This document shows positions 1 through 64,000 of a stretch of DNA of 64,000 bases, in pieces. The DNA comes from a virus (taxonomy: Duplodnaviria; Heunggongvirae; Uroviricota; Caudoviricetes), in IMG/VR virus record IMGVR_UViG_3300020451_002055. One strand, given 5' to 3'. The position numbers were made by a program, and so were the translations under genes. How positions within the stretch are numbered: the stretch's first letter is position 1; each line of letters opens with the position of its first letter. The notes under the pieces are model-generated. The model had not been told where the DNA came from. It searched no databases and saw only the letters and a list, made by a program, of their open reading frames with translations.

Positions 1-178
1 TTGTTCATTCGGGTCATTGCATGTTCCAGTATACCTCCTCGACTCTGACTTCTGATGGTTCGAGGATGATCAAACCCGCATTCTGCCTGACGCCCGAAGC
101 CGTCAAGCTCCTTCTCGAAGGAGGCAAGACGAGTGAGGAAGTTTTTGGTAAGGTGCAAAAACGAGAGGACGAAGCGTA

Positions 179-526
179 ATGGGATTCAGCTATTCATCCT
201 ACTTTGGACCCGCGATTATTGTCAAGGGAATGGGTCGAGGCTACTTCGACACCGAGGAGATCGACGAGCGTCTCTACGAAGGTCGAGGCGAGTTTACCGA
301 CTCTCAAGGTCGGAGGTTCTTGCTTCCCAACAGAGGCGGATACGCTTTCGATGTCACTCCGAGAGATGACTGCGAGAAAGAACCTGAAGTCATTCAGCCG
401 GACGACATTCAGAACAAGCTCGACAGGTTCAAGGCGGACTTCGCCAACGACATCGAATGGGTCCGCAAGCAGTATCCTGATGCGACGTTGGAGGTTCAGT
501 TCGTCTTGCTGATGGATGCCATGTAA
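179..526 (+). CDS. hypothetical protein
   Basis: ORF with GAGG SD upstream, codon usage like neighbours. Confidence 0.7.
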   Translation: MGFSYSSYFGPAIIVKGMGRGYFDTEEIDERLYEGRGEFTDSQGRRFLLPNRGGYAFDVTPRDDCEKEPEVIQPDDIQNKLDRFKADFANDIEWVRKQYPDATLEVQFVLLMDAM

Positions 527-700
527 GGAGAGCGTCATGAGCGAACGAGAGTTCAACAACATGCTTCTCGATATCGCCTTGCTCCATAGCAAAGGCAAGC
601 TCTTGTTCAAGCGTCCTCGTCTTTACAGAGGATGGGTCAAGCGAATCATCGGAGACACGACCATGTGGGTCGATGTCCGACCTTCTACCTGAGGTTTGTC

Positions 701-928
701 ATGAAGAAGATCAAAGTTTCATTGTCTCCGCAAGAGCATGATGCCATCATGGAAGCTCTCGGCGATCAGAAAGCCGGAGGAGCCCTTGGCGGAGCCATCC
801 GCAAGCTGAAAGACGCCAGAGAGACCTATGATGAGCAGGCGGCTGTTCGTAAACCATCGATGCAGAGCAGGAAATCTGGTCGAGCCGCTACCGGATTTTC
901 TCCTGTTGGACCGGGAGTCAAGAACTGA
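701..928 (+). CDS. hypothetical protein
   Basis: GAGG SD before ATG at 701 (MKKIKVSL...). Confidence 0.55.
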   Translation: MKKIKVSLSPQEHDAIMEALGDQKAGGALGGAIRKLKDARETYDEQAAVRKPSMQSRKSGRAATGFSPVGPGVKN

Positions 929-937
929 GGATCAACA

Positions 938-1606
938 ATGACGACTATGGACGCTATCATCGAGGGAGAACTCAAGGCCTTTCAGGTCGGCAAAAACATG
1001 CCGCCTCAAGGCGTAGCTCCTGCTATCGTTCTTGAGAACCCGAAGTACCCTCGCAACATCTCGATGGCGATCCGGGCAGCGTCATGCTACGGATGGAACC
1101 AAGTCTGGTATACCGGACAGCGGGTCAATCTCAGAGACCCAAGCAAGAATCTTGACGACGGGCTCGGTCGTCGGCGGGCTCGAAAAGCGGGCAAGCAGCC
1201 TCGTCTTCCGAGAGAAGAGCGAATGAAGCTATACTCTCATGTTCAGGTCCGCAACTACGACAAGCCCTTCGACCATTTCCCCGGAGCAACGCCGATCGCA
1301 GTCGAGCTTGCTGACGGGGCTCAGATGCTCCATCACTTTGAATGGCCGGAGAACCCGGTCTTGGTCTTTGGCCCCGAAGATGGAGGCGTCTCCAAGGTTT
1401 CCATGATGCATTGCCATGCAAGGGTCATCCTCCCGACTCGGGCATGCCTCAATCTAGCAACCGCTGTTGCAACCTGTCTTTACGACTGGTATTCTAAGGG
1501 AGTCATGAATGGCACGATTCCCGATCTCCGACCCGAAGAACTCTTGGCCGATGACCGCTGTTTCTTGAAAGATCAAGCAGACGGAGAACTCGACATTTTC
1601 GAATAG
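938..1606 (+). CDS. SpoU/TrmH-family (SPOUT) RNA 2'-O-methyltransferase
   Basis: SPOUT motifs VLENPKYPRNISMAIRAA, LVFGPEDGG, CLNLATA. Confidence 0.85.
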   Translation: MTTMDAIIEGELKAFQVGKNMPPQGVAPAIVLENPKYPRNISMAIRAASCYGWNQVWYTGQRVNLRDPSKNLDDGLGRRRARKAGKQPRLPREERMKLYSHVQVRNYDKPFDHFPGATPIAVELADGAQMLHHFEWPENPVLVFGPEDGGVSKVSMMHCHARVILPTRACLNLATAVATCLYDWYSKGVMNGTIPDLRPEELLADDRCFLKDQADGELDIFE

Positions 1607-1937
1607 GTTAGCATGCAAAATGCCCGAAACATCGCATCGCAAAATGCCGATATAGTAGATATAACGGCAGAACGTTTCAGTCAAGGCGAGATTCAGGCGT
1701 TTCTCTACTTCCTGCTTGCAAGTCTGGTTCTCTGCGTTGTCATGTATTGCATCGGCGCATTTATCTCCGCCCGAACTCATACCAGCTTTACTCTAACTCG
1801 CCGCCAAAGCTCTGGCGACAAGATGAGGAAGATCGACGAGGGCGAACTCTCTACGTTTGAACGAACAGAGCAGAAGACTCTACTACAGAAGCTTGCTATT
1901 TGGAACCTGCTCAGAAAGCCTAAAAGGAGTCGGAAGA

Positions 1938-2645
1938 ATGCTCATCAAACTCGTCCGTCACGGACAGTCTCAGACGAACTCGGGAGAGATACCTCACGGG
2001 TCGATTGGCGATCACAAGGTTCAGCTAACATCTCTTGGCCAGAGCCAAGCTCTCGAAGCGGGTCAAAAACTTCGGGATAGCGGCTTTGACTTTGACAACT
2101 GTCTTCTCTACTCGTCGCCGTATGCCCGAGCGATCGAGACCATGAACCATCTGCTCATCGGGGCGCAGATCGACGAGGCGGATCATCGCATCTACCAAGA
2201 TCCTCGCCTGCGAGAGGTGGATCATGGCTACAGCGACGTAGAGGCTCAAGAAGCCATGCGAAAAGAGCATGGATGGTTCTTCTACCGTTTCAAGGGCGGA
2301 GAGTCGCCAGCGGACTGCTACGACCGCTGTTGCCATTTTCTTGAGAGCATGATGCGGCAAATCGCCAGGAAGACGCCGGATCGACCCCTATTCGACGCTG
2401 AAATCACCGACAACAGACCAAATCCACTGATTGTCATGCATGGACTTACCATGCGATGCTTCGTTACCCGATGGATGCACTTGACGGTTGACCAGTTCGA
2501 GACACTCGCCAACCCCAAGAACTGCGACATCGTTACCATCGGGCACTACGAGCGTCTGGATAATCCGCAGTTCCGTCTTGGAAAATGGGGCGTTGAAGGC
2601 CTACGATTCCGAGAGTCAGACAAGGAAATGAGCGCATTGACATGA
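1938..2645 (+). CDS. histidine phosphatase (phosphoglycerate mutase family)
   Basis: LVRHGQS, SSPYARA, LREVDHG, GGES, VMHG motifs; AGGAG SD before ATG 1938. Confidence 0.9.
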   Translation: MLIKLVRHGQSQTNSGEIPHGSIGDHKVQLTSLGQSQALEAGQKLRDSGFDFDNCLLYSSPYARAIETMNHLLIGAQIDEADHRIYQDPRLREVDHGYSDVEAQEAMRKEHGWFFYRFKGGESPADCYDRCCHFLESMMRQIARKTPDRPLFDAEITDNRPNPLIVMHGLTMRCFVTRWMHLTVDQFETLANPKNCDIVTIGHYERLDNPQFRLGKWGVEGLRFRESDKEMSALT

Positions 2646-3412
2646 AAGCTGCCCTCCTCGCCATTCTGCTCGCAACAACCGCTTCGGGTCAAGTCATCGA
2701 CCATGAGCGAGATGTCTTCATTGACCATGAAGGAAATGTCGGACCCAACCTCTTTGCGTCTGGTCCGAGCGATGCGGAACTCGACCTGTCGATGGGCGAG
2801 GATGCTTGGCAGTTTCTTACGCCCGCGAGAAAGCGAATCCTTGAAAGGTACGCAAAGACATGCTACCGAGACTTCGAGGGCGAGATTTGGACGACATGGT
2901 TCTCGACGCAGATTAAGCGTCAAGACGAAGAGTACCTTGGACGCAACCCTCTTTGGTGGTTCAATCTGAACCGACAGTTCGGCGGCAATCAGTATCGACC
3001 TGTTGCTGAGGACGCCGAACCGATCTCTGCCAAAGAACTGCTCGGAGCGATGATTAACGAGGAGATCAAGCTCGTTCGATTCATCCGAGACAAGAGGGAA
3101 ACCCGAGGGCCGGTGTATCAAAGAGTCCTGGTTACAACCAACGGCTCGAAGAACTACGACGGCGATTACTCAATCCCTGAAAAGCAAGGGCCGGACGATC
3201 GCGGCGGTCTTTGGATCTATCGGAACCGTCGCGTTGACGGACCAGAATATGAGCCCATTTGGACCTTCCGAGAGCAGCGGTTTCCGACCGAGATTCTCGA
3301 ACGAAGGGTTAGCAGGTGGCGCGAGGAGAGCGATAATGGCGACCATGGTAAACGGAACTCTGACGGATCAGGCTTGGCTGAAAGAGATGGAGGCGATGAG
3401 CCCGAGAGATAG
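2642..3412 (+). CDS. hypothetical secreted protein
   Basis: N-terminal signal-peptide-like MKAALLAILLATTASG; ATGA overlap with previous gene. Confidence 0.6.
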   Translation: MKAALLAILLATTASGQVIDHERDVFIDHEGNVGPNLFASGPSDAELDLSMGEDAWQFLTPARKRILERYAKTCYRDFEGEIWTTWFSTQIKRQDEEYLGRNPLWWFNLNRQFGGNQYRPVAEDAEPISAKELLGAMINEEIKLVRFIRDKRETRGPVYQRVLVTTNGSKNYDGDYSIPEKQGPDDRGGLWIYRNRRVDGPEYEPIWTFREQRFPTEILERRVSRWREESDNGDHGKRNSDGSGLAERDGGDEPER

Positions 3413-3956
3413 GGCCAAGAAGCTTGCATTCGCGGCCCATGCCGATCAGTTTAGAGACGACGGCCAAGCCTATATCATTCACCCCTCAAGCGTTGTCGAT
3501 CGAATCGAGGCCGCAGGATGCAGCGATGAAAGAGTCATCTGCGCTGCATGGCTGCATGATGTTGTCGAAGACACAGAATGGACAAGCGGTCATATTGAAA
3601 TGCTCTTCGGCGAAGAGATCGCCGAAATTGTTGACCAGTTGACGCTTCCGGTTCCAGATCGATGGCCGCACAACTTCCATCAAGGGCGGGAGTTGAAGAC
3701 GCTAGCTCTGATGGGCAAGGCAACAATCATGTCTCCCGCCGCTAAGGTTATCAAGATCGCAGATCGCATCGATAACCTGAGTTCTGCCAAGGGAACTTGG
3801 AAGGCATCAAGGCTTGCTGCGTATGCAGTCCAAGCAGACCGTTTCTTGCAAGCCATGGAACTGACAACAACTCCCGAGATGGAGTTTTATAGAGCATACC
3901 AGGAACTTCTGACCCAAGTCAGAGACATCATCAGCAGCATCCAACAAGGACAATAA
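3336..3956 (+). CDS. HD-domain (p)ppGpp hydrolase-like protein (small alarmone hydrolase/Mesh1 type)
   Basis: AH..QFR...YIIHP, AAWLHDVVEDT, IKIADRIDNL motifs of RelA/SpoT hydrolase domain. Confidence 0.85.
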   Translation: MATMVNGTLTDQAWLKEMEAMSPRDRAKKLAFAAHADQFRDDGQAYIIHPSSVVDRIEAAGCSDERVICAAWLHDVVEDTEWTSGHIEMLFGEEIAEIVDQLTLPVPDRWPHNFHQGRELKTLALMGKATIMSPAAKVIKIADRIDNLSSAKGTWKASRLAAYAVQADRFLQAMELTTTPEMEFYRAYQELLTQVRDIISSIQQGQ

Positions 3957-4224
3957 CTTGTTTAAGCAAATTGCCAACTTCAAACACAAGGAACCTCAAA
4001 AGGTCATCTCTGAGAATGGAGACAAGGGGGCCGGAGAGGTGATTTGCTCATGCGGGCACCAATTCACTCATGACCTGTTTCATAACATGCAGGCATACAT
4101 GGGCTTCATTTATCCCGTTTGTCCTGAATGCGGGGTTGTCCCTTCTTCTACTACAAGGCGATGCGACCTGTAGGTATTGCTCTGGCTTGCCGAAAAAGAA
4201 GTATCACTTCTTTGGAGGCAACTC

Positions 4225-4449
4225 ATGGCTCAAGCAATTCTCTACGTCGTTGGTGCCGATGGCACGTTTACCGTAACGGAACCCGATCTAACTGGTAAGG
4301 CTATCGTTGATGTCATCATTCCTGATGGCCTTCCATTGTCGTTTGCTGTCAACCAGCTATCTGCATTGATTCAGCAGTTCAACTTTCCAGGTAATCCTCC
4401 AGTCGATTATTCGCTCGTTATCTTTCGGGTAACAGTCGGATCAGCGTGA
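4225..4449 (+). CDS. small hypothetical protein
   Basis: GGAGG SD before ATG GCT CAA. Confidence 0.55.
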   Translation: MAQAILYVVGADGTFTVTEPDLTGKAIVDVIIPDGLPLSFAVNQLSALIQQFNFPGNPPVDYSLVIFRVTVGSA

Positions 4450-4648
4450 TTCATTGAAGGGCATTGACGAGCAATGCCGAATGGGGTATGATGGACGAGG
4501 TAAAGGCTCGCTTCGCTGAGTATGCGAGGCGAGAGAAAGAAATAAGGGATGCTCGAATCCGAGAACTCCCTTGGAACGAGCGATGGATGTTTTTGACGAT
4601 CGGAGATATCGTCGGATTCTTCGCTCAAAGTTACAGGAGGCTATACCG

Positions 4649-5011
4649 ATGGCTTAGAATGATGTAAACCAAGAAACTCAGTACCTTTATGTGCTTGTGC
4701 GGTCTGACCTGAGTCCCGCTCAACAAGCAGTCCAAAGCTGCCATGCAGTTCTCGAAGCGGGTAACGTCTTCTACGACCCGTAGACTCAGGACCATCCACA
4801 TCTGATTATACTCTCTGTCCGCGACGAACGAGCCTTGTTCAAGGCAGCGTCGAAGCTATCCAATTCTGGCTACGATTTCAGAGAGTTCAGAGAACCTGAC
4901 ATTGGAAATGAGTTGACCGCAATCGCTTGCAGACCTGTCTGCGGCGAGAAGCGATCGTTGTTTAGTAACTACCCGCTGATGGGTAATGGTATCGTTGCGC
5001 ATTCAAAGTAA
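4649..5011 (+). CDS. Pth2-like peptidyl-tRNA hydrolase containing two in-frame TAG codons (4655-4657, 4781-4783)
   Basis: Manual translation: MA*NDVNQETQYLYVLVRSDLSPAQQAVQSCHAVLEAG...DP*TQDHPHLIILSVRDE...FREPDIGNELTAIA; VR.DL...AQ..HA is the Pth2 signature; AGGAGG SD. Confidence 0.8.
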
Positions 5012-5023
5012 AAGGAGAATACA

Positions 5024-5617
5024 ATGCAACAGGAAATGACAATCAACGCAAATGGCACTGAGACTTTCAAGAGCAACTGGGGCTACCACCCTTGCGATCA
5101 TGAGACGTTCCGCAAGATCAAGAAGCTCCGCCGCTATTACTACGAGTCTCTCCCGAAAGCTGCGGCCTACTACCGATGGGCTCGAAAGGCAGAGCATAAC
5201 CGCAAGGGCAACGAGCCTTCGGTTCCTCCTGTCTTCTGCGAGATCGTTCCGGCCAATGGTCATGGGAGAAAGCTCGACAACAGCAACTTCAACCCGAAGA
5301 TGGGCTACACGAGTTCCGAAAGAACCATCGGCAAGTCGTTCTGGATCAAGTGCGACAAGGGCGAAGGTTTTATCTACTCGATCCCTATGGGATACAAGCC
5401 CGAACTGGTCGAGAGCAAATGGGGAAACTACACTGTTCAGCGACCAGCCGGTCTCAACCATGACAAGACTGTCGTTGTTGAAGACCTGGATATCAATGCT
5501 CTTTACGAGCGGGCACGAATGCCTCAAGAATCGCCCGACAAGGTTGTGAAGCTCTATCTCAGCGTCGAAGAAATCGACGATATGTTGAGTGAACTCGAAC
5601 AGTTCTTCGGGCACTAA
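5024..5617 (+). CDS. hypothetical protein
   Basis: AAGGAG SD, 197 aa ORF. Confidence 0.75.
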   Translation: MQQEMTINANGTETFKSNWGYHPCDHETFRKIKKLRRYYYESLPKAAAYYRWARKAEHNRKGNEPSVPPVFCEIVPANGHGRKLDNSNFNPKMGYTSSERTIGKSFWIKCDKGEGFIYSIPMGYKPELVESKWGNYTVQRPAGLNHDKTVVVEDLDINALYERARMPQESPDKVVKLYLSVEEIDDMLSELEQFFGH

Positions 5618-5724
5618 TACTCAACCATGCCACTCGGAAACGGGCGGCATGGCATTACAGGTGCAGGCGAGTTCGAGTAAAATGTTCTTCGAGTAAAAGT
5701 CTGCCATCAGAATCAGGTAACAGA

Positions 5725-7626
5725 ATGACGCAAACTTCAACCGCATATGACGGATCGTCTATCCAAGTCCTCAAAGGTCTCGAAGCTGTCCGGATGCGTC
5801 CGGGCATGTATATCGGGGACTCAGGTAAAAAGGGGCTCCATCACCTCGTATGGGAAATCGTTGACAACGCCGTCGATGAGGCGATGGCAGGTCATTGCGA
5901 TCGCATCAGTATCGAGATCGCGGAAGACGGAGAAACGGTCTCTGTTGAGGACAATGGTCGAGGCATTCCGGTTGACATGCATCCAACCGAGAAGAAACCG
6001 ACTCTCGAAGTCGTTCTGACAACGCTTCACGCAGGCGGTAAGTTTGGCGGTTCAGGATATACGGCCTCCGGCGGTCTTCATGGCGTCGGGGCGTCTTGCG
6101 TGACGGCCCTCAGCGAAAAGATGGTCGCTACCGTCTGCCGAGACAAGAGCGTCTACGAGATGACATTCTCCCGAGGCGGCGTCGTCAAACAGATGAAGAA
6201 GGTCGGCCCCATGAAGCGAGGCCAGAAGAATGGCACTCGCATCGAATGGAGAGCGGACCCGGAAATCTTCAAGGCTGGCGTTGAGCTTGATGAAAAGGTT
6301 CTTGTCAACCGACTTAGAGAAGTCGCATACCTCAACCGAGGACTGACCGTCGCCTTCGAGAACAAGAAGACGGGCACGAAGTACGAGTTCATGTTCGAGG
6401 GCGGCATCGCCGACTATGTTTCGTACCTCGTCGAAGACAAGTCCGGTCAATACCCGAGCGAACCCATCTTTATCGAGGGTCAAGAAGATGACATGAGGGT
6501 TCAGATTGCTCTCATGTATACGGAAGACGAAGACGAGACCGTACTGACCTTCTGCAACAACATCAATACCGTCGATGGCGGAACGCACCTCTCCGGATTC
6601 CGTTCAGCTTTGACCAGAGTCATCAATAACTTCTACAAGTCGGTTGGAGGCAAGAAAGACAAGGATGACAATCTCGGCGGCAACGATGTCCGAGAGGGAT
6701 TGACCGCCGTTGTCAGCGTTCTCGTTCCCCAGCCCGAACTCGTCGGACAGACAAAGGCGAAGCTCGGAACGGTCAAGGCGGAAGGCGTTACCAGTTCTGT
6801 TACCACAGAGCAGTTGACCGCTTTCTTCGAGAAGAACGCTCCGATCGTCAAGCAGATCATCGAGAGAGCAAAGCTTGCTCAGAGGGCTCGCAATGCCGCT
6901 CGCAAGTCTGCGGACATCATCAAGCGAAAGGGAGTCTTCGGGAGCAGCGGGGGTATGCCCGGTAAGCTCTACGACTGCCAGGCGAAGGATCGCAGCACGA
7001 CCGAACTCTATATCGTCGAGGGCGACTCGGCTGCCGGTTCTGCAAAGGGCGGCAGAGACGCATCGACTCAGGCGGTCATGCCTATCCGAGGTAAAATGAT
7101 CAATGCTGAGAAGCATGGAATAGCTGCTCTTCTCAAGAACAAAGAAGTAGTCGATCTCATCAAGGCCATCGGTACTGGCGTCAAAGATGATTTCGACATC
7201 GACAAGCTGAGGTACGGCAAGATCATCATTATGGCCGACGCCGATGATGACGGCTCGCACATCGCTACGCTTCTGATGACATTCTTCTTCCGCTTTATGA
7301 AGCCGCTTGTTACCGGCGGGCACCTTTATATTGCTATGCCGCCTCTCTATGTCGTTCGCAAGGGCAGTAAATCCATCTACTGCTGGAACGATAAAGACAA
7401 AGACGATGCCCTTAGCAAAATGGCAGGCGGCAAAGTGACTCGATTCAAGGGTCTTGGCGAAATGGATGAAGAACAGCTTGGAGACACGACGATGGACCCG
7501 GACAACCGGCGACTCGTTCGTCTCGAAGTCAACGATTTGGCCGAGGCTGAGAAGGTTGTTTCTGTTCTTATGGGAACGAACGTCGCTGCTCGCAAAGAAC
7601 GACTCAAAGAAAACATCAACGAGTAA
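5725..7626 (+). CDS. gyrB: DNA gyrase subunit B
   Basis: GLEAVRMRPGMYIG, EIVDNAVDE, GGLHGVG, IVEGDSA, DADDDG, RFKGLGEM. Confidence 0.97.
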   Translation: MTQTSTAYDGSSIQVLKGLEAVRMRPGMYIGDSGKKGLHHLVWEIVDNAVDEAMAGHCDRISIEIAEDGETVSVEDNGRGIPVDMHPTEKKPTLEVVLTTLHAGGKFGGSGYTASGGLHGVGASCVTALSEKMVATVCRDKSVYEMTFSRGGVVKQMKKVGPMKRGQKNGTRIEWRADPEIFKAGVELDEKVLVNRLREVAYLNRGLTVAFENKKTGTKYEFMFEGGIADYVSYLVEDKSGQYPSEPIFIEGQEDDMRVQIALMYTEDEDETVLTFCNNINTVDGGTHLSGFRSALTRVINNFYKSVGGKKDKDDNLGGNDVREGLTAVVSVLVPQPELVGQTKAKLGTVKAEGVTSSVTTEQLTAFFEKNAPIVKQIIERAKLAQRARNAARKSADIIKRKGVFGSSGGMPGKLYDCQAKDRSTTELYIVEGDSAAGSAKGGRDASTQAVMPIRGKMINAEKHGIAALLKNKEVVDLIKAIGTGVKDDFDIDKLRYGKIIIMADADDDGSHIATLLMTFFFRFMKPLVTGGHLYIAMPPLYVVRKGSKSIYCWNDKDKDDALSKMAGGKVTRFKGLGEMDEEQLGDTTMDPDNRRLVRLEVNDLAEAEKVVSVLMGTNVAARKERLKENINE

Positions 7627-7629
7627 AAT

Positions 7630-8157
7630 ATGGCTGGCGGATTCAATCCAATCAAAGTTCAGGTCATTGATGGGACATGCTCTATCTATGTCGATGATGT
7701 CCTAGTTGCGAGCTATAACTCAGAAGAGTTTACTCAAGACCCGGATAAAATCAAGCCTGTTCTCGGCGAGTTTGGCATAGAAAGAATCGATATGCCGCTC
7801 GGTCTTTATCTGCTCGATGGAAGATGCATATATGTCTTCCGTAAGACGCCGTACCGCTTTCTAGAAAATCGAAACATGAAGGCTACCTATGTCTACAAGT
7901 ATTTCGATATTGGTCGAGCAGCATGCACGGACAGCGCGATTCAAATCGGCACTCTTCTTGATACCGATTATGCACTGAAGCGAATGCTCAAGATCAATGA
8001 TGAGAATCAGCTTCGGCAGCTACTTATGATTCCAAAGATCATTCTTCGAACGCTAAAAAATCAACAATCGGCCATTGAGGAAGTGATCTCAATCATCGAC
8101 AACATTGAAAACCCGGAAACGGAAGAAGATACAGAGGAAACCGATGACAACAGCTAA
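7630..8157 (+). CDS. hypothetical protein between gyrB and gyrA
   Basis: 175 aa ORF tightly packed between the two subunit genes. Confidence 0.7.
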   Translation: MAGGFNPIKVQVIDGTCSIYVDDVLVASYNSEEFTQDPDKIKPVLGEFGIERIDMPLGLYLLDGRCIYVFRKTPYRFLENRNMKATYVYKYFDIGRAACTDSAIQIGTLLDTDYALKRMLKINDENQLRQLLMIPKIILRTLKNQQSAIEEVISIIDNIENPETEEDTEETDDNS

Positions 8158-10603
8158 CATCATCTCCGGCTCGTTTGCGGGCGAGATCGACTCCAACTTT
8201 ACCCGATACGCCTATTTGACAATCGAAGACCGGGCACTGCCCGATGCAAGAGACGGTCTCAAACCGTCGCAGCGTCGTCTTCTTGTCTCCATGAACGATC
8301 TCAAGCTCCGTCCTAGCGGGGCTCCGAAGAAGTGTGCCAAGATCTGCGGTCAAACGAGCGGCGATTACCACCCTCACGGCGAACAGGTCGTTTACCCGAC
8401 TCTCGTCCGTATGGCTCAGCATTGGGTCATGCGTCATCCTCTCGCCATGCCTCAGGGCAACTTCGGCAATATCGATGGCGACCCGCCCGCTGCTATGCGT
8501 TATACGGAGTCAAAACTGTCTCCCGTGGCGATGCTGCTGCTCGATGATCTGAGCAAAGATGTTGTTGATTTCGCTCCCAACTACAATGAGGAACTCGAAG
8601 AACCAACCGTTCTTCCCTCGAAGATTCCGAACCTGCTTATCAACGGAGCTTCGGGTATTGCTGTTGGTTATGCAACGAACATGGCCCCTCATAACCTTGG
8701 CGAAGTCCTCGCTGCAACCAAGGCCTACATCGAAGACCCGGACATCACGGTCGAAGATGTCATGACGATCATGCCGGGTCCAGATTTCCCCAACGGCGGC
8801 AAGATTCTCGGCAAGTCCGGCATCCGAGACTACTACAAGACGGGCCGGGGCTCTGTCAAACTCGAAGGCTCATGGGAAATCATCGAGAAGAAGGGTAAGT
8901 CGCAGATCATTATTCGCGAACTGCCTTACATGACGGGTCCGACTGAGTTCCTCAACCAGCTTGTTGCTCTTGTCGAAGCTGGCGATCTCAACGGCATCTC
9001 TGACGCCCGAGACCTGACTTCCAAGAAGAACGGCCTCTGCGTTCAGATCGACCTGTCAAAGGGCACGTCGCCCGACTTGGTTCTTGCTACGCTGCAGAAG
9101 CGAACGTGCCTGAGGAAGACATTCTCTGTCAATCAGACCGTCATGGTCGATGGCGAACTCAATGAGTCGTTGCCAATCATCGACCTGATCAAGACCTTCG
9201 TCGAGTTCAGAGAGCTTTGCATTACTCGAAAGCTCGAAGCAGAGCGCAACGAGAACCTCAGGCGTACCGAGATCGTTGACGGTTACATTCAGGCGACAAA
9301 GCAGCTTGATAAGGCCATTCAGATCATCAGAGATGCCGACGACCCTGAAGAGGCAAAGCGAGGGCTGCTCGGAGCGAACATCGTCAAGACCGAGAGACAG
9401 GCGGACGCCGTTCTGAGCATGACGCTCCGCTCTCTGACCAAGCTCGAAGCCTCGAACCTCAAGGAGGAGCTTCAGTCGCTCAAGGACCGCAAGGATTGGC
9501 TTGATGGCGTCATCGGCAACTCGGTCGAGACCCGCAAGATCATTATCGAAGAGATCGACGAGATTTCCAAGAAGCATGCCAATGAACGTCGGAGCATCAT
9601 CGACATCGATCCGACCGACATCAGCGAAGAAGACCTGATCGAAGACGAGAGAGTTATGATCTCGCTGTCCGGCGAGGGTTACGTCAAGCGTATCCCAACC
9701 GAAGAGTATCGCCTGCAGAAGAGGGGCGGCTCTGGTAGCCGTAGCTCAGGTAAGAAGACGCAAGACGGCGCTGTCGAGATGTTTGAAGGCTCAACGAAGG
9801 ACATTCTGTTCTTCTTCACCAACCGAGGACGAGTCTTCCAGAGGAAGGCATACGAGATTCCTCAGGCGAGCAAGACTTCGAGAGGCATGCATGTCTCGAA
9901 CATGCTTGACCTGAATCCGGAAGAAGTCGTTACGAACATGGTCTCCGTTGCGGAGATTCCGGAAGACGGCTACCTCGTCATGGTTACAAAGAACGGGTTC
10001 ATCAAGCGTTCGAGGATTCAGGATTACGACTCGAACCGCCGCAACTCTGGCATCAACGGAATCAAGCTCGATGATGGCGATGAGGTTGCATATGTCTTGC
10101 CAACGAACGGTTCATATGACATCTTCATTGTTACCGAACAGGGCAACGCCATTCGCTACTCTGAAGATATCATCAGAGTCCAAGGCCGAGCAACTCGCGG
10201 CTCTCGGGCACTCAAGCTCAATCCGGGCGATCGGGTTGCTCAGACCTTTACTCTTGATCCTGACTCGAATCCCGATGTCTTTGTCATCACCTCTGCCGGA
10301 TACGGCAAGAAGACTTCCGCAGACCAGTACCGCTCATCCGGCAGCCGAAATGTCAAGGGATGCGCGGTTCTCAAGAAGGATGCTCTCAAGTCGAGAGGCG
10401 GAACGCTTGTCGGGGCATGCGCTCTCTATGGCGGCGAATCCTTGCTCGCTCTGACCAAGATGGGGCAAGCGATCCGATTCGCAGAGAAGGATATCCGAAG
10501 CACCGGACGGACTACGGGCGGCGTCAGAGTCGTCAAACTGACTGATGGCGATGCGGTCGTCAAGCTCGCTACGCTTGCTGCTGAGGAAGAAGACGAAGAC
10601 TGA
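8144..10603 (+). CDS. gyrA: DNA gyrase subunit A
   Basis: RALPDARDGLKP, YHPHG, AAMRYTE, GyrA-box QKRGGSG, C-terminal pinwheel repeats. Confidence 0.97.
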   Translation: MTTANIISGSFAGEIDSNFTRYAYLTIEDRALPDARDGLKPSQRRLLVSMNDLKLRPSGAPKKCAKICGQTSGDYHPHGEQVVYPTLVRMAQHWVMRHPLAMPQGNFGNIDGDPPAAMRYTESKLSPVAMLLLDDLSKDVVDFAPNYNEELEEPTVLPSKIPNLLINGASGIAVGYATNMAPHNLGEVLAATKAYIEDPDITVEDVMTIMPGPDFPNGGKILGKSGIRDYYKTGRGSVKLEGSWEIIEKKGKSQIIIRELPYMTGPTEFLNQLVALVEAGDLNGISDARDLTSKKNGLCVQIDLSKGTSPDLVLATLQKRTCLRKTFSVNQTVMVDGELNESLPIIDLIKTFVEFRELCITRKLEAERNENLRRTEIVDGYIQATKQLDKAIQIIRDADDPEEAKRGLLGANIVKTERQADAVLSMTLRSLTKLEASNLKEELQSLKDRKDWLDGVIGNSVETRKIIIEEIDEISKKHANERRSIIDIDPTDISEEDLIEDERVMISLSGEGYVKRIPTEEYRLQKRGGSGSRSSGKKTQDGAVEMFEGSTKDILFFFTNRGRVFQRKAYEIPQASKTSRGMHVSNMLDLNPEEVVTNMVSVAEIPEDGYLVMVTKNGFIKRSRIQDYDSNRRNSGINGIKLDDGDEVAYVLPTNGSYDIFIVTEQGNAIRYSEDIIRVQGRATRGSRALKLNPGDRVAQTFTLDPDSNPDVFVITSAGYGKKTSADQYRSSGSRNVKGCAVLKKDALKSRGGTLVGACALYGGESLLALTKMGQAIRFAEKDIRSTGRTTGGVRVVKLTDGDAVVKLATLAAEEEDED

Positions 10604-10618
10604 ATGTGAAGACTATCT

Positions 10619-11254
10619 ATGCTATGCTTTTCTCCTTGCATAAAGGAGCTTAGCATGGTTACGGACTCTGATCTTTTTGCTCTTGAAACGCCTGGTCGGG
10701 TCTACTGCGATGATTGCATGGTGCAGTCAGTTCGCGAAGGGCTTATCCTCTGGAACGACAAACCCGGTAGCGTCATTCAACTCCGCAGAATAAAGACCAG
10801 TTCCTTCAAAGTTCCCAAGGTCATTATCGGACAGATCAAAAACATTGAAGATGGAGGCACTAATGCGGTTTCTGTCTTTTCTGTAGAGACTGATGATCAT
10901 GGTTCTATCATGATCGAAACAAATCATGGCGAACTCTGGGAGTTTGAGATCAACGGTAAGACTTTCAAGCATGCCGGACCTTTGGATACGAACCTCGACG
11001 GAAAGGTTAACGCATCCGACCTAGAATACATGACCTCCCACCCCTACGACTGGCCTAGCGATGGCAGAACAGACTCCAACGACGGCGACTTTCTGCATGT
11101 CTCCATATTTCAGAACGCAATCCTTCCTCATCTCAACCGCGCCGATCTGCTCTCGCTTGAGCGTCGGCAGGCTTTCGTAGAAGTCTACGGTCCAAACCGA
11201 GCAAGCCGGAACCGGGCTTTGTCGAGGATTTTGAGGGCCAGGAAGATGTCCTAA
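10619..11254 (+). CDS. hypothetical protein with dockerin/EF-hand-like Ca-binding loop
   Basis: DTNLDGKVNASDL motif. Confidence 0.55.
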   Translation: MLCFSPCIKELSMVTDSDLFALETPGRVYCDDCMVQSVREGLILWNDKPGSVIQLRRIKTSSFKVPKVIIGQIKNIEDGGTNAVSVFSVETDDHGSIMIETNHGELWEFEINGKTFKHAGPLDTNLDGKVNASDLEYMTSHPYDWPSDGRTDSNDGDFLHVSIFQNAILPHLNRADLLSLERRQAFVEVYGPNRASRNRALSRILRARKMS

Positions 11255-11306
11255 TAGCTAGTGTTTAGCGATTTGATCGCCTTATGAGAAGACGATGGGA
11301 GCGTAG

Positions 11307-11843
11307 ATGATTGATCCTTTCGATATTACAAACTACAACTACTCAAATGATGAGTTGGAAGAGTTTGTTATCTTCGCAATGGCTGTCGCCGGAAAGACAG
11401 CATCAACCATCTGCGTCAAGGTCGATGAGTTCCTGAGGCTCGAACGTTCTGGTTCTCCTTTCGAGAAGCTCAGGAAGATGATCCGCAAGGGGACTCTTCG
11501 ATCGAATATGGAAAAGGTCAAGCTCGGCAAGTATGCCCTCCTCGAAAGAGGATTCAAGCAGCTTGTCGAGGACGATCTCGATGTCAAGACATGCTCTCTT
11601 GAAGAGTTGGAAGCGATACCCGGTATATCTCATAAGACATCTCGCTTCTTCGTTCTTCATACAAGAGAGGACTGCGGAGACATTGCATGTATCGATACTC
11701 ACATTCGCAGATGGCTCAATGAGCTAGGCTACAGCGGCAACTACTTTGAACTCGAAAGGGCTTTCATCTCCGAGGCCAAGAAGAGAGGCAGGACGCTTGC
11801 CGATCTTGATCTGGAGATATGGAAGCAATACGCGAGGGACTAA
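11307..11843 (+). CDS. HhH-GPD-like DNA glycosylase/lyase
   Basis: LEAIPGISHKTSRF helix-hairpin-helix followed by IDTHI. Confidence 0.7.
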   Translation: MIDPFDITNYNYSNDELEEFVIFAMAVAGKTASTICVKVDEFLRLERSGSPFEKLRKMIRKGTLRSNMEKVKLGKYALLERGFKQLVEDDLDVKTCSLEELEAIPGISHKTSRFFVLHTREDCGDIACIDTHIRRWLNELGYSGNYFELERAFISEAKKRGRTLADLDLEIWKQYARD

Positions 11844-13105
11844 TGCAGAACGAAGTACCTGATTCGGTTGTCCAAGAAATTCTCGGCGGAGAAAGCCGAA
11901 GCCCGGACGGGCCAAGGCTGAGACCCGAATATGACGACTCTATGGATCGAGTCGCTCAAAAAGACCCGCTTACTGCATCGCTAGCCTTTCAGTCGATGCG
12001 GGCTCATCTACCAATCGTTGCAGAAATGCTCGGCACGTCAGTTGATAATCTCTTTCTTCTAGAAGAGATTCAATGTCGTTCTCATATGAAAGAAAGTTAT
12101 AGAGACAGGCTCATAGAACAAAAGGGTCTGATAGACTTTCCTTTCGTTCGAGACTATGAGGGATCAAATCGCAACGGACCGAGGTACTCTACAGGGACCG
12201 GACTGCAGTTATATGAGATCAAAGGAGACGATCTCACTTCTCGCAAATATCGCTATGTCTTTGCGACAATCCCGACTAGCAGAGGGAATCATCAGTTCGC
12301 CATAGCAAAAAAGGGCGAAGTAGCTCACCTCATACGCTACTTCAAAAGAATGAGAATCAAGTCTCTTAGGGCTGTCCCTCCTATTCTTCACGAAGGCATA
12401 CTCGACGATCTGATGAGGAACTCTGTCAACTTTCTCAGGTCTGATGCAGATGTCAAGAAGTATGGAGTCAAGGTCAAGAGGGGTCTTGTCCTCAGCGGAG
12501 ACCCCGGCAACGGCAAGACAATGACCTGCCGCTACATACGAGAGATGGCGGCAATCCATGACATCGAAGTAAGCACTATCCGAGCAGGCGAACTCGAAGA
12601 TGCTTATGCAAACGGCAACCTTGACTATGTTCTCAACCGAGAGGGTATCATATTCCTCGATGATATCGATGTATCATTCTTCAACCGCGAAGGCGATGGA
12701 CGAATGGCATGCGCTCTACTCGCCGCTCTCGACGGCATGCAAGAGACAGGTCGATGCGTCAGAATCTTCACTACAAACGAGAAGATCGAGGGCATGGATA
12801 GAGCGTTCAAACGACCGGGGAGAATCGACCGAGTATTCTCGTTCGAGAAGCCCAATCCAGAAATGCGTCTGAAGCTCTTTCAGACATGGCCTGAAGAGAT
12901 CAGAAACGCCGTCGAGGAAGATACTTTTGTTGCCAAGACAGATAGCTTCAGTTTCGCTGAATGTGAAGCGATAAGAACTATAATGGTGACTAATCATGTT
13001 ATCAAGCAAGACCCATGGGATTTCGATGCTGCACTCAGAGACTACGGCGAACGTACCGGGGAATCTTTTGTTCAGCGACGAGTCGGCTTTGGTGCCGACA
13101 GCTAA
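11843..13105 (+). CDS. AAA+ ATPase
   Basis: Walker A GDPGNGKT, Walker B IFLDDID, SRH TTN...RPGRID. Confidence 0.9.
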   Translation: MQNEVPDSVVQEILGGESRSPDGPRLRPEYDDSMDRVAQKDPLTASLAFQSMRAHLPIVAEMLGTSVDNLFLLEEIQCRSHMKESYRDRLIEQKGLIDFPFVRDYEGSNRNGPRYSTGTGLQLYEIKGDDLTSRKYRYVFATIPTSRGNHQFAIAKKGEVAHLIRYFKRMRIKSLRAVPPILHEGILDDLMRNSVNFLRSDADVKKYGVKVKRGLVLSGDPGNGKTMTCRYIREMAAIHDIEVSTIRAGELEDAYANGNLDYVLNREGIIFLDDIDVSFFNREGDGRMACALLAALDGMQETGRCVRIFTTNEKIEGMDRAFKRPGRIDRVFSFEKPNPEMRLKLFQTWPEEIRNAVEEDTFVAKTDSFSFAECEAIRTIMVTNHVIKQDPWDFDAALRDYGERTGESFVQRRVGFGADS

Positions 13106-13145
13106 GCCCATCTATAACCACTTCACTCATATCCATGGAACGTCT

Positions 13146-13373
13146 ATGGGTAGCATGCAGATGGACGGCGATCTGTCGGACCACCTGCTTTCTGCTCCCA
13201 TCCTTGAGTTCAACGGATACATACCTGTAGTTCACGAACCCACCTACATAGACATGGGAAGCTATATCCATTTCAATCCCTCGCCAGTATTCGTGCCGTC
13301 CCCTTCGGCATCAATCCTGTTCGGGGTCGCCTTGCTGATGCTCGGAATAGGGAGAAGGCGTGGAAGCTCTTGA
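13146..13373 (+). CDS. small protein with PEP-CTERM-like sorting tail (start uncertain)
   Basis: C-terminus VPSPSASILFGVALLMLGIGRRR: VPxP, hydrophobic helix, RRR. Confidence 0.55.
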   Translation: MGSMQMDGDLSDHLLSAPILEFNGYIPVVHEPTYIDMGSYIHFNPSPVFVPSPSASILFGVALLMLGIGRRRGSS

Positions 13374-16266
13374 ATGCATCAATCAACTCTCGCAAATCTC
13401 AAAGCCAAAAGAAGCTCCGACTGAGCTTCTAGAACAGGCGTTCGACCTCAGACAAGACGAGGCTCATGCGGAGGCTGCAAAGCAGGCTCTTGCTGCTGTT
13501 TTTGCCAACGAGATCAAGGTTCCGCCGGAACAGCTTGGCGAAGCATTTGTTCTTCTCGCGAAAAGCATTGAGCAGTTTGATATAGAGAAGTCTCCAACGG
13601 GAGTAAACGGATTCATTCCGTACTTTCTCTTCCGTCTCAAACATCACCTTAAAGACGAGTCTACAAAAGAAACAGCAAAAACAAGAGTCGGCGCTCCTGT
13701 CTCTCACTTCAAAAAGCATCGCAAGTTCGAAAGAGAAGATGCAAGGCATTACGCCGAAACTGGCGAACATCTTGATGAACATGCAGAGGCTTTTGACGAG
13801 AACTATAAAGGCATCTCTCATGTAGATAGATTTGAGCGCAGTTTCGGCGAAGACGGCGGAACAGTCGGCGATCTTGTCGGTAGAGAAGATGATAACTGGG
13901 AGAGCGATGAGTTCTATGCTCTCTTTGATGAAGATGAAAAGTGGTTAATCGAAGAGCTTGCTGTAAACGGCACGCAGATGAAAGACATCTGCCTAGAGCT
14001 TTATGGTAATGACAGCGATCCTGCAAGAAACTCAGTCAAAAAGCTTCTTGCGGTCATCAAGGATAAAATCGTCAACTACTATGGCGATGACTGCGTTCTT
14101 GAGACTATCATCAAGAAGGGTCTTGAACAGGCAGAGTCAAAATACTCTCCGACTCCATTCCTTGCCGCAGAGGTACAGAAGAAGGTCGGCAAAGGAAAAG
14201 GCAAGAAGGACTTCTTGTCTCGAAAGCCGTGCCGAGCATGCGAGACAGAGTTCCGACCCATTCATAAAGCTCATCAGTTCTGTTCAGAAAAGTGCTGCCG
14301 TTCGCATGCTGGCGGCATCATGCCAAAAGACCTTACGAAAGAATGGTTAGTCGCGGAGCTAAGAGAAAAGACATTCGGTCAGATCGCATTCGAGACTGAT
14401 CGATGGACATATCGTATTCAAGAATGGGCTTGGTATTACGGCATACGTCGCCGAGAACAGGTCTTAGATGGCAGTTGCGGAACCGCTGTCAAGTATCCGC
14501 AAAACCTACCAGGTTTTCCCAGTAGAGCTACGGTTGCAAAGAGCATTCCGAATACCAGTCTCGAAGATATGCGGACTAAGTGGGGGCTCAAGCACGACAA
14601 GGGGCTGCTAAAACTCATCTCTTGGTATGGCCTCGAAGGAGTCTATCAGCAGCGCAATAGAATCGTCTTTTCGAAAGAAGCCCGTAAAGATCTGAAGATC
14701 AGAACTGCTCGGATGGCGAAGGGCAACAAGCGAGTCATCGAGGCTCGCCTTGCGAGAGGCTGGGATCCTCTTGTTCCCGAACCGCCGACCAAAGAAGCAC
14801 TTCTTGAGGTTCTGCTTACGCATACTTGGGCAGAGATGGCTGATCATTTTCAGTTGTCCGAGCGTTGTCTTATGGACCTGGCGAAGAAGTATAAAATCAA
14901 GCAACTTCGTCCTCGAATGATCTTCTCCAAAGAGGGAGCCAAGAGGTCGGCAGAAGGACTCAAGAAGGCCTTGCAGCAAGACGCAATTAAGCGAGGCAGA
15001 AAGATACCTTCGAAGGAAGAGCTTGCAAAAGACCTGAAGACTTTGACTTGGAATGAGATAGTTGACAAGTGGGAATGGTCGAAGCCTTGGCTTGTTAAAC
15101 GAGCCAAAGAGTACGGCATCTACGATCTCAAAACCCGCAAGGAAGCAGCTTCCGAAAGGCAGGCTGATCTCAAGTGGCCCTTCCCTTCAAAAGAAGAATA
15201 TGCAGAGATGCTCAAGACGCAGCGTCTCTATCAACTGTCTACGCCTCTTCATAGAACTGAAACAGTTCTTAGAAAGAAGGCTGTCAAGATGGGGCTGCGC
15301 CATTTGCTCGTTGAACATCATGCTCCGTCGAAGCAGGCTCTCAACAAGAAGCTGAAGAAATGCACTCTCGCTGAGACTGCTAAGTTTTACGGGTTTACTC
15401 AGAGCGATATACGCAAACTGATCGATGAGTACGACATCGATATCAAAACTTGCCGCGCCGAATGTCGCAAATACAAGAAGAAGCAAGCAGAGAAAGAAAA
15501 GGCAAAGCCCAAGAACAAGAAAGAGCTTTTCATCGAGAGCCTTCCAACCAAAGAAGAGGTTGAGAAGATGCTTGAGACTCCTGCTCTTTCGTCTACAAAG
15601 CTCGCGGAAATGATGGGTTGCAATGTAAAAACTGCCCGGCATCATGTTGAAAAGCGTCTAGGCCTTATTTGGCCTACAAACAGGTCTATTCATAGAGAAG
15701 AGATCGAAAGAGACGATCCGATTTTCGATGATCCCGATCTTATCGTTGAGCGTCATGAGTTTATTGCTAAAGTCAGAGAGCTTGGCATGTTCTATGCTCG
15801 CAGATATTTTGAGTTGAACAAAGAACAGATGGATGCCTTGATGAGAATCTATGGGATCACTCCCAAGGGCTACTCTGTCGGTCTGTACTCAATTCGAGAC
15901 TTGACAAACGAGCAACTCGAAACCCTGCTTCGGGGCAGAGACTTTGCCTATATCGAAAAGCGATACGGTATTCCGCCGGAGTTGATCAAGACCACTTTGC
16001 TCAATCGAGGTATGGATGATCATAACGTCCGGGGTCGTCCTTTTGATGAAGAAGTGGCTATCTATCTTATGCAAAGTATGACGAAAGAAGAGCTTGCTGA
16101 ATATTTTGATGCTGACCCTAGCTCCTTTGACTCCTGGCTGCTAAACATGAATCAGGAACTCAATCTAAAGCCTCTTAGGAGAAGCATAATTGAAGAAAGC
16201 ATCAAATGCGGCTCTATGAAGAAGGCCTTTGACCATATGGGTCGAAAGACAAACAGTCTGAAATAA
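13360..16266 (+). CDS. 968 aa probable DNA-binding protein: divergent sigma70-like N-terminus, Zn-finger, tandem HTH-like repeats
   Basis: FIPYFLFRLKHHLKDE (region 2.4-like), SFGEDGGTVGDLVG (3.2-like), CRAC...FCSEKC, repeated P(S/T)KEEL units. Confidence 0.6.
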   Translation: MEALECINQLSQISKPKEAPTELLEQAFDLRQDEAHAEAAKQALAAVFANEIKVPPEQLGEAFVLLAKSIEQFDIEKSPTGVNGFIPYFLFRLKHHLKDESTKETAKTRVGAPVSHFKKHRKFEREDARHYAETGEHLDEHAEAFDENYKGISHVDRFERSFGEDGGTVGDLVGREDDNWESDEFYALFDEDEKWLIEELAVNGTQMKDICLELYGNDSDPARNSVKKLLAVIKDKIVNYYGDDCVLETIIKKGLEQAESKYSPTPFLAAEVQKKVGKGKGKKDFLSRKPCRACETEFRPIHKAHQFCSEKCCRSHAGGIMPKDLTKEWLVAELREKTFGQIAFETDRWTYRIQEWAWYYGIRRREQVLDGSCGTAVKYPQNLPGFPSRATVAKSIPNTSLEDMRTKWGLKHDKGLLKLISWYGLEGVYQQRNRIVFSKEARKDLKIRTARMAKGNKRVIEARLARGWDPLVPEPPTKEALLEVLLTHTWAEMADHFQLSERCLMDLAKKYKIKQLRPRMIFSKEGAKRSAEGLKKALQQDAIKRGRKIPSKEELAKDLKTLTWNEIVDKWEWSKPWLVKRAKEYGIYDLKTRKEAASERQADLKWPFPSKEEYAEMLKTQRLYQLSTPLHRTETVLRKKAVKMGLRHLLVEHHAPSKQALNKKLKKCTLAETAKFYGFTQSDIRKLIDEYDIDIKTCRAECRKYKKKQAEKEKAKPKNKKELFIESLPTKEEVEKMLETPALSSTKLAEMMGCNVKTARHHVEKRLGLIWPTNRSIHREEIERDDPIFDDPDLIVERHEFIAKVRELGMFYARRYFELNKEQMDALMRIYGITPKGYSVGLYSIRDLTNEQLETLLRGRDFAYIEKRYGIPPELIKTTLLNRGMDDHNVRGRPFDEEVAIYLMQSMTKEELAEYFDADPSSFDSWLLNMNQELNLKPLRRSIIEESIKCGSMKKAFDHMGRKTNSLK

Positions 16267-16280
16267 TCAAATGAGGGAAT

Positions 16281-17324
16281 ATGGGCTCAGGTAAACTACT
16301 AATAGCGACAGATGCTTGGCGTCCTCAAGTGAACGGAGTGGTCCGAACTTTAGAGGCTACAGCCTACGAAATGGACCTCAGGGGCTACAAAATTGAATAC
16401 TTTGAGCCCAGTATGTTCAAGAACTACCCATGTCCCAGCTACCCGGAGATACGCTTAGCTTTCGCTCCTGCATGTACGGTCAAGAGCATGATACGGAGCA
16501 TCCAGCCGGACTTCATTCATATTTCGACTGAGGGTCCGATCGGTATGGCCGTTCGTAACTATTGCGTGAATAATCGAGTCCCCTTTACAACATCTTATCA
16601 TACGCAGTTTCCCTTGTATCTCAAGAAGATAGCCAAGGTGCCTGAATGGGCTTCTTGGCGTTTCCTTAAATGGTTCCATGGAAAGTCTCAGTCTGTCTTG
16701 ACGCCATCGATAGACATGAAGACCGATCTTGAATCGCATGGGTTCAAGAATGTCATTCATTGGACCCGCGGAATTGATGAAGAGTTTGAGCCTCAAAAGG
16801 ACAATCCTTACGCTCCTTGCAACTTCCCGATCTTCCTCTATGTAGGAAGGGTCTCCAAAGAAAAGAACATCGAAGCCTTCCTTGAACTTCAAGAGAAGAT
16901 GGCTCCTGCGATGTTCTGGATCGTCGGAGACGGACCTCATAAGAAAGAGCTTGAAGAGAAGTATGCGAGCGACTATGTTCATTTCGTCGGTTACAAAGAA
17001 GGCGCTGAGCTAGCAGCCTACTACACGCATGCCGATGTATTCGTCTTCCCGAGCAAGACCGATACCTTTGGTCTTGTCAACATCGAAGCGTTGGCGTGCG
17101 GTACGCCTGTCGCTGCATTCCCATCGACCGGGCCGCTAGACATACTAGGTCGGGTAGGAAAGAATGACCCTCAATTAGGCTGCATGCATGAAGACCTCAA
17201 AACTGCTATGGAACAGGCGTTCCTGCATAGCAACTGTTCTGCTGCATGCAAAAGATTCGCGCGAGAGAACTACTCATGGGAAGCCGCGACGGATCAGTTT
17301 GAAAATGCTCTCGTCAAAATATGA
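16281..17324 (+). CDS. GT4 family glycosyltransferase
   Basis: TDAWRPQVNGVV, YVGRVSKEKN, DTFGLVNIEALACG. Confidence 0.92.
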   Translation: MGSGKLLIATDAWRPQVNGVVRTLEATAYEMDLRGYKIEYFEPSMFKNYPCPSYPEIRLAFAPACTVKSMIRSIQPDFIHISTEGPIGMAVRNYCVNNRVPFTTSYHTQFPLYLKKIAKVPEWASWRFLKWFHGKSQSVLTPSIDMKTDLESHGFKNVIHWTRGIDEEFEPQKDNPYAPCNFPIFLYVGRVSKEKNIEAFLELQEKMAPAMFWIVGDGPHKKELEEKYASDYVHFVGYKEGAELAAYYTHADVFVFPSKTDTFGLVNIEALACGTPVAAFPSTGPLDILGRVGKNDPQLGCMHEDLKTAMEQAFLHSNCSAACKRFARENYSWEAATDQFENALVKI

Positions 17325-18193
17325 AACTCAATCACTACAAAACATGCTGGATATCTGATCTTCACCTAGGTAGCGATAGTTCTGAAGCAGAAGTCGCTTA
17401 CAGGTTCCTTAAGGACAACTCGTTTGACAAGATATATCTTGTCGGCGATGTCATAGACATTTGGAGACTCAAGAAAGCCGGTTTTCTCCCAAGAAGAAAG
17501 GCTCAGTCTCACATCAACGTCGTCCAAAGACTACTGAAGCTATCTAAGAAAGGAACCGAGATTGTTTACCTCATTGGCAATCATGACGAGTTCATAGCAA
17601 ACTTCATCGAAGAGGATTCGAGAGAGTTCGGCAGCTTCATCGAACTTGCCGAAGAAGTTGAGCATGTCACGGCTGATGGCAAGAAGTATGTCGTTATGCA
17701 CGGACATCAGTTTGACCTGATTACGAGGTACAACCCTTGGCTTGCTAAGCTCGGCGATTCAGGATACCACTTCATGATCTGGCTCAACCGGCTCTACAAT
17801 AAGCTGAGACGCAAGATCGGCTTGAAGTATTGGTCTCTGAGCAAGTATATCAAGATCAACGTGAAAAAGGCGGTCAACTTCATAAGTCGGTTCGAAGAAA
17901 CAGCAGCAAGGTATGTTGAAGAGAAGGAATGCGACGGCATTATTTGCGGGCACATCCATGAACCGGCAGTCAAAAAGATTGACGATTGTTGGTATCTCAA
18001 CTGCGGGTGCTGGACAGATATCGCAAACTGTACCGCTCTAGTTGAGAGAGAAGACGGATCAATAGAACTGATCCAATGGACTGAGGACAATAATGAAGAA
18101 GTCATTGCGGGTACCCGATCCCGAGCCAGAGAAGAAAGCTTACATAGTAACTCACACGAGTCCAGGGAACGCTATGAGGAAGCTTGTGTCTAA
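17321..18193 (+). CDS. LpxH-like metallophosphoesterase
   Basis: SDLHLG, GDVID, GNHD, HGH, CGHIH motifs. Confidence 0.9.
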   Translation: MKLNHYKTCWISDLHLGSDSSEAEVAYRFLKDNSFDKIYLVGDVIDIWRLKKAGFLPRRKAQSHINVVQRLLKLSKKGTEIVYLIGNHDEFIANFIEEDSREFGSFIELAEEVEHVTADGKKYVVMHGHQFDLITRYNPWLAKLGDSGYHFMIWLNRLYNKLRRKIGLKYWSLSKYIKINVKKAVNFISRFEETAARYVEEKECDGIICGHIHEPAVKKIDDCWYLNCGCWTDIANCTALVEREDGSIELIQWTEDNNEEVIAGTRSRAREESLHSNSHESRERYEEACV

Positions 18194-18369
18194 AGCGTAT
18201 GTCTCTGGCGATACTCTTTTCTTTGATGACTACCAAACAGGTAAACGCGGCGCATTTTCGCCGCCATGGACAAGCGAAGAAATAACCGCTAAACAGGCGG
18301 AGGAAATACTAGATGATCCTGACCGCTTTGCTTGTATGTTCACTGATATCTTCGCGGAGACAGAATGCA

Positions 18370-18801
18370 ATGATTAAGTTCTGGCGGACAAGGGACGAAT
18401 ACGGCTTTTTCTCGAACTTCTCGAAGCATCCCGTCACCATTGACGGTAAACGCTACGAGACAACCGAGCATTACTACCAGGCAATGAAAGCGACAAACGA
18501 CGACGACCATGAGCTTGTTAGAAAAGCCAAGGGTCCAAAGAAGTGTAAGGAAGTTGCTTACACAATTGAGTTGCGACCTGATTGGGAAGATGTCAAGTAT
18601 GACATCATGAAGGTCGCTCTCCGGCATAAGGCGGAACAGTATGAGTTCATCAAGCAAAGGCTCATCGACTCAGGCGAAGAGGAGCTTGCCGAGGATAGTC
18701 CGAAAGACGCGATCTGGGGCCTCGGTAAAGATGGGACAGGTCAGAACCTTCTTGGCAAAGCTTGGATGGATATTCGGGCGGAAATCCAAGAAGCAGAATA
18801 A
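18370..18801 (+). CDS. NADAR (YbiA-like) family protein
   Basis: FSNF, TEHYYQAMK, EDSPKDAIWG, GQNLLGK. Confidence 0.92.
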   Translation: MIKFWRTRDEYGFFSNFSKHPVTIDGKRYETTEHYYQAMKATNDDDHELVRKAKGPKKCKEVAYTIELRPDWEDVKYDIMKVALRHKAEQYEFIKQRLIDSGEEELAEDSPKDAIWGLGKDGTGQNLLGKAWMDIRAEIQEAE

Positions 18802-19080
18802 CTCGATATCCTTTGACCTGTCTAATCTTTCTTTCGGCGACATCATATTGACCGATGGCAAAGGTTCTACATGGACGGTTTGCTACGGCGATGAGGATGA
18901 GCCGGAGACTACCAGAATAAGCTTCGGCTGGTTCAAGGATGCCTTGGATTTCTGCCGGAGGTTTTCATGCTACTCTGTATCAGGTGAACTCGATCGCCAA
19001 TACGATACAGGAGGAGAGGAAACTTCTGTAAAGAATGCTTCCTTTACCGTTACTCTTCGCTGCCCGATAGGACCGCCAAC

Positions 19081-19530
19081 TTGAAATACATCGAAGCCCC
19101 TGCCGATATCCCGCCTTCAGTCCTTCGATCCCTCTTTATAGCGGGCGGCATTACAGGTACCGAGGATTGGCAAAAGCCATTCATCGAGTACCTGAAAGAA
19201 CTCAACATTATGGTTCTCAATCCCCGCCGCAAGGACTTCCCTATGGGAGACCCTGAGGCGGGAGCAGAGCAGATCGAATGGGAACACCATGCCCTGTCAG
19301 TTGCAACCGCTGTTTCGTTCTGGTTTCCTCCCGAAACTCTCTGTCCAATCTCGCTCTTCGAGCTTGGCACCTTCATGAAGCAGAACAGACCGCTGTTTGT
19401 TGGATGTCATCCCGACTACGCCAGGGCATTTGATGTTCAGAAACAGGTTTCTCTTTATCGTCCCGAAGTTCAAGTCGTTGACACGATCGTCGCTCTGTCC
19501 GAGCAGGTCAAAACATGGGTGGATGAATAA
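19081..19530 (+). CDS. nucleoside 2-deoxyribosyltransferase-like protein
   Basis: FIAGGI..DWQ, LNPRR, QIEWE, ISLFELG. Confidence 0.8.
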   Translation: MKYIEAPADIPPSVLRSLFIAGGITGTEDWQKPFIEYLKELNIMVLNPRRKDFPMGDPEAGAEQIEWEHHALSVATAVSFWFPPETLCPISLFELGTFMKQNRPLFVGCHPDYARAFDVQKQVSLYRPEVQVVDTIVALSEQVKTWVDE

Positions 19531-20126
19531 TGATCTTTGACAAGTTCACTGACCGCGCTCGTCATGTCATGGCTATCGCAAACCAAGAGGCTCAACGGTT
19601 CAATCACGAGTACATCGGGACCGAACACATCCTCCTTGGCGTTTGCCGGGAAGGATCAGGCGTTGGAGCCCATGTTCTCAAGAGCAGAGGCATTCAATAT
19701 CAACGTCTTCGGGTTGAAATCGAGAAGATCATTACCAAAGGGCCTGAAGAGAATCGACAGCTAGGCCATATCGGCCAGACTCCGAGGGCAAAGAAGGTCA
19801 TTGAGTTTGCCGTCAAGAATGCCAGAGAACTCGGGCACGATTATGTCGGGACTGAGCATATTCTGCTCGGTCTGATCGACGAGAAGGACGGCGTTGCCGG
19901 TCAGATCATCTTGAACATGGGATTGACCCATGAAACCGCTAGAGCAGACATCATGAATCTGTTGGCTCAAGATGACCCGAGAGATTCAGACGAAGAGAAG
20001 ATCAACAAGGATATTGAATCCTATCAAGACGTTCTCAGGGATGCAGTTGTTCTCTCGCGGGAAAAAGACATCGACATCACAGCCGCCTTTGCTCAGGTTA
20101 TGGCAGTAAGGAGAGGACATGGCTGA
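19530..20126 (+). CDS. stand-alone Clp repeat (ClpC N-terminal) domain protein
   Basis: FDKFTDRARHVM..ANQEAQRFNHEYIGTEHILLG repeated as GHDYVGTEHILLG; no ATPase domain. Confidence 0.9.
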   Translation: MIFDKFTDRARHVMAIANQEAQRFNHEYIGTEHILLGVCREGSGVGAHVLKSRGIQYQRLRVEIEKIITKGPEENRQLGHIGQTPRAKKVIEFAVKNARELGHDYVGTEHILLGLIDEKDGVAGQIILNMGLTHETARADIMNLLAQDDPRDSDEEKINKDIESYQDVLRDAVVLSREKDIDITAAFAQVMAVRRGHG

Positions 20127-20424
20127 GAACGACGCAAGAGCAAACTTTCCTCGCAACAGACCAGAATCAGGTCCGATGATTTTTGGGGATGACTGGCGAG
20201 GTCTCTTCATTCGAGGAGACAATGCTTTGGGTTTCATTGTGGACCTAGAAACGATTCTGATGCTTGACAAAGATAAGCTCAGCGAGCATTCTCGCAAGAT
20301 CATCGAGAACATGATTTGGGACTTTAGGAGAAGCAACCACCACACGCCTGATCGGGTTCAGATGATGAAGCCTTTCAAGGAGTGCTTCATCAAGGATGAG
20401 GGCGAAATGCCCGATTTTCCGTGA
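20119..20424 (+). CDS. hypothetical protein
   Basis: GAGG SD, overlaps previous stop. Confidence 0.65.
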   Translation: MAENDARANFPRNRPESGPMIFGDDWRGLFIRGDNALGFIVDLETILMLDKDKLSEHSRKIIENMIWDFRRSNHHTPDRVQMMKPFKECFIKDEGEMPDFP

Positions 20425-20439
20425 AATATTGAAGGTCTA

Positions 20440-20468
20440 TTGACCTCTTGGACGAATAGGGTTACTAT
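20440..20468 (+). promoter_or_regulatory. sigma70-type promoter
   Basis: TTGACC-17 nt-TACTAT. Confidence 0.7.
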
Positions 20469-20492
20469 CCAAGCCCACCAATAGGAGAAACC

Positions 20493-20531
20493 ATGGGACA
20501 GGTCAAAGCTAAATCGAAACGAAAGCACTGA
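20493..20531 (+). CDS. Lys-rich leader peptide MGQVKAKSKRKH
   Basis: AGGAGA SD right after promoter; 4 Lys codons in 12; upstream of tRNA-Lys genes. Confidence 0.6.
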   Translation: MGQVKAKSKRKH

Positions 20532-20663
20532 TCGCCCAGGTTCCGTCTCCTTCCACCCAATCAAAATCAAGACGGCCTACCTTGGCCTTGCAGGTGACAG
20601 GAGCACCCCGTATGCTGCAAGTGCTGTCGCAATTGGTCAAAATGAAGGCAAGGAAATGCCTTC

Positions 20664-21182
20664 ATGCCAAAGACCTGCGAGAAATGTGGATCGAATTTTC
20701 CGTTTCAAATGGAGATTGATGGTCGGATACGGAATTTTGGCAATCGAAGGTACTGCCTAGATTGTTCCCCTTTTGGCAGCCGCAATACCCGAACCTTAGA
20801 AAACAGCGAACAAAATGGTCTTTGCAAAGAATGCGGTCGGGTATTCGATTACGACAGATCAAAAGGACATAAAAGACGAACATGCAACTCTTGCTGCGTC
20901 ATCAAAGCTCAGAGGAATAAGAAGCAAAAAGCAGTCAACTACCTTGGAGGCAAATGCAGTAAGTGCGGATACAGTAAATGCTTAGCTGCTCTTGAATTCC
21001 ATCATATCGAGGACAAAGAAGAGAGTCCTTCATATGTCATTCTGAGATGGTCTTGGGAAAGGGCAAAGAAAGAGCTAGACAAGTGCGTTCTGTTATGTTC
21101 CAACTGCCATAGAGAAGAACATGAAAGAATGCTAAAGGAAAATCGGGTCCAAAGCTTATCAGGTAAAGCACCTGACTCTTAA
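20664..21182 (+). CDS. HNH endonuclease
   Basis: CxxC pairs, LGGKCSKCGY, ALEFHH, LDKCVLLCSNCHREEH. Confidence 0.88.
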   Translation: MPKTCEKCGSNFPFQMEIDGRIRNFGNRRYCLDCSPFGSRNTRTLENSEQNGLCKECGRVFDYDRSKGHKRRTCNSCCVIKAQRNKKQKAVNYLGGKCSKCGYSKCLAALEFHHIEDKEESPSYVILRWSWERAKKELDKCVLLCSNCHREEHERMLKENRVQSLSGKAPDS

Positions 21183-21218
21183 TCAGGATTCTTGCGGGTT
21201 CGAATCCCGCTGGACCCA
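21145..21218 (+). tRNA. tRNA-Lys(CTT)
   Basis: Acceptor GGGTCCA/TGGACCC, anticodon arm CCTGA-CTCTTAA-TCAGG, T arm GGTTCGAATCC; A at position 8 atypical. Confidence 0.85.
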
Positions 21219-21237
21219 TTGATATGCAGATGGAGAT

Positions 21238-22098
21238 TTGATGCGTCGAGACATGAAGTACAAGATCGTTGAAAGGCCCAGGTTCGAGGGCTACGGCAAC
21301 GGCAACGCTATTCGCCAACGCCGTGCTGCCGTTCGGGACATGGACCAGGAGCAGCTTGAGGCTCTTCCGACCAAGGAAGGCATGCGCCGTCCGCATGTTA
21401 TGAACTGGTCGGGCAAGGAACTCAACGAGAACCTGAACCCTCTCTACCGTTTCTTGAACAAGCAGGCAGGTCGCCCTTGGAACGATGTCTACTCGGAAAT
21501 CTGCGAGAACATCCGACCGGACTCGGCGACTCAGTTGCACATCCTGCAGCATGTCTTCGACATCGTTGAGACCAAAGTCAAGCTGGTCGATGGTAAGCCT
21601 TGTTACCTGAGTCGTACTTACTGGCGAACCCGAGAAGAAAATCTCCCGATCACTGATTGGGGCAACGGTAGCTACAGTCAAATGTACGTTGACCCGGAAG
21701 ACGGCATCCTCAAGATCGCTCCGCGGCGAGAAAAGATCAAGCGTCGTCGCAACTTCCGCGACGGCGACAAGTTCTACACTGATGACCCTCTGGTTCAGTA
21801 CCACCGTATCAAGGGCATCTGGTACCGTATCGACTTCCGCGAACTGGAAGACAAGGATATCGTCAACCGCAACAAGGAAGGCAAGCTTCTTGACGAGAGG
21901 TTCTGGCGAGTCGGAGCCCATGACATCTTGAGCGGTCGCAAACCGTTTGCCTTCCCCCATTACGCATACGATTGGTTGCCGAGACTGTACGAATGGGAAC
22001 ACCACTACGGCGGTCGAATTGTTCCGATCAACAAACGCCAACTCAACAGCAAGGAGATCAAACAGTACGGTCTCCACGATAGGAAGGAAGCAGCATGA
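21238..22098 (+). CDS. basic hypothetical protein
   Basis: 286 aa, strongly biased C-ending codons, GGAG SD. Confidence 0.8.
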   Translation: MMRRDMKYKIVERPRFEGYGNGNAIRQRRAAVRDMDQEQLEALPTKEGMRRPHVMNWSGKELNENLNPLYRFLNKQAGRPWNDVYSEICENIRPDSATQLHILQHVFDIVETKVKLVDGKPCYLSRTYWRTREENLPITDWGNGSYSQMYVDPEDGILKIAPRREKIKRRRNFRDGDKFYTDDPLVQYHRIKGIWYRIDFRELEDKDIVNRNKEGKLLDERFWRVGAHDILSGRKPFAFPHYAYDWLPRLYEWEHHYGGRIVPINKRQLNSKEIKQYGLHDRKEAA

Positions 22099-22883
22099 AC
22101 TCTCCTGAAGTCTGTTTCGCAATCGTTTCGCCTTGTCATGCAGTTATTACTGGTTCCGAAGAATGGCATAAAAGGAATCGACTGGACTGCGAAGCCATTG
22201 ACGACGACAGACTTCCGCCCCAGTTCAAAAAACTGATCGACTGCGGGTACGAATTCAACTGCGACGAGAACGAAGCAAGGAAGCTTCTCGCTAAACTCGG
22301 ATTCAGAGAAAGCGAGACTCTCGGAGAAAGCCGTATTCTCGACAAAGAACTGCTTTTTGATGATCCATGAACCCGAATGAAAACTGCTTCACAAACCTGC
22401 TCTGCTCCTTAGACCACAGGCCTAAGACGTTCAGAGCTAGACGGTTCTATTTCCGGGTGCAGCGGTTCATCTGCAGAAGAAACATCGAGAACGGATGGAC
22501 GAGCCAAGCTGACATATGCAACGATATTTTCAGCGATGATGAAATAGTTCGCATCGCCCGGGTGATGTCGAAGATTCGTATCATGGATGCTGACATAAGA
22601 CACCGCCTAGGAAAGCTCCCATGACCACCAGAGACGAACTCATCCGCCTCGGCGAACAGCTTGGACGAGAACGAGACAAGGCTTTGCAGCTTTGGACCTG
22701 GCTTCCAAGCTACGAAGTTGCTAAGCGTCATCATGGAGACTATGCTGACGAGTTCATGCCCTCAATCGATGAGATCATGAGCGAAGCCTGTAAGGTGATG
22801 GCTCAGGCGAAAGGGTATGAACTAAGCGAAGAAGAGCAAGAATGGCTTGCTCAGTGTCCTTGCGGCGAAGGCTGCGAATCGAA

Positions 22884-22955
22884 GGGTTGCTAGCTCAATG
22901 GCAGAGCATCGGACTTTTAATCCGGCGGTTCCGAGTTCGAGTCTCGGGCAGCCCA
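22884..22955 (+). tRNA. tRNA-Lys(TTT)
   Basis: GGGTTGC/GCAGCCC acceptor, CTTTTAA loop, AGTTCGAGTCT T arm. Confidence 0.9.
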
Positions 22956-23091
22956 TTCACATATACGAACCCGATCAATCTGCAAGTCTCTTGCAGACCA
23001 TCGAGGCGAATGTTGATAACGAAAAGCTGAGCGACAAAGAGTTTCGGCAGTTCATTCGCAACTCTCTGCCCGTAGCTCAGAAAGGCAAGTC

Positions 23092-23415
23092 ATGAACGTA
23101 CCCAACTTCTGTAAGCCGATCTACTGGCCTCTTGTTGGCGGCATTGCTCGCAACTTCTACGAGAGTCCTGCGGAGAACGGATGCTTCGCCCTCGTGCTTC
23201 TGGTCTTTTCGGTGCTTTGGTGGATATCCGCATCTACCATTACAGGCAGTATGATCTTGGGGTTGTTTTGGACTGCCCCTATTCTTCTCTGGTCTTTGGG
23301 TCATTTCGTTGCATGCATCGTTATGATAGCTCGCATCGAAATTGAGAAAGCCCGAAGAGAGGCGGAGAGAAGAGAAGCCGCCGCCCGAAAAGCAGTTCAA
23401 AGGAGCGCACTGTGA
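23092..23415 (+). CDS. small membrane protein
   Basis: Two hydrophobic segments; coupled start/stop. Confidence 0.6.
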   Translation: MNVPNFCKPIYWPLVGGIARNFYESPAENGCFALVLLVFSVLWWISASTITGSMILGLFWTAPILLWSLGHFVACIVMIARIEIEKARREAERREAAARKAVQRSAL

Positions 23416-23783
23416 GACGCAAAGGTTTTTCTCTTATCGAACTCCTCGTTGTTATGGCGATCATCGCACTGCTCATCGCTATCATTGTTCCTGCTATTGG
23501 CAAAGCAAGACAGCATCAACTCGAACAGGACCGCATCAACTCGCCCGACTACGTTCCTCCTCGCTTCGACGAGCAAGAGCGGGCCATTCTCGATCTCGTT
23601 GACAACATTGTCTATGTCCGCGATCCGAAAAGCGGCCTGGTCTACGCTATCATCAGAGAGACTAATCAGGAAGATGACTATAATGAAGGCTATGGTTGGG
23701 GCTACGGCTACATGGCAATTGTCCCGCCGGACCAGATTGAGAGAATCGAGCATCTGATCATTAATCGCGGCATTGATGATTGA
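23412..23783 (+). CDS. prepilin-type N-terminal cleavage/methylation domain protein
   Basis: MRRKG/FSLIELLVVMAIIALLIAIIVPAIGKAR type IV pilin N-terminus. Confidence 0.9.
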   Translation: MRRKGFSLIELLVVMAIIALLIAIIVPAIGKARQHQLEQDRINSPDYVPPRFDEQERAILDLVDNIVYVRDPKSGLVYAIIRETNQEDDYNEGYGWGYGYMAIVPPDQIERIEHLIINRGIDD

Positions 23784-23808
23784 CAGCGTGTTTCCTTGAG
23801 GCTACTAT
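23780..23808 (+). promoter_or_regulatory. sigma70-type promoter
   Basis: TTGACA-17 nt-TACTAT. Confidence 0.7.
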
Positions 23809-24071
23809 AGGCTTCGAGTCGAACTAGAGATACTACAAAGGAGAACCCATATGCAGACGATTGACAACCCCAACCTGAGCAGACTGACGCGCGAAGGCGC
23901 TGTTGGTATTGCGTTGATTTCAGCGGTTGCTCTTGGGTGCGTCGTCTGCCCGTATGCCGGTTTCCTTGGTATTGCGGGTCTTGCGATTTGGGGCCACAAG
24001 TTGGCCGATGCATCTGAGAGCTTTGTCGCTCGCCGACTCAAACGCACCTCTGTTGCCTAAGACACAACAGA

Positions 24072-24143
24072 GGGGGCGTAGCTCAGAGGCAGAGCAGCGG
24101 ACTTTTAATCCGAAGCGCGGGATTTCGAAACTCCCCGCCCTCA
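24072..24143 (+). tRNA. tRNA-Lys(TTT), divergent
   Basis: GGGGGCG/CGCCCTC acceptor, CTTTTAA loop, TTCGAAA T loop with imperfect stem. Confidence 0.8.
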
Positions 24144-24158
24144 TTTCGCGGATCAAAA

Positions 24159-24794
24159 ATGAAAGATTATCCCTCTATCCAGGGGCCTACTCAGGCCCCT
24201 CGGAAGCCATGTATCGCGTTCCATAAATACGACGGTTCCAACCTGCGTTTCGAATGGTCTCCGAAACGAGGATGGCATAAGTTTGGTACCAGAAAGCGTC
24301 TGTTCGATGAGACAGACGAGATTTTTGGACCGGCTATCCCGATCTTCCATCAAACGCTCGCAGACGGCATTATCGATGTCATCAAGAGTAACAAGAGATG
24401 GAGGAACAATGATCGGGTTACTGTCTTTGCCGAGTTTGTTGGCCCCAAATCATTCGCGGGCCTCCATGACCTCGAACCTGACAATCCAATGGAGCTTGTT
24501 CTCTTCGATGTCTGGCTCTACAAGTATGGGCTGATCGGTCCCCGAGAGTTCTCGAAAGAGTTCAGCGATCTCCGCATTCCTGAAATCGTATACGATGGAA
24601 ACCTGAACGAAGAGTTCGTTGCAGGTGTTCGTCGCGGCGACTACAATCTTGGAGACGGCATCGAAGAAGGCGTTGTCTGTAAGGGCGGCAGCGGAGGACA
24701 TCGAGACCTGTGGATGGCGAAAGTCAAGACTCAGGCATACCTCGACAAGCTCAAGGAAGTCTTTGGGACCGGCTGGACCCAATACGCCGAATAG
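24159..24794 (+). CDS. ATP-dependent RNA ligase-like nucleotidyltransferase
   Basis: Motif I KYDGSN, FAEF, LFDV, EGVV, AKVK. Confidence 0.75.
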   Translation: MKDYPSIQGPTQAPRKPCIAFHKYDGSNLRFEWSPKRGWHKFGTRKRLFDETDEIFGPAIPIFHQTLADGIIDVIKSNKRWRNNDRVTVFAEFVGPKSFAGLHDLEPDNPMELVLFDVWLYKYGLIGPREFSKEFSDLRIPEIVYDGNLNEEFVAGVRRGDYNLGDGIEEGVVCKGGSGGHRDLWMAKVKTQAYLDKLKEVFGTGWTQYAE

Positions 24795-24802
24795 GATCGA
24801 CC

Positions 24803-25777
24803 ATGACAGAAACAGCGAACTTCCATTCGATGACCTTCTTTTTCAGAGACAATCCTGACAAGATTGACTCGGAAGAAGGCTTTTCGCAATGCACGTTCAT
24901 GATGGACCTCATGCAACTGCATAAGCTCGGAAAGATTGAACTGGACCTGAGCGGTCATTTCCTTTCGAATGCTCCCGACTCCAAAACGTACTACGTCAAC
25001 CGCGGCGGCGATGAGGGTGCAGGCTTTATCGCCAGGCTGTCTTGCCCGCATACCAAGATCGACATCCAAGAAGCCGCAAGAGTCATCGAGGCTTGCGTCG
25101 AGGGCAGGACAACCGATCCGATCGAGTTCTATGCCTCTCGCTTCTCCCAATGCGGAGAATGCGGCGAAAGGCTGATGTTCTCATTCGACGGCAAGAACTT
25201 CAAGGTCGTCAATGAATGCCCAAAGCCCAACGGTTGTCTACCCTACAGCTTCGACATCGAGGTGCCTTCGGGTAAGCTTTACGTCGCAAACGATCTGAGG
25301 CGTGCTTGGCCTGAACTCGACTGCCGCGAAGCGGAGCCGCCGGACGACGGCAAGTGCCGGGATATCAACTCCCGCATCGGCTGCGTCAACACAACGCTTG
25401 ACTACGCAGCAGCGGGCATGGCCCATGTCTTTGTCGGCAACTCCTGTCCGAGCGTCTACAAAACCGGAGATGGCTTCCTTATCGGATGCTCGGGCTACGA
25501 CGACGATGACAATGAGATTCCGATCCCCGGAGTCCTCGAACAAGTCGCCTCGATCTGCACCGATCTTTGGTGGTACTGCATCGTTGATGAGTCCGAGCTA
25601 CTCGGCAGGTTTCTCAAGAATGTCGAGTTCGAAGGGACGTTCGAAAAATGGGTTAAGGCTCATAACTGCGATATCATCGATGTCGAGCCGGGCACCTATC
25701 GCTTCGAGGTTCTTCCATACGACTCGGAGGCTTGGAGAGAGCCAACGATCTATACCAGAATCAGGAGAGTCGGCTGA
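24803..25777 (+). CDS. hypothetical protein
   Basis: Long ORF, CxxC, AGGA SD. Confidence 0.75.
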   Translation: MTETANFHSMTFFFRDNPDKIDSEEGFSQCTFMMDLMQLHKLGKIELDLSGHFLSNAPDSKTYYVNRGGDEGAGFIARLSCPHTKIDIQEAARVIEACVEGRTTDPIEFYASRFSQCGECGERLMFSFDGKNFKVVNECPKPNGCLPYSFDIEVPSGKLYVANDLRRAWPELDCREAEPPDDGKCRDINSRIGCVNTTLDYAAAGMAHVFVGNSCPSVYKTGDGFLIGCSGYDDDDNEIPIPGVLEQVASICTDLWWYCIVDESELLGRFLKNVEFEGTFEKWVKAHNCDIIDVEPGTYRFEVLPYDSEAWREPTIYTRIRRVG

Positions 25778-26073
25778 TGAGACGGTCATCGAGAGACGCG
25801 ACCGCCAAGATCAACGGCAACATCGAGGTCGAGGTCGGCGACATCATCTGGACCTATGACGGCATCCTGCGGCGACCGGTCATGTGCGTCTTTTTCAGGA
25901 TCAATCGAGACAAGTGGCTTCGGGTCAAGAAGCATCCATACATCGAGCCTCATCAAGGCGAATGGCATTCTGACCTGCCGGAAAAGTTCTTCTCGACGAA
26001 GCAAGAGTGCATTGATGCCGAAATTTCGCGTCTCCGGGCTTTCACCGAATCAGCCTAGCTGCTACTGTATGGC

Positions 26074-26382
26074 ATGAGCCGCGAGAAGCGACGAGCCCGA
26101 CAGGAGTTCCGTCAAGGCGTTTTGGATCGCGACGGCCATCGGTGCGTCATCTGCGGCGTTCAGCCGGGGGATGATGGACTCGACGCTCACCACATCATCG
26201 ACAGGCACGACATGCCCAACGGCGGATACGTCAAGGAGAACGGCGTGACGCTATGCCATGACTGCCATCCGCTTGCGGAACGGGAGCATCAAGGGCTTGA
26301 TCCAGTGCCGGGTCTGAGTCGAGCAGAGCTTTTCGCGGCCATTGGGTCGAGCGAGGAAGAGGCCAGACATGCCGACCGCTGA
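26074..26382 (+). CDS. small HNH endonuclease
   Basis: RDGHRCVIC...DAHHI...NGVTLCHDCH. Confidence 0.85.
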   Translation: MSREKRRARQEFRQGVLDRDGHRCVICGVQPGDDGLDAHHIIDRHDMPNGGYVKENGVTLCHDCHPLAEREHQGLDPVPGLSRAELFAAIGSSEEEARHADR

Positions 26383-27091
26383 AGAACAGATCGCAAAACT
26401 CAACGATTTGATGACCCGAGAGGAAGAACTGCATCCTGACCTGGCGATCTACCTCTGCGAAGTCGGAGGCATTGGAACCTGTCTGCGGCATCCCCTCGTC
26501 TACTCCGTCCCCTACATCCCAACGAACGCTCTGTTCAACGCCCAGTATGCTCACAAGAAGCAGATGATCGAGGAATACCGGGCGGAGGGCAAGTGGGGTC
26601 AACTGATCTTCATGTATGAGCGTCCGTACCGGATGCAGATGTTCTTGGACATCGCTGATGAGATCGAGGACCATGATCTGTACTGGGAGCTTCTCGGGAG
26701 CATTCTGACCGATACCGAGAACATGCATCAGTGGCAGGAAGACTTGTACTGCGCGGTGGAGCCAGAAAATTCAGATCGTCGGGCGGAACGCTACAACATC
26801 ATGTCCAAGAGCGAGCTTTGGGACTTTGCTCAACTGCCTGATCGGGTTGTCATCTACCGAGGATGCACGGACGAGAATGAGGGCGGATGGTCTTGGACGA
26901 CTCGTCGAGAGATCGCTAGAGGGTTCGCTACCCGATTCGGTCAAGACGGTCATATGCTCAGAGCCACGGTCAAGAAGTCCAACATCATCGCCTACTTCAA
27001 CCGGCGCGATGAGTATGAAGTATTCATTGATCCCGATTATGTCGATTGGGAGCATTACGACGACGATGATCCGGACGAAATGCCGTTCTGA
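26369..27091 (+). CDS. hypothetical protein with ADP-ribosyltransferase-like C-terminus
   Basis: IYRG ... WSWTT ... EYEV spacing of R-S-E ART fold. Confidence 0.5.
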   Translation: MPTAEEQIAKLNDLMTREEELHPDLAIYLCEVGGIGTCLRHPLVYSVPYIPTNALFNAQYAHKKQMIEEYRAEGKWGQLIFMYERPYRMQMFLDIADEIEDHDLYWELLGSILTDTENMHQWQEDLYCAVEPENSDRRAERYNIMSKSELWDFAQLPDRVVIYRGCTDENEGGWSWTTRREIARGFATRFGQDGHMLRATVKKSNIIAYFNRRDEYEVFIDPDYVDWEHYDDDDPDEMPF

Positions 27092-27425
27092 GAGTGAAGT
27101 TCTCCTCTGATATGATCTCTGCATGGACAAGAGATTCATATCGAGAGTGCTGGCGGTTGTTGGGGCATTGCTTTTCCTCGTTGTATGCTTCGCTGGTGGA
27201 GGCGCGTTGATCGGTACTCTCGAAGAGCCGATCCGAGGTCATGTTATCGGCGGTCTGCAGGTCTTGGCAGCCATTCTCGGTCTTGGGGTATTCATCTCGT
27301 TCTTGAGTTTCCCCATTTGGGGAGACCGTTTCTTCTAAGTTCGCGAAAAGATATATAAGAAGCAAGAGTCCGAAGCTGTTCTCTCGAAGGTGTAAGCAAA
27401 GCATCTTTGAGAGGGCAGCTTTTCT

Positions 27426-28298
27426 ATGAACATACCTAAGATTATCCATCAGATATGGGTCGGAACAAAGCCATTTCCTGAGAAAGACTTGGCATGGTGC
27501 GAAAGCATCAAGAGAACGAATCCGTATTGGAAGTTCGTGCTTCATGCCGAGCATCCAGACAACATGCCCAAAGATGGGCCATGGGACGCTATCCAATCCG
27601 TACCCGACCTTATTCTTGGGTATCTCGTAGATGCTTTGCGCGATAGGATGAGCCCCAAGAGGTTTCCCGCAGGTTTCGCAGACATTGTTCGTCTCGAAGT
27701 CCTCATCAGAGAGGGTGGAGTCTACTTTGATACTGATGTTGTAGGCGTCAAGCCTATCGATGACATCATGGAAAACCTAACGCTCGGTCTTGCATGGGAA
27801 TACTCTCAGCATCAGATCGGAAACTTCTTCATCGGATCGATTCCGGGTCATCCTGCCCTTGTCAGTACTCTCAATGAGATTCACTCCACGACTAGAGGAG
27901 CAATCTCATGCTGCCATGACCTCAACCCGTTTTGGATAACCGGCCCAAAAGTCATCGAGAAGGTTCTTCCTGAGTATCCAGATTGTACGATCTTCCCGTT
28001 TTCGGTTATGAGCCCATGGAACCCAACTCTTCCATTTCCGACCGATTTTGAGAAGATTCCGTTCTCGCCAGCAACCAGAGTTGTGCATCTGTTCGACAGC
28101 AAATGGACGCATTTGCCTAGAGACCCGAATATACCCCTTGAAGAGGGGCTTGCGGTTCATTGGCATGACGAGCATTGCCGAGATGAAGAGGGGCGTTGGT
28201 GCCCGGAACCGGACGGGCACTGGACATGGCCTTGCCATGAGAACAACGAACCGGGAGAAGTCAAGAACCCGCCAACAGACTATGACTACTTTGAGTAA
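27426..28298 (+). CDS. GT32 (DXD) glycosyltransferase
   Basis: IPKIIHQIW, ADIVRLEVL..EGGVYFDTD. Confidence 0.88.
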   Translation: MNIPKIIHQIWVGTKPFPEKDLAWCESIKRTNPYWKFVLHAEHPDNMPKDGPWDAIQSVPDLILGYLVDALRDRMSPKRFPAGFADIVRLEVLIREGGVYFDTDVVGVKPIDDIMENLTLGLAWEYSQHQIGNFFIGSIPGHPALVSTLNEIHSTTRGAISCCHDLNPFWITGPKVIEKVLPEYPDCTIFPFSVMSPWNPTLPFPTDFEKIPFSPATRVVHLFDSKWTHLPRDPNIPLEEGLAVHWHDEHCRDEEGRWCPEPDGHWTWPCHENNEPGEVKNPPTDYDYFE

Positions 28299-28301
28299 GG
28301 A

Positions 28302-29003
28302 ATGGATATGAGATTCGAAGACTACGTTGATCTCGTTTGCTACGTCAATCTTGACAGAAGACCAGAAAAAGCGGAGTTCATGGAACAGCAGCTTGCAAGA
28401 GAAGGCATCGTCGCTCATCGTATCGCTGGCATTGACGCCGCCAAGCCTCTTCCGGGTATCATTCATCCGGTCGAATACAGCGAAGACGGCAACCCTCCGC
28501 CTCCCGATAATCGCAGGGGAATGCTTGGCTGTCTCTACTCAATGGGCGTTGCCCTCAGTCTGGCAAAAATATCGGGAGCCCGTTCAATGCTTTACCTTGA
28601 AGATGATGCTGTTCTATGTAGCGACTTCAAGAACAGGTTGATAGAGGCTATGGCATTTGCTCCGCCGGATTACCACATCATCAACTTCGGCGGATGGAAT
28701 ATGGAAGAACCGAAACCCCTGAATGAATGGTTCGGAGTTGTTACGGCAACCCTTAACGCTCATTGCCTCTTGTTCAACCAGTCTGTCATCAACTACGCCA
28801 TCGAATCGGTTACGCTCAGGACAGCTTGCGCAGACCATCAACTCATGGCGATGAAGAACATTCGTTACCTGTCATCTCTCAAGCTCAACATTCCTCAACG
28901 AACAGGTTACTCTGATACGATCAACGAGTTTCTTGGGTCTGATAGGGGTCGATTTGATATCGAAGAATGGACTGAGCAGCAATCAGGTGGAGACGAAGAT
29001 TGA
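28302..29003 (+). CDS. GT25-like glycosyltransferase
   Basis: VNLDRRPEK, LGCLYS, LYLEDDA. Confidence 0.8.
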   Translation: MDMRFEDYVDLVCYVNLDRRPEKAEFMEQQLAREGIVAHRIAGIDAAKPLPGIIHPVEYSEDGNPPPPDNRRGMLGCLYSMGVALSLAKISGARSMLYLEDDAVLCSDFKNRLIEAMAFAPPDYHIINFGGWNMEEPKPLNEWFGVVTATLNAHCLLFNQSVINYAIESVTLRTACADHQLMAMKNIRYLSSLKLNIPQRTGYSDTINEFLGSDRGRFDIEEWTEQQSGGDED

Positions 29004-29015
29004 TAGTATCCCTTT

Positions 29016-29510
29016 ATGGGCTACAACTGGCAGAAGAAGATGATCATTTTGCGAGGACTACCCGGTTCGGGCAAGTCTACTCTCGCATCTGATATGTTCC
29101 ACAACAACTTCTTCGATCCTAGGGCTCAGGTCGATTACCTGGTCGAGGGCGATGACTACCGCACTGTTCAGGGCGAGTACCGATACGATCCCGATCAGAA
29201 CTTCCTCGCTCAGGCGTGGTGCTGCTCGGAAGCCTTTCGCAGACTGCAATCGCAAGACATCATCTTTGTCGCGAATGTTTTCGCCAAGCGAGAGCATATC
29301 TTTCCGTACCTCGAATGGGCTCGAAAGCTTGAAGTGCGGGTTCTTTTGGTTGAAACCTCGACGCCTTGGGCTCTCGACAAAGACCAGCTTGTCGAGAAGA
29401 ACGTGCATGATGTTCCGCTTGAGAGCATCGAACATATGATGGAATCATGGGAGGGCCTGTCTCAGGCCGAAGTCGAAGTTCTTGTTGGACATCCTTGGGA
29501 GACGCTATGA
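29016..29510 (+). CDS. P-loop kinase (AAA_33/polynucleotide kinase-like)
   Basis: ILRGLPGSGKST, GDDY, KNVHDVP. Confidence 0.8.
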   Translation: MGYNWQKKMIILRGLPGSGKSTLASDMFHNNFFDPRAQVDYLVEGDDYRTVQGEYRYDPDQNFLAQAWCCSEAFRRLQSQDIIFVANVFAKREHIFPYLEWARKLEVRVLLVETSTPWALDKDQLVEKNVHDVPLESIEHMMESWEGLSQAEVEVLVGHPWETL

Positions 29511-30499
29511 GCAGCAATGGAACCACTGGTCTTTCTATCTTCTCTGGCCGCAACTCCCAAGTCCTGACAAGGAGAGTTTGCGAAGCGATCGACCATCCGC
29601 TCGCGAACTCTGAAACCGAAGTCTTTCCCGATGGAGAGCTTCTGGTCAAAGTCAAAGAAGATGTCCGAGGTCGAGACTGCTTCATCGTCCTCTCGACATG
29701 CCAGCCATGCAACGACAACCTCGCAGAACTGCTGATCTTCGTTGACTGTCTCAAGCGAGCATCAGCAAGACAAGTTACTTGCGTCGTCCCTTACTACGGT
29801 TACGCTCGACAGGACCGGAAAGACAAGGGGCGAGTGCCGATTACGGCCAAGCTCGTTGCGAACCTGATTGCTGCATCCAACGCAGACCGAGTGGTTACAT
29901 GCGATCTGCATGCTGCCCAGATTCAAGGCTTCTTCGATATCCCTGTTGACCATCTGCATGCAACGCCCGTCTTCCATGATTACTTTCAGAGCATCCGAGA
30001 GCAACTCGGCGATCTTTGCCTTGTTTCTCCCGATGTCGGCAACGTCAAGGTTGCAGAAGGCTTTGCGAATCTGCTCGATGCTGACATCGCAATCATCAAC
30101 AAGAAGCGAATCAGCGGCACAAAGACAGAGGCCGCTCAGATCATCGGTAACGTTGAGGGCAAGAACATCCTCATGTTCGATGACATGATTTCGACGGCGG
30201 GCACTGTTCTCAATGCCGCCAGACTTGTTCGAGAGCATGGGGCAAAAGAGATTACGGTTGCCGCTACGCATCCGTTGCTTGCTGATCCTGCCATCGAGCG
30301 TCTTTCAGATGACCTGATTACTCGCGTCGTATGCACTGATACGATTCCTTCCGGAAATCGTCCTGATGTCATTGAGGGTCTTGGGAACAAGTACGTTGAA
30401 CTCTCCGTCTCTCGACTTCTTGGCGAAGCTATTGTTCGAGTTCATGAAGATCGCTCGATCAGCGAACTGTTCTCGGGCACGGCAGGCGTAAAGCGTTGA
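29507..30499 (+). CDS. prs: ribose-phosphate pyrophosphokinase
   Basis: FPDGE, PYYGYARQDRK, DLHAAQIQGFFD, VSPDVG, DDMISTAGT. Confidence 0.95.
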   Translation: MSSNGTTGLSIFSGRNSQVLTRRVCEAIDHPLANSETEVFPDGELLVKVKEDVRGRDCFIVLSTCQPCNDNLAELLIFVDCLKRASARQVTCVVPYYGYARQDRKDKGRVPITAKLVANLIAASNADRVVTCDLHAAQIQGFFDIPVDHLHATPVFHDYFQSIREQLGDLCLVSPDVGNVKVAEGFANLLDADIAIINKKRISGTKTEAAQIIGNVEGKNILMFDDMISTAGTVLNAARLVREHGAKEITVAATHPLLADPAIERLSDDLITRVVCTDTIPSGNRPDVIEGLGNKYVELSVSRLLGEAIVRVHEDRSISELFSGTAGVKR

Positions 30500-30815
30500 T
30501 AGAGATACTCGCCATCCTTATTGCAGGTCTGTTTGACCAAGAAAGCGATTTGGATCGGGAAACGAAACGCTTTTGGAAAGGTATCAAAAGGCAGATCAAG
30601 GAGCGGTCTGGCGAAAGAGGCGGCATGGAGATGGCCGTACCTTTATATGAGGGCATGGAAGAATGCACTTTCCCAGACGAATGGGGCGAGCTAATAGATG
30701 TCGCTCTCTTCTATCACAACAGCACCGCCGTTTGGCTTGCCGATGGCGTCCAACTGACCGCGGAAGAAAAAGAGACGATGTTGCAGGTGTCAAGGGACTT
30801 CGGCATACTGAGGCT

Positions 30816-31112
30816 ATGAGCATTCAGCGAACCCAAATTCCGACAGAACTCTGGTTGAAAGTTCTTGACGAAGTTCGGGATTTTTTGCAAAAGAAGCTCG
30901 AAGAACATGGCCGAGGTGCCTGCGTCTCCCTGCATGAGATTAGAGGACTGGTCGGCGAGGAATGGGACGAGTTCAAAACTTGCGTTCATCAGAACGATAC
31001 AGGTCATGCTAGAGAAGAGTTGTTGGACCTGATCGTCTCTGCCGTTTGGGGCATCGTTAGCATCGATGCTCAGGTTACAACTGACGATTGGGATTCAGGA
31101 GAAAACTCATGA
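30816..31112 (+). CDS. MazG-like all-alpha NTP pyrophosphatase
   Basis: EEWDEF ... EELLDL motif pair. Confidence 0.55.
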   Translation: MSIQRTQIPTELWLKVLDEVRDFLQKKLEEHGRGACVSLHEIRGLVGEEWDEFKTCVHQNDTGHAREELLDLIVSAVWGIVSIDAQVTTDDWDSGENS

Positions 31113-31423
31113 GCATGCAGACATTTGACGAAACGCTGCCCGAGATCATCAGCAGCGAAGGGGTTGTTCTGGTTGACTTTTTCGCCGATTGGTGTCAGCC
31201 CTGCAAAATGTTGATGCCGACGATCGAAGAGATCGCCAGCAACTACGAGGGCCGCGTTACTGTCGGCAAAGTCAATACGGAGGATCACGCAACGATCGCT
31301 ACTGACTACGGAGTCAATGCGCTTCCTACGCTGATCCTGTTCAAGGATGGCAAGGAAGTTGAGCGTCTCATCGGGTTGAAGAGCGCCGACGAGATCTCCG
31401 CGGCCATCGACGCTCAACTCTAA
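31109..31423 (+). CDS. trxA: thioredoxin
   Basis: VDFFADWCQPCK, ALPTL. Confidence 0.93.
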   Translation: MSMQTFDETLPEIISSEGVVLVDFFADWCQPCKMLMPTIEEIASNYEGRVTVGKVNTEDHATIATDYGVNALPTLILFKDGKEVERLIGLKSADEISAAIDAQL

Positions 31424-31441
31424 TACAAGGAACCAAGAGCA

Positions 31442-32128
31442 ATGGAATTCATCGTTTTTGGCGGCGTTATCTTCTGGATACTGACCGCCGGTCTTCTGAT
31501 CACCCTCTTTACCTCGATCCATCATGAACGAGGAACTTGGGCAACAGCGGGTCTTGTCGTCTACTTCGTCGTTCTCGCGATGTTCGGAGCGTTCGATCTC
31601 ACGGGCTTCATCGGTCGCAATCCGATTATGCTCTTGGTTATCCTCGGGTCGTACTTCTTATGCGGCATCGCATGGACTTTCATCAAATGGCATTTCTATG
31701 TCAGCGATGCCAAGCGGAAGTTCGACGACTACAAGGCCGAATGGCTTGAGGACAAGGGCATTACGAGCGGAACGGTGCCCGATGAGATGAAGGCTGCATG
31801 GACTGACGCCGCTCGTACTTATGCAAAAGAGCAGAAATACAACAACCATCGGGGCAACTACTTCAACCTGCATGATTCAGGCAGGAGCCGGAATCCGGCA
31901 ACTTCAATGTCAACGGGCACGATGATCATCGATGCCATCAAGCCCAAAGTCCGCTGGAACAAGAGCCGCATCATCTTCTGGTTGAGCTACTGGCCGTTCA
32001 GCTTCCTCTACACCATCTTCGCTGACGGAATTGCGGCTATCTGGAACTCGATCTACCACGGAATCGGTAAGCGACTGCAGGCGATCTCTGATCGCAAGTT
32101 CAAGGGCGCAGACGCCGATTTCGAGTAA
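31442..32128 (+). CDS. membrane protein
   Basis: Three N-terminal TM segments plus C-terminal hydrophobic stretch. Confidence 0.75.
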   Translation: MEFIVFGGVIFWILTAGLLITLFTSIHHERGTWATAGLVVYFVVLAMFGAFDLTGFIGRNPIMLLVILGSYFLCGIAWTFIKWHFYVSDAKRKFDDYKAEWLEDKGITSGTVPDEMKAAWTDAARTYAKEQKYNNHRGNYFNLHDSGRSRNPATSMSTGTMIIDAIKPKVRWNKSRIIFWLSYWPFSFLYTIFADGIAAIWNSIYHGIGKRLQAISDRKFKGADADFE

Positions 32129-32150
32129 ACAGCCTCTCTCTCTTTCCCAT

Positions 32151-32188
32151 AGATCGCCGGAGCCCGAAAAGCTTCGGCGATCTTTTTT
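32151..32188 (+). terminator. intrinsic terminator
   Basis: AGATCGCCGGAGC/GCTTCGGCGATCT hairpin + T run. Confidence 0.85.
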
Positions 32189-32212
32189 CGTGTATTGTTG
32201 GAGGAATAATCC

Positions 32213-32240
32213 TTGACTGTCGAGTATTTGGGTATACGCT
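32213..32240 (+). promoter_or_regulatory. sigma70-type promoter
   Basis: TTGACT-16 nt-TACGCT just after terminator. Confidence 0.55.
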
Positions 32241-32263
32241 TCGGCGACCAAAGGATTTTGACC

Positions 32264-32317
32264 ATGAACAGCTTCGGCTCCAACAAGTTCAGGCGAGAAG
32301 AACGTAGAGAACGCTAA
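32264..32317 (+). CDS. Glu/Arg-rich leader peptide MNSFGSNKFRREERRER
   Basis: AAGGA SD; last 8 codons AGG CGA GAA GAA CGT AGA GAA CGC; directly upstream of tRNA-Glu cluster. Confidence 0.65.
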   Translation: MNSFGSNKFRREERRER

Positions 32318-32381
32318 TCTTGCGCACTCCGTTCGTCCTTTGACACCCCTTTACAACTGAGTTCGCAAGATCGACCCTCCT

Positions 32382-32454
32382 GCCGCCATCGTCTAGTCGG
32401 GCAGGATAGCTGCCTCTCAAGCAGCAGACGAGGGTTCGATTCCCTCTGGCGGCA
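32382..32454 (+). tRNA. tRNA-Glu(CTC)
   Basis: GCCGCCA/TGGCGGC, GCTGC-CTCTCAA-GCAGC, GGTTCGATTCC. Confidence 0.92.
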
Positions 32455-32470
32455 CTTCAAAATCAGGTAC

Positions 32471-32542
32471 GGCCCCGTCTTCTAGTGGTCAGGAATCCGG
32501 ACTCTCACTCCGGCAACGGCGGTTCGAATCCGCTCGGGGTCA
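32471..32542 (+). tRNA. tRNA-Glu(CTC)
   Basis: GGCCCCG/CGGGGTC, CCGGA-CTCTCAC-TCCGG, GGTTCGAATCC. Confidence 0.92.
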
Positions 32543-32548
32543 TTCATA

Positions 32549-32623
32549 GGCGCTGTAGTTTCTGCTGGTAGAAACGCTGGTCTTTCAAGCCGGAGTCCGA
32601 GGGTTCGATCCCCTTCAGCGTCA
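32549..32623 (+). tRNA. tRNA-Glu(TTC)
   Basis: GGCGCTG/CAGCGTC, CTGGT-CTTTCAA-GCCGG, GGTTCGATCCC. Confidence 0.88.
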
Positions 32624-32663
32624 TTTGTAGGTGAAAGCTGTTTTGGGTATCTTGGCAAAGCAA

Positions 32664-33120
32664 ATGAAGACTTGTTCAAAATGCAAAGAAAGCAAACTTG
32701 AAGAATGCTTTGCTAAAAAGACCAAAGGTAAATTGCAGCCTTGGTGTAAGAACTGTAACAGGTCGTATCAAAAGAGCCATTACAAAGCAAATAAGCAGAA
32801 GAGAGTTTCTCAGGTAAATGAGTACAAGAAAGATCGAAGACTACAACTCAGGCAAAGACTTTATCAGTTCTTGCTTGAAAACCCATGCGTAGACTGCGGA
32901 GAAAATGATCCTGTCGTTCTTGAGTTTGACCATGTTCGAGGACAAAAAAACAAGCGACATAAGCTCCATGATCGGCCAATGCTCTTCATGGGACAGGATA
33001 CAAGATGAAATAGCGAAATGCGAAGTACGATGCGCCAATTGCCATCGAAAACAAACAGCAATACGTCAAGGCTGGAAAGTGCAATGGCAGCAAGCAGGAG
33101 AAGATTTCAATGTCAGATAG
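32664..33120 (+). pseudogene. HNH endonuclease frameshifted at A7 run (32944-32950)
   Basis: Frame 1 ends ...CVDCGENDPVVLEFDHVRGQK; next frame continues KTSDISSM...EIAKCEVRCANCHR. Confidence 0.8.
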
Positions 33121-33409
33121 TGAACAACAAGAGATTCGTCTGCATGGTCCTCATCCGGGCCTTCTCGGAGCCGCTGCTCCGATACCCGAGGAACTACGGC
33201 TTGCAGCCAATGAGCTTGATGGGAAGACCATGAAGCAGATTGATGCTTGGCATGCTCTCAACCGGGTGGCAGTTGAGCTACCGGGTGTCGAACTCAAAGA
33301 ACGCAACTCTTGTTTCCTCGCGACGCTTATGAGTGACGGTCGTCCTGTTCATTGTTGGAGAGTTATCAGTTTCGAGCCAACCGAAGTCGCAGGTGGCAAC
33401 AGCGAGTGA
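33110..33409 (+). CDS. hypothetical protein
   Basis: AGGAG SD. Confidence 0.6.
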   Translation: MSDSEQQEIRLHGPHPGLLGAAAPIPEELRLAANELDGKTMKQIDAWHALNRVAVELPGVELKERNSCFLATLMSDGRPVHCWRVISFEPTEVAGGNSE

Positions 33410-33444
33410 TATACTGAGGCTGTCGTAAAGGGCAGCCGTTTGAA

Positions 33445-33519
33445 GGCCCTATCGTCTAGTCAGGTCTAGGACTCCAGGTTTTCATCCTGGCAACCGGGGT
33501 TCAAATCCCCGTAGGGTCA
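33445..33519 (+). tRNA. tRNA-Glu(TTC)
   Basis: GGCCCTA/TAGGGTC, CCAGG-TTTTCAT-CCTGG, GGTTCAAATCC. Confidence 0.92.
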
Positions 33520-33723
33520 TTGGAGATTGAAGATGACAACGCAAGCAGAGCATCCCGAACAGATCGTCAGCCGTACCGAACTCGTCGAGATCCTGATTCG
33601 AGAGAACGGATGCGCCGAGGACGATGCTCAGACGCAAGCAAGCCTCGCCGGTCCCACCGGCCTCATCGTCAAGGGAACTCGCTACATCGTCGGCAAGGGC
33701 GAAGACGACTAAGGAGAGGCTTT

Positions 33724-34494
33724 ATGACCGCTGAAACCAAGCGAAAGACGACCTTCATTAGCGAAGGGCCGGATTGGGTCGAAATCGACTCAGACAATAA
33801 TGAGATCAGCCGAGTTCGTAAGCCGACGTTTGAAACAGGCCATGTCATCAAGCCATTCGCCATCTACGGCGGCTACATTCTGAGGGAAATCGCCGGGCAC
33901 GCCGAAGGAACTCGGGTTGGAATCATGACGGTTCCCGGCGGCAAGCTCTACATTCTCAAAGATGGAGAGCAGATTCATCTCGATGCAAAGGCAGGAGAAG
34001 ACTTTGACTTCGATGTGCCGATCAGTGTCATCGAAGAAGCTCCTGATCGAGACGACGATGATCTTCAGATCGATGATCGAGAACGAGTCGCTGACATGCT
34101 CAAGCAGGTCGAAGACGCCGAAGCTGCGATGGAAGAGCATGCCATCGTCGGGGCTGATCTGATCGCGGAAATGATCGCTGCAGAACAGATCAATATGAAG
34201 CCTGAGAATGCTCGGGTTGAAATCTTTCACGGCAACGGAACTCACTCGGACGATGGTTGCCTTATCATCTACGATGATTCAAAAGTTCTGAAGTACGAAA
34301 AGGTCAACATCAAGAAAATGGTCGAGTCTGGTCAGATGCCAGGCTTCATTGTTAAACCTGATCAAGCCGTTCAACTTCTCTTTCTTGCATTGCAAGCGAG
34401 AGAGGCTTTGATGATGCCGAAAGCTTCGATGCAGTTGAGGCTGGGCGTTGCTCATGATCTCTTCAATATCCTCGAAGAAATCGGGATCATCTAA
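33724..34494 (+). CDS. hypothetical protein
   Basis: AAGGAGAGG SD before ATG 33724. Confidence 0.75.
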   Translation: MTAETKRKTTFISEGPDWVEIDSDNNEISRVRKPTFETGHVIKPFAIYGGYILREIAGHAEGTRVGIMTVPGGKLYILKDGEQIHLDAKAGEDFDFDVPISVIEEAPDRDDDDLQIDDRERVADMLKQVEDAEAAMEEHAIVGADLIAEMIAAEQINMKPENARVEIFHGNGTHSDDGCLIIYDDSKVLKYEKVNIKKMVESGQMPGFIVKPDQAVQLLFLALQAREALMMPKASMQLRLGVAHDLFNILEEIGII

Positions 34495-34719
34495 TGATCA
34501 GCGAACTACACGATGAGGCGCATCTGATTGCAGATTGCCGAAACGATGATGTGATTGTTGCAGCGCATGCTTTGGCAGAAAGGACAAAAGAATCACGGGT
34601 CTTGCAAGAAATGGTCAAGTTGCATCAGGAAATCAAGACTCAGAACGCAGCAGATGAGAATGGCGGTGTCAACATGATCATCAATACAGATGAATATGCA
34701 TACGCCATCATTGGATAAT

Positions 34720-34793
34720 GCTCTCGTAGCTCAGTTGGATAGAGCATCGGTTTCCTAAACCGAAGGTCGTTGGTTCGAGCCCAACCGGGAGTG
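34720..34793 (+). tRNA. tRNA-Arg(CCT)
   Basis: GCTCTCG/CGGGAGT, TCGGT-TTCCTAA-ACCGA, GGTTCGAGCCC. Confidence 0.92.
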
Positions 34794-34797
34794 CTTT

Positions 34798-35118
34798 ATG
34801 AGTACGAATCTTTCAGACATGACGCCTGCCGAGCTTGATGCTGAGATCGGAAAGCTTGAAGCTCAGATTGAACACATCAAGCAGGTCAAATCTGAAGTTG
34901 AAAGTCTGACGCCTGCGCAGCAGCTTGCAACTGCTTTGCATAAGAGGCAATGCCGCCATAACCATACAGACGGTTGCGGATGGTATTACGAGAAGTGGAC
35001 TGACTGCCAAGGGAAATACTCATCAAAGAGAACCTGGGTCGAGAGAGCAGAAAAACTGCTCGCGACCGGTAAGTCAATGGAAGAGCTTATCGAGATCGCG
35101 GACCTGATGAGAGGATAG
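34798..35118 (+). CDS. hypothetical protein
   Basis: Coiled-coil N-terminus, H..C..H...C.W motif. Confidence 0.7.
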   Translation: MSTNLSDMTPAELDAEIGKLEAQIEHIKQVKSEVESLTPAQQLATALHKRQCRHNHTDGCGWYYEKWTDCQGKYSSKRTWVERAEKLLATGKSMEELIEIADLMRG

Positions 35119-36151
35119 GAGCAAAACCGACCCCTGATCCATTATAGTAACGGGTAGCAATCGATTGCTTGATTGGCAGCGGAACCTTCCGGCCAATCTG
35201 GCCGATAGCCGCCTGCACATCAATGATGCCGTTTCCGTATTTGGCATCTTTACCCGCATCACCTAGATCAATGGAGGTCTTTCTAAGATGCTCTCGAACG
35301 TCCTCGACCGTGTTGACCGGAGTTCTACCGCCGAACTTTCTATGCTTGGCAATCATCAGGGCAACAATACCCGTTATCCAAGGAGTCGCAAACGAGGTGC
35401 CCGACGATCGGCGGTATTCGCTGCCCGGAAACGTACTGCGAACGTCAACGCCGGGGGCGACGAAATCGAGGTTAGGGCCAGTGTTGCTGAAGTCTGCTTT
35501 CAGGACATCCCTATCGACAGCCCCTACCGCAATGGTCTCCCTGTAAGCAGCAGGCCAAACGACATCGCTATGCTCGTCGAGGCCGAAATTGCCCGCTGCG
35601 CAGATCATCGGGATGTCAGCTTCGTAAGCCCGGCGTACCGCATCGGTCAGCCAGGTATTGTTCGCGCTCATGTAGATCGAGAAGTTGATGATATCGACGC
35701 CATCGTCGATGGCCTGATGGATTCCATTCAGGATATCGTCGTAGCTTCCGCCTGCTTCGGCGTTGAGGCAACGGTAGGGTCTGACTTGAGCCTTCGGTGC
35801 AACTCCATGTACGCCGTGGCCGTTGCGTTTGGCACAGATGATGCCGGTAACGAACGTTCCGTGGCCGTGTTCATCCGACATCGGACTATCCGGGTTCACA
35901 AAAGCCTTACCCGGAAGAAGATTACCCGTCAAGTCAACATGATTGATGTCGCAACCGGAGTCGATGACTCCGACGACAACGCCCTCTCCTTCGGTCTGAT
36001 GCCAGACAGAAGGGACATGGTAGTTAGCGATCTGGTATGCGCTCTCGTTCTCCCAAGAACGAGGGTCCACGATGTCATCTGCTCCCGCAGCTTTGGCCGA
36101 GTAGTTCATGCCCTTCTTTTCTGTCTCAAGTACCTCCTTTCCTCCATGCAT
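35087..36151 (-). CDS. S8 (subtilisin-like) serine peptidase
   Basis: VIDSG, HGHGT, AAGN, SGTSFATP catalytic motifs. Confidence 0.93.
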   Translation of the reverse strand: MHGGKEVLETEKKGMNYSAKAAGADDIVDPRSWENESAYQIANYHVPSVWHQTEGEGVVVGVIDSGCDINHVDLTGNLLPGKAFVNPDSPMSDEHGHGTFVTGIICAKRNGHGVHGVAPKAQVRPYRCLNAEAGGSYDDILNGIHQAIDDGVDIINFSIYMSANNTWLTDAVRRAYEADIPMICAAGNFGLDEHSDVVWPAAYRETIAVGAVDRDVLKADFSNTGPNLDFVAPGVDVRSTFPGSEYRRSSGTSFATPWITGIVALMIAKHRKFGGRTPVNTVEDVREHLRKTSIDLGDAGKDAKYGNGIIDVQAAIGQIGRKVPLPIKQSIATRYYNGSGVGFAPILSSGPRSR

Positions 36152-36329
36152 TCCGCAAAGCGAGTGAAAGACGACGGCGATAGCATGGCAACATGGAACG
36201 ACTCGTCTTCTTCATCGGACTCACTCTGTTCATTCTCGGAATCGCCGGATGCAGCTTCCATGAGGGCAACACCGAGCCTATGGGGTGGGCTGCTTTCATC
36301 GGTTTTTTGATGATGAGCGGCGATATTAG

Positions 36330-36953
36330 TTGGAACTCAAGCAGAGAATCCAAAGGAAACTGACCGTGCCTTGGCGATACTGGAAACCGGAACTCAACTG
36401 CGATAAGACCTTGCAAGAGGTTCTTGATACCATGCCTAGGGATCCTGCGAACAAGATTCCTTGGCAGGTCAAGATGTTTGAGAATCCCGGCAGTCCTCTC
36501 GCCATTCCGGGTGCGATCGATCTCTTCGGGCACGACTGCCTTCATGCCCTTCTCTGCACTTCGTTCTATACGCAATGCGAAGCTTGGACCATCGGCTTTA
36601 CGATGGGAACCTGCGACGGACTGAAAGACTGGCACATCAATCTCCTCAAGCTCTGGTCTCGCTCCTATCCGGGCGAATACCGTCTTGGAGGAGATGACCT
36701 TCATCACCTTGATGAGGGCATTGCATTCGGCAGGCGAGCAGCGCGTCATGAGTCTCGTTGCCGCAACATCAATCAGTTCAATTTCCGCGATCCAAAAATC
36801 CTCGCTATGAAGATGAGCGATCTGCGAGAGATGTTCGGTCTCGACTGGATTGATGAAGATCACGAGTATCAGGATTGGGCGTTGAAGCGATGGTCGGACA
36901 AACCGCTGATGAGCAGATGTCCGTATGAAGACGGCGTTCTTGAAAAGGCGTAA
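36330..36953 (+). CDS. hypothetical metal-binding protein (HDxxH...E, Coq4-like)
   Basis: HDCLHALL...EAWTIGF. Confidence 0.55.
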   Translation: MELKQRIQRKLTVPWRYWKPELNCDKTLQEVLDTMPRDPANKIPWQVKMFENPGSPLAIPGAIDLFGHDCLHALLCTSFYTQCEAWTIGFTMGTCDGLKDWHINLLKLWSRSYPGEYRLGGDDLHHLDEGIAFGRRAARHESRCRNINQFNFRDPKILAMKMSDLREMFGLDWIDEDHEYQDWALKRWSDKPLMSRCPYEDGVLEKA

Positions 36954-36955
36954 AG

Positions 36956-37384
36956 ATGGGCGTTACCTACACGGCGTACATGGCGATCGGTCTGCGTCTC
37001 GATGGCGAAAGACTGTACGAAGACAAGCTGGTCAAGCGCGGCGAGCATGACTTCGATTCATCGGTTCTCTTTCATCCTCAGACAGGAGAGAAGCTTTGGG
37101 CTTCCGAGAGGTTTCCTCTCGATGGCTCTGAGTATATCGATGATACCTTCGGTCCGTTCGAATATGCAGGAGAAGATAGCTGCGAACGAAGCGATTGGAA
37201 GGCCGTTGTCGGTAGGGTCTTGACAAAAGAGACCGCCTACTACGACGAGAAGCAGAAAGCTCCGATCGACCTGAACGAGATCGATTTGAACAATCTCAAG
37301 AGCGAACTCCGCGATTACTTTGAGCCCCTTGGACTGTGGGACGAATCGCAGTTCGGAGCTTGGCTCATCATGAGAGTTTGCTGA
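36956..37384 (+). CDS. hypothetical protein
   Basis: Packed ORF. Confidence 0.7.
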   Translation: MGVTYTAYMAIGLRLDGERLYEDKLVKRGEHDFDSSVLFHPQTGEKLWASERFPLDGSEYIDDTFGPFEYAGEDSCERSDWKAVVGRVLTKETAYYDEKQKAPIDLNEIDLNNLKSELRDYFEPLGLWDESQFGAWLIMRVC

Positions 37385-37441
37385 ATGTAAGTTGCTGGTG
37401 TCAACGGCATCGCTTATATTCTCATCAGAGGAAAATCATCT

Positions 37442-37882
37442 ATGACAGCAGTTCTTACGCCATCCTCAACCCGCGTCGTCGAAGGCCTCTTTACCGAGGC
37501 ATCTTCCGAGGCGGACCTCAACATGGGTCGCATCATCAGCGATGCGTTCCGTATGTCTGGCGTTTACTGCCCCGACTGCGATTACCCGCAAAACGCAGAA
37601 GAGTATGAGCGTTTGCTCATCCGGTACATTCCGGCTTGCATTCATGCCCATCGAGCAAAAATCCGTTACGAGCATTACGGATACAGGTTCATGAGCTTCA
37701 GCAACAAAACAGAACACGAAGCTTACCTCGAAATGGTTCGAGCAGATCAAATTATGCATGACATCAGGCGAGAGATGAAACCTTTCGCTCCCTGTAGTCA
37801 TTGTCGAGTTCGCTTCAACCCAACGTCGAGGTTGAGGCATGGTCCCCAGAGGTTTCCCTCTATCAAGGAGTTCATGGAATGA
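37442..37882 (+). CDS. hypothetical protein
   Basis: Two CxxC motifs, GAGG SD. Confidence 0.65.
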   Translation: MTAVLTPSSTRVVEGLFTEASSEADLNMGRIISDAFRMSGVYCPDCDYPQNAEEYERLLIRYIPACIHAHRAKIRYEHYGYRFMSFSNKTEHEAYLEMVRADQIMHDIRREMKPFAPCSHCRVRFNPTSRLRHGPQRFPSIKEFME

Positions 37883-38304
37883 GCGACGAAGGTACTACGA
37901 CCGCCCCAACTCTGCCGCACGCGGTGCAGATTCGAGCGGATGTCAAGAAACGAGTCAGCGATGACTGCAAGAGCGGAGTAGTTCGCGATCGCATCGTCAA
38001 CCAACTCGCCGAGGAAGAGATCGACAAGCGCACGAAGGCGCTTGCCGCTGCTCTGACGAAGCGCGATGAGATCCAGCGCGATATCGACAAGATCACGAAG
38101 AACCCGGGTCAGAAGACCTTCACCATCGCTACGGATGGCTCCGGCAAGGTTGACCTCAAGAAGCCGGATACGGCCACCTTCGACGAGAGCCAGGCCAAGG
38201 AGTACAACCAGCTTCTTGACCGTCTCGAAAAGGTGGACAAGGCGATCGAGATGGCGATGAACCCGGACAACCCGGACTTCACCAAGCTCAAAGACCTGAA
38301 GTAA
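37879..38304 (+). CDS. hypothetical coiled-coil protein
   Basis: AAGGAG SD, biased codon usage. Confidence 0.7.
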   Translation: MSDEGTTTAPTLPHAVQIRADVKKRVSDDCKSGVVRDRIVNQLAEEEIDKRTKALAAALTKRDEIQRDIDKITKNPGQKTFTIATDGSGKVDLKKPDTATFDESQAKEYNQLLDRLEKVDKAIEMAMNPDNPDFTKLKDLK

Positions 38305-38327
38305 CTCCATTCCCGTTCTCAGGTCTC

Positions 38328-38350
38328 CCGCCCAACGTAGGGCGGTTTTT
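38328..38350 (+). terminator. intrinsic terminator
   Basis: CCGCCC/GGGCGG hairpin + TTTTT. Confidence 0.65.
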
Positions 38351-38377
38351 GTTCCGGTAGCTCAACTGGATAGAGCA
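38351..38377 (+). pseudogene. 5' half of an interrupted tRNA-Arg
   Basis: GTTCCGG-TA-GCTC AACTGGATA GAGC-A; acceptor strand pairs with CCGGAGC at 38910-38916. Confidence 0.75.
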
Positions 38378-38385
38378 GGAGCAGT

Positions 38386-38459
38386 AGGGCGGTAGCTTAA
38401 TTGGATAAAGCAACGGTCTTCTAAACCGTCGAGTGCGGGTTCGAGTCCCGCCCGCCCTG
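38386..38459 (+). tRNA. tRNA-Arg(TCT)
   Basis: AGGGCGG/CCGCCCT, ACGGT-CTTCTAA-ACCGT, GGTTCGAGTCC. Confidence 0.92.
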
Positions 38460-38519
38460 TTCAGTAGATTAGAAGGAGTTATTCTAATCTGTCCGTATTC
38501 ATAGTCAGGAGGTCTGACT

Positions 38520-38882
38520 ATGGATACCAAGCATTGCCCGAAGTGTGATACCGAAAAGAGTCTCGAAGAGTTCTACAAGAAAGGAGCAGATCGCTACCAG
38601 CCTTATTGCAAGTCTTGTTTCAACCAATATTGCCAAGATCGATGGAGAAGGCGAAAGGTTGAAGCAATCAAAGCAAAGGGAGGCAGGTGTAGTAAATGCG
38701 GATACGATAAAAACTACGCTGCTCTTGAGTTCCATCACCGAGACGATGAAGATAAAGAGATGGATTGGAGCAAGGCGAGATTAGCTTCGGAAAAGAGGAT
38801 GCTTGCGGAGCTTGACAAATGCGACTTGGTTTGTCGTAACTGTCATGCAGAACTTCATAACCCTCAAGGTATGAACTTCTAA
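38520..38882 (+). CDS. HNH endonuclease
   Basis: CPKC..CKSC, KGGRCSKCGY, ALEFHH, LDKCDLVCRNCHAELH; AGGAGG SD. Confidence 0.9.
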   Translation: MDTKHCPKCDTEKSLEEFYKKGADRYQPYCKSCFNQYCQDRWRRRKVEAIKAKGGRCSKCGYDKNYAALEFHHRDDEDKEMDWSKARLASEKRMLAELDKCDLVCRNCHAELHNPQGMNF

Positions 38883-38917
38883 ACCGTAGGTTGTGGGTTC
38901 GAGTCCCACCCGGAGCG
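38876..38917 (+). pseudogene. 3' half of interrupted tRNA-Arg(TCT)
   Basis: CTTCTAA-ACCGT-AGGTT-GTGGG TTCGAGT CCCAC-CCGGAGC-G. Confidence 0.8.
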
Positions 38918-38976
38918 TTAGGTGGCATGTACTCTACAGCGGAGACTTAGGTTCGTGGGCAAGATCGGAGCCAACA

Positions 38977-39540
38977 GTGGATGCTCAGATGTTCAAAGGC
39001 ATTCTTGCTGACATCAAGGACGACGACCGATACAGACATGGGATCAGATTTCGAGCTAAAGGGCGGCGCAAACAATCCTCCATCAGCAACCACATTGCTG
39101 AGCTTGAAGCCAACCTGAATCAGCTCTCGGCGCGTCGGGGAATTTCGGAATATGAGTATTGGGCTCTTATGCTGCTCATTCATACTCATGATACGATGAA
39201 AATGCATGCTGTTCCGCATGCTAAGATCAGAGACAGATTCAGTCATTCTTCTCTCGCCCGCGACTTCGCTTCTGATTACTGCAGAGATGAAGACCTCTTG
39301 CAGATGATTCAGCAACATGAAGTCCCGTTCTCAATTTACAGGAAAGAACGCAAGGGCGAAGATGTCTCAGAAAAGCTTGACGAACTGTTCGGGTCAGTTC
39401 GGAACTGGCGTCTTTTCCTGATGTTCATCATCATTGATAACTGTATTTCAGGTAGTTCAAGACGACCTGTTTACTGGATTATCGAACAAGCGAACAAGAG
39501 ATTTGCTACGGGCATCGATGAGGATTGGGTTATTGACTAG
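38977..39540 (+). CDS. HD-domain-like protein
   Basis: H...IHTHDT..HS...IQQHE...D pattern. Confidence 0.6.
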   Translation: MDAQMFKGILADIKDDDRYRHGIRFRAKGRRKQSSISNHIAELEANLNQLSARRGISEYEYWALMLLIHTHDTMKMHAVPHAKIRDRFSHSSLARDFASDYCRDEDLLQMIQQHEVPFSIYRKERKGEDVSEKLDELFGSVRNWRLFLMFIIIDNCISGSSRRPVYWIIEQANKRFATGIDEDWVID

Positions 39541-39575
39541 AAGCAGGTGGCGTAGCTTTCTGCGATAATGGACTC

Positions 39576-39941
39576 ATGAGACTTCTTGCCTCCATACTGA
39601 TTGCCGCATGCTTGCTTCTCTCTGGCTGCAGCGATCCTGTCAAAGACCTTGGTCATTCGTATAGATACTCCATCTCAGAGGCCTTCATCGTCGTCGAGGT
39701 CTACCATGACGAAGAAACGATTGGTCAGGAGTATGCTCTGGCGGTCTACAATATTACTTCGATCAAGGATTATGAAACCTACCAGGAGACTCCCTTTGTA
39801 GTCGTCAAGACCGCAGACGGGGAGTCGTTTTATCTGTACGACATCACCATGCGCGAGTTTTTGGCCCTGTCTGGCGAGGCAATGGGGCCATGGATGCTCG
39901 ATTTTCCTGCCTCGTCAGTACCTCAAAGGAGTAGTCCATGA
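39576..39941 (+). CDS. putative lipoprotein
   Basis: Lipobox LLSGC after signal peptide. Confidence 0.7.
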   Translation: MRLLASILIAACLLLSGCSDPVKDLGHSYRYSISEAFIVVEVYHDEETIGQEYALAVYNITSIKDYETYQETPFVVVKTADGESFYLYDITMREFLALSGEAMGPWMLDFPASSVPQRSSP

Positions 39942-40663
39942 GTTTCTTTACAACGCAGAGAAAAGCGCCGACATTGTTTTGGTGCATGGTCATCGCGTTC
40001 ATCGCGTTGATGGCATTTCCCGCTGACGCATTCGGTCAGCGAAGCAGAAGCAGAAGCAGCGGGAGCCGCAGCAGCTACAAGCAACCCTCAAGGAACAAGA
40101 GCGCTTCGCAGAACCGTTCGAGAACCAACAAGCAGGCTCGACCGTCCCAGAAGAACAACAGCAGCAAAAGCTGGGGCAGCAGCAACAAGAGCAAGTCAAC
40201 GAAGGCAACCAAAGCCGATCGCGCTCTGCATGATCGAGCCAAGAAGCAGGGAACTCATTTCCAGAACCGACAGCAAGCGACGGCTGCATTTGCTACAAAG
40301 AAGGGACCGGAGCTTCGCGCGAAGAACCCGGTTCGCTTCGACAGCAAGCCAGCAACGAGGCCGAGCTACATTCCGCAGACCTATTCATCTGGCGGTAATA
40401 CATACAACATCTCTTACAATCCTGGCTACGGCGGGTACGGCTACATGAACGCATTGGGTACATGGGTCATGTATGACATCATGTGGAACCAGGCCTTCGT
40501 CAACAACCAGATGCGAACCTACGGCTACGCATACGGTCCTGCTCCATCTGCCGGGCCGGGTGCCGGAATGGTTCTCGGCATCATCGTCGGCGTCGTTGTC
40601 ATCGGAGGCGTTATCTTCTTCGTTGTCGCATCGAACAGCGAGAGCGAAAGCAGAGCCGCCTAA
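39938..40663 (+). CDS. secreted/membrane protein with Ser/Arg-rich low-complexity region
   Basis: Signal peptide, RSRSRSSGS, C-terminal TM. Confidence 0.75.
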   Translation: MSFFTTQRKAPTLFWCMVIAFIALMAFPADAFGQRSRSRSSGSRSSYKQPSRNKSASQNRSRTNKQARPSQKNNSSKSWGSSNKSKSTKATKADRALHDRAKKQGTHFQNRQQATAAFATKKGPELRAKNPVRFDSKPATRPSYIPQTYSSGGNTYNISYNPGYGGYGYMNALGTWVMYDIMWNQAFVNNQMRTYGYAYGPAPSAGPGAGMVLGIIVGVVVIGGVIFFVVASNSESESRAA

Positions 40664-41349
40664 TGGAAGACCTGCGCGAAATCCAAACGTCTGCGTATTG
40701 GGAGGCGGTCAAACCGGGCACGATCGTCCATCTGACCGATACGCAGACGATGCTCGCCTCGATCGGAACAGGTCAGTCGCAAGACAAGAGCTTCACCATC
40801 CGCTCTGTCTGGCGAACTGAGGAACTCGGAAGCCTTTGCGTCTGGTACATCTGCCGGATGGAAGCAATGGATCATGAGGAACTGTTCCTGATCGCTAAGG
40901 TGGTCGGAGATGTTGCTGATCTTGGGATTTACTTCCCGATCGAAGGCATCGATCCCGACAATCGTCAAGGTCTTATTGATGATCAAGAGGCGTTCTGGCT
41001 TTTCCAAGAGCCGGACAACCCGGATGATCTTGATCCGCTCGAACTGGAATACACTACATCGTTCTCGCTGACAATGGAAAATGACTTCGACGGCGAGTTT
41101 GATGTCGAGTATGTTCAGACCGATGTCGGGCCGCTTCAAGCTCGAACGACTTACGATCCTCCCGAGGATGGAGTCACAGACCATTTGGCAACGGTTGTCG
41201 AGTTCGCCGCTGATACGGACAAGACAGAGAATACCCGCGCCATGATTCTCGAAATCGGCGAAGAGGACAACGAAGATGGAGGCCTTGTTACAGTTCTCCT
41301 CGGAGACCTCATCGCTCCCGATGTCGAGATCAACATCATGACCGTCTGA
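40663..41349 (+). CDS. acidic hypothetical protein
   Basis: TAATG coupling with previous gene. Confidence 0.7.
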   Translation: MEDLREIQTSAYWEAVKPGTIVHLTDTQTMLASIGTGQSQDKSFTIRSVWRTEELGSLCVWYICRMEAMDHEELFLIAKVVGDVADLGIYFPIEGIDPDNRQGLIDDQEAFWLFQEPDNPDDLDPLELEYTTSFSLTMENDFDGEFDVEYVQTDVGPLQARTTYDPPEDGVTDHLATVVEFAADTDKTENTRAMILEIGEEDNEDGGLVTVLLGDLIAPDVEINIMTV

Positions 41350-41402
41350 TCGAGTTCCGCCTGCCTTACCGGGCAGGCGTTTCTTTCCTAAAGGAGAACC
41401 CC

Positions 41403-42518
41403 ATGCGTCTAATCGCCGCCATTGTCTTTCTCATCAGTTTCATCTCTCCCGCGATTGCGCAGGAAGAGGAAGTTCAGGACAGGAGAGCCGTCAAGGTCGC
41501 TGTCTATGAATCCGACCCGTTTGTTTCAAGGGCAGACGATGACTCGCTGACCGGATACGACATCGCTCTGATCGAGCAGATCGCATTCATCAATCAATGG
41601 AACATTTCCTATGTTCAGGTTGATAGGTTCAGCGACTTGCTTGAGAGAGTCGAAGACGAAGAAGTTGACATCGCCATCTCAAGCATCACGATCACGCCCG
41701 AAAGGGAACGATCGGTCGATTTCTCTCAACCCTATATGCATACGGGTCTTGGTATCCTTGTCTCCGAAGACAGAAGCACGACGATGAGCGAAGCAATCGG
41801 CTCATGGATTTCTACCAGAGTTCCTTTGGCGGTTGATTTGCTGACGATCTGCTTCTTCTTCATCATTGCTCTGATGTTTTGGGGCATCGTTCTTTACCTG
41901 ACTGATGAACAGCGGAAAGCTGATGCGGCTGATGAAGACGGACTGACTTTCATGGAAGTGGTTCGAGGTAGCGCGGATTCGATGTGGCTTGCCTTTACAA
42001 CCGGATCGACAATCGGCTACGGCGAAGTTTACCCGAGAAAGACCGCGGCTCGAATCACCGCTGTCTTCTGCTTCTTTACGGTTGCGATTCTCGTTAGCTC
42101 GCTGACCGCAACGATCACCTCATTCAACGTTGTTCAGCAGATCAACGTCGGCATCCAAGGCGCGGGCGATCTCAAGGGCAAGACTGTCGCAACGGTCGGA
42201 GGAACGACCAGCGTTTCTTCTGCCGCGAGGTACGGAGCCAACGTCGAGACATACGACAACATTGACCAGGCAATCGCTGCTGTCATTCTCGGGAATGCTG
42301 ACGCTGTTGTCTACGACGAGCCTCGACTGCGGTACTTCGCCAACAACCAAGGCAGGAACAAGGTCCGCTTGGTTGATACGGTCTTCGAGTCGCAGGACTA
42401 CGGCATTGCGTTCGTTCAAGGCAGCAATCTGCGGGAATCCGCCAACGTCGCCCTTCTTTCCATGCAAGACAAGGGCGAGTTGTCGGAGTTCGAGCATAGT
42501 TATTTCGGAGCGCCATGA
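41403..42518 (+). CDS. GluR0-like ligand-gated potassium channel (amino-acid-binding domain + K+ pore)
   Basis: Signal peptide, SBP family 3 motifs (ITITPERERSVDFSQPY), TM-pore-TM with TIGYG filter. Confidence 0.88.
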   Translation: MRLIAAIVFLISFISPAIAQEEEVQDRRAVKVAVYESDPFVSRADDDSLTGYDIALIEQIAFINQWNISYVQVDRFSDLLERVEDEEVDIAISSITITPERERSVDFSQPYMHTGLGILVSEDRSTTMSEAIGSWISTRVPLAVDLLTICFFFIIALMFWGIVLYLTDEQRKADAADEDGLTFMEVVRGSADSMWLAFTTGSTIGYGEVYPRKTAARITAVFCFFTVAILVSSLTATITSFNVVQQINVGIQGAGDLKGKTVATVGGTTSVSSAARYGANVETYDNIDQAIAAVILGNADAVVYDEPRLRYFANNQGRNKVRLVDTVFESQDYGIAFVQGSNLRESANVALLSMQDKGELSEFEHSYFGAP

Positions 42519-42573
42519 ACAGGTGACGCTCTAGAGGCATACAATCAATAGGCACCATTTCAAAGGAACCACC

Positions 42574-44061
42574 ATGGCTACCCCATTCAGGACCAGAATC
42601 CCTCGACTGACAGACTCATACAAGGTTTCCCATGCGGCTCAGTATCCAGACGGAACCTCCAAGGTATACAGCTACTTTGAGTCCCGAGGAGGCAAGTTCC
42701 CTGTTACTGGTCTTTTTGGCCTCCAATACATCCTCATGGCTTACCTCGAAGGCGAGGTAGCTACGCAGCGAGACATCAACCGAGATCAGCACTTTTTCGC
42801 TGCCCACTTCTTCGGGAATGGAGCCCTTCACAACAAGGCAGGTTGGCAGCGCATCGTCGATGTTCATGGCGGGCGACTGCCTGTCCGCATCATGGCGGCT
42901 CCCGAGGGAACGATCGCCCCGAACAGCAACGTCCTCTTCACCATCGAAAACCTCGATCCTCAACTCTACTGGTTGACCAATTACATCGAGTCGATCCTCC
43001 TGCATGCATGGTCGGCTTCTACCGTCATGACCGGCAGCCGCAACAGCAAGCAGATTCTCTTCAACGCTCTTGAGCGGTCTGGCGATCCTTCGGGCCTCCC
43101 GTTCAAGCTGCATGATTTTGGCTTCCGCGGCGTTTCGAGCGTCGAGACCGCTGCAACCGCTGGAGCGGCCCATCTTGTCAACTTCATGGGAACGGACACG
43201 CTCATCGCCTGCGATCTCATTGCTCAATACTATTCGGGTAAGCGACCCGAAGAAGTTGAAGCGATGAGCGATGACGAGTACGGTCGTTTCATCGCAGAGA
43301 ACATGGCCGGGCACTCCATTCCGGCGTCCGAGCATTCGACCATCACGACATGGGGCGAGGATGGGGAGATCGATGCATTCCGCAACATGCTCAAAGTCTA
43401 CCCGAGCGGTCTTGTTGCATGCGTCTCGGACTCTTGGGATATCGATCGAGCATGCAGCGAGCTTTGGCCCTCGCTCAAGGGCGAAATTGAAGCACGCGAC
43501 GGTCTTCTCGTTGTCCGTCCTGACTCTGGCGAGCCCACCGATGTTGTTCCTCGCATCCTTGGTCATCTCGCCGAGGGATTCGGATACACGACCAACAGCA
43601 AGGGCTTCAAGGTTCTGCATGATCAGGTCCGCGTCATTCAAGGCGACGGCATCGACTTCGACAGCATCTCGACCATCCTCGATGCGGTCATGGATGCAGG
43701 TTTTTCTGCCGACAACATTGCCTTCGGATCTGGCGGCGGACTGCTGCAGAAGGTCAACCGCGATACGCAGCGGGTTGCCATCAAGTGCAGCCATGCGATC
43801 ATCAATGGCGAAGAAACGGATGTTTTCAAGCGTCCGAAGACTGACCCGACAAAGGACAGCAAGCGAGGAAGGCTCGCTCTCGTTCAGACTCATGACGGCC
43901 TCGCTACGGTTCAGGAATCGGATGCCGACAATTACGCTGGCGGCAACCAGTTGATCGAGGTCTTCAACAACGGCGAGGTTTGCAACCTGCAGTCGTTCTC
44001 TGACATTCGTCGTCGGGCGGAACTTCCTGAGGTTGCTGAACTGTCTGCCGCTACTGCCTAA
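42574..44061 (+). CDS. nadV: nicotinamide phosphoribosyltransferase (NAMPT)
   Basis: TDSYKVSH..QYP, LHDFGFRG, PASEHS, VSDSWD, RPDSG, IQGDG, FGSGGGLLQ. Confidence 0.95.
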   Translation: MATPFRTRIPRLTDSYKVSHAAQYPDGTSKVYSYFESRGGKFPVTGLFGLQYILMAYLEGEVATQRDINRDQHFFAAHFFGNGALHNKAGWQRIVDVHGGRLPVRIMAAPEGTIAPNSNVLFTIENLDPQLYWLTNYIESILLHAWSASTVMTGSRNSKQILFNALERSGDPSGLPFKLHDFGFRGVSSVETAATAGAAHLVNFMGTDTLIACDLIAQYYSGKRPEEVEAMSDDEYGRFIAENMAGHSIPASEHSTITTWGEDGEIDAFRNMLKVYPSGLVACVSDSWDIDRACSELWPSLKGEIEARDGLLVVRPDSGEPTDVVPRILGHLAEGFGYTTNSKGFKVLHDQVRVIQGDGIDFDSISTILDAVMDAGFSADNIAFGSGGGLLQKVNRDTQRVAIKCSHAIINGEETDVFKRPKTDPTKDSKRGRLALVQTHDGLATVQESDADNYAGGNQLIEVFNNGEVCNLQSFSDIRRRAELPEVAELSAATA

Positions 44062-44083
44062 TCAACCTGACGGAGGCTCGCTG

Positions 44084-44818
44084 ATGGATAATGTCTTTCT
44101 CAAGAGCGTTCAGTCGTTCATTACTCGCTTCCCTGAAGGCAGGACTCCTTGCTCGTTCTTTGTGACAGGCGGAGGATTCAGTCTGCTCGACATCGGAAAG
44201 GTGCCGGGAGCAAGTAAGGTTTTGGCTGATGCGTACATTGCGTACCATATGCTCGAAGAGATTGCTGTCCTCAATACCGTTGTTGCGGATCATACCGACA
44301 AACTGACCAACGGAGACATCGGCTTCGTTTCTCCATGGACTACTTACTGGTATGCCCGAGCTATGATGGCTCGGCATGCTGCGACTATTCCTGATGCTAC
44401 GATTTGCGTTGTCAATGCGAGCCTGACAACTAATCGGTGGCGTCGAGGAAAGAATGAAGCTTTCTTTGCTGTTGTCAACAGACCAGTGGACAGCAAAGAC
44501 GGCGAAGTTCGCATGTTCAGACTCGATATGGATAAGCTTGAGGAGGACGAATACGCCCGAATCGAGCATCAACATCAAATCGCTTTGTCGGGTCTTTCAG
44601 ATCCGAGCCAAGCCCCTTTGCATCCGATCACACAACGCCGCGCCTTTGAAGATGAGAAGGTTGCTCAGGTTGCTATGGGACTTCTTCTTGAAGACCCAAC
44701 GCTCGTCCGCTTGATCGAGCATAGCGAAGCTGTCTATCCAATCGAGATTGAAGGCGATCCCACAAACCCCGAAAGCTTCGTCCCTCAGTTGGACGCGCCA
44801 TGGACAGCAAGGCCCTGA
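44084..44818 (+). CDS. CinA-like protein (N-terminal partner of NMN adenylyltransferase)
   Basis: VTGGG...VPGASK...RRG motifs. Confidence 0.55.
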   Translation: MDNVFLKSVQSFITRFPEGRTPCSFFVTGGGFSLLDIGKVPGASKVLADAYIAYHMLEEIAVLNTVVADHTDKLTNGDIGFVSPWTTYWYARAMMARHAATIPDATICVVNASLTTNRWRRGKNEAFFAVVNRPVDSKDGEVRMFRLDMDKLEEDEYARIEHQHQIALSGLSDPSQAPLHPITQRRAFEDEKVAQVAMGLLLEDPTLVRLIEHSEAVYPIEIEGDPTNPESFVPQLDAPWTARP

Positions 44819-44819
44819 T

Positions 44820-45464
44820 ATGCCCAAGATGACGCTCGAACAAGCCCATGCTCGCGTTCAGCGAGACTCCCTCTTTGCCTTCGTCTACGACGACGGCTTT
44901 GCTCAGCCGGTCTACGACCTTGAGGCCCCCTGGGTCGAGCGAGAGGTTCATTTGCTGCCCGGCAGCTTCAATCCGATCCATCGAGCCCATGAAGCGATGT
45001 TCGAGCAGATGCGAAGGAACGGCATCTACGCAGCCTACGAGATCAGCATGGAGCGGATCGACAAGGAGTTCCTGACCTACGAAGAACTGCAGGCACGACT
45101 TGTTCAGTTCAACGGTAAGGGTCCGGTCCTTGTTGACCGCTGGCCCTACTTCATGCAGAAAGCGGGTATCCTCCGCAACTGGAACCTGACTTTCCATGTC
45201 GGCGTTGATACTGCCATCCGGCTTGTCGAGTCTCATGGGATTGCCGGAATCCAAGGAATTGCGGCTGATTTCGTCGTCTACGACCGCATTTGGGAAAACA
45301 GACGGCAAGGCCTCGGAAGCTGCATGGTCTTCGCCAACCGGACTCCCTCGAACTTTCGACCCGGCAATACGCCTGATGAGACTCTTCTCGGGTTGTCTTC
45401 TACTGCTATCCGGGCGGGTCATCAGACCCCGGACGGCAGAGCAATCGCCTCAGCGACCAACTGA
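44820..45464 (+). CDS. NMN/NaMN adenylyltransferase-like (HxGH family)
   Basis: LPGSFNPIHRAH, VGVDT, LSSTAIR. Confidence 0.8.
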   Translation: MPKMTLEQAHARVQRDSLFAFVYDDGFAQPVYDLEAPWVEREVHLLPGSFNPIHRAHEAMFEQMRRNGIYAAYEISMERIDKEFLTYEELQARLVQFNGKGPVLVDRWPYFMQKAGILRNWNLTFHVGVDTAIRLVESHGIAGIQGIAADFVVYDRIWENRRQGLGSCMVFANRTPSNFRPGNTPDETLLGLSSTAIRAGHQTPDGRAIASATN

Positions 45465-45495
45465 AGATTTCCGCGAAAAAAAGTTGGATTGGGGA

Positions 45496-45523
45496 TTGAC
45501 AACCGCCGCAAGGCGGTTATTCT
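45496..45523 (+). promoter_or_regulatory. sigma70-type promoter of RNA cluster
   Basis: TTGACA-16 nt-TATTCT; spacer is a palindrome ACCGCC GCAA GGCGGT. Confidence 0.65.
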
Positions 45524-45859
45524 TTGACCTCATGCCCTCGGTTGGGCATACGAAACGGAGTAGACTATGCGACCCGCCAACGACATCCCGAACCCCGCCA
45601 AGGGGACAGGGCCGTGCCTTGAAAAAGGCACAGTCGGCGTTGATCGCGCCTCCGTCGATAGCAGCGATCAACTCTGATACCTGCTCCCCTCCGACCAAAA
45701 ATCTGGTAAAGCTTGAAGGATTTTTCGCAGCTTTGCGTGAATCCTTACGCTACCCCTCAACTTCATGACGAAGTATAGGGACCGACGCAGCGACCTACCA
45801 ATCGCTTAGTCAGAGACAAATACTGATCAGCAGGTGAAAGCCTGGTTTGGTATATTGCA

Positions 45860-45923
45860 GTTTGGGTTGAAGAATCAAGGTTATCTTGACAATGGCTCCT
45901 TGGTTCAACTCCCTTACCCAAAC
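45860..45923 (+). ncRNA. minimal Y RNA-like element 1
   Basis: GTTTGGGT-TGA-A-GAATCAAGG-TTATC...CCTTGGTTC-AACTCC-CTT-ACCCAAAC. Confidence 0.7.
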
Positions 45924-45928
45924 GTCAT

Positions 45929-46002
45929 CAGAGTGTAGCTCAGTTTGGCAGAGCGTCTGGTTCGGGGCCAGAAGGCCGGAGGTTCAAATCCTCTCACTCT
46001 GA
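45929..46002 (+). tRNA. tRNA-Pro(CGG)
   Basis: CAGAGTG/CACTCTG, TCTGG-TTCGGGG-CCAGA. Confidence 0.92.
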
Positions 46003-46227
46003 CTTTTGAAAACTGAATAAAGGACGAAGTATGGATGCAAAGAGAGCATTGTTAGACGTAGCAGACCGGGCACTAACTCATCAGTTCATCATGTCGAAAA
46101 GACTGAAACCGGGTGAGTTCCTAGAACGGTATACTACGGCAGAAGAACGAGAAGCTTTGAAAGGCCTCAGGAGTGAGGACGCTCAAAGCCCTCTAAGACA
46201 CATGCTTGATTTGTATCGATGAACGTA

Positions 46228-46387
46228 GGAGGTTTGGGCAGTAAGTTGCGATGAGAACCGTTGCGATCCGGGGACTTGAGAGACTTACCTCTCCCCGGTC
46301 GAGACACCCCACATCGGCTGGCACGTTGCTCAACAGTTCGTTGGAAGTCGAGGTTTGGATACCTCGATAGACCAGCCTCAAACCTCC
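46228..46387 (+). ncRNA. candidate structured ncRNA
   Basis: Closing helix GGAGGTTTGGG/CTCAAACCTCC with internal hairpins; no + strand ORF in the track. Confidence 0.5.
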
Positions 46388-46605
46388 ACAACATAAGGAT
46401 CAGATGATGCTTGGAAGCCTCATTAGCAAAGACACCGAAAGGCAGATCGCCGTAGCAGTTCGAGCGGCGAGCCTCGCTAAGGCAGCAGAATCTCTCGCAG
46501 TTGCGTCATCCAATGTCGCAGCCGCAGACGAGCGTCTCGCTCAAGACCTTCGGGTCACAGTCGGTCGTTTGCATGATGAAGTCAAAAGCCTCATCTGATC
46601 CTAGA

Positions 46606-46679
46606 CAGGGCGTAGCTCAGCTTGGTAGAGCGTCTGGTTTGGGACCAGAAGGCCGCACGTTCGAATCGTGTCGCCCTGA
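46606..46679 (+). tRNA. tRNA-Pro(TGG)
   Basis: CAGGGCG/CGCCCTG, TCTGG-TTTGGGA-CCAGA. Confidence 0.92.
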
Positions 46680-46683
46680 TTGA

Positions 46684-46887
46684 ATGGCAAGTATTTGTTC
46701 GAAACATCAAGAGTATGATCCGGATTGCGATCTATGCAAAGTAGACCTTTCTGATAGTCCTCTGTTTCAACAAATGCATGCCGAAGCAGAAGCAGCAGGC
46801 ACGCATGTCTGCGAGGAATGCAAGTTCCTCTATTACAAGACTGTCGATTCATGTCCGCTCTGCGGTCATCGACGGATTGACAACTGA
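46684..46887 (+). CDS. small Zn-finger protein
   Basis: CxxH/CxxC and CEEC..CPLC motifs. Confidence 0.6.
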   Translation: MASICSKHQEYDPDCDLCKVDLSDSPLFQQMHAEAEAAGTHVCEECKFLYYKTVDSCPLCGHRRIDN

Positions 46888-46890
46888 ATA

Positions 46891-47049
46891 GACTTTTGAT
46901 CTGTAGGAACCTGTTTAGGCAGGGAAATAAGGCCGGTATTACCAAACCTCGGTACACGGTCGCGAGCCTGAGGAAGGCAAGCCTGTCGGAGTAAGCTCCC
47001 GATTCTGTCCAAGAGTAAGAGGTTGTGAGGACGAGCAGATCAAGCAGTC
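46891..47049 (+). ncRNA. candidate structured ncRNA
   Basis: Closing helix GACTTTTGATCTG/CAGATCAAGCAGTC, starts right after TTGACAACTGAATA motif. Confidence 0.45.
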
Positions 47050-47078
47050 TACGGGATAAAACCCGTCTACTGCTTTCA

Positions 47079-47138
47079 TGGGCTGAAGAGTCAAGGTTAA
47101 CTTGGTAATGTTGCACCCTTGCCTCACTAACTTGCCCA
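47079..47138 (+). ncRNA. minimal Y RNA-like element 2
   Basis: TGGGC-TGA-A-GAGTCAAGG-TTAAC...CCTTGCCTC-ACTAA-CTT-GCCCA. Confidence 0.7.
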
Positions 47139-47151
47139 GACAATCAAAGAT

Positions 47152-47222
47152 CGGACTGAAGAATAGAAGGTTAACTTCAATTTTGATTTGAAACCCAACA
47201 CCCTTCATTCACTCCTTGTCCG
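47152..47222 (+). ncRNA. minimal Y RNA-like element 3
   Basis: CGGAC-TGA-A-GAATAGAAGG-TTAAC...CCTTCATTC-ACTC-CTT-GTCCG. Confidence 0.7.
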
Positions 47223-47230
47223 TTCTTGTT

Positions 47231-47359
47231 AGCGACGTAGCTCAATTGGTAGAGCGCCTAAAAGGTCTTCAACCAACGCCTTACCCGGCACGGGTTGATG
47301 GAATTGAAGGTTATCGCATGTGGAGCGGGAGGTTGCAGGTTCGAGTCCTGTCGTCGCGA
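47231..47359 (+). ncRNA. tRNA-shaped RNA with Y-like stem in anticodon arm (A)
   Basis: Acceptor GCGACG/CGTCGC, D arm, T arm; insert CTT-ACCCG GCA CGGGT-TGA...GGTTATC. Confidence 0.8.
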
Positions 47360-47377
47360 TTGAAAAACTGAATACAA

Positions 47378-47502
47378 CGCAACGTAGTTTAACGGCAAAA
47401 CACCTAAACATCGTTGTCCGCCCCTTACCCGATTCGGGTTGATGGAATTGACGGTTATCCTCTATCAAAGGGGTGATCCAGGTTCGAATCCTGGCGTTGC
47501 GT
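47378..47502 (+). ncRNA. tRNA-shaped RNA with Y-like stem in anticodon arm (B)
   Basis: Acceptor CGCAACG/CGTTGCG, D arm GTTT/AAAC, T arm; insert CTT-ACCCG ATT CGGGT-TGA...GGTTATC. Confidence 0.8.
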
Positions 47503-47523
47503 TTGAAAACTGAATAGACTTTT

Positions 47524-47626
47524 ACGGGTTGAATGCAATCGTTTATCGTTGGTTCAAGTCCAATCGCCGTTCTGCGGCGTAGCCCCAACTCAGGCGAGGG
47601 GCATTCGAGAGCAGTACCTTACCCGT
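47524..47626 (+). ncRNA. YrlA-type Y RNA (T arm, loop-closed acceptor stem, D arm inside terminal stem)
   Basis: ACGGGT-TGA...TTTATC-GTTGG TTCAAGT CCAAT-CGCCG TTCTG CGGCG-TA-GCCCC..GGGGC...CTT-ACCCGT. Confidence 0.8.
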
Positions 47627-47630
47627 TTTT

Positions 47631-47761
47631 CGTGCAGTAGCTCAACAGGTAGAGCGGCAGTCAAAAAGGTCCATGACCGATTTGCTTGCTCGTTTCGAGT
47701 TGAAGGTTGATGGTTATCTATCGCAAAACTGCTTGTGGAGGTTCGAGTCCTTCCTGCACGA
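47631..47761 (+). ncRNA. tRNA-shaped RNA with Y-like stem in anticodon loop (C)
   Basis: Acceptor CGTGCAG/CTGCACG, anticodon stem GCAGT/ACTGC; insert CTT-GCTCG TTT CGAGT-TGA...GGTTATC. Confidence 0.8.
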
Positions 47762-47764
47762 CTT

Positions 47765-47836
47765 CGCGGAGTGGAGAAGTAGTAACTCGCTTGGCTCATA
47801 ACCAAGAGATCGGTGGTGCAAATCCATCCTCCGCTA
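47765..47836 (+). tRNA. tRNA-Met(CAT), initiator-like
   Basis: C1:T72 mismatch, CTTGG-CTCATAA-CCAAG. Confidence 0.85.
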
Positions 47837-47847
47837 TTTTGAACATT

Positions 47848-48109
47848 GCAGGCGATTCTGCGATCGCCGGTTAGGGTAAGATGCACGCAGCAGAAGGTTC
47901 CTAGGGATACCGAAGTGCGTCCGGCGGCAAAGAGAACGCAGAACTCTACCGTCGAGACGAGGACACATCTGCTAGAGAGCCAGGTGGGGAATCTGGTTGT
48001 AATGTTCAGAAGCATGACGAGCCGCTTGCGAGACGCAAGGGTTTCTGCAGAGATCGGACCGATCCTAGGCAAATCCTAGGGGTAGGCCCCAAACAGGAGT
48101 ATCGCCTGT
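47848..48109 (+). ncRNA. candidate large structured ncRNA (~260 nt)
   Basis: Closing helix GCAGGCGAT/ATCGCCTGT; hairpins CTTGCG AGA CGCAAG and CCTAGG CAAAT CCTAGG. Confidence 0.5.
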
Positions 48110-48181
48110 TCTCGTCATTTCAACATACCCGGTTGACCTCTACCTGAAAGGGATACGTCAATAATGGCCGGGTTTACATTT

Positions 48182-48255
48182 GGGGATGTAGCTCAATTGA
48201 GTAGAGTGCCCGCCTGTCTAGCGGGTGGTTGAGGGTTCGAGTCCCTTCATCCTCG
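48182..48255 (+). tRNA. tRNA-Asp(GTC)
   Basis: GGGGATG/CATCCTC, CCCGC-CTGTCTA-GCGGG. Confidence 0.9.
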
Positions 48256-48268
48256 TTTGCCCAACTTT

Positions 48269-48340
48269 GGGGCGTTAGTTTAATCGGGAAAACCCCAGAC
48301 TGTCGATCTGGAATAGCGGGATCGAAACCCGCACGCCTCG
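48269..48340 (+). tRNA. tRNA-Asp(GTC)
   Basis: GGGGCGT/ACGCCTC, CCAGA-CTGTCGA-TCTGG. Confidence 0.85.
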
Positions 48341-48731
48341 TTCTTACTCAGGAGACTCGCAATGGACAATACCCCATTCTACAAACGATCCGCCTTCTGG
48401 AAAGGCGTTGCGTTTGGAGTCGTTGCCGGATTCCTCTTCGTGTTCCTTGCATGAAAGTGAAGAAGTCTTCCGATATCCTATGACATCGGCTACTCCGTAA
48501 CGATCTGCAACGCGGAGGTGCAAGCGAGGCTGAGGTAATCAGGAGGAACCTCGCTTGTAAAAGTCGCTGATTTGATTGAAGGTGCAGACAGTTGCTCGGC
48601 TAGGGACGCCTAAGTCGCCATCGGATGAAAGGGCCGGAAGCAGCTTTTCGTGAATCAGTAATGCTGGTTCTTAGTTGTTGACGAAACGACTGTAGCGACC
48701 TACCAATCGCTGCACATTTTGGGATTGAGCA

Positions 48732-49244
48732 ATGCTGCTCGACAGTCTTAGGCCAACTCAATGCGGTCTTCGATACGTTGATCAGATTGCAAGCATGGTC
48801 GAGTTTGTCCGATCAGGCGGTGTCTTCTCGCAAGAAGCTCTGCTGAGGTTTGCGGAGGCAAACAATCATGAGCCGGACAACCTCATTCAGGTTCGTCGGT
48901 TTGAGGATGGGACTCACTTTATCCATGACGGGCACCATAGATGCCTTTCGATCTGGCTTGCCGGACGAGAGAACCTTGATGCCCAAGAATTTGATTTGTC
49001 TATCTGGCATTACCACCAGTATGGAGAGATCAACTTTGATGCGGGTTATGTGACACCACATGACCCGAGAGAAGAAACCCGATACGCCGACTTCTTTGGA
49101 TTCAAGTCGGAAGCTCGGAAGATTGCAGAAACTTCGGTCGAAGAAGCGATCGAGTTCATCAGAGGAAACAGGTCTCGTTACTGCGAGCCGCGGACCTGTT
49201 GGCATGTAAGAGATTTGGCCGCAACCTTGCCTCTAAGAGGCTGA
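48732..49244 (+). CDS. ParB/Srx-like domain protein
   Basis: LRPTQ ... FIHDGHHR motif. Confidence 0.7.
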   Translation: MLLDSLRPTQCGLRYVDQIASMVEFVRSGGVFSQEALLRFAEANNHEPDNLIQVRRFEDGTHFIHDGHHRCLSIWLAGRENLDAQEFDLSIWHYHQYGEINFDAGYVTPHDPREETRYADFFGFKSEARKIAETSVEEAIEFIRGNRSRYCEPRTCWHVRDLAATLPLRG

Positions 49245-49262
49245 AAGAAGGAGGATCGAAAG

Positions 49263-50933
49263 ATGGCATACACGAAGCACTTCAGCGCAAAGAAGACCCC
49301 GCAGAACGTCCCGACTCCGGGGAAGAACCAGAAGAAGAACAACGCGGGCGGTTACGTCTATGAGATCACTCCTTGGGATCGCTTGCAGCGATTCCTGATC
49401 CTAGGCTCCGAGGGCGGCTCGTACTACGTCGGCGAGCGTAAGCTCACCGTCGATAACGCGAACTGCGTAATCGATTGCCTCAAGGAGGACGGTCGTCGCG
49501 TCGTGGACATGATCGTGGAGATTTCGGATGCGGGTCGCGCCGCTAAGAACACTCCGGCTCTGTTCGCGCTGGCTCTCGCTGCATCGGCGGATGAGCTTGA
49601 GACCCGCAAGTACGCGCTCGCAAACCTCTCGAAGGTTGCGCGTATCGGTACTCACCTCTTCGAGTTCGCGCAGTTCGTCAACCAGTTCCGTGGTTGGGGT
49701 CGTAACCTCAAGGAGTCGATCGCTAACTGGTACCTTGACATGGACGCAGAGCGTCTGGCCTACCAGGTCGTCAAGTACCCGCAGCGCACGACCGAGGAGG
49801 GCGACAGCCTGTCGGTATGGTCGCACCGCGACCTGCTCCGTAAGGTCCGCCCGAGCAACGTCAAGGGAGATCACAACAAGATCTTCGGCTATGTAACTCA
49901 GGGATGGGACACCATCCCGAGCCGTAGCCCGAAGGCTTTGCAGATCATCCGCGGAACCGAGAAGATCAAGCGAGCAAAGAGCGCAGATGAGGCCGCAGGT
50001 CTCATCGAGGAGTTCTCGTTGCCGCACGAGGTTGTTCCGAAGGAGTTCTCGGGAGATCCGAAGGTTCTCACCGCCCTCCTGCAGAGCATGCCGTTGACTG
50101 CGACGATGCGTAACCTTGGTCGCTTGACCGCGCGAGGCGTTCTTGTCCCGATGGGCAAGGAGACCTCGATGGTTATCGATCGCCTGACGGATGAGGACTA
50201 CATCCGCAAGAGCAGGATCCACCCGATCAACGTTCTTGCGGCTCTGAAGACCTACTCGCAGGGCTCAGGTCACCGCGGAAGCATGTCTTGGCAGCCGATT
50301 CAGCCGATCGTCGATGCTCTCGACTCGATGCTCTACAAGAGCTTCGGGAACATCGAGCCGACCGGCAAGAAGATTCTCATTGCCCTCGATGTTTCGGCGT
50401 CGATGGACTGGGACGGCTGCTCGGGCTTGAGCCAGATTACTCCGCGCGAGGCTTCGGCTGTCATGTCCATGGCAACCGCTCGCGTTGAGAAGAACTACCA
50501 CATCGTCGCTTTCTCAAGCGGCGGTTGGTCGAGAGGCTCGGGCCGTAGTCGCTACGGTTGGGGCTCGGGTATCCAGGATGTGGCGATCTCGCCTCGTCAG
50601 CGTTTGGACTCGGTAGTTAGCACCGTTTCTAGCCTGCCAGCAGGCGGAACCGACTGCGCTTTGCCGATGCTCTACGCTACCGAGAAGGGAATGGACATCG
50701 ACGCATTCGTTGTCTACACGGACAACGATACCTGGGCAGGAGACATCCACGCGGATCAGGCACTCAGAGAGTACCGCCGAAAGTTCAACCCGGAGGCGAA
50801 GCTCATTGTTGCCGGAACCGCATCGACCGAGTTCTCGATCGCTGACCCGAGCGATCCGGGCATGCTCGATGTTGTCGGATTCGACTCGTCGGCTCCGAGC
50901 GTCATCTCCTCGTTCATTCGAGGCATGGACTAA
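49263..50933 (+). CDS. rsr: Ro60 (TROVE + vWA) RNA-binding protein
   Basis: NNAGGYVY, RLQRFLILGSEGGSYY, WSHRDLLR, RNLGR, SRIHP, MIDAS DVSASM, GGTDC, YTDNDTW, MLDVVGFDS. Confidence 0.96.
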   Translation: MAYTKHFSAKKTPQNVPTPGKNQKKNNAGGYVYEITPWDRLQRFLILGSEGGSYYVGERKLTVDNANCVIDCLKEDGRRVVDMIVEISDAGRAAKNTPALFALALAASADELETRKYALANLSKVARIGTHLFEFAQFVNQFRGWGRNLKESIANWYLDMDAERLAYQVVKYPQRTTEEGDSLSVWSHRDLLRKVRPSNVKGDHNKIFGYVTQGWDTIPSRSPKALQIIRGTEKIKRAKSADEAAGLIEEFSLPHEVVPKEFSGDPKVLTALLQSMPLTATMRNLGRLTARGVLVPMGKETSMVIDRLTDEDYIRKSRIHPINVLAALKTYSQGSGHRGSMSWQPIQPIVDALDSMLYKSFGNIEPTGKKILIALDVSASMDWDGCSGLSQITPREASAVMSMATARVEKNYHIVAFSSGGWSRGSGRSRYGWGSGIQDVAISPRQRLDSVVSTVSSLPAGGTDCALPMLYATEKGMDIDAFVVYTDNDTWAGDIHADQALREYRRKFNPEAKLIVAGTASTEFSIADPSDPGMLDVVGFDSSAPSVISSFIRGMD

Positions 50934-50958
50934 CCCTCAGAGACAACTCTGATACAAA

Positions 50959-50995
50959 CAAAGGGGCTTCCCGTTAGGGAGGCCCCTTTTTTTTT
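50959..50995. terminator. bidirectional intrinsic terminator
   Basis: AAAAGGGGCTTCC/GGAGGCCCCTTTT hairpin with T run between convergent genes. Confidence 0.88.
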
Positions 50996-50998
50996 CAA

Positions 50999-52699
50999 TT
51001 ACCCTAGAGCATCATTCCTAAAGAACTCAACAATGTCTGCCGGGTCAGAAGGCATAATGCCTCGTAGAAGATTCTCCACAAGGTCGCTGCCATAAACATC
51101 TGTCATCTTAGGAGCATTGTAGCTGATCTGCTCGTTTCCGCTGCTTTGGAAATCATTTGCATCAACGCTATTGCCTCCTCCTGTTCTTCGATAGATGCCT
51201 CCGAACTCATCGCCGAGGCCGTCTTCTCCTAGGTCGTACTTGTTGTCCGCGACAACAAGATTTCCATTGACCTCGGACGAGAACAATACAAGCGAGCCGT
51301 ATCCTGCAACAATGTTTCCGCTGATGGTTACGGTTGCGTTACCAGGGGCATCGTTATCGTACTCAAGACCTCGATTCTGTCCGGTTCCATCAGAGATGAT
51401 GACGTTGTTCTTCATCTCGGATGGCTGATCAACAGGTCTTAGATGCAGAGCCCAGTTTCTACGCTCCTTATTATTGATGTTCTCGCCTTCGATAACTAGG
51501 TTGTTGTTACAGATGCCTCGACAATCCATATCTCCGGCCTCCCTAATGGCTTCCGGCGAGCCAACAAAAGCTCCGAGACCGTTTGCATGGAAGACATTGT
51601 TCTCTAGGACGCCGCCAGAGCGAAGCTGAATGCCGTGACTACCGTTTCGATAGCAGTAGTTGTTGCGGAAAATGATGGGCTGACCTCTGTCAGGACGATC
51701 GTCGCACCAATACTGAGTATAGATGCCATGACTATAGATAGAAGCATTAGCTCTGTCATCGTCTCTAACATCAGCAGGTAGCTGAGCCTGTATTGGGGGA
51801 TGCCAGGTCGTAAAGCCGTTCAACGCAACGATGTTGTATTCGAAGATGATACCTCGAACGCCGTTGAAGTAGCCGCCCTGCGATCTTGCTGCGTGTCGAT
51901 CCGGATCGTCTGCACCATCAATGGCCCGACCGTTTCCGTTTCTAGCTATGACGCATCCGCCAACGTAAAGATTCTCGTACCATTCGTTGTTGTTCTTGGC
52001 TTTGCCGCCATTGTCGATAACAAAGCCATCCATGAACCATTGAATGTCAAGGTCTTCGAATCTGACGTTGAGACCCTTATCTACAATAGAGACTCCCTTA
52101 CCTCTAAACTCAGAGCCTTGCTTCGGGCGGAAACGGATACCGGAAATGAGAGCGTTCTCGCAGTATCCCTTTCCATTGCCGACCATTGACATAACCGTCT
52201 TACCTTCTTCTTCGGGTCTGATTGTAGGTCTGTTGCCTGATCCGTATCTACCGAAGATAGCTGGCTTGTTTGGATTGCTTGACTGAAGAAACTGTCCCCA
52301 GCCCCAGAATGTATCTCTTGTATTGATAAGGTACTCTCCGCCTGCTTGTAGCAGGAGAGCAGGTATTTTACCGTTGCCTCTAGCTTGTTTTGCTTGCTCG
52401 ACAAACGGAGTGATGTTTACAGGCGAACTCTGAGCTTCAACCCGAATGACCTCGTAATCCGAATCGCTTAGATCGATGCTCTGCAAAAGCGGCTCAAAGC
52501 CAGTCGAAGGTGGCGGTGGAGGAGGGGGAGGTGGCGGTGGAGGAGGGGGAGGAGGTTGGCATGGGACCGAAGGCGGGTAGTTACACCTTGACTGGCATGC
52601 CGAGTTGCCAACATTCTTTAGCAAACTCAACGAAGCTGCATTCAGTCCATTGAGTGCGCGGTAAAACTCAGCAGAATACTGCTCTAGTTCATCACTCAT
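50999..52699 (-). CDS. right-handed beta-helix protein with poly-Pro(16) linker; possible virion depolymerase
   Basis: Repeated I.ENN/NG/HGIY beta-helix motifs; Pro run at 52508-52555. Confidence 0.7.
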   Translation of the reverse strand: MSDELEQYSAEFYRALNGLNAASLSLLKNVGNSACQSRCNYPPSVPCQPPPPPPPPPPPPPPPPSTGFEPLLQSIDLSDSDYEVIRVEAQSSPVNITPFVEQAKQARGNGKIPALLLQAGGEYLINTRDTFWGWGQFLQSSNPNKPAIFGRYGSGNRPTIRPEEEGKTVMSMVGNGKGYCENALISGIRFRPKQGSEFRGKGVSIVDKGLNVRFEDLDIQWFMDGFVIDNGGKAKNNNEWYENLYVGGCVIARNGNGRAIDGADDPDRHAARSQGGYFNGVRGIIFEYNIVALNGFTTWHPPIQAQLPADVRDDDRANASIYSHGIYTQYWCDDRPDRGQPIIFRNNYCYRNGSHGIQLRSGGVLENNVFHANGLGAFVGSPEAIREAGDMDCRGICNNNLVIEGENINNKERRNWALHLRPVDQPSEMKNNVIISDGTGQNRGLEYDNDAPGNATVTISGNIVAGYGSLVLFSSEVNGNLVVADNKYDLGEDGLGDEFGGIYRRTGGGNSVDANDFQSSGNEQISYNAPKMTDVYGSDLVENLLRGIMPSDPADIVEFFRNDALG

Positions 52700-52897
52700 A
52701 TCGATATTCCTTATGGGGCCTATTCCCTAGGAACTCTATACAAGTCGTTTTAGGGGAAAGTCCTTGTTGGAGTGAGCATTTTGTCTGCGTGAAAGTCTAA
52801 ATCAGATACTTCTTCTTACCGAATTCACATTCATGCTGGATGCTCCTGTAGAGGTCCAGCGACAAACGTTGACCTTGCTTACATAAGGAGGTAGACA

Positions 52898-53413
52898 ATG
52901 GCAAGCAACAACGGTCTTTCCCGTCGTGCGCCGACAACCAACAGTCGGCAAGAGATGATTCGCGGTAGCGAGCATCCTCTCAACTTCAATAGTCCTGTTC
53001 TGGACCGCTTCTTTAATTCAAGCATCGGATTCAATGAGATGTTTGATCGCCTTTTCGAAGGCGTCCCAAAGAAGCTCGACTCATATCCGCCTTACAACTT
53101 GTTCAAGTACGACAGCGGCTATTTACTAGAAATGGCAGTTGCGGGTTTTCCTCGCGACAACATCAGTATTTACCGCGAAAACGGAGACCTCATTATCGAA
53201 GGAAGCAAGCCATCGATGAGCGAGGAAGAACAAGAAGCGAACTGCAAATCGGTTCTCCATCAAGGCTTGGCCCTTCGGGGTTTCAAACAGGTTTTGAAGG
53301 TTTCGGATTTGATCGAGGTCCAAGAGGCCCGCCTCGAAGACGGCATCCTCAGGATCAAGCTCGAACAGGTAGAGCCTGATCCGCCCGATCGAGAGTATAT
53401 ACAGATCGGGTAA
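52898..53413 (+). CDS. Hsp20 small heat-shock protein
   Basis: YPPYNL, LEMAVAGF, LHQGLALRGF, ARLEDGILRI. Confidence 0.93.
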   Translation: MASNNGLSRRAPTTNSRQEMIRGSEHPLNFNSPVLDRFFNSSIGFNEMFDRLFEGVPKKLDSYPPYNLFKYDSGYLLEMAVAGFPRDNISIYRENGDLIIEGSKPSMSEEEQEANCKSVLHQGLALRGFKQVLKVSDLIEVQEARLEDGILRIKLEQVEPDPPDREYIQIG

Positions 53414-53416
53414 GAT

Positions 53417-53440
53417 AAAGGCCCTCGAAAGAGGGCCTTT
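53417..53440. terminator. bidirectional terminator
   Basis: AAAGGCCCTC GAAA GAGGGCCTTT. Confidence 0.8.
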
Positions 53441-53445
53441 GTCTT

Positions 53446-53730
53446 TTACATGATCATTGGGTCTTCAGGAACGACTTGTATATTGCCATTTATCTGCATC
53501 AACAAGTTCTGCTGATGCATAGTCAGTTGACCGCCTTGCTCGTTTGCAACCATCATAGATGCAGAATTAGCAGCATTGTAGATTTCATCAGGCATCAAAA
53601 GGCCTTCATCTACTGCATCTAGGTTATGCATTAGGTCTGGCACATGCACGTCTTGATCCCTAGCAGACCTGAGCCAGCCAACTATGAGGTTGACCATATT
53701 CATGTTTTGGGCTCTTTTATACCAGTTCAT
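53446..53730 (-). CDS. hypothetical protein (MNWYK N-terminus)
   Basis: ATGA-coupled ORF. Confidence 0.65.
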   Translation of the reverse strand: MNWYKRAQNMNMVNLIVGWLRSARDQDVHVPDLMHNLDAVDEGLLMPDEIYNAANSASMMVANEQGGQLTMHQQNLLMQINGNIQVVPEDPMIM

Positions 53731-54473
53731 CGTTGAATGCTAAAGTTGAAAAGCCTTGCATCATCTTTGGATGTAGCTTCATGATCATACTCTTTGAGGT
53801 AAAGGGTGTCTTCGCTGAATCCCCTAGATACTAGATACTCGCAAAACTCTCTCCAACCTTTGATAATACCGTTTATCTCGCCTCCGAAAGCGCTCGCATG
53901 AAGCTCTCCAACGATGCGGTCTACTTTGTTGAGGAGACTGGAGGTATAGAGAATTTCAAACTCGGAGCCTTCGCAATCAAGCTTGAGTATATCTATCTTC
54001 TTGAACCCGTCAGATATAGCTCCATCGATGATCTCGTCTAAGCCTATAGATTCAACAGCTAGCTTACCTGTAACAGAACAAACGCTTGCTCCGGTATTTT
54101 GGATATTTCGATACTTAGGGATACTCTCATTCATAATGGGAAACTGATCATCTAGGATATAGACCTGTTCTTTTATATCGCTGCGCCATACCGCCTTGTT
54201 CCAAGATTGTATGAGAGGGTTGTTGCCTGTATTTTTCAGAAGGTACTTGAAGTTTTCCGGATGAGGCTCGAAGGCATAGACGACTGCTCCCCTCTGAGCG
54301 GCGGCCAGGGCAAAGACTCCGATATGCGCTCCTACGTCGATGCAGCATTGCCTCTCCATGGACAGAGAACGCTTTTTGAGAGTTGTAACGAAATGCTCAG
54401 GAAGGCCATAATTGTTGGTGCCGAAAATTTCGTCAACGATCATAGAGTCGATTGTATTGGGTCTTAGAAACAT
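53727..54473 (-). CDS. FkbM-family methyltransferase
   Basis: IDVGAHIG, AFEP, LKLDCEGSE. Confidence 0.9.
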   Translation of the reverse strand: MFLRPNTIDSMIVDEIFGTNNYGLPEHFVTTLKKRSLSMERQCCIDVGAHIGVFALAAAQRGAVVYAFEPHPENFKYLLKNTGNNPLIQSWNKAVWRSDIKEQVYILDDQFPIMNESIPKYRNIQNTGASVCSVTGKLAVESIGLDEIIDGAISDGFKKIDILKLDCEGSEFEILYTSSLLNKVDRIVGELHASAFGGEINGIIKGWREFCEYLVSRGFSEDTLYLKEYDHEATSKDDARLFNFSIQR

Positions 54474-54479
54474 AGTTGC

Positions 54480-55070
54480 CTAGGCATTCTTAGTATAGCC
54501 CATTCTGGTTAGCGCCCTTGCAATATCTCTTGAGGTTTCCTGAATCGCTGATTCGTCAAAATCCCAAAAGCATGCATAGAGCATATAGGTGATATACTGC
54601 GATAGCTCCTTTTCTCCCTTGAGACTGACCCTCATACGCAGAACTTTGTTCTTTGTATAGGGAGATGAAACTTCTCCATTGACTCCGGTTTTTAGACCAG
54701 AGACTCGTTCGTGCTTATATCTTTTACCGCGGAGAAGAAGATACTGAGCCTTTTTGCCCTGATAGCCTTCTTCATCGCTCATATGCCAACCGAATCGCCA
54801 CAGAGCGCGGGCGATATCAGAGGCAGATTGCTCAATCCCCTCTTCGCTCACATCCCAGAAGCAAGCATGAAGCATTTCATGAATCAATACGTCCAACCGG
54901 CGTTCGCCCTTGAGTCCAGAGAAGTATCGTATGGTACGATTGGGGCTATTCGGACTTGAACAGTCTCCGTAAATAGGGCTCTCTTCAGGTCCAAGCTTAG
55001 ACGCTAGTATAACTCGATAGCTTCGCTTCCGTAATGTGATCCTCTTGATGTTCTCAAAGGCTTTGCGCAT
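54480..55070 (-). CDS. tandem-duplicated HExxH domain protein
   Basis: IHEMLHACFWD repeated as ITYMLYACFWD. Confidence 0.7.
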   Translation of the reverse strand: MRKAFENIKRITLRKRSYRVILASKLGPEESPIYGDCSSPNSPNRTIRYFSGLKGERRLDVLIHEMLHACFWDVSEEGIEQSASDIARALWRFGWHMSDEEGYQGKKAQYLLLRGKRYKHERVSGLKTGVNGEVSSPYTKNKVLRMRVSLKGEKELSQYITYMLYACFWDFDESAIQETSRDIARALTRMGYTKNA

Positions 55071-55998
55071 CTTCCTTCTTCTCTGCCGCCACAGACAGGA
55101 ACTCATACACGGTCGGATTCGTTACCAGGTCTTCAGGAGTCGCATTTGCAGGAACGAGTTCTGTCAGCAACCTGTATACTACTGAATCGGCATGATCCTG
55201 CGAAATCGGTACGGACTCCCGATAGAAACCTATGTCTCCCATGTATTCGTGACAAGCATGCGAACCGGAAATGATGCTTGGAGCAAAACTAAAGGGGATA
55301 ATCCCTTGCAGGATAGCAAGTATCGTCGTTTCTATATGGTCAGAAGCTATTTTCTTGCAGTTTCTTAGTCTAATACCATTGGACTTAGAATGTATGTATT
55401 CTGCCCCTATATTTGAAGCAAAGTTCTCGGCAACTTTGCGTGTTTCTATTGGAAATGACGAATCGGTCAGAACTTGGTCAAATCGGATGTCGTGTTTTTC
55501 AAAGAGATCAATGGACCTCTGAGTGTCTATAAGACATCGAGCGGGCACATAAACTTCATGACCATCTTCTGCAGGACCGCTCCTTGCAACGCCATGATCC
55601 TTCATGAAGCTGTCAAGTCCCCTGCGACCCATTTTGGTCAAGGGCTTCCTCCAATTGGTCTGCTTGCATATACGACTATGCTTGCCCCAGCCTTCCATAT
55701 CATAGAGGAAGGTATATGACCTGAACGGAGAAGAGTCTACGAACAAGCAGTTCTTATAGCGGACATGCTTGTGTATCTCGCCATCGTTGTTGTTCTGCAG
55801 TATGACACTATCTGCTGAGGCTATTCTTTCATGGATATGGCTGAGAGGACAATCATCATAATGAATCCATTCGTATTCAAATCCATGATCCGCGAGTAAA
55901 AACTCGATAGCTCCTGCTGCTCTAAATCTATAGTTGGAAGAGGTTGCAAGTACAATCATTTGTTGCTTCCGGGTTTGTATTGATGGGTTGTCTGCCAA
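55054..55998 (-). CDS. hypothetical protein, possibly glycan-modifying
   Basis: Within GT cluster, coupled overlaps. Confidence 0.6.
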   Translation of the reverse strand: MADNPSIQTRKQQMIVLATSSNYRFRAAGAIEFLLADHGFEYEWIHYDDCPLSHIHERIASADSVILQNNNDGEIHKHVRYKNCLFVDSSPFRSYTFLYDMEGWGKHSRICKQTNWRKPLTKMGRRGLDSFMKDHGVARSGPAEDGHEVYVPARCLIDTQRSIDLFEKHDIRFDQVLTDSSFPIETRKVAENFASNIGAEYIHSKSNGIRLRNCKKIASDHIETTILAILQGIIPFSFAPSIISGSHACHEYMGDIGFYRESVPISQDHADSVVYRLLTELVPANATPEDLVTNPTVYEFLSVAAEKKEDAQSL

Positions 55999-57044
55999 TC
56001 TGAGATCGACTCAGGATGATTGCCATCGAATGAGAGGACTCCGCCTTCGTAATAAGACAATATTGACCTAACTACATCATCGACAGAAATCATGTCCATG
56101 CACTTCGGTATCTTCAGCCCATCGCTGACAATAACCGGGAGCCTACAAAGAGCTTCCGGGTCGTCTTTCTCGTCTCCGTCTCCGACTTCTTGGCAACGGC
56201 TTCTCCAGCAGCCTCCGCCTATCGGCGAGCATGGCAGAGCCCCGCAGTTCTCAAGAAAACGATGACCCGGATAGGCTTCCCAATGAGCAGGCTCTCGGGC
56301 CCCGGCAACAACGACGCAAGGCCTTACATCAGGATGTCCTGGTTTCTGAGGAACAGCGGCAGCTAGGTGCATAACAGCCGTTACGGGACAAAGCACCCCA
56401 TCTGCATGATATACTAGCTTGATAAGGTCTCGTAAAGAAGTCTTTCCAATCGCATTGATAGCCTCAGGTATCTCTTGATGGAAATCCGACTCCGTACCTA
56501 TCTGAACAAACTGAATGCGATCGCCAAGTCTAGATACGACTTCCCTATACCTGTCAGGATCCCACCACTTGGCGGTAAAGTCATACTTGCCGCCAGCATT
56601 GATGATCCAATAGTTCGATTCGATGCCGAGACGATCATGAAGGTCTCTATCGATCTTCTCTTCTTCCGCGAGATGAATATCGCCCTTGAAGTCGCCTTGA
56701 GGTATATGGCCGAATATGCCTGCTATGTATTTCCGATAGCCATGAATGAAGTGATAGGGCCTCTGATTGCTTTCCTGAATGAGATGATAGAATACTGAAT
56801 GACTTTCTATCTCATTGCCTTCTTCATCAAAATAGCGGTCTCCGACCCTCTCATAGAAAAAGTCGGAGACATTCGGATTGTTCAAAAGCAAATCAGAATG
56901 CTTGCAATCAACAGCTACTTCGTAGCGATATCCGTAGGAGGCTACAAAGTCTCTGATTGCGGCAGTAAGGACAACGACATCGCCCGGAGGGAGTTCAGTC
57001 CTCAGTATCACTTTCTTCTTTGATCGATTCAAGGTATCTCTCAT
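55956..57044 (-). CDS. GT9-like glycosyltransferase
   Basis: GDVVVLT, K.W, GKTSLRDL..L..A, MHLAAA. Confidence 0.8.
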   Translation of the reverse strand: MRDTLNRSKKKVILRTELPPGDVVVLTAAIRDFVASYGYRYEVAVDCKHSDLLLNNPNVSDFFYERVGDRYFDEEGNEIESHSVFYHLIQESNQRPYHFIHGYRKYIAGIFGHIPQGDFKGDIHLAEEEKIDRDLHDRLGIESNYWIINAGGKYDFTAKWWDPDRYREVVSRLGDRIQFVQIGTESDFHQEIPEAINAIGKTSLRDLIKLVYHADGVLCPVTAVMHLAAAVPQKPGHPDVRPCVVVAGAREPAHWEAYPGHRFLENCGALPCSPIGGGCWRSRCQEVGDGDEKDDPEALCRLPVIVSDGLKIPKCMDMISVDDVVRSILSYYEGGVLSFDGNHPESISDWQTTHQYKPGSNK

Positions 57045-57681
57045 GAGCTTCTTCGCTTCGCTTTAGTACGCAGAATCCCATGAAGCTTGTTCCTCGCAAG
57101 ACCTTGTGATGCTGAGAATGGATTAGAGAGTTGTAGCCTAGAGCGGAACCAGCTTCGAGATGATGCATGATTGGGTCATTGCCTTCTCCGTTGTAAAACT
57201 CGATCTCTCCGCCGATGAAGTCGTCATTGAAAGCGATGAGCAAAGAGTAGCATCTAGGGAGACCTGGCTTACTGTCTGCATGCCATACGAAGAAGTCGGC
57301 CTGATCAGAACGGATAAGCTGACATATCTCGACCTCAAGCTCATGGATTGGAAGACCATCTTCTTGAGCTTTCTTGAAAGTCTCTGTCTGCAATCTTTCA
57401 AGCAGCTTGATCAACCGTTCATCCGAAGTATCTTCCTTTTCGATAAGCTTCTGTCTGCGGATAGTAGGCATGACCATGTAGGAATTGCCATTATCCGTCA
57501 CTTGAGCCACTCGCCAATCTTCGCTCTCATCAAGATATTGAACCATAGAAGCGAGTTCATCTGCATCTATGACATTCTTGAAAAGTTGGTAGTGGTCCTT
57601 AGCCAAATAGGTGTCGGAATGCTTCATAGTCTTCTCCATCGCCTCGGCGTCCGCAGGCGTCCATAATGATACCAAATCCAT
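56995..57681 (-). CDS. 2OG-Fe(II) oxygenase
   Basis: FFVWHAD, DDFIGGE, IHSQH. Confidence 0.75.
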   Translation of the reverse strand: MDLVSLWTPADAEAMEKTMKHSDTYLAKDHYQLFKNVIDADELASMVQYLDESEDWRVAQVTDNGNSYMVMPTIRRQKLIEKEDTSDERLIKLLERLQTETFKKAQEDGLPIHELEVEICQLIRSDQADFFVWHADSKPGLPRCYSLLIAFNDDFIGGEIEFYNGEGNDPIMHHLEAGSALGYNSLIHSQHHKVLRGTSFMGFCVLKRSEEAHERYLESIKEESDTED

Positions 57682-58390
57682 TCATGTCGCAAATCTGATA
57701 TCCGGCCTGTTTTACAGCCTCCGAGAGCAATACATCTCCAAGAATTTTGCTCATGCCCGGAGCGGGCCAATTCAAAACATCTCTCAATACATGGGTTCGG
57801 GCCATGTAAGCTGACCCAAGAACGAACTCATGCTTCACATAATCAGAAGGCATATCTCCCATTTTCATTTTGCCGGATGGGATAGGGCCTCCTTTGTACC
57901 ATTTCTGAGAACGAATCCAATCGTAAACAGTATCTCTCATTTCGGCTCGTTTTTCGATATCGCCATAACCGCCCACATGACTGAACATGGATTCAACATA
58001 GACCATCTTACCCCAGAGCGCTACCGACTTGTCCGCTTCTTCAGCAGCCTCAATGTAACGATCCAGCGTATCAGGAAACTCAATAGCGCTATCGTCATCG
58101 AGCCACAAATGGTACTCAGTTTCCATATCGCAAAGCATGCGCTTATGCATCGGGTCTTTATTGAGATTATGCTTTGAGATGTAGATATCGTCGATCTCAT
58201 TGCGCAGCGAATCGACAAAGCTCATTGTCTCATCTGATACCTGGTTACAACCCACTCTTAGATAAAACTTGGATCGATCGCAATGGGCAAAGATTGATCC
58301 AAGAACCCTTCTAGCCAAGACAGGAAAATCACCATACAGACAGGTGCATATAGTCAATTTGCGATCATTAAATGATATCGGCATAGCCAT
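57599..58390 (-). CDS. GT2-like glycosyltransferase
   Basis: LWLDDDS DXD motif. Confidence 0.65.
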   Translation of the reverse strand: MAMPISFNDRKLTICTCLYGDFPVLARRVLGSIFAHCDRSKFYLRVGCNQVSDETMSFVDSLRNEIDDIYISKHNLNKDPMHKRMLCDMETEYHLWLDDDSAIEFPDTLDRYIEAAEEADKSVALWGKMVYVESMFSHVGGYGDIEKRAEMRDTVYDWIRSQKWYKGGPIPSGKMKMGDMPSDYVKHEFVLGSAYMARTHVLRDVLNWPAPGMSKILGDVLLSEAVKQAGYQICDMNGFGIIMDACGRRGDGEDYEAFRHLFG

Positions 58391-59147
58391 AGTCCCTCAA
58401 AGCCCAATAGAGATGAGACTCCGCTCCCTCAAGGTATGTTTCTGTACCATTCCCATATATCTGATTATGGTACTTACAGTAATCTGGCACTACTCTTACG
58501 CCTCTTATATACGAAGGTAATCGACCATGTTTTTCTTTGAAGCTCTTCGCGTGCGAAGACAGTATGGCAGACTCAGGAAGGGCCAAACAGTGATGAGCAG
58601 TCGGCCTAAGATTTGTCTTCATATGACTTGAGCAGTCTTCTATGAAGTAGAAGAGTTTGGCAGCGGTAAAGATATCATTCGGGATAGGATGATTTTGGAC
58701 CGTTCCATAAAAGTCAGGCATGGCGCTGATAGCCCTAGAAAAATAAGGGTCATGAGGTTCGCAGCCCATCATGTGAGAACCATAATACCTGTAATGACGC
58801 ATAACAACGCATCTTCTAGTAGAGTAGGTCAGCGGCTCTATGCTTCTGAAAAGAAATGTATCTGGATCGAGAGCTACGCCGCCGTATCTAACGATCAATT
58901 GCATTCCTATGAAAGACGCTGCGAAAGCTATCAGGTCATCCTGCAAAATTCCATCTATGATGTTTTGACAATGCAAATCAGGCAAGTCATCTAGCTTCCA
59001 AACTTTGACTTCCCAGTCGGGATGAAGCTTTGTCATCCTGTCAACGCATATAGAGAAAGTGTCGCACCATGAATCATGGGGCCATACAACATGAATCTTC
59101 TTAGGTATGCGTTGCGTAACAGCGCCTACTTCAAGTTCATCTTGCAT
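58368..59147 (-). CDS. GT32-like glycosyltransferase
   Basis: IPKKIHVVW, YGGVALDPD. Confidence 0.75.
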   Translation of the reverse strand: MQDELEVGAVTQRIPKKIHVVWPHDSWCDTFSICVDRMTKLHPDWEVKVWKLDDLPDLHCQNIIDGILQDDLIAFAASFIGMQLIVRYGGVALDPDTFLFRSIEPLTYSTRRCVVMRHYRYYGSHMMGCEPHDPYFSRAISAMPDFYGTVQNHPIPNDIFTAAKLFYFIEDCSSHMKTNLRPTAHHCLALPESAILSSHAKSFKEKHGRLPSYIRGVRVVPDYCKYHNQIYGNGTETYLEGAESHLYWALRDYGYADII

Positions 59148-59833
59148 TACAACCCTTCTTTCTCAAGATAGTCCAGAGTCTTAGTCATTCTCTCTGTAAT
59201 GCTTCCCAAATCTTTATGGCCCCAGTAATGGAGTCCATACCAATTGTTCTTAATGCCTTGCTCCATCTTTTCTGCGAACTCAACCCAATCCCAATACTGA
59301 CAGAATGCAACGAAGTATTCTCTCGGCACAATAAAGAGTTCATCGGGCCATTGCTGAGCAGAATCAGAGTAGAAAAAGATACCGCCCGACATCAGTATCG
59401 AGTCGGTATCCCTATGGCCGAAATAGTTTGATCTCAACCTATTGATGATGTTATGAAGTAAAGGATGGTTTTGTTCTGCTGCAATGAAGCAGTTTGTTAG
59501 CGTTACGCTATTCTCTTCTATGATTACTTCTGATTTGTTATGTATCAGTTCATCAAAAGACTTGAAATAGATGATATCAAAATCTGAGTAAACTCCTCCA
59601 TACCTCGCAAGTATCTCATAGCGATAGCAGTCAGAGATAACGCTTGTAAGTTCTCCCTGTTTCCTGATGTCATCAACAACTGACTGATTGATTAAATCAG
59701 TTGGCAAGTTATCATCAGTCCAGAGCATATATTCATAGTCTGGATGCAGCCTTTTTAGACGCTCCGCGGCTCGCTGAAACGTTTCTGGGACTTCTCCGCC
59801 AAGCCATATCTGATGTATGATCTTTGGTATCAT
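59147..59833 (-). CDS. GT32 glycosyltransferase
   Basis: IPKIIHQIW, SDCYRYEIL.RYGGVYSDFD. Confidence 0.88.
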   Translation of the reverse strand: MIPKIIHQIWLGGEVPETFQRAAERLKRLHPDYEYMLWTDDNLPTDLINQSVVDDIRKQGELTSVISDCYRYEILARYGGVYSDFDIIYFKSFDELIHNKSEVIIEENSVTLTNCFIAAEQNHPLLHNIINRLRSNYFGHRDTDSILMSGGIFFYSDSAQQWPDELFIVPREYFVAFCQYWDWVEFAEKMEQGIKNNWYGLHYWGHKDLGSITERMTKTLDYLEKEGL

Positions 59834-59847
59834 GCTATTTCCTTTCG

Positions 59848-60603
59848 TTATGGCATGAATGCGCCCGTACCCATACCCCCACCTGAGCTTGAGCTAGACG
59901 GAGGCGGCGGAGGCGGAGGCGGAGGCGGAGGCGGAGGCGGCGGCGGAGGCGGAGGCGGAGGCGGAGGTGGCGGCGGAGGCGGAGGCGGAGGTGGCGGAGG
60001 CGGAGGCGGAGGCGGTGGCGGTGGAGGCGGCGGAGGCGGCGGCGGGTCTCCTCCGCAGCTATCATCAAACGGATAACGAACGACCATGCGACCATGGAAA
60101 TGAATGAGACGATTCAGAGTAAAGATCATCTCATTGAGAAGATCGCCTATCTCCTTAGCAAAGTCTATGATATTGGTTATGCTTGAAGCATCAGGCACGT
60201 CGCTCCAATCCGCAGCAGCATTCGGCAAAACAGCGGGCAGACCGACGATAGGGATTCCATTTTCTAGAATGAAGAAGCCAATGTAAGTATCGCAAGTTGA
60301 CAGCTTACCATAGCTGTCGATCAGAGTTCCTGTAACAAACTGAGATATGGCATCTTGGAAACGCTGAACTGCGGAAACAACTGCGGCAGGAGTCTCAACA
60401 GAATAGTTCTCGACATCAATAAAGGCGAACGCGGGTATATTGAAACCGATCTGAATAGCAGCCTGTCTCTGTAGGATCAAATCGCTCATGAACGCAAACG
60501 ATTCGTCGAAGTCTGCGAACTCAAACACGTCAGGTTCGAATGTACTCTGCAGATCGAATGACTGAGAATACTGAGAAATATCAGATGGGTCTCTATCAGG
60601 CAT
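59848..60603 (-). CDS. protein with 49-residue poly-proline tract
   Basis: CCN codons 59899-60045 in frame. Confidence 0.75.
   Translation of the reverse strand: MPDRDPSDISQYSQSFDLQSTFEPDVFEFADFDESFAFMSDLILQRQAAIQIGFNIPAFAFIDVENYSVETPAAVVSAVQRFQDAISQFVTGTLIDSYGKLSTCDTYIGFFILENGIPIVGLPAVLPNAAADWSDVPDASSITNIIDFAKEIGDLLNEMIFTLNRLIHFHGRMVVRYPFDDSCGGDPPPPPPPPPPPPPPPPPPPPPPPPPPPPPPPPPPPPPPPPPPPPPPPPPSSSSSGGGMGTGAFMP
59899..60045. repeat. (CCN)49 trinucleotide repeat
   Basis: Mixed CCG/CCT/CCA units on - strand. Confidence 0.95.
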
Positions 60604-61249
60604 TGGAGGTTTCTACCCCTAGATTTGTCAGCCCTTTGTAGCTGATGAATGAATCGTTTACGCAGTACATGCTGATGCTCTTATCGGTCAGCTTCCTTGA
60701 CAGTTCCTCGATGCACGAAACCGGGCTATCCTGAGAAATATCTGACAAGACAGATTTGGAAGCGACTATGCAGCCATACTGAAGGCACTCAACTTGGTCT
60801 CGCCCAGTCCTTTTCTCATCGGCGATTATGGGCTTAGATGATCCGTCTTCACTCAAATACGATCCATACACGAATCCATCTATGTCTCCCAAGTCTTTGA
60901 GAGCCGCGCAATAAACAGCATCGGGCTGACTCCGATAGGCTTCAAAAAGCCTGGTCAAGCTCATAGGACTAATCGCCGCGTCGCCGTCGAAGAACAGAAC
61001 GCAGTCGTTGTATGCAGACTCGTGAACCGAAGTCATAATTTCGATAGGTCGTAAAGCAGGACTTACCTGAAGTAGTCCTATGTATTTGACTCGACGTATG
61101 ATATCTGCTTCAGCTTTGCGAGTCGCGCTGGCTACAGCAAAAGTCTCAGATGGCTTCGCATGAAGCATGCTTGTGATCTGTAAAGCGCATTTAGCTATCT
61201 CTCCGGTATGCCCTGGTATGATGAATGCGCTTGCTATTATTCCGTCCAT
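60596..61249 (-). CDS. GT2-like protein
   Basis: LFFDGD DXD motif. Confidence 0.55.
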   Translation of the reverse strand: MDGIIASAFIIPGHTGEIAKCALQITSMLHAKPSETFAVASATRKAEADIIRRVKYIGLLQVSPALRPIEIMTSVHESAYNDCVLFFDGDAAISPMSLTRLFEAYRSQPDAVYCAALKDLGDIDGFVYGSYLSEDGSSKPIIADEKRTGRDQVECLQYGCIVASKSVLSDISQDSPVSCIEELSRKLTDKSISMYCVNDSFISYKGLTNLGVETSNA

Positions 61250-63225
61250 GAAATGAAACCTCCGCCTCCAACGGCTCCGATGATCTCAAGATTCTCTAGA
61301 CCTGTACTCGGATTAACGCCTACGGCGCGGATAGTAAAATCAGGATCAAGTTCGATAGCGGCTCTAGCCATAATGTCTTCCATATAGCTGATAAGGCCTG
61401 AACCAGAACATCCAGCATCGATAAACTCGCCATCGCCGATAACGACGCAAGCTCTTAGCTTGCGACCATTTCCATCGGCAGGCACGTTGAATATCTGCTC
61501 AAAGGTGTTGCCGTTATACGGGTTGCCCGGCTCCGTTCTTGGGGTACAGAAGTCAGTTCCGCTGAAGTCTGTATCTCTATCTCTGTACTGAGTTTGAAGA
61601 TAGTTGATAGCATCGGCTTTGTTGGTGAACGTTGCTATGTCGCTAAACAATCCTGCAAACTGAATAAATGACATCTGTTCGCCGTCTTCAACAAAGTCAT
61701 TGATATATGCCGTAAGGTCTCTTACAACCAGTTCTTCTCTCGGTATAGTTCCGCCGCCTGGAATACTCATAGAACCAGACGAGTCAATAACAAAGCACCA
61801 AGGCGTAGCCCCAGGAAAGAAAGGAACCTCGTATGACTTGAGATCTTCTCCAGCCTGACAACTAGACATACCAACAATATTAGGTCCGAGATTGACGCCG
61901 GATACCGTTGTTCTTGTCCCGTCTGATCTGTTGATCTCATAGAGCGTGCCCGCAGACAGGACTCCGTAGAAGCTGATGAAGTTGCCGCTACCAAGATCAA
62001 GAATGAAGTCAAGACCTGTAACAGATGCAAGCAGGTTGTCATTGTTTCCTACAGGAGCGATAGCTCCGAAGCCCGCTCCGGCAGGACTTGTAAAGTCGAT
62101 CGTAGCAAGGTTGTCGTTGAAGACGCAGTAGCAGTTGCCAAAGGTGTCAAAGGCGATATCGCCAAGCTGATCATCGCCCGCTCCAAGAGCGCCGGAGACC
62201 TTCGTTACATCCCATGTGGTCTCATCAGAGAACCTTAGTTCAAAGAGCTTGTCGCCAGCAACGATATAGAGAAGCTCTTGATCCTGACTGTAAGCCATTG
62301 CAGGCTTGCCGTTGAATGTCGTCGAAGTTAGACCCGCAGAAAAGAGGTTGTTAAGCTCTGTAGAGCCGTTGATAGTAGCGTAGGGTTGGGCCAGCGCTAG
62401 GCCGTCAACAGTTCCCGGCAGAACATCTGCTTCTCCGGGTAGTATTCGCTTTAGGCCGTTTTCCTCAAGCCCCCATAGGAAGTCTCTTGTATCCCATGCA
62501 AGATCATGCCAAGTATTGTCAACATCTCCGCCCTCGGCATCAGTGATTCTTCCGCGAGAAATAAGGGCCTGCGAAGGCGATGCTTCGAAGTCGTAATAGC
62601 GTAGCTGCCAGTCGTCTCCATCTTTAGCGATGACCCAAAGGCGAGAGCAGTCTCGAATCTCGCTCGGGGGATCGCCCGGGTCGCCCGGGTCATCGAGAGG
62701 AATATCGCAGCATCCGATTTCAGTAAGAACATCGATCTCCGGCCAACGGAATACAACGCTGTTCAGTTCGTCAATGATCTCTTCATATACGCCGCCATCT
62801 TCCGTGCATAGAGTATCAGGAGGACCAGTGGATACGCAGAGAATTTCTCCTGCAACGGTGTCTCCTGAATCATATGCAACAAGAAGCTCATATGAGAAAA
62901 TGCGCCTATTTGCTTCGTCAATGACATCTTCATAGGAAGAAACATCTACGAATGCATCTCCGCTAAAATCAGGATCACTACCGTCGAGTTGAGCTACCGT
63001 AGGGCGAAAATAAAACCAGCCCGGAGCTTCATTGCTGTCCCATGCAGCAGGAACAGCGGTCAACACGCTACAATCATCGTAGCGAGCAAAGATGACATCG
63101 CTGTTGTTGATGTCATCTAGATCATTGCCAACACTCGATATCGAAAAGATATTGCTACCGCCGGAACGGTTCTGGATGTTGAACCGAACATGGAACCATT
63201 TGCGTTGTTCGTCACATGCTGGCAT
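61237..63225 (-). CDS. probable virion protein with beta-propeller-like region and C-terminal vWA domain
   Basis: VIDSSGSM MIDAS, GTDF, IGDGE; DIAFD/DLAWD repeats. Confidence 0.7.
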   Translation of the reverse strand: MPACDEQRKWFHVRFNIQNRSGGSNIFSISSVGNDLDDINNSDVIFARYDDCSVLTAVPAAWDSNEAPGWFYFRPTVAQLDGSDPDFSGDAFVDVSSYEDVIDEANRRIFSYELLVAYDSGDTVAGEILCVSTGPPDTLCTEDGGVYEEIIDELNSVVFRWPEIDVLTEIGCCDIPLDDPGDPGDPPSEIRDCSRLWVIAKDGDDWQLRYYDFEASPSQALISRGRITDAEGGDVDNTWHDLAWDTRDFLWGLEENGLKRILPGEADVLPGTVDGLALAQPYATINGSTELNNLFSAGLTSTTFNGKPAMAYSQDQELLYIVAGDKLFELRFSDETTWDVTKVSGALGAGDDQLGDIAFDTFGNCYCVFNDNLATIDFTSPAGAGFGAIAPVGNNDNLLASVTGLDFILDLGSGNFISFYGVLSAGTLYEINRSDGTRTTVSGVNLGPNIVGMSSCQAGEDLKSYEVPFFPGATPWCFVIDSSGSMSIPGGGTIPREELVVRDLTAYINDFVEDGEQMSFIQFAGLFSDIATFTNKADAINYLQTQYRDRDTDFSGTDFCTPRTEPGNPYNGNTFEQIFNVPADGNGRKLRACVVIGDGEFIDAGCSGSGLISYMEDIMARAAIELDPDFTIRAVGVNPSTGLENLEIIGAVGGGGFISWTE

Positions 63226-64000
63226 TATGTTTCTCGCCTATAGTAGTACTTATAGCAGAACTCTAGCTCGGGAGCAGAAAATGTCGAGTTAGATATGATC
63301 GAGTCCACGCCTATGAGTATATCGTCCTGTCTTAGCCCAGGTTCCCAGTCCTGGAACTGATATCCGATCGAAGCAATAACGATTTCATTCGGTCCGCATT
63401 CAAACTCCGTATCAATGCCAGGGAATAGGAATCTCGGCTTAATGTAGAGATACGGAGCGTCTCCGTTGATAATCTGAGATATGCGAACCGGATCGGTTAT
63501 CGGCTCATCTTCATCTTCGATAAACACAAGTTCCTGATTGAGTCTATCGGACAATGGTTCATTATCGCTTAGATCGCCACATTCAGGATTTTGAATGGTT
63601 CCAAAGTCCGATCTTGACGGGAAGAAGTATCCTTCTACAGAAGCAGAGTATGTTCCCTTGATGAGTAGTAAAGCGTTTCCGGTCTCAAAGACAGGCACGC
63701 CTTCTACCGTAATCAAGAGCGGGAAGCTAAGCCTTGCGTTGTCTCCATCACCATCAACATCTAGACGCTGACAGTCGATGTAATCCTGATACGAAATGAC
63801 CAGAGTGTTCTCGATCGCGTCCGGCGGCTCAGGGTTCGGCGGGTCGGTAAGATTCCAGAAGAAGTCGCAAAGACCGATATCGAATACGCAAGTGTAGTCG
63901 GCAAAAGCAGTAACTCTTGCAATACCTTGGGCTCCCGACTCTCTGCCTTCAACAAGAATATCGATGTCTACAGAACATCCATCTAGAGAGTTCGCAGGAG
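63225..64000 (-). CDS. acidic probable structural protein, 5'-truncated by window edge
   Basis: Frame of the 63225-63716 ORF stays open to position 64000. Confidence 0.7.
   Translation of the reverse strand, partial: PANSLDGCSVDIDILVEGRESGAQGIARVTAFADYTCVFDIGLCDFFWNLTDPPNPEPPDAIENTLVISYQDYIDCQRLDVDGDGDNARLSFPLLITVEGVPVFETGNALLLIKGTYSASVEGYFFPSRSDFGTIQNPECGDLSDNEPLSDRLNQELVFIEDEDEPITDPVRISQIINGDAPYLYIKPRFLFPGIDTEFECGPNEIVIASIGYQFQDWEPGLRQDDILIGVDSIISNSTFSAPELEFCYKYYYRRET

What the first reader, a model, noticed from the sequence alone, without database searches (positions are those of the whole stretch)
4649..5011. Hidden Pth2-like gene gated by two in-frame amber codons
Seen: AGGAGG-ATG GCT TAG, then an intact-looking Pth2-like frame with a second TAG at 4781 in a probable loop, ending TAA. 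No frameshift. TAG is a normal stop elsewhere in the window. Two stops of the same type, both outside conserved motifs, look more like design than decay. Inference: the hydrolase is made only when UAG termination fails (RF1 inhibited or a suppressor tRNA present). The Met-Ala minigene also resembles lambda bar minigenes that cause peptidyl-tRNA drop-off, the substrate of Pth.
Basis: partly seen in the sequence, partly recalled or inferred. Interest (0 to 1): 0.8.

Follow-up and report, generated by a model that had tools for sequence, protein, structure and literature searches.

The report
Suppressor-tRNA-gated phage Pth2-like gene
A giant marine phage that otherwise uses the normal genetic code keeps two UAG stop codons inside a small tRNA-hydrolase-like gene and carries its own UAG-reading tRNA 4.8 kb upstream, so the enzyme is probably made only when that tRNA overrides the stop; dozens of distant phages, several lab-grown, share this layout.

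Summary
The sequence reads AGGAGG, 8 nt, ATG GCT TAG (4649-4657), with a second in-frame TAG at 4781-4783 and TAA at 5009-5011.

The read-through product is a confidently folded PTH2-type protein (pLDDT 92.9; best PDB matches are all Pth2).

It is not decay:
- Three relatives at 73-81% identity keep ATG-NNN-TAG, although synonymous sites are near saturation.
- dN/dS is 0.06-0.18 on both sides of the second TAG.
- That codon is TAG, CAG or AAG in relatives.
- Two assemblies besides the window's record, from other read sets, carry both TAGs.

The window holds no tRNA(CUA). The same phage has one 168-241 nt before window base 1, on the same strand.

In 80 IMG/VR loci:
- 62 are TAG-gated; 53 of them have a tRNA(CUA) within 6 kb.
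- 2 are TGA-gated, both with a tRNA(UCA).
- There is no mismatched pair.

Cultured phages BF, fHe-Yen9-04, CBB, RsoM2USA and Arash share the gate. Their records leave the gene unannotated or truncated.

The phage is not code 15, because TAG ends conserved genes and the long genes are intact.

Best reading: a gene-specific translational gate that depends on the suppressor tRNA. This is comparative evidence only.

Earlier notes of this scan describe the same motif on other DNA (53 notes, at least 47 genomes). I found no paper describing it.

The parts
1..1 (+). Placeholder for a part that lies outside the window. The phage's tRNA(CUA) sits 168-241 nt upstream of window base 1 (L064:8822-8895), on the same strand, about 4.8 kb upstream of the gated ATG.
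   Evidence: ARAGORN gives anticodon cta. L064 is identical to the window over 11,606 nt. Rfam tRNA score is 61 bits against a cut-off of 29, with a full cloverleaf. It has no initiator hallmarks: G1-C72, and only two G-C pairs at the bottom of the anticodon stem (read).
4464..4492 (+). Promoter-like site, TTGACG-17-TATGAT, about 157 nt upstream of the ATG.
   Evidence: Best consensus match in 3300-5800, 10 of 12. This is a consensus match only. Relative L015 has TTGACA-17-TAGAAT at the equivalent place (read).
4635..4640 (+). Shine-Dalgarno sequence AGGAGG, 8 nt before the ATG.
   Evidence: An SD-like purine run precedes the leader ATG in the relatives too.
4649..4657 (+). Leader ATG GCT followed by the first gate codon TAG (4655-4657).
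   Evidence: ATG-NNN-TAG is kept in L015, L016 and L018. M-X-stop is the commonest leader, in 46 of 64 gated loci.
4658..4780 (+). Codons 4-44: the N-terminal tail, strand 1 (R-x-D-L motif) and helix 1 (Q29, H32).
   Evidence: dN/dS is 0.18 against L015 and 0.05 against L018.
4781..4783 (+). Second gate codon TAG (codon 45), in the loop between helix 1 and strand 2.
   Evidence: It is TAG in L015, CAG in L016 and AAG in L018. A TAG at the same or an adjacent column recurs in L079, L081-L085, L089, L101 and L103.
4784..5011 (+). Codons 46-120 and the terminator TAA: the rest of the PTH2-like fold, with invariant E82, D84 and T90.
   Evidence: dN/dS is 0.17 and 0.065. In the 22 homologues checked first, the terminal stop is TAA or TGA and never TAG.

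Best explanation
Window 4649-5011 is a live gene for a divergent PTH2-fold (peptidyl-tRNA-hydrolase-like) protein of 120 residues. Its translation needs UAG to be decoded twice, at codon 3 and at codon 45.

Proposed mechanism:
- Ribosomes load at a strong Shine-Dalgarno sequence and the ATG.
- Without a UAG reader they stop after Met-Ala.
- When the phage's own elongator tRNA(CUA) is made and charged, it competes with RF1 at both UAGs and the full protein is produced. That tRNA is encoded about 4.8 kb upstream on the same strand.
- Output therefore follows suppressor activity, roughly as its square in this two-gate copy.
- Both gates lie where the inserted residue should not matter: the disordered N-terminal tail and a variable surface loop.

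Shown here: the anatomy, the fold, the selection, the tRNA, and the pairing of gate stop with anticodon across phages.

Inferred: that the tRNA is expressed, charged and really reads these codons; which amino acid it inserts; whether the gate serves as a timer, a dose limiter or a sensor; and the enzyme's substrate.

A plausible purpose, by inference only: once stop codons are being overridden, more ribosomes run past their stops and stall, so a peptidyl-tRNA-clearing enzyme is made only then.
For: (1) Conservation. ATG-NNN-TAG in frame with the ORF is present in all three close relatives, while pS between them is 0.56-0.73.

(2) The same leader-plus-stop occurs in distant phages: 64 of 80 IMG/VR loci, and cultured Serratia BF, Yersinia fHe-Yen9-04, Pectobacterium CBB, Ralstonia RsoM2USA and Salmonella Arash.

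(3) Selection. dN/dS is 0.05-0.18 between the two TAGs and 0.065-0.17 after the second. In the eight codons right after the first TAG, window and L018 differ mostly by synonymous changes (pN 0.10, pS about 1). That stretch therefore appears to be translated, although no start codon follows the TAG.

(4) Codon 45 is TAG, TAG, CAG, AAG in the four relatives.

(5) The same phage has a canonical tRNA(CUA).

(6) Co-variation. Of 62 TAG-gated loci, 53 have a tRNA(CUA) within 6 kb and none has a tRNA(UCA). Both TGA-gated loci have a tRNA(UCA), as do L009/L010 of the first scan.

(7) The gene's own terminator differs from the gate stop in all but one locus.

(8) The product is a real fold. pLDDT is 92.9. 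Foldseek's best hits are all Pth2 (2zv3, 1wn2, 3erj, 1q7s, 1xty; TM 0.66-0.73). The family profile hits PDB Pth2 sequences at E 2.6e-7.

(9) The gate is gene-specific. GyrB, GyrA and a 968-aa gene are intact under table 11. Standard ORFs cover about 90% of the window. TAG terminates conserved genes.
Against: - There are no expression, charging or proteomic data.
- The tRNA lies outside the window. I reached it through a second assembly of the same phage, not through the window's own record.
- TAG ends about 7% of this phage's genes, with no nearby back-up stop: 12 to 250 codons to the next TAA or TGA. A strong suppressor should therefore be costly, which argues for weak or brief suppression.
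- Nine TAG-gated loci showed no tRNA(CUA) in the flank fetched; some of these contigs are cut short.
- Some homologues sit beside a tRNA(CUA) without any gate: Myrna, L100, L125. Part of the linkage may therefore only reflect both genes living in tRNA islands.
- The single protein scores under Pfam's PF01981 cut-off (20.1 against 23 bits).
Confidence: 0.75

Rival explanations
1. Genome-wide or block-wise stop-codon reassignment (genetic code 15, TAG read as Gln). Under this reading the two TAGs are ordinary Gln codons and nothing about this gene is special.
For: A gene caller read the L015 contig with TAG=Q. Codon 45 is CAG in L016. The phage has a tRNA(CUA). Code-15 jumbo phages are known (PMC13037316; Borges et al. 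preprint 10.1101/2021.08.26.457843, listed).
Against: - Standard-code ORFs cover about 90% of the window, and the long conserved genes have no in-frame TAG (GyrB 633 aa, GyrA 832 aa, one of 968 aa).
- TAG ends 3 of 44 called genes and aligns with TAA at the end of the zinc-ribbon gene.
- A scan of 83 kb found no other convincing ATG-leader-TAG gene, and no candidate read-through product had a domain spanning its TAG.
- The gate is kept in phages of enterobacteria whose records are annotated throughout under the standard code.
- TAG at codon 3 is fixed where synonymous sites have turned over.
Confidence: 0.05
2. A mechanism that does not use the tRNA. The ATG-GCT-TAG is a start-stop mini-ORF that controls re-initiation at a downstream start. 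Alternatively, read-through happens only when RF1 is limiting, and the neighbouring tRNA(CUA) is incidental.
For: In L016 an in-frame ATG follows the TAG (M-Y-L-Y). Gene callers do find GTG or ATG starts near the core in many homologues. Mini-ORFs that couple translation are common in phages (general knowledge).
Against: - The second TAG lies inside the folded domain and cannot be bypassed by re-initiation.
- In the window, L015, L018, BF, CBB and RsoM2USA no ATG lies between the TAG and strand 1.
- The codons just after the TAG evolve as coding sequence.
- The gate stop type tracks the anticodon of the neighbouring suppressor, TAG with CUA and TGA with UCA, which a tRNA-free mechanism does not predict.
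Confidence: 0.08
3. The leader acts as a bar-like minigene. Met-X-tRNA dropped off at the near-start UAG would be the physiological signal or the substrate, so the gene senses or answers peptidyl-tRNA load rather than simply following the suppressor.
For: The leader is a two-codon ORF behind a strong Shine-Dalgarno sequence, in 46 of 64 gated loci. L018 even reads ATG ATA TAG, the lambda bar codons as I recall them. The product is Pth-like.
Against: The last sense codon is not conserved: GCT, ACA, TTG, ATA, TCA, ACG, AAA, CTG. Leaders of 3, 4 and up to 10 codons also occur. No route from drop-off to translation of the downstream frame is evident. Nothing here measures drop-off.
Confidence: 0.08
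4. A decaying pseudogene with two chance nonsense mutations, or a sequencing or assembly artefact.
For: There are two premature stops. The gene is unannotated or truncated in public records.
Against: - The TAGs are identical in L064 and L065, assembled from other read sets.
- The first TAG is conserved in all close relatives and in most distant ones.
- dN/dS is far below 1 on both sides of the second TAG.
- There are no frameshifts, and the catalytic-type residues are invariant.
Confidence: 0.02

Closest known systems
Stop-codon recoding in phages with phage-encoded suppressor tRNAs (code 15, TAG read as Gln; crAss-like and Lak phages; Borges et al. 10.1101/2021.08.26.457843; Peters et al. PMC9523058)
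   Same: A phage of a standard-code host carries a tRNA(CUA) and has in-frame TAG in a conserved gene. It has been proposed there that in-frame stops delay translation until the suppressor is active.
   Different: Here the rest of the genome is read by the standard code and TAG still terminates genes. The recoding is confined to one small gene, and in some phages per earlier notes to a few. It sits at a fixed place, within the first few codons, and is conserved across very distant jumbo phages, including cultured phages of enterobacteria.
Peptidyl-tRNA hydrolase 2 (PF01981; PDB 2zv3, 1wn2, 3erj, 1xty, 1q7s), noted in jumbo phages by Iyer et al. 2021 (PMC7824862)
   Same: Same fold (TM 0.66-0.73). 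The family profile matches PDB Pth2 sequences. The R-x-D-L, Q..H-A and acidic-residue...T-A motifs line up.
   Different: This is a divergent clade: the single sequence scores below Pfam's cut-off. The G-K-G-K segment of archaeal Pth2 is shortened. The acidic residue aligned with the D of D-A-G is an invariant Glu (E82). Activity and substrate are untested. That paper does not mention the in-frame stop or a link to suppressor tRNAs.
prfB (RF2) autoregulation through an in-frame UGA
   Same: An early in-frame stop codon in a gene of the translation-termination and recycling sphere makes output depend on how that stop is decoded.
   Different: prfB uses a +1 frameshift at codon 26 with an internal Shine-Dalgarno sequence, and its product reads the very stop. 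Here the ORF stays in frame and a dedicated tRNA does the decoding. Feedback from the Pth2-like product onto UAG decoding is only a possibility.
Lambda bar minigenes (two-codon ORFs toxic to Pth-deficient cells)
   Same: A Shine-Dalgarno sequence, ATG, one sense codon and a stop. There is a thematic link to Pth.
   Different: bar elements are free-standing and are not followed in frame by a gene. Their effect depends on particular last codons. Here the sense codon varies, and the stop is always the one matched by the phage's suppressor.
Orphan suppressor tRNAs of cultured jumbo phages (XacN1, PMC5852040; RsoM2USA, PMC8504454)
   Same: The same kind of tRNA(CUA) in standard-code jumbo phages. 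The authors reported no identified target.
   Different: RsoM2USA does have an unannotated Pth2-like ORF that begins ATG TTG TAG, which is a candidate target. XacN1's homologue (ORF364) has no in-frame stop, so its suppressors remain unexplained.

Membership tests
PTH2 peptidyl-tRNA hydrolase (PF01981) | The sequence matches the Pfam model at or above the gathering score. | tested here: not met
   P0001 scores 20.1 bits against a cut-off of 23, E 7.5e-4, covering profile positions 3-99 of 115. More distant relatives P0006-P0011 carry precomputed PF01981 hits.
PTH2 peptidyl-tRNA hydrolase (PF01981) | Homology to solved Pth2 proteins at family-profile level. | tested here: met
   The profile of A1 against PDB sequences gives 24bt_A at 2.6e-7, 2zv3_A at 2.1e-6, 1wn2_A at 4.1e-5, then 1rzw, 1xty and 1q7s. 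The alignments are near full length.
PTH2 peptidyl-tRNA hydrolase (PF01981) | The Pth2 alpha/beta fold. | tested here: met
   The AF2 model has pLDDT 92.9 and pTM 0.84. Foldseek's top 11 PDB hits are all Pth2 or Bit1, with probability 1.00 and TM 0.61-0.73.
PTH2 peptidyl-tRNA hydrolase (PF01981) | Catalytic residues. From memory, Lys18 and Asp86 in S. solfataricus numbering. | tested here: inconclusive
   Invariant E82 aligns with the D of the D-A-G motif. The G-K-G-K lysine segment has no clear counterpart. Q29, H32, E82 and T90 are invariant in 88 sequences. The residue roles are recalled, not checked.
PTH2 peptidyl-tRNA hydrolase (PF01981) | Hydrolyses peptidyl-tRNA. | not testable with these tools
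   This needs an enzyme assay or complementation of a pth(ts) strain.
Code-15 (TAG=Gln) recoded phages | A phage-encoded tRNA with anticodon CUA. | tested here: met
   L064:8822-8895, the same phage, 61 bits.
Code-15 (TAG=Gln) recoded phages | In-frame TAG spread over many genes or a genome block, with TAG not used as a terminator there. | tested here: not met
   Long genes are intact under table 11. TAG ends 3 of 44 called genes and aligns with TAA in a relative. No other convincing gated ORF was found in 83 kb. Only about 17% of the 486.8-kb genome was visible.
Lambda bar-type minigene | A free-standing two-codon ORF with a Shine-Dalgarno sequence, whose expression is toxic when Pth is limiting, with dependence on the last sense codon. 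| tested here: inconclusive
   The form is met: SD, ATG, GCT, stop. It is not free-standing, since the frame continues into a conserved gene. The last codon varies among relatives. Toxicity is not testable here.
prfB-type autoregulatory recoding | A +1 frameshift at the in-frame stop, stimulated by an internal Shine-Dalgarno sequence. | tested here: not met
   The downstream ORF is in the zero frame with the ATG in every relative.

The most novel reading that the evidence does not exclude
The gate and the enzyme form a closed loop. The UAG codons measure how strongly the phage's suppressor tRNA is overriding termination. The Pth2-like product then acts on the consequences, or on the suppressor itself. 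For example, it could hydrolyse peptidyl- or aminoacyl-tRNA(CUA), or clear the peptidyl-tRNA of ribosomes that ran past their stops. The phage would thereby hold a temporary change of the genetic code within safe bounds. This would be a prfB-like homeostat built from a tRNA and a hydrolase, and it would explain why the two genes travel together even where the gate is absent.
Probability: 0.15. Interest if true: 0.9.

Novelty: new variant of a known kind. Interest (0 to 1): 0.72.

Why it matters
Suppressor tRNAs in standard-code jumbo phages have been reported repeatedly with no known target (XacN1, RsoM2USA, Summit). This gene is a concrete, conserved candidate target for at least some of them, for example RsoM2USA.

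It is a natural example of single-gene control by a phage-borne stop-codon reader. It is distinct from wholesale code change.

It can be tested directly, because lab-grown phages of Serratia, Salmonella, Pectobacterium, Yersinia and Ralstonia have the same layout.

It also exposes a systematic annotation gap. The gene is missing or truncated in GenBank records. PHROG 34073 matches only the part after residue 47, and CBB_406 is a 77-aa fragment of that kind. In Myrna and Arash the tRNA that ARAGORN reads with anticodon CUA is annotated as tRNA-Ser and tRNA-Phe.

For this window specifically, the two-gate version suggests tighter, roughly squared, dependence on suppression.

Tried and rejected
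- **Search for a tRNA(CUA) inside the window.** ARAGORN and Rfam find 14-15 tRNA-like genes and none reads UAG. The extra Rfam hit at 47631-47761 has about 59 nt inserted in the anticodon loop. ARAGORN's intron mode gives only a poor tRNA-Ile(TAT) model. I dropped it as a suppressor candidate.
- **-1 frameshift fusion with the upstream ORF 4464-4667.** There is no slippery site, and it would not remove the second TAG.
- **The tRNA(CUA) as an initiator that starts at UAG.** It lacks the 1:72 mismatch and the three G-C pairs. The Shine-Dalgarno spacing fits the ATG, not the TAG. It cannot explain the internal TAG.
- **Pyrrolysine.** ARAGORN's 'tRNA-Pyl' label only reflects the anticodon. The tRNA has an ordinary cloverleaf.
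- **The base after the gate TAG as a suppression context.** It is always a purine, but so are the bases after this phage's ordinary TAG terminators. It is uninformative.
- **Other read-through candidates** (938-2077, 3958-4446, 25666-26379, 35138-36307, 39776-40660, 53730-55106 minus strand). No domain spans the TAG. The zinc-ribbon pair are separate genes in L016.
- **ATG AAA TAG at 33005.** No homologues were found.
- **The HD_4 gene (about 3396-3956).** I found no gated start for it: it is read in a different frame from the nearest TAG (3410-3412), and the leader scan flagged nothing there.
- **XacN1 as a gated example.** Rejected. Its homologue has no in-frame stop.
- **Identity of the inserted amino acid, from nearest tRNA paralogues.** Inconsistent: Arg in the window phage, Met or Leu in BF, Gln in LR756511. 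One relative's suppressor has a long variable arm.
- **Reaching the whole 486.8-kb scaffold.** The record is not held. An exact-match scan of IMG/VR found nothing.

Full report
**1. What is in the sequence**

- AGGAGG lies at 4635-4640, followed by an 8-nt spacer.
- ATG GCT TAG occupies 4649-4657.
- Forty-one open codons follow, then a second TAG at 4781-4783.
- Seventy-five more open codons follow, then TAA at 5009-5011.
- Everything is in one frame.
- No ATG lies between the first TAG and the conserved core.
- A promoter-like site (TTGACG-17-TATGAT, 4464-4492) is the best consensus match nearby.

The window looks like part of a giant phage. Genes are densely packed on one strand, there are 14 tRNA genes, and gyrB and gyrA lie just downstream.

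Exact protein look-ups place the window at about 198,969-262,968 of a 486,833-bp Tara Oceans scaffold. The same phage was assembled from other samples too. The Logan contig L064 is identical to the window over 11,606 nt. L064 and the separate Tara scaffold L065 both carry both TAG contexts. This rules out an assembly slip.

**2. What the frame encodes**

Read through, the 120-residue product gives only a weak Pfam PTH2 match (E 7.5e-4, below the cut-off).

Stronger evidence comes from the family as a whole:
- A profile of it and ten relatives hits solved Pth2 proteins at 2.6e-7 to 4e-5, over almost the full length.
- An AlphaFold model built on 88 sequences has mean pLDDT 92.9.
- Foldseek's best eleven PDB matches are all Pth2 or Bit1, with TM 0.61-0.73.

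The family is large: 4,634 cluster representatives at E <= 0.001. Q29, H32, E82 and T90 are invariant, and R18, D20 and D84 nearly so.

It is a divergent Pth2-like clade. Its activity and substrate are untested, and the lysine segment of archaeal Pth2 has no clear counterpart.

In the model:
- The first TAG lies in the unstructured N-terminal tail (residues 1-11).
- The second lies in the loop 42-50 between helix 1 and strand 2.
- The second TAG's alignment column holds W, Q, P, K and S in relatives.

**3. Design or decay**

Three close relatives from Logan contigs settle this (73-81% protein identity).
- All three keep ATG-NNN-TAG in frame with the ORF (ATG ACA TAG, ATG TTG TAG, ATG ATA TAG), each behind a purine-rich ribosome-binding site.
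- At codon 45, L015 again has TAG, L016 has CAG and L018 has AAG.
- Synonymous sites between these sequences are close to saturation (pS 0.56-0.73).
- dN/dS is 0.05-0.18 between the two TAGs and 0.065-0.17 after the second.
- In the eight codons directly after the first TAG, window and L018 differ mostly by synonymous changes (pN 0.10, pS about 1). That stretch therefore appears to be translated, although nothing downstream of the TAG could start it.

A pseudogene would not behave this way.

**4. How far the feature extends**

The same leader-plus-stop is found far beyond the close clade:

| Phage or locus | Leader |
|---|---|
| Serratia phage BF | M-T-H-stop |
| Yersinia phage fHe-Yen9-04 | M-S-H-stop |
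| Pectobacterium phage CBB | M-A-Q-stop |
| Ralstonia phage RsoM2USA | M-L-stop |
| Salmonella phage Arash | M-L-stop |
| 595-kb uncultured phage LR756511 | M-T-H-stop |

In these GenBank records the gene is either unannotated or cut to a C-terminal fragment. CBB_406 is such a fragment of 77 aa. This probably explains why PHROG 34073 matches only residues 48-114.

In a profile-seeded scan of IMG/VR I classified 80 loci:
- 62 have a TAG gate.
- 2 have a TGA gate.
- 16 have none.
- M-X-stop is the commonest leader (46 of 64).
- The gene's own terminator differs from the gate stop in all but one locus.
- A second TAG in the same loop recurs in several separate clades (L079, L081-85, L089, L101, L103).

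**5.

The window itself has no tRNA(CUA). The same phage has one 168-241 nt upstream of window base 1.
- It lies on the same strand, about 4.8 kb before the gated ATG (L064:8822-8895).
- It is a complete cloverleaf scoring 61 bits.
- It has an ordinary elongator shape and no initiator hallmarks.

Other phages show the same pairing:
- BF has a tRNA(CUA) 3.2 kb downstream of its gene.
- LR756511 has one about 8 kb away.
- Arash has one 1 kb away.
- Myrna has one 130 nt away.

In the IMG/VR set, 53 of the 62 TAG-gated loci have a tRNA(CUA) within 6 kb and none has a tRNA(UCA). Both TGA-gated loci have a tRNA(UCA), as do L009/L010 of the first scan.

This co-variation is the strongest argument that the stop is decoded by the phage's own suppressor.

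The suppressors differ in acceptor stem, discriminator base and even class; one has a long variable arm. Their nearest paralogues also differ. The inserted residue probably varies among phages. That fits gates placed where residue identity should not matter.

**6. Not a general code change**

- Standard-code ORFs cover about 90% of the window.
- GyrB, GyrA and other long genes, conserved at about 82% with L018, have no in-frame TAG.
- TAG ends 3 of 44 called genes.
- At the end of the zinc-ribbon gene, TAG in the window, L015 and L018 aligns with TAA in L016.
- A scan of 83 kb (window plus flanks) for ATG-short-leader-TAG followed by a long open frame found only this gene and one unsupported candidate at 33005.
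- None of eight candidate read-through products had a domain spanning its TAG.

Only about a sixth of the genome was visible to me.

**7. Mechanism proposed**

Ribosomes start at the ATG. RF1 and the phage tRNA(CUA) then compete at codon 3, and again at codon 45. Full-length protein appears only while the suppressor is active, and roughly as the square of its efficiency here.

The data cannot say whether the gate acts as a timer, a dose limiter or a sensor.

One point argues for weak or brief suppression. The phage's ordinary TAG terminators have no nearby back-up stops, so strong suppression should be costly.

A functional rationale, by inference: overriding stops sends ribosomes past their proper ends, and a peptidyl-tRNA-clearing enzyme would be useful exactly then. 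Iyer et al. (PMC7824862) had proposed ribosome rescue for jumbo-phage PTH2. They do not mention the in-frame stop or the tRNA link.

The bolder idea is that the enzyme feeds back on the suppressor. It remains possible. It would also explain ungated homologues that still sit next to a tRNA(CUA), such as Myrna, L100 and L125.

**8. Comparison with the literature and with this scan**

What the papers I could search report:
- Genome-wide TAG recoding with suppressor tRNAs.
- PTH2 in jumbo phages.
- Orphan suppressor tRNAs: XacN1 with 'no potential genes targeted', and RsoM2USA.

None links a suppressor to a stop at the start of the Pth2-like gene.

RsoM2USA's unannotated ORF that begins ATG TTG TAG is a candidate target for its suppressor. 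XacN1's homologue is not gated.

Earlier notes of this scan describe the same motif on other DNA: 53 notes in at least 47 genomes. I re-derived the main claims independently here, namely the gate, the nearby tRNA, the stop-anticodon co-variation and the cultured examples. One note reports an amber-gated HD gene and an amber-gated leader peptide in another phage. In this window I found no gated start for the HD_4 gene, and I did not look for such a leader peptide.

**9. Verdict**

- The bar-minigene analogy is formal only.
- This is a new variant of phage stop-codon recoding: gene-specific, fixed in position and widely conserved. This window carries a two-gate copy.
- Nothing is experimental yet.

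Noticed in passing
window 47631-47761 (+): An Rfam tRNA hit (49 bits) with about 59-65 nt inserted in the anticodon loop. ARAGORN misses it unless introns are allowed, and then gives only a poor Ile(TAT) model.
   Followed up: partly
window 3958-4449 (+); L015:551-1030: The zinc-ribbon gene ends ...R-R-C-D-L-TAG and is in frame, with no further stop, with the next gene (ATG at 4225). The arrangement is the same in L015, so suppression would make a fusion protein. In L016 the two are separate genes 1.6 kb apart and the first ends in TAA.
   Followed up: partly
window 1604-2089 (+): The SpoU-methylase gene (938-1606) ends in TAG, and its frame then stays open for 160 codons, overlapping the His_Phos_1 gene. 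No gene is called on the + strand at 1613-1938.
   Followed up: no
window 33005-33409 (+): ATG AAA TAG is followed by 131 open codons, with the first ordinary start only at codon 32. It lies just before tRNA-Glu at 33445 and overlaps the preceding gene's TGA. It has the same form as the M-K-stop leaders of distant Pth2-like genes, but there is no Pfam or phage homologue to test it.
   Followed up: partly
L075 (Mycobacterium phage Myrna, NC_011273:33522-33593); L077 (Salmonella phage Arash, OQ632216:49176-49247): ARAGORN reads these tRNAs with anticodon CTA. They are annotated in the records as tRNA-Ser (Myrna gene 86) and tRNA-Phe (Arash). Both lie next to the Pth2-like gene.
   Followed up: no
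L146 (IMGVR_UViG_3300048599_000213): An ungated Pth2-like homologue whose own terminator is TAG sits 1.5 kb from a tRNA with anticodon TTA, an ochre reader. This is a third suppressor type beside this gene family.
   Followed up: no
L020, L021, L073, L076, L077 (BF, fHe-Yen9-04, CBB, RsoM2USA, Arash): In public records of cultured phages the Pth2-like gene is missing or cut to a C-terminal piece: CBB_406 is 77 aa and Arash gp84c is 50 aa. PHROG 34073 (profile length 77) matches only residues 48-114 of the window's protein, so it may be built from such fragments.
   Followed up: partly
window 4491-4667 (+); L016:about 5850-6015: A small upstream ORF of about 58 aa ends ...Y-R-R-L-Y-R-W-L-R-M-M. 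It overlaps the leader in another frame in the window. A weakly similar ORF in L016 is in the same frame as the leader and ends at the very gate TAG. It is unclear whether it is a real gene or promoter and 5'-UTR sequence.
   Followed up: no

Follow-up and report, generated by a model that had tools for sequence, protein, structure and literature searches.

A conserved Glu-codon leader and a predicted ribosome-dependent RNA switch ahead of the tRNA-Glu genes of a giant marine phage

Why would a phage place a short reading frame, whose second half consists entirely of Arg and Glu codons, directly ahead of a block of tRNA-Glu and tRNA-Arg genes? The reasons why phages carry tRNA genes are a long-open question, and the control of these genes has hardly been studied. 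The locus considered here lies in a stretch of 64,000 nt from the virus IMGVR_UViG_3300020451_002055, which we refer to as the window; a preliminary description of positions 32,213-34,793 had read it as a candidate attenuator that senses tRNA supply through the Glu and Arg codons of a leader peptide. The DNA of the window occurs in Tara Oceans assemblies on contigs of up to 486,961 bases, and its source is a giant marine phage. Its host is probably a planctomycete. This assignment rests on one gene family, that of the phage ClpN-domain gene, whose best matches in genomes are Planctomycetota (all 80 of those that carry a taxon name, mostly Phycisphaerae). Rho is encoded in 5/5 Planctomycetota genomes. 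The tRNA genes of the window are grouped by amino acid, with three tRNA-Lys genes in one group, four tRNA-Glu genes with tRNA-Arg in a second, and Pro, Met, and Asp tRNA genes in a third.

The Glu group is separated from its upstream neighbor, a thioredoxin/membrane-protein operon, by an intrinsic terminator at 32151-32189 (+ strand, as are all features below unless stated; a 13-pair stem at 32151-32183 followed by a U run), which insulates the leader/tRNA-Glu unit, and a similar hairpin is present in three related loci (L003, L004, and L008). A sigma70-type promoter follows at 32213-32240 (-35 TTGACT at 32213, a spacing of 16 nt, -10 TACGCT at 32235). It scores below the threshold of a consensus scan, and its support comes from conservation: TTGACTG is invariant and TAnnnT is kept in the window and six aligned relatives, and a similar motif heads all three tRNA groups of the window (Lys, Glu, and Pro/Asp). 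We infer from this that the promoter is active. Next come a Shine-Dalgarno-like AAAGGA (32250-32255), located 8 nt upstream of an ATG, and the leader ORF itself (32264-32317), with 17 codons of which codons 10-17 are all Arg or Glu. The 64 nt between its stop and the first tRNA-Glu gene contain a C-rich stretch flanked by the inverted repeat TCTTGCG (32318-32324)/CGCAAGA (32364-32370). Two tRNA-Glu(CTC) genes (32382-32455 and 32471-32542) and a tRNA-Glu(TTC) gene (32549-32623) are followed by a passenger gene at 32670-33120, which is HNH-like by motif only, has no Pfam match, and appears in three-frame translation to be broken by a frameshift close to a run of A residues at about 32945. The fourth Glu gene, a tRNA-Glu(TTC) at 33445-33519, lies 1.1 kb downstream among protein genes, and a gene for a 256-aa protein at 33724-34494, likewise without a Pfam match, is kept within the Glu block in all relatives. 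A tRNA-Arg(CCT) gene at 34720-34794, 2.4 kb downstream and also among protein genes, probably shares the leader/tRNA-Glu transcript, since no terminator-like site was found on the + strand between 32183 and 37396. At the gathering score, Rfam covariance models matched only tRNAs in the window, and neither a T-box nor any other cis-regulatory RNA.

All elements listed in the preliminary description (terminator, promoter-like motif, 17-codon Glu/Arg ORF, inverted repeat, four tRNA-Glu genes, and the two tRNA-Arg genes) are thus where it had placed them. The tRNA-Arg(TCT) gene that it counted among the genes behind the leader (38385-38460) is, however, outside the described span, at a distance of 6 kb. 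It lies on the far side of a protease gene on the opposite strand (35087-36151) and just behind a terminator at 38328-38350, and therefore probably belongs to a separate transcription unit.

Glu is encoded in the leader ORF three times, always by GAA, and Arg five times, each time by a different codon (AGG, CGA, CGT, AGA, and CGC). Together, Glu and Arg make up 8 of the 16 leader codons (binomial p 0.0007; base-shuffle p 0.0014), with the caveat that this pair was chosen after the tRNAs had been seen; for Glu alone (3/16, p 0.12), the enrichment is not significant. When leaders were compared with their own and with other tRNA blocks, the enrichment for the own block was 6.0x for Lys, 3.5x for Glu/Arg, and 1.6x for Pro/Asp/Met, against at most 1.04x off the diagonal. 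Every leader was thus enriched most strongly for the tRNAs of the block behind it, in support of a codon-specific sensor. A further suggestion, that AGG and AGA are rare codons matched to the phage Arg tRNAs, was correct as to the match and as to rarity in the probable host (planctomycete clpC segments, 3% and 2%), whereas in the phage genes these codons make up 13% and 20% of Arg codons; given their rarity in the clpC segments, slow decoding of both soon after infection would still be conceivable. The other three of the five Arg codons, CGA, CGT, and CGC, have no matching tRNA among the two Arg tRNAs of the phage. An AGG in the leader co-occurs with tRNA-Arg(CCT) in 5/6 loci of the Arg/Glu type, which we dropped as evidence because it goes along with GC content and kinship. 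Purine richness is moreover common to Glu, Arg, and Lys codons, and any strand that pairs with a C/U tract must share it.

Relatives of the locus were gathered through homologues of two of its genes, that for the upstream membrane protein (83-40% identity) and that for the 256-aa protein of the block. This yielded seven distinct syntenic loci with DNA (L003, L004, L005, L008, L009, L011, and L029), which represent one phage family and are not independent cases. Every one of them (7/7) has the promoter and an ORF of 16-18 codons with its ATG, frame, and stop, followed by tRNA-Glu genes, and the leader lengths of 16, 17, and 18 codons differ by whole codons. The uORF conservation that the preliminary description had asked for is thus found, and the survival of ATG, frame, and stop in all seven, while the upstream or block gene is 40-83% identical, supports a sensor that is read as an ORF. 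In L003, L004, L008, L009, and L011, the Arg/Glu tail is kept, with 94% DNA identity in the second half of the ORF, while the first half is 48% identical among the window and these five loci and yet remains open and in frame. Across the same six sequences, the arms of the hairpin described below are 91-92% identical, as compared to 41-55% for the 5′ UTR, the first half of the ORF, the loop, and the downstream DNA.

The two remaining relatives, L005 and L029, are the most instructive with regard to the signal. Their diverged 16-codon leader has three GAA codons, two of which align with window codons 13 and 16, and no Arg codon, and both loci nevertheless keep tRNA-Arg(CCT). Since Glu codons are retained even where Arg is gone, Glu is, as read from these alignments, the family-wide leader signal and Arg a lineage-specific, optional one. 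Arg as a general input, as initially suggested, is not supported, in view of these two relatives and of the three Arg codons that the phage tRNAs do not read. An apparent absence of Arg tRNA from L008 and L011 was rejected, as Rfam found atypical Arg(TCT) genes in both. Outside the family, an exact-pattern search of GTDB genomes did not find the leader element, and thus no host origin is shown; in IMG/VR, no relatives emerged from three protein queries or from the leader pattern, and two looser pattern matches, with neither a leader ORF nor an adjacent tRNA, were chance.

RNA folding predicts that the leader can adopt two mutually exclusive structures. In the first, a rod-like hairpin at 32317-32371 (hereafter the rod) stacks three helices below a C-rich loop of 16 nt, with a predicted energy of -16.2 kcal/mol and a z score of -3.7 against shuffles. 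In the second, predicted for the ribosome-free RNA, post-stop positions 32322-32343 pair with the end of the ORF and with the Shine-Dalgarno-like sequence (the latter opposite 32337-32343), which precludes the rod. Five leaders of the Arg/Glu type are predicted to adopt both folds (rod z scores of -3.7 to -7.6, as compared to -1.95 for L005), and a helix that blocks the Shine-Dalgarno-like sequence is predicted in all leaders folded, built from different sequences. A ribosome modeled at successive positions selects between the folds: The window rod forms with a probability of 0.98-1.0 when the ribosome stands on codons 9-14 and 0.4 at codon 16, falling to 0 at codon 17 or the stop and to 0.06 when no ribosome is present, and the rod switches with ribosome position in 7/7 leaders modeled. 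In these computations, the leader RNA would thus have exclusive 1:2 and 2:3 pairings set by the position of the ribosome. The core pairs of the rod are invariant across relatives, and covariation therefore neither supports nor contradicts it; the third codon positions in the leader tail, which pair with the post-stop arm, are almost invariant too.

We propose, with a probability of about 0.6, that a translated, Glu-codon sensor resembling a leader-peptide attenuator gates the tRNA-Glu block of the phage, which probably makes tRNA-Glu when ribosomes read the leader codons slowly. Transcription by the host RNA polymerase would start near 32247, and a ribosome would translate the 17 leader codons, as their conservation as an ORF suggests. 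When Glu-tRNA (in this lineage also Arg-tRNA) is scarce, the ribosome would linger on codons 10-14 and cover the end of the ORF, and the rod is computed to form; this would be the ON state. A ribosome that reaches the stop would cover the left arm of the rod, and after its release this arm is computed to pair with the ORF end and the Shine-Dalgarno-like sequence, limiting re-initiation. The net effect would be a negative feedback in which phage tRNAs are produced whenever GAA decoding is slow, whatever the cause; host tRNA cleavage, amino-acid starvation, and plain tRNA-supply feedback are candidate triggers that the present sequence evidence does not separate.

How the two folds would be converted into output appears to differ within the family. 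A hairpin with a U tract lies upstream of the first tRNA in L005, L029, L008, and L011, and in the first three the switch overlaps it: The rod, extended into the last leader codons, takes the left arm of the terminator. Co-transcriptional snapshots for L005 and L029 gave a probability of about 1.0 for this arm being taken when the ribosome stands on codons 8-10, GAA9 among them, as compared to 0.14-0.36 with the ribosome at the stop. In equilibrium folding, the terminator mostly forms anyway, also in L005 and L029, so that their ON state would have to be kinetic. The overlap in L008 is partial (three bases, and only with the ribosome at or before the second Glu), and L011 displays no clean exclusion of its terminator, with a downstream hairpin at a probability of 0.99 at every ribosome position. 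Between leader and first tRNA, no U-tract terminator was found in the window, L003, L004, or L009. The place of the relatives' terminator is occupied in the window by a predicted hairpin at 32378-32406, which resembles the L008 terminator arms, uses the D arm of the first tRNA, and is not followed by a U tract. At -12.4 kcal/mol it is the strongest such alternative fold among ten window tRNAs, and it has a modeled probability of about 0.84 at every ribosome position, without any response. The first tRNA begins 11 nt after the rod, and its position turns over between relatives.

For the window we tentatively prefer Rho-dependent termination as the output, at somewhat less than even odds if the sensor is real. 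The preference derives from the C-rich post-stop RNA (24 C and 10 G in 32319-32381, a C/G ratio of 2.4 over 63 nt, with only 0.3% of 63-nt windows as C-skewed), from the presence of Rho in planctomycetes, and from precedents: Control of Rho termination by a uORF is established for mgtA, corA, tna, and speF (PMC12360218), and terminator-less cognate-codon leaders have been noted in Mycobacterium cys operons (PMC1262725). Rho would act on the C-rich RNA where it is exposed and be denied it in the rod, and the hairpin at 32378-32406 would serve as a pause site. The C-rich RNA is short and enclosed by the rod in one state, yet its modeled free length differs little between states (25 versus 31 nt), and the space of 64 nt between stop and tRNA is short for a Rho site.

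A sister element precedes the tRNA-Lys genes. At 20440-20600, a promoter, a 12-codon Lys-rich leader (20493-20531), and a post-stop rod lie ahead of three tRNA-Lys genes, with 4 Lys among 11 codons (p 0.003) and no U tract after the rod. The ORF is kept in two further relatives, L026 (10 codons with three Lys) and L027, where all four Lys codons are retained and four synonymous changes relative to the window fall within the last five sense codons; the rod is modeled as ribosome-dependent in the window and L026 but not in L027. The Lys codons of L027 are all AAA, which may reflect composition, as the locus is AT-rich; behind its leader, the first tRNA (10075-10155) is degenerate, with a TTT-like loop. 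In the window, a second promoter-like motif in the Lys block (23780-24143) precedes a 69-aa membrane ORF and a tRNA-Lys(TTT), whose expression may not depend on the Lys leader. We do not count the Pro/Asp block as a third case: Its 36-codon ORF at 45567 has 4 Pro and 4 Asp codons (p 0.04-0.15) and, although L003 and L008 conserve it, carries a frameshift in L112 and is absent from L029. From the initial proposal of a codon-sensing attenuator there remain, then, the conserved ORF, the ribosome-dependent two-state fold, the matching Lys leader, and the terminator overlap in three relatives, whereas a switch-controlled terminator was not found in the window.

Other readings of these data deserve consideration. 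The leader could be a structured RNA that acts in processing, stability, or put-like antitermination, with the ORF incidental and the Glu and Arg codons a by-product of a purine strand that pairs with the C/U tract. The nearly invariant, paired third positions of the tail, the invariant rod core, and the loss of the Pro/Asp frame in one relative speak for such a role. The persistence of ATG, frame, and stop through 48%-identical sequence and whole-codon length changes speaks against it, as do the synonymous changes in the Lys leader, the correctly spaced Shine-Dalgarno-like sequence, and the fact that only 0.14% of base shuffles of the leader ORF reach eight Glu/Arg codons, and we consider it quite improbable. 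A slightly smaller chance still is given to a translated leader that responds to general translation stress, or arrests the ribosome through its nascent peptide, and not to cognate tRNA supply. Both the Glu and the Lys leader end in +X+ patterns (R-E-R and K-x-K) like the macrolide-arrest motif described in PMC12583479, the amino-acid tail is fixed in five relatives, and any slow ribosome on codons 9-15 yields the rod in the model; the L005 and L029 leaders, however, keep their Glu codons and fold without a basic residue, and each leader matches its own tRNA block and not the others.

The sensor might also be real in the family but, in the window, either vestigial, with the terminator lost and the block constitutive, or post-transcriptional, acting on folding or processing of the first tRNA. 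Such a role would fit the four terminator-less loci, the close spacing of rod and first tRNA, the alternative hairpin through its D arm, and the turnover of its position. Yet in the terminator-less leaders, rod and tail are no less conserved than elsewhere (91-94% identity in these segments), which would not be expected of a dead element, and the D-arm hairpin is insensitive to the modeled ribosome position; we therefore regard this reading as improbable. Returning to the Glu-codon sensor, its most far-reaching form would have separate codon-specific Glu and Lys sensors through which the phage detects which host tRNA a defence system has depleted or cleaved and transcribes only the matching replacement set, here via a terminator-less output (Rho or an RNA antiterminator); this we hold to be possible but doubtful.

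The closest known systems are the leader-peptide attenuators of amino-acid and synthetase operons, among them trpL, hisL, thrL, ilvL, pheM-pheST, and the predicted Streptomyces trpS/leuS attenuators (PMC1262725), which share with the locus a promoter, a short ORF whose last part contains cognate codons, and exclusive 1:2/2:3 pairings set by the ribosome; the terminator overlapped by the switch is alike in L005, L029, and L008. Here, in contrast, the genes concerned are tRNA genes in a phage, and the window has no 3:4 terminator with a U tract, so that its element lacks one defining feature of the classical class, an exclusive intrinsic terminator. Salmonella mgtA/mgtL and corA and E. coli tnaC and speFL (PMC12360218) are similar in that C-rich RNA behind a short ORF becomes accessible or inaccessible depending on where the ribosome stands, with no intrinsic terminator; they differ in that the putative signal here is charged tRNA-Glu, the output is tRNA, and the Rho site is putative and only 64 nt before the tRNA. 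Taken with the folding models, the element would work like ribosome-mediated leader-peptide attenuation, with tRNA genes as its target. In the literature searched, in which subscription papers are thinly covered, no tRNA genes were described as being under leader-peptide control.

Phage tRNAs are known to rescue infection from tRNA-cleaving defences, as for T5 tRNA-Tyr against retron-Eco7 (PMC11555353) and tRNA-Lys against PARIS (PMC11464382; see also PMC10264068). The locus is alike in that replacement tRNAs are supplied, here as several divergent Glu bodies; for T5 and SP15, rescue was attributed to a strong promoter, with no codon-sensing control described there (PMC11555353), and a Glu-tRNA nuclease of the present host would be hypothetical. 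The Anabaena trn operon (PMC8421152, PMC10272220) likewise comprises an array of tRNAs that is induced under impaired translation, but the repressor TrcR takes the place of a leader ORF in its control, which is not amino-acid specific. If the proposed sensor is true, tRNA output would be tied to the reading of the same codons, a direct feedback of tRNA on its own synthesis. Codon compensation, starvation, and anticodon-nuclease rescue then become testable with a 170-nt reporter, and the family would extend such studies to a probable planctomycete host; since some of its members have a terminator and others lack one, nature also provides the variants needed to take the output step apart.

Several further features of these loci were observed. 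The window tRNA-Arg at 38351-38917 is split by a cassette consisting of the complete tRNA-Arg(TCT) and an HNH-like gene, and its 5′ end lies immediately next to the U tract of the terminator at 38328-38350. The atypical tRNA-Arg(TCT) genes of L008 (4738-4814) and L011 (5175-5251) combine a much reduced D arm with a long variable region and were missed by ARAGORN; that of L011 sits inside a split tRNA-Arg. In a relative in SRR20820736, a PF00749 gene of 282 aa (a GluRS catalytic domain or GluQ-like; locus 6611-7459) lies directly behind the Glu-leader position. L005 (14742-15542) and L029 (11658-12455) carry an EF-Ts-like gene (PF00889) within the Glu/Arg block, before tRNA-Arg(CCT), and their Glu blocks also contain a tRNA-like element (L005 about 11170-11235; L029 about 8040-8107) whose 5-pair anticodon stem is closed by only 4 nt, possibly a decoy or a decayed tRNA.

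An 11-nt pattern, GYAGGTGAMAG, occurs once per tRNA block (20590, 32627, and 45830; 0.11 expected, for a pattern chosen after sighting), and its core recurs in relatives. It forms the right arm of the rod in the Lys leader and can form a GAAA-tetraloop hairpin at 45830. A fourth promoter-like motif at 4464-4546 is followed by a 7-codon ORF and no tRNA. The leader of the Pro/Asp/Ro60 block is strongly folded in the window (45496-45930), L003 (13902-14245), L008 (9429-9840), and L112 (11255-11690), with Pro at codons 3, 8, and 10 of the 36-codon ORF kept in all four, and a 17-nt stretch at about 45790 recurs at about 48695. Upstream of a Ro60/TROVE gene (Pfam), at 46870-47761 and 49263-50933, lie tRNA-like RNAs whose anticodon arm carries inserts and which resemble Y RNAs, and these are also present in L008 and L112.

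Follow-up and report, generated by a model that had tools for sequence, protein, structure and literature searches.

A putative intron-less homing cassette carrying its own replacement tRNA within a split tRNA-Arg(UCU) gene of a giant marine phage

A tRNA-Arg(UCU) gene of a giant marine phage is split into two pieces by a 498-nt insert (38378 to 38875), which holds a second, complete tRNA-Arg(UCU) and a gene for a predicted HNH endonuclease. The arrangement most plausibly represents an intron-less homing cassette that entered a resident tRNA-Arg(UCU) gene and brought along an escape-variant replacement tRNA, a reading to which we assign a probability of roughly two in three on the basis of comparative sequence data. 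The initial annotation of the window (i.e., the whole stretch of 64,000 nucleotides analysed here) had already suggested a homing element that destroys its tRNA target and supplies a substitute, and this view gains support from the recurrence of the layout in other phages, from the younger age of the cassette, and from stages of its decay and loss in relatives. The features of the locus are collected in Table 1.

Table 1. Features of the interrupted tRNA-Arg(UCU) locus, in window coordinates.
Feature	Coordinates	Strand	Details
Terminator-like hairpin and T run, upstream 141-aa gene	38328..38350	+	CCGCCC-AACGTA-GGGCGG, then TTTTT
Old resident tRNA-Arg(UCU), 5' fragment	38351..38377	+	GTTCCGG TA GCTC AACTGGATA GAGC A
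Leader, left cassette edge	38378..38385	+	GGAGCAGT, 8 nt, between old 5' fragment and new tRNA
Complete inner tRNA-Arg(UCU)	38386..38459	+	Rfam RF00005, 72.6 bits (gathering score 29); ARAGORN tRNA-Arg(tct)
Conserved hairpin after new tRNA	38466..38490	+	AGATTAGAA / TTCTAATCT
Hairpin around Shine-Dalgarno (GGAGG) and ATG of HNH gene	38495..38527	+	MFE fold
Free-standing HNH (His-Me finger) endonuclease gene, 120 aa	38520..38882	+	phrog_2255 'HNH endonuclease', E 1e-33
Second AGATTAG microrepeat, other endpoint of the HNH-inactivating deletion in L001	38778..38784	+	
Old tRNA-Arg(UCU), 3' fragment	38876..38917	+	CTTCTAA ACCGT AGGTT GTGGG TTCGAGT CCCAC CCGGAGC G

The two outer pieces together represent the ends of a single canonical tRNA-Arg(UCU) gene. 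As the initial annotation had noticed, their acceptor strands (GTTCCGG/CCGGAGC) are complementary, with 7/7 positions paired including one G.U, for which the probability by chance is about 0.001. The 5' fragment corresponds to tRNA positions 1-26 and comprises the acceptor 5' strand, U8 and A9, the full canonical D arm, and A26, while the 3' fragment corresponds to positions 32-73 and comprises the loop CTTCTAA, the anticodon-stem 3' strand, the variable loop, and the T arm, together with the acceptor 3' strand and the discriminator G. The D and T arms are hence intact, and the old tRNA lacks nothing but the 5' strand (5 nt) of its anticodon stem. The terminator-like hairpin directly abuts the 5' end of the old gene, and a hairpin also occurs at the equivalent position upstream of the old tRNA in the related loci L003 and L001. 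Between the pieces lies the complete inner tRNA, which both Rfam and ARAGORN recognise and which, being divergent as had likewise been pointed out before, has an acceptor stem unlike that of the old halves. Its D arm is non-canonical (GCTT AATTGGATA AAGC), the differing D-arm bases of the canonical gene and the cassette tRNA being GGATAGAGC vs. GGATAAAGC and GCTC vs. GCTT. The sequence CTTCTAAACCGT, earlier noted in both copies, indeed occurs twice, at 38418 and 38876, and the HNH reading frame terminates, as had been described, within the old anticodon loop: its TAA (38880-38882) coincides with T36A37A38, and its last two codons plus the stop derive from this loop. The predicted hairpin around the translation start of the nuclease gene, of which counterparts are present in L005 and L008, probably restrains nuclease translation. 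The locus is base-for-base identical in all five independent metagenome assemblies that fully cover it (mostly Tara Oceans), and of two short, partly covering contigs one is identical and the other has a single-base difference; the split locus is therefore no assembly artefact but a genuine locus of a giant marine phage.

By look-ups of HNH homologues and of flanking proteins, the same layout was found in five other divergent phage contigs, always in the order old 5' half, full tRNA-Arg(UCU), hairpins, HNH gene, and old 3' half. The old halves differ from locus to locus, yet they are mutually complementary. They read GTCCCCA/CGGGGAT in L005/L006 (73 % HNH identity, syntenic with the window), GGGACCG/CGGTCCC in L007 (58 % HNH identity, different neighbourhood), ATCCCTG/CAGGGAT in L008 (51 %), and GTCCCAG/CTGGGAC in L010/L011 (55 %), so that 6/7 outer acceptor positions pair in L005 and 7/7 each in L007, L008, and L010, with a different sequence each time. 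The T stems also change in a compensatory manner between loci, for example GTGGG/CCCAC vs. GAAGG/CCTTC. Counting incomplete cases, homologous old 5' fragments sit at the same place in L001, L003, L005, L007, L008, L009, L010, and L013, and old 3' fragments follow just past the HNH stop in L001, L005, L007, L008, L010, L012, and L038; only the 5' half is retained in L009 and L013, and only the 3' half in L012 and L038. In L005, the left piece ends with ...GAGC G TCAGA and the right one starts with CTTCTAA TCTGA, where TCAGA pairs with TCTGA. Since the old tRNA is thus complete in this locus, the insertion can be placed exactly between nucleotides 31 and 32, where the 5' strand of the anticodon stem gives way to the loop. 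The insertion point, before loop position 32, is constant in all loci and clean in L005. The 5' piece of the window is shorter, ending at A26 instead of nucleotide 31, and the 5' strand of the anticodon stem is also absent in L007, L010, and L013; such shortened left pieces, that of the window included, are best read as the result of later erosion. In L007, L010, and L012, the HNH-proximal part of the 3' half (GCGGCAGGT) is common to all three, and the T stem and acceptor strand differ, a pattern that resembles a gradient of co-conversion.

Relatives of the window record the gain, decay, and loss of the cassette. The window, L004, and L005 have the HNH gene, L001/L002 carry it with an internal deletion, and L003 lacks it. 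L001/L002, whose flanking proteins are 85-92 % identical to those of the window, keep both halves and the inner tRNA (73/74 positions), and their HNH gene has lost 312 nt between the two AGATTAG repeats, the first of which (38466-38472) forms the 5' arm of the conserved hairpin after the new tRNA; in addition, their old 3' anticodon-stem strand reads ATTCGC in place of ACCGT. In L003, with flanks 54-62 % identical to the window's, only a 5' scar and the new tRNA are left: the 5' fragment (GCGCCCGTAGCTCAGGATAGAGCG), a leader ending in GCAGT, and the inner tRNA are followed by backbone sequence (GGTGGCAT) that in the window stands after the 3' half, and there is neither an HNH gene nor a 3' half. 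A leader ending in GCAGT or CAGGT is common to the window, L003, and L005.

Two comparisons show that the cassette is younger than the genome around it. When the window is compared with L003, the inner tRNA-Arg(UCU) is identical at all 74 positions, whereas five orthologous tRNAs (four tRNA-Glu and one tRNA-Arg(CCU)) are only 72-89 % identical. Between the window and L005, identity at four-fold degenerate sites amounts to 14/24 (58 %) in the HNH gene, as compared to 47/159 (30 %) in flanking genes (Fisher p 0.009), with the four flanking genes at a saturated 27-33 %. The inner tRNA (95 %) and the non-coding spacer (83 %) likewise exceed the intergenic backbone DNA (33-39 %). Because identity surpasses that of the backbone in all three parts, the inner tRNA, the spacer, and the HNH gene can be regarded as one moving unit; HNH identity and inner-tRNA identity also covary across eight loci, which together supports the view that tRNA and nuclease gene behave as a single younger, horizontally moving entity. 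The old halves, by contrast, are 69-71 % identical with compensatory changes, and since they have diverged in the same manner as backbone tRNAs, they are to be counted as part of the resident genome. Their T stems and acceptor pairing are perfect although the cassettes have diverged to 58 % four-fold identity, a combination that calls for either repeated recent homing or selective maintenance of the halves. Repeated and fairly recent invasion of already diverged functional genes would account for this persistence and is favoured, because after a single ancient insertion, halves with as much divergence as the HNH four-fold sites should be several pairs short.

The HNH family as such is specialised on tRNA genes. 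In IMG/VR, 61 non-redundant loci carry a member, with a tRNA within 200 nt of the HNH-family gene in 42 of them and the stop codon of the latter inside a tRNA in 20. The most common partner is tRNA-Arg(UCU), which lies 40-130 nt upstream in the same orientation or else is convergent, with the reading frame entering the tRNA. Within the window itself, a paralogue (20664-21182) runs into an intact tRNA-Lys(CUU), again with its stop at T36A37A38. Similar overlaps are found in the cultured phage PAK_P4, where a tRNA-Arg is followed by an HNH gene that overlaps a tRNA-Lys by 39 nt, and in a T5-like phage, in which an HNH-family gene overlaps a tRNA-Ile.

A bias in the D arm points to a distinction between target and replacement. 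The canonical D arm (GCTC..GGATAGAGC) is present in 51/107 viral tRNA-Arg(TCT) genes without a nearby HNH-family member, a sample picked by loop and T-arm pattern alone, and in 6/8 broken 5' halves. Among intact HNH-adjacent tRNA-Arg(TCT) genes, it occurs in only 2/30 (those of L013 and L069), or 2/23 when clades are collapsed (p 4e-4), numbers that derive from related sequences and small counts and are correlative in nature. Using two other patterns, an HNH-family member was found within 1.5 kb of none of 87 intact canonical tRNA-Arg(TCT) genes. Intact HNH-adjacent tRNA-Arg genes thus avoid the canonical D arm, which fits a resistant replacement and would be expected of an enzyme that targets the canonical gene but spares the cassette tRNA as an escape variant. 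The canonical GGATAGAGC is probably part of the HNH recognition site. As the loop and the 3' stem strand (CTTCTAAACCGT) are identical in the old and new tRNAs of the window, any discrimination between them would have to rely on differences in the D arm or variable loop, or on the missing 5' strand.

The following scenario could account for these observations. During mixed infection, the HNH enzyme would cut or nick the canonical tRNA-Arg(UCU) gene of cassette-free phage genomes near the anticodon arm, and the break would be repaired from a cassette-bearing genome, with the old tRNA halves serving as homology arms. The cassette would thereby be copied in and the old gene destroyed, with decoding of AGA being maintained by the cassette tRNA, whose altered D arm would let it escape the enzyme; the halves would from then on be relics. 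In this scenario, we infer where the enzyme cleaves, that the new tRNA resists it, and that the copying proceeds through repair. In the window, the old tRNA cannot be rebuilt because the left junction has lost 5 nt.

Among the alternatives, a one-off rearrangement deserves consideration first, even though we regard it as unlikely. Here, nuclease breaks among similar tRNA-Arg genes would have been followed by microhomology-mediated or unequal repair and then by vertical inheritance, leaving partial tRNA copies around a tRNA-plus-HNH unit, as in the segmental amplification driven by SegB. There is precedent in that SegB breaks recombine microhomologies of tRNA and nuclease genes and create repeats (PMC13096335), and microhomology deletions do happen at this very locus, as L001 demonstrates. 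Moreover, the 5' fragment of L013 is a near copy (26/27) of the 5' half of the adjacent full tRNA, and the acceptor strand of the 3' fragment of L012 is almost that of its full tRNA. In the window, L005, L007, L008, and L010, however, the fragments match each other rather than the inner tRNA, and all loci have the insert at one and the same point. Both comparisons, moreover, give the cassette a markedly younger age than its flanks, which vertical inheritance of one rearrangement would not predict. For the window, tandem duplication alone, which had been named at the outset as the finding that would overturn the homing interpretation, is ruled out by the same mutual match of the halves.

Quite improbable in our estimation is that the halves still cooperate as RNA, forming a tRNA-like 'top half' across the 498-nt insert that acts as an RNase P / RNase Z handle or as a stabiliser. 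Such a handle would serve the inner tRNA and the HNH mRNA, and complete old tRNAs might be rejoined. In line with this, acceptor and T stems are paired in five divergent loci through compensatory changes, and the MFE fold of 38345-38925 closes the entire domain by the old acceptor stem. The genome furthermore contains tRNA-like RNAs in which an insert replaces the anticodon arm (Rfam match at 47631-47761) and encodes an RNA ligase (24159-24794, Pfam RNA_ligase E 8e-7). Separate invasions of functional tRNA genes that had already diverged would, however, explain the covariation equally well. Besides, either half is dispensable, with no 3' half in L003, L009, and L013 and no 5' half in L012 and L038. 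The 5' strand of the anticodon stem is absent in the four loci named above, its old 3' partner is scrambled in L001, and the locus has no Rfam intron or ribozyme at E values of up to 1. An elaborated version, in which the retained 'top half' clamps the 0.5-kb transcript so that RNase P, RNase Z, or CCA enzymes excise and mature it, and in which the phage RNA ligase might re-join the old tRNA in L005-like loci, strikes us as very improbable; if true, it would amount to a protein-dependent, ribozyme-free 'intron' holding a tRNA and an mRNA.

That the nuclease frame belongs to a self-splicing (group I-type) or archaeal-type intron of the tRNA gene is barely conceivable. The insert does share its position at the anticodon loop with group I introns of bacterial tRNAs and with archaeal introns, and it includes an endonuclease frame. 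However, no Rfam intron family matches between 20000 and 50000 (E up to 1), and the non-coding part of the insert, consisting of the tRNA plus about 60 nt, would not accommodate a group I core. In L001, the halves have stayed apart despite the deletion in the HNH gene, and in the window no exon junction could restore the tRNA because the five nucleotides of the anticodon-stem 5' strand are missing from the would-be 5' exon. In-silico excision scored by ARAGORN was discarded as evidence, since many arbitrary junctions were accepted. A split or permuted tRNA of the Nanoarchaeum type was rejected as well, given that the 5' half ends at A26, complementary leader and trailer sequences are lacking, and relatives exist without one of the halves.

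The uninterrupted allele, the search for which had been proposed as a check, was not found among close relatives. The nearest case is L150, in which an uninterrupted canonical tRNA-Arg, with anticodon CCT, lies 20 nt upstream of an orthologue of the window's downstream gene; at 43 % identity of this orthologue, L150 is a distant relative. Searches of GenBank phages by blastn returned generic tRNA similarity only, and IMG/VR, scanned separately with the upstream protein and with the HNH protein, gave no match in a collection without the window's lineage. Alignment of the downstream protein against metagenome and viral contigs yielded homologues of at most about 40 % identity and no tRNA locus, and an exact scan for the old 3' half retrieved unrelated tRNAs with a common T arm and acceptor.

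Among known systems, T4 SegB and the T5 F-Tfl enzymes, which are free-standing endonucleases of phage tRNA clusters, come closest, and the cassette shares with them an intron-less nuclease gene among phage tRNA genes; in T5-like phages, members of the cassette's own HNH family overlap tRNA genes. SegB cuts tRNA genes in relatives that lack it and drives the inheritance of its own tRNA region by co-conversion, isoacceptor differences included, and HNH genes are also part of the T5 tRNA cluster (PMC2330249). Homologues of SegB are statistically linked to tRNAs (PMC13096335). While the SegB and T5 nuclease genes sit between tRNA genes, the cassette places a nuclease gene plus a full tRNA inside a tRNA gene, whose halves, unlike in the SegB/T5 arrangement, flank the insert like exons. 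SegB furthermore has a different nuclease fold and recognises the T loop, whereas the D and anticodon arms may be what the cassette's HNH enzyme recognises.

A second parallel concerns genes that are physically divided by endonuclease genes. The insertion of mobE into nrdA of the Aeromonas phage Aeh1 is said to have been described by Friedrich and co-workers in 2007 under the heading of 'genes in pieces'. 'Fractured genes' with split inteins are likewise gene-splitting endonuclease insertions (PMC2677866). In both cases, as in the cassette, a free-standing endonuclease gene lies inside a conserved gene with pieces on either side. They are rescued by the assembly of protein pieces or by trans-splicing inteins; in the cassette, unlike in these cases, the broken gene is abandoned and a second, complete copy is supplied.

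Group I introns with homing endonucleases occur in bacterial and phage genes, including the anticodon loops of tRNAs. The cassette resembles them in its conserved site in the anticodon-loop region, in the immunity that the occupied allele would enjoy through the splitting of the site, and in the continued availability of the product, but it lacks a ribozyme, and compensation would be achieved by gene replacement at the DNA level and not by RNA splicing. Phages and islands that integrate into tRNA genes carry a replacement 3' end in their attP. These are again similar insofar as a tRNA gene is invaded by mobile DNA whose own sequence preserves a functional tRNA; they differ in that they use tyrosine or serine integrases and duplicate the 3' part only, whereas the cassette has an HNH nuclease and a whole divergent tRNA. 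No description of a homing cassette with a replacement tRNA inside a split tRNA gene was encountered in the full-text literature searched.

Homing endonuclease genes can invade highly conserved genes only where the host survives the insertion. Known solutions are a self-splicing intron or intein, a position beside the target, or, rarely, a split protein that still assembles. The cassette and its relatives point to another solution, which would be to break the target and to carry a complete, nuclease-resistant replacement; because it carries its own working tRNA copy, such an element can occupy a needed gene without an intron. If confirmed, this would account for the association of a widespread HNH family with an odd-looking tRNA-Arg(UCU) and for the divergent duplicates and tRNA fragments in the tRNA arrays of giant phages, it would explain how selfish nucleases can drive the turnover of phage tRNA genes, and it would furnish a natural pair of cleavable and resistant tRNA genes for studies of HNH target recognition.

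The HNH gene appears to be the sole enzyme gene of the cassette and encodes a predicted nuclease. With its own Shine-Dalgarno sequence and ATG, and outside any intron family, it is a free-standing gene. In the protein, a zinc module (CxxC...CxxC) at the N-terminus precedes the residues CxxC / FHH / N / CxxCH...H, and FHH72-73, N107, CxxCH105-109, and H113 show little or no variation among 22 homologues. A profile matches the McrA HNH motif, and Pfam returned only sub-threshold matches for the 120-aa frame. An AlphaFold model (pLDDT 90.9) has as its top structural neighbours almost exclusively HNH domains (Cap5, Gme HNH, T4 endonuclease VII, Cas9 HNH, and McrA), all of them weak matches with VIA-align Z scores of 3.3-4.3 and rmsd values of 3.4-4.1 over 61-64 residues. 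A Foldseek search of the model against the PDB gave nothing below E 0.05, with the best HNH match at E 0.2; at these Foldseek and VIA-align scores, the fold evidence is suggestive. An identical protein is encoded in 16 contigs with a context that is always the same, so that there is no population-level variant to compare, and the protein is also encoded on contigs of up to 487 kb. The GC content of the gene is 44.6 %, as compared to 50.6 % for the window, and the HNH genes of the window span 42-45 %.

A second HNH gene of the window is a 172-aa paralogue of the one within the split tRNA-Arg gene. It lacks a separate stop codon; its reading frame extends over the initial 38 nt of an intact tRNA-Lys(CUU) gene and terminates at T36A37A38 in the anticodon loop of this tRNA. 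Upstream of the paralogue, no scars of tRNA halves were seen. The cultured Pseudomonas phage PAK_P4 carries the same pair as the split tRNA-Arg locus: a tRNA-Arg(UCU) gene whose D arm is non-canonical and, after it, the HNH gene, whose ORF overlaps a tRNA-Lys gene by 39 nt and likewise has its stop inside the anticodon loop. PAK_P4 could possibly serve as a laboratory model for this HNH family.

Coordinates of HNH genes, tRNA genes and neighboring features in the window and in two further genomes
Feature	Genome	Position	Match or remark
HNH paralogue, 172 aa	window	20664-21182	phrog_2255, E 1e-36
tRNA-Lys(CUU)	window	21145-21218	
ORF, N-terminus type IV pilin-like	window	23412-23783	MRRKGFSLIELLVVMAIIALL...
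211-aa ORF with KxDG motif	window	24159-24794	Pfam RNA_ligase, E 8e-7, just above cut-off
Fourth HNH gene	window	26074-26382	Pfam HNH, E 2e-6; no tRNA nearby
Third HNH gene, different type (LEFDHV...CANCH)	window	32631-33100	between both tRNA-Glu(UUC) genes
tRNA-like cloverleaf	window	47631-47761	Rfam tRNA, 49 bits, span 131 nt
tRNA-Arg(UCU) and HNH gene pair	PAK_P4	1087-1646	
Full tRNA	IMG/VR contig 3300040801_006072	about 3640-3735	reverse strand

Two further HNH genes are present in the window. The third carries a frameshift in a stretch of A residues near 32945, and its orthologue is intact in L001 and absent from L003, two relatives that were also compared at the locus of the split tRNA-Arg gene; together, the three genomes form another series of presence, decay, and absence. 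The fourth is listed in the table.

The full tRNA on contig 3300040801_006072 shares its backbone (acceptor, D arm, and T arm; GTTCCGG...CCGGAGC) with the old, split tRNA-Arg(UCU) of the window. Its anticodon loop, CTCTAAA, is one base shorter than the CTTCTAA of the old tRNA and yields the anticodon CUA, so that it resembles an amber suppressor.

Among the other RNA-related features of the window, the cloverleaf matched by Rfam contains an insert of approximately 57 nt in its anticodon arm, and the ORF matching RNA_ligase is directly preceded by a tRNA-Lys(UUU) gene. As a side observation, another ORF of the window (see table) begins with a type IV pilin-like N-terminus.
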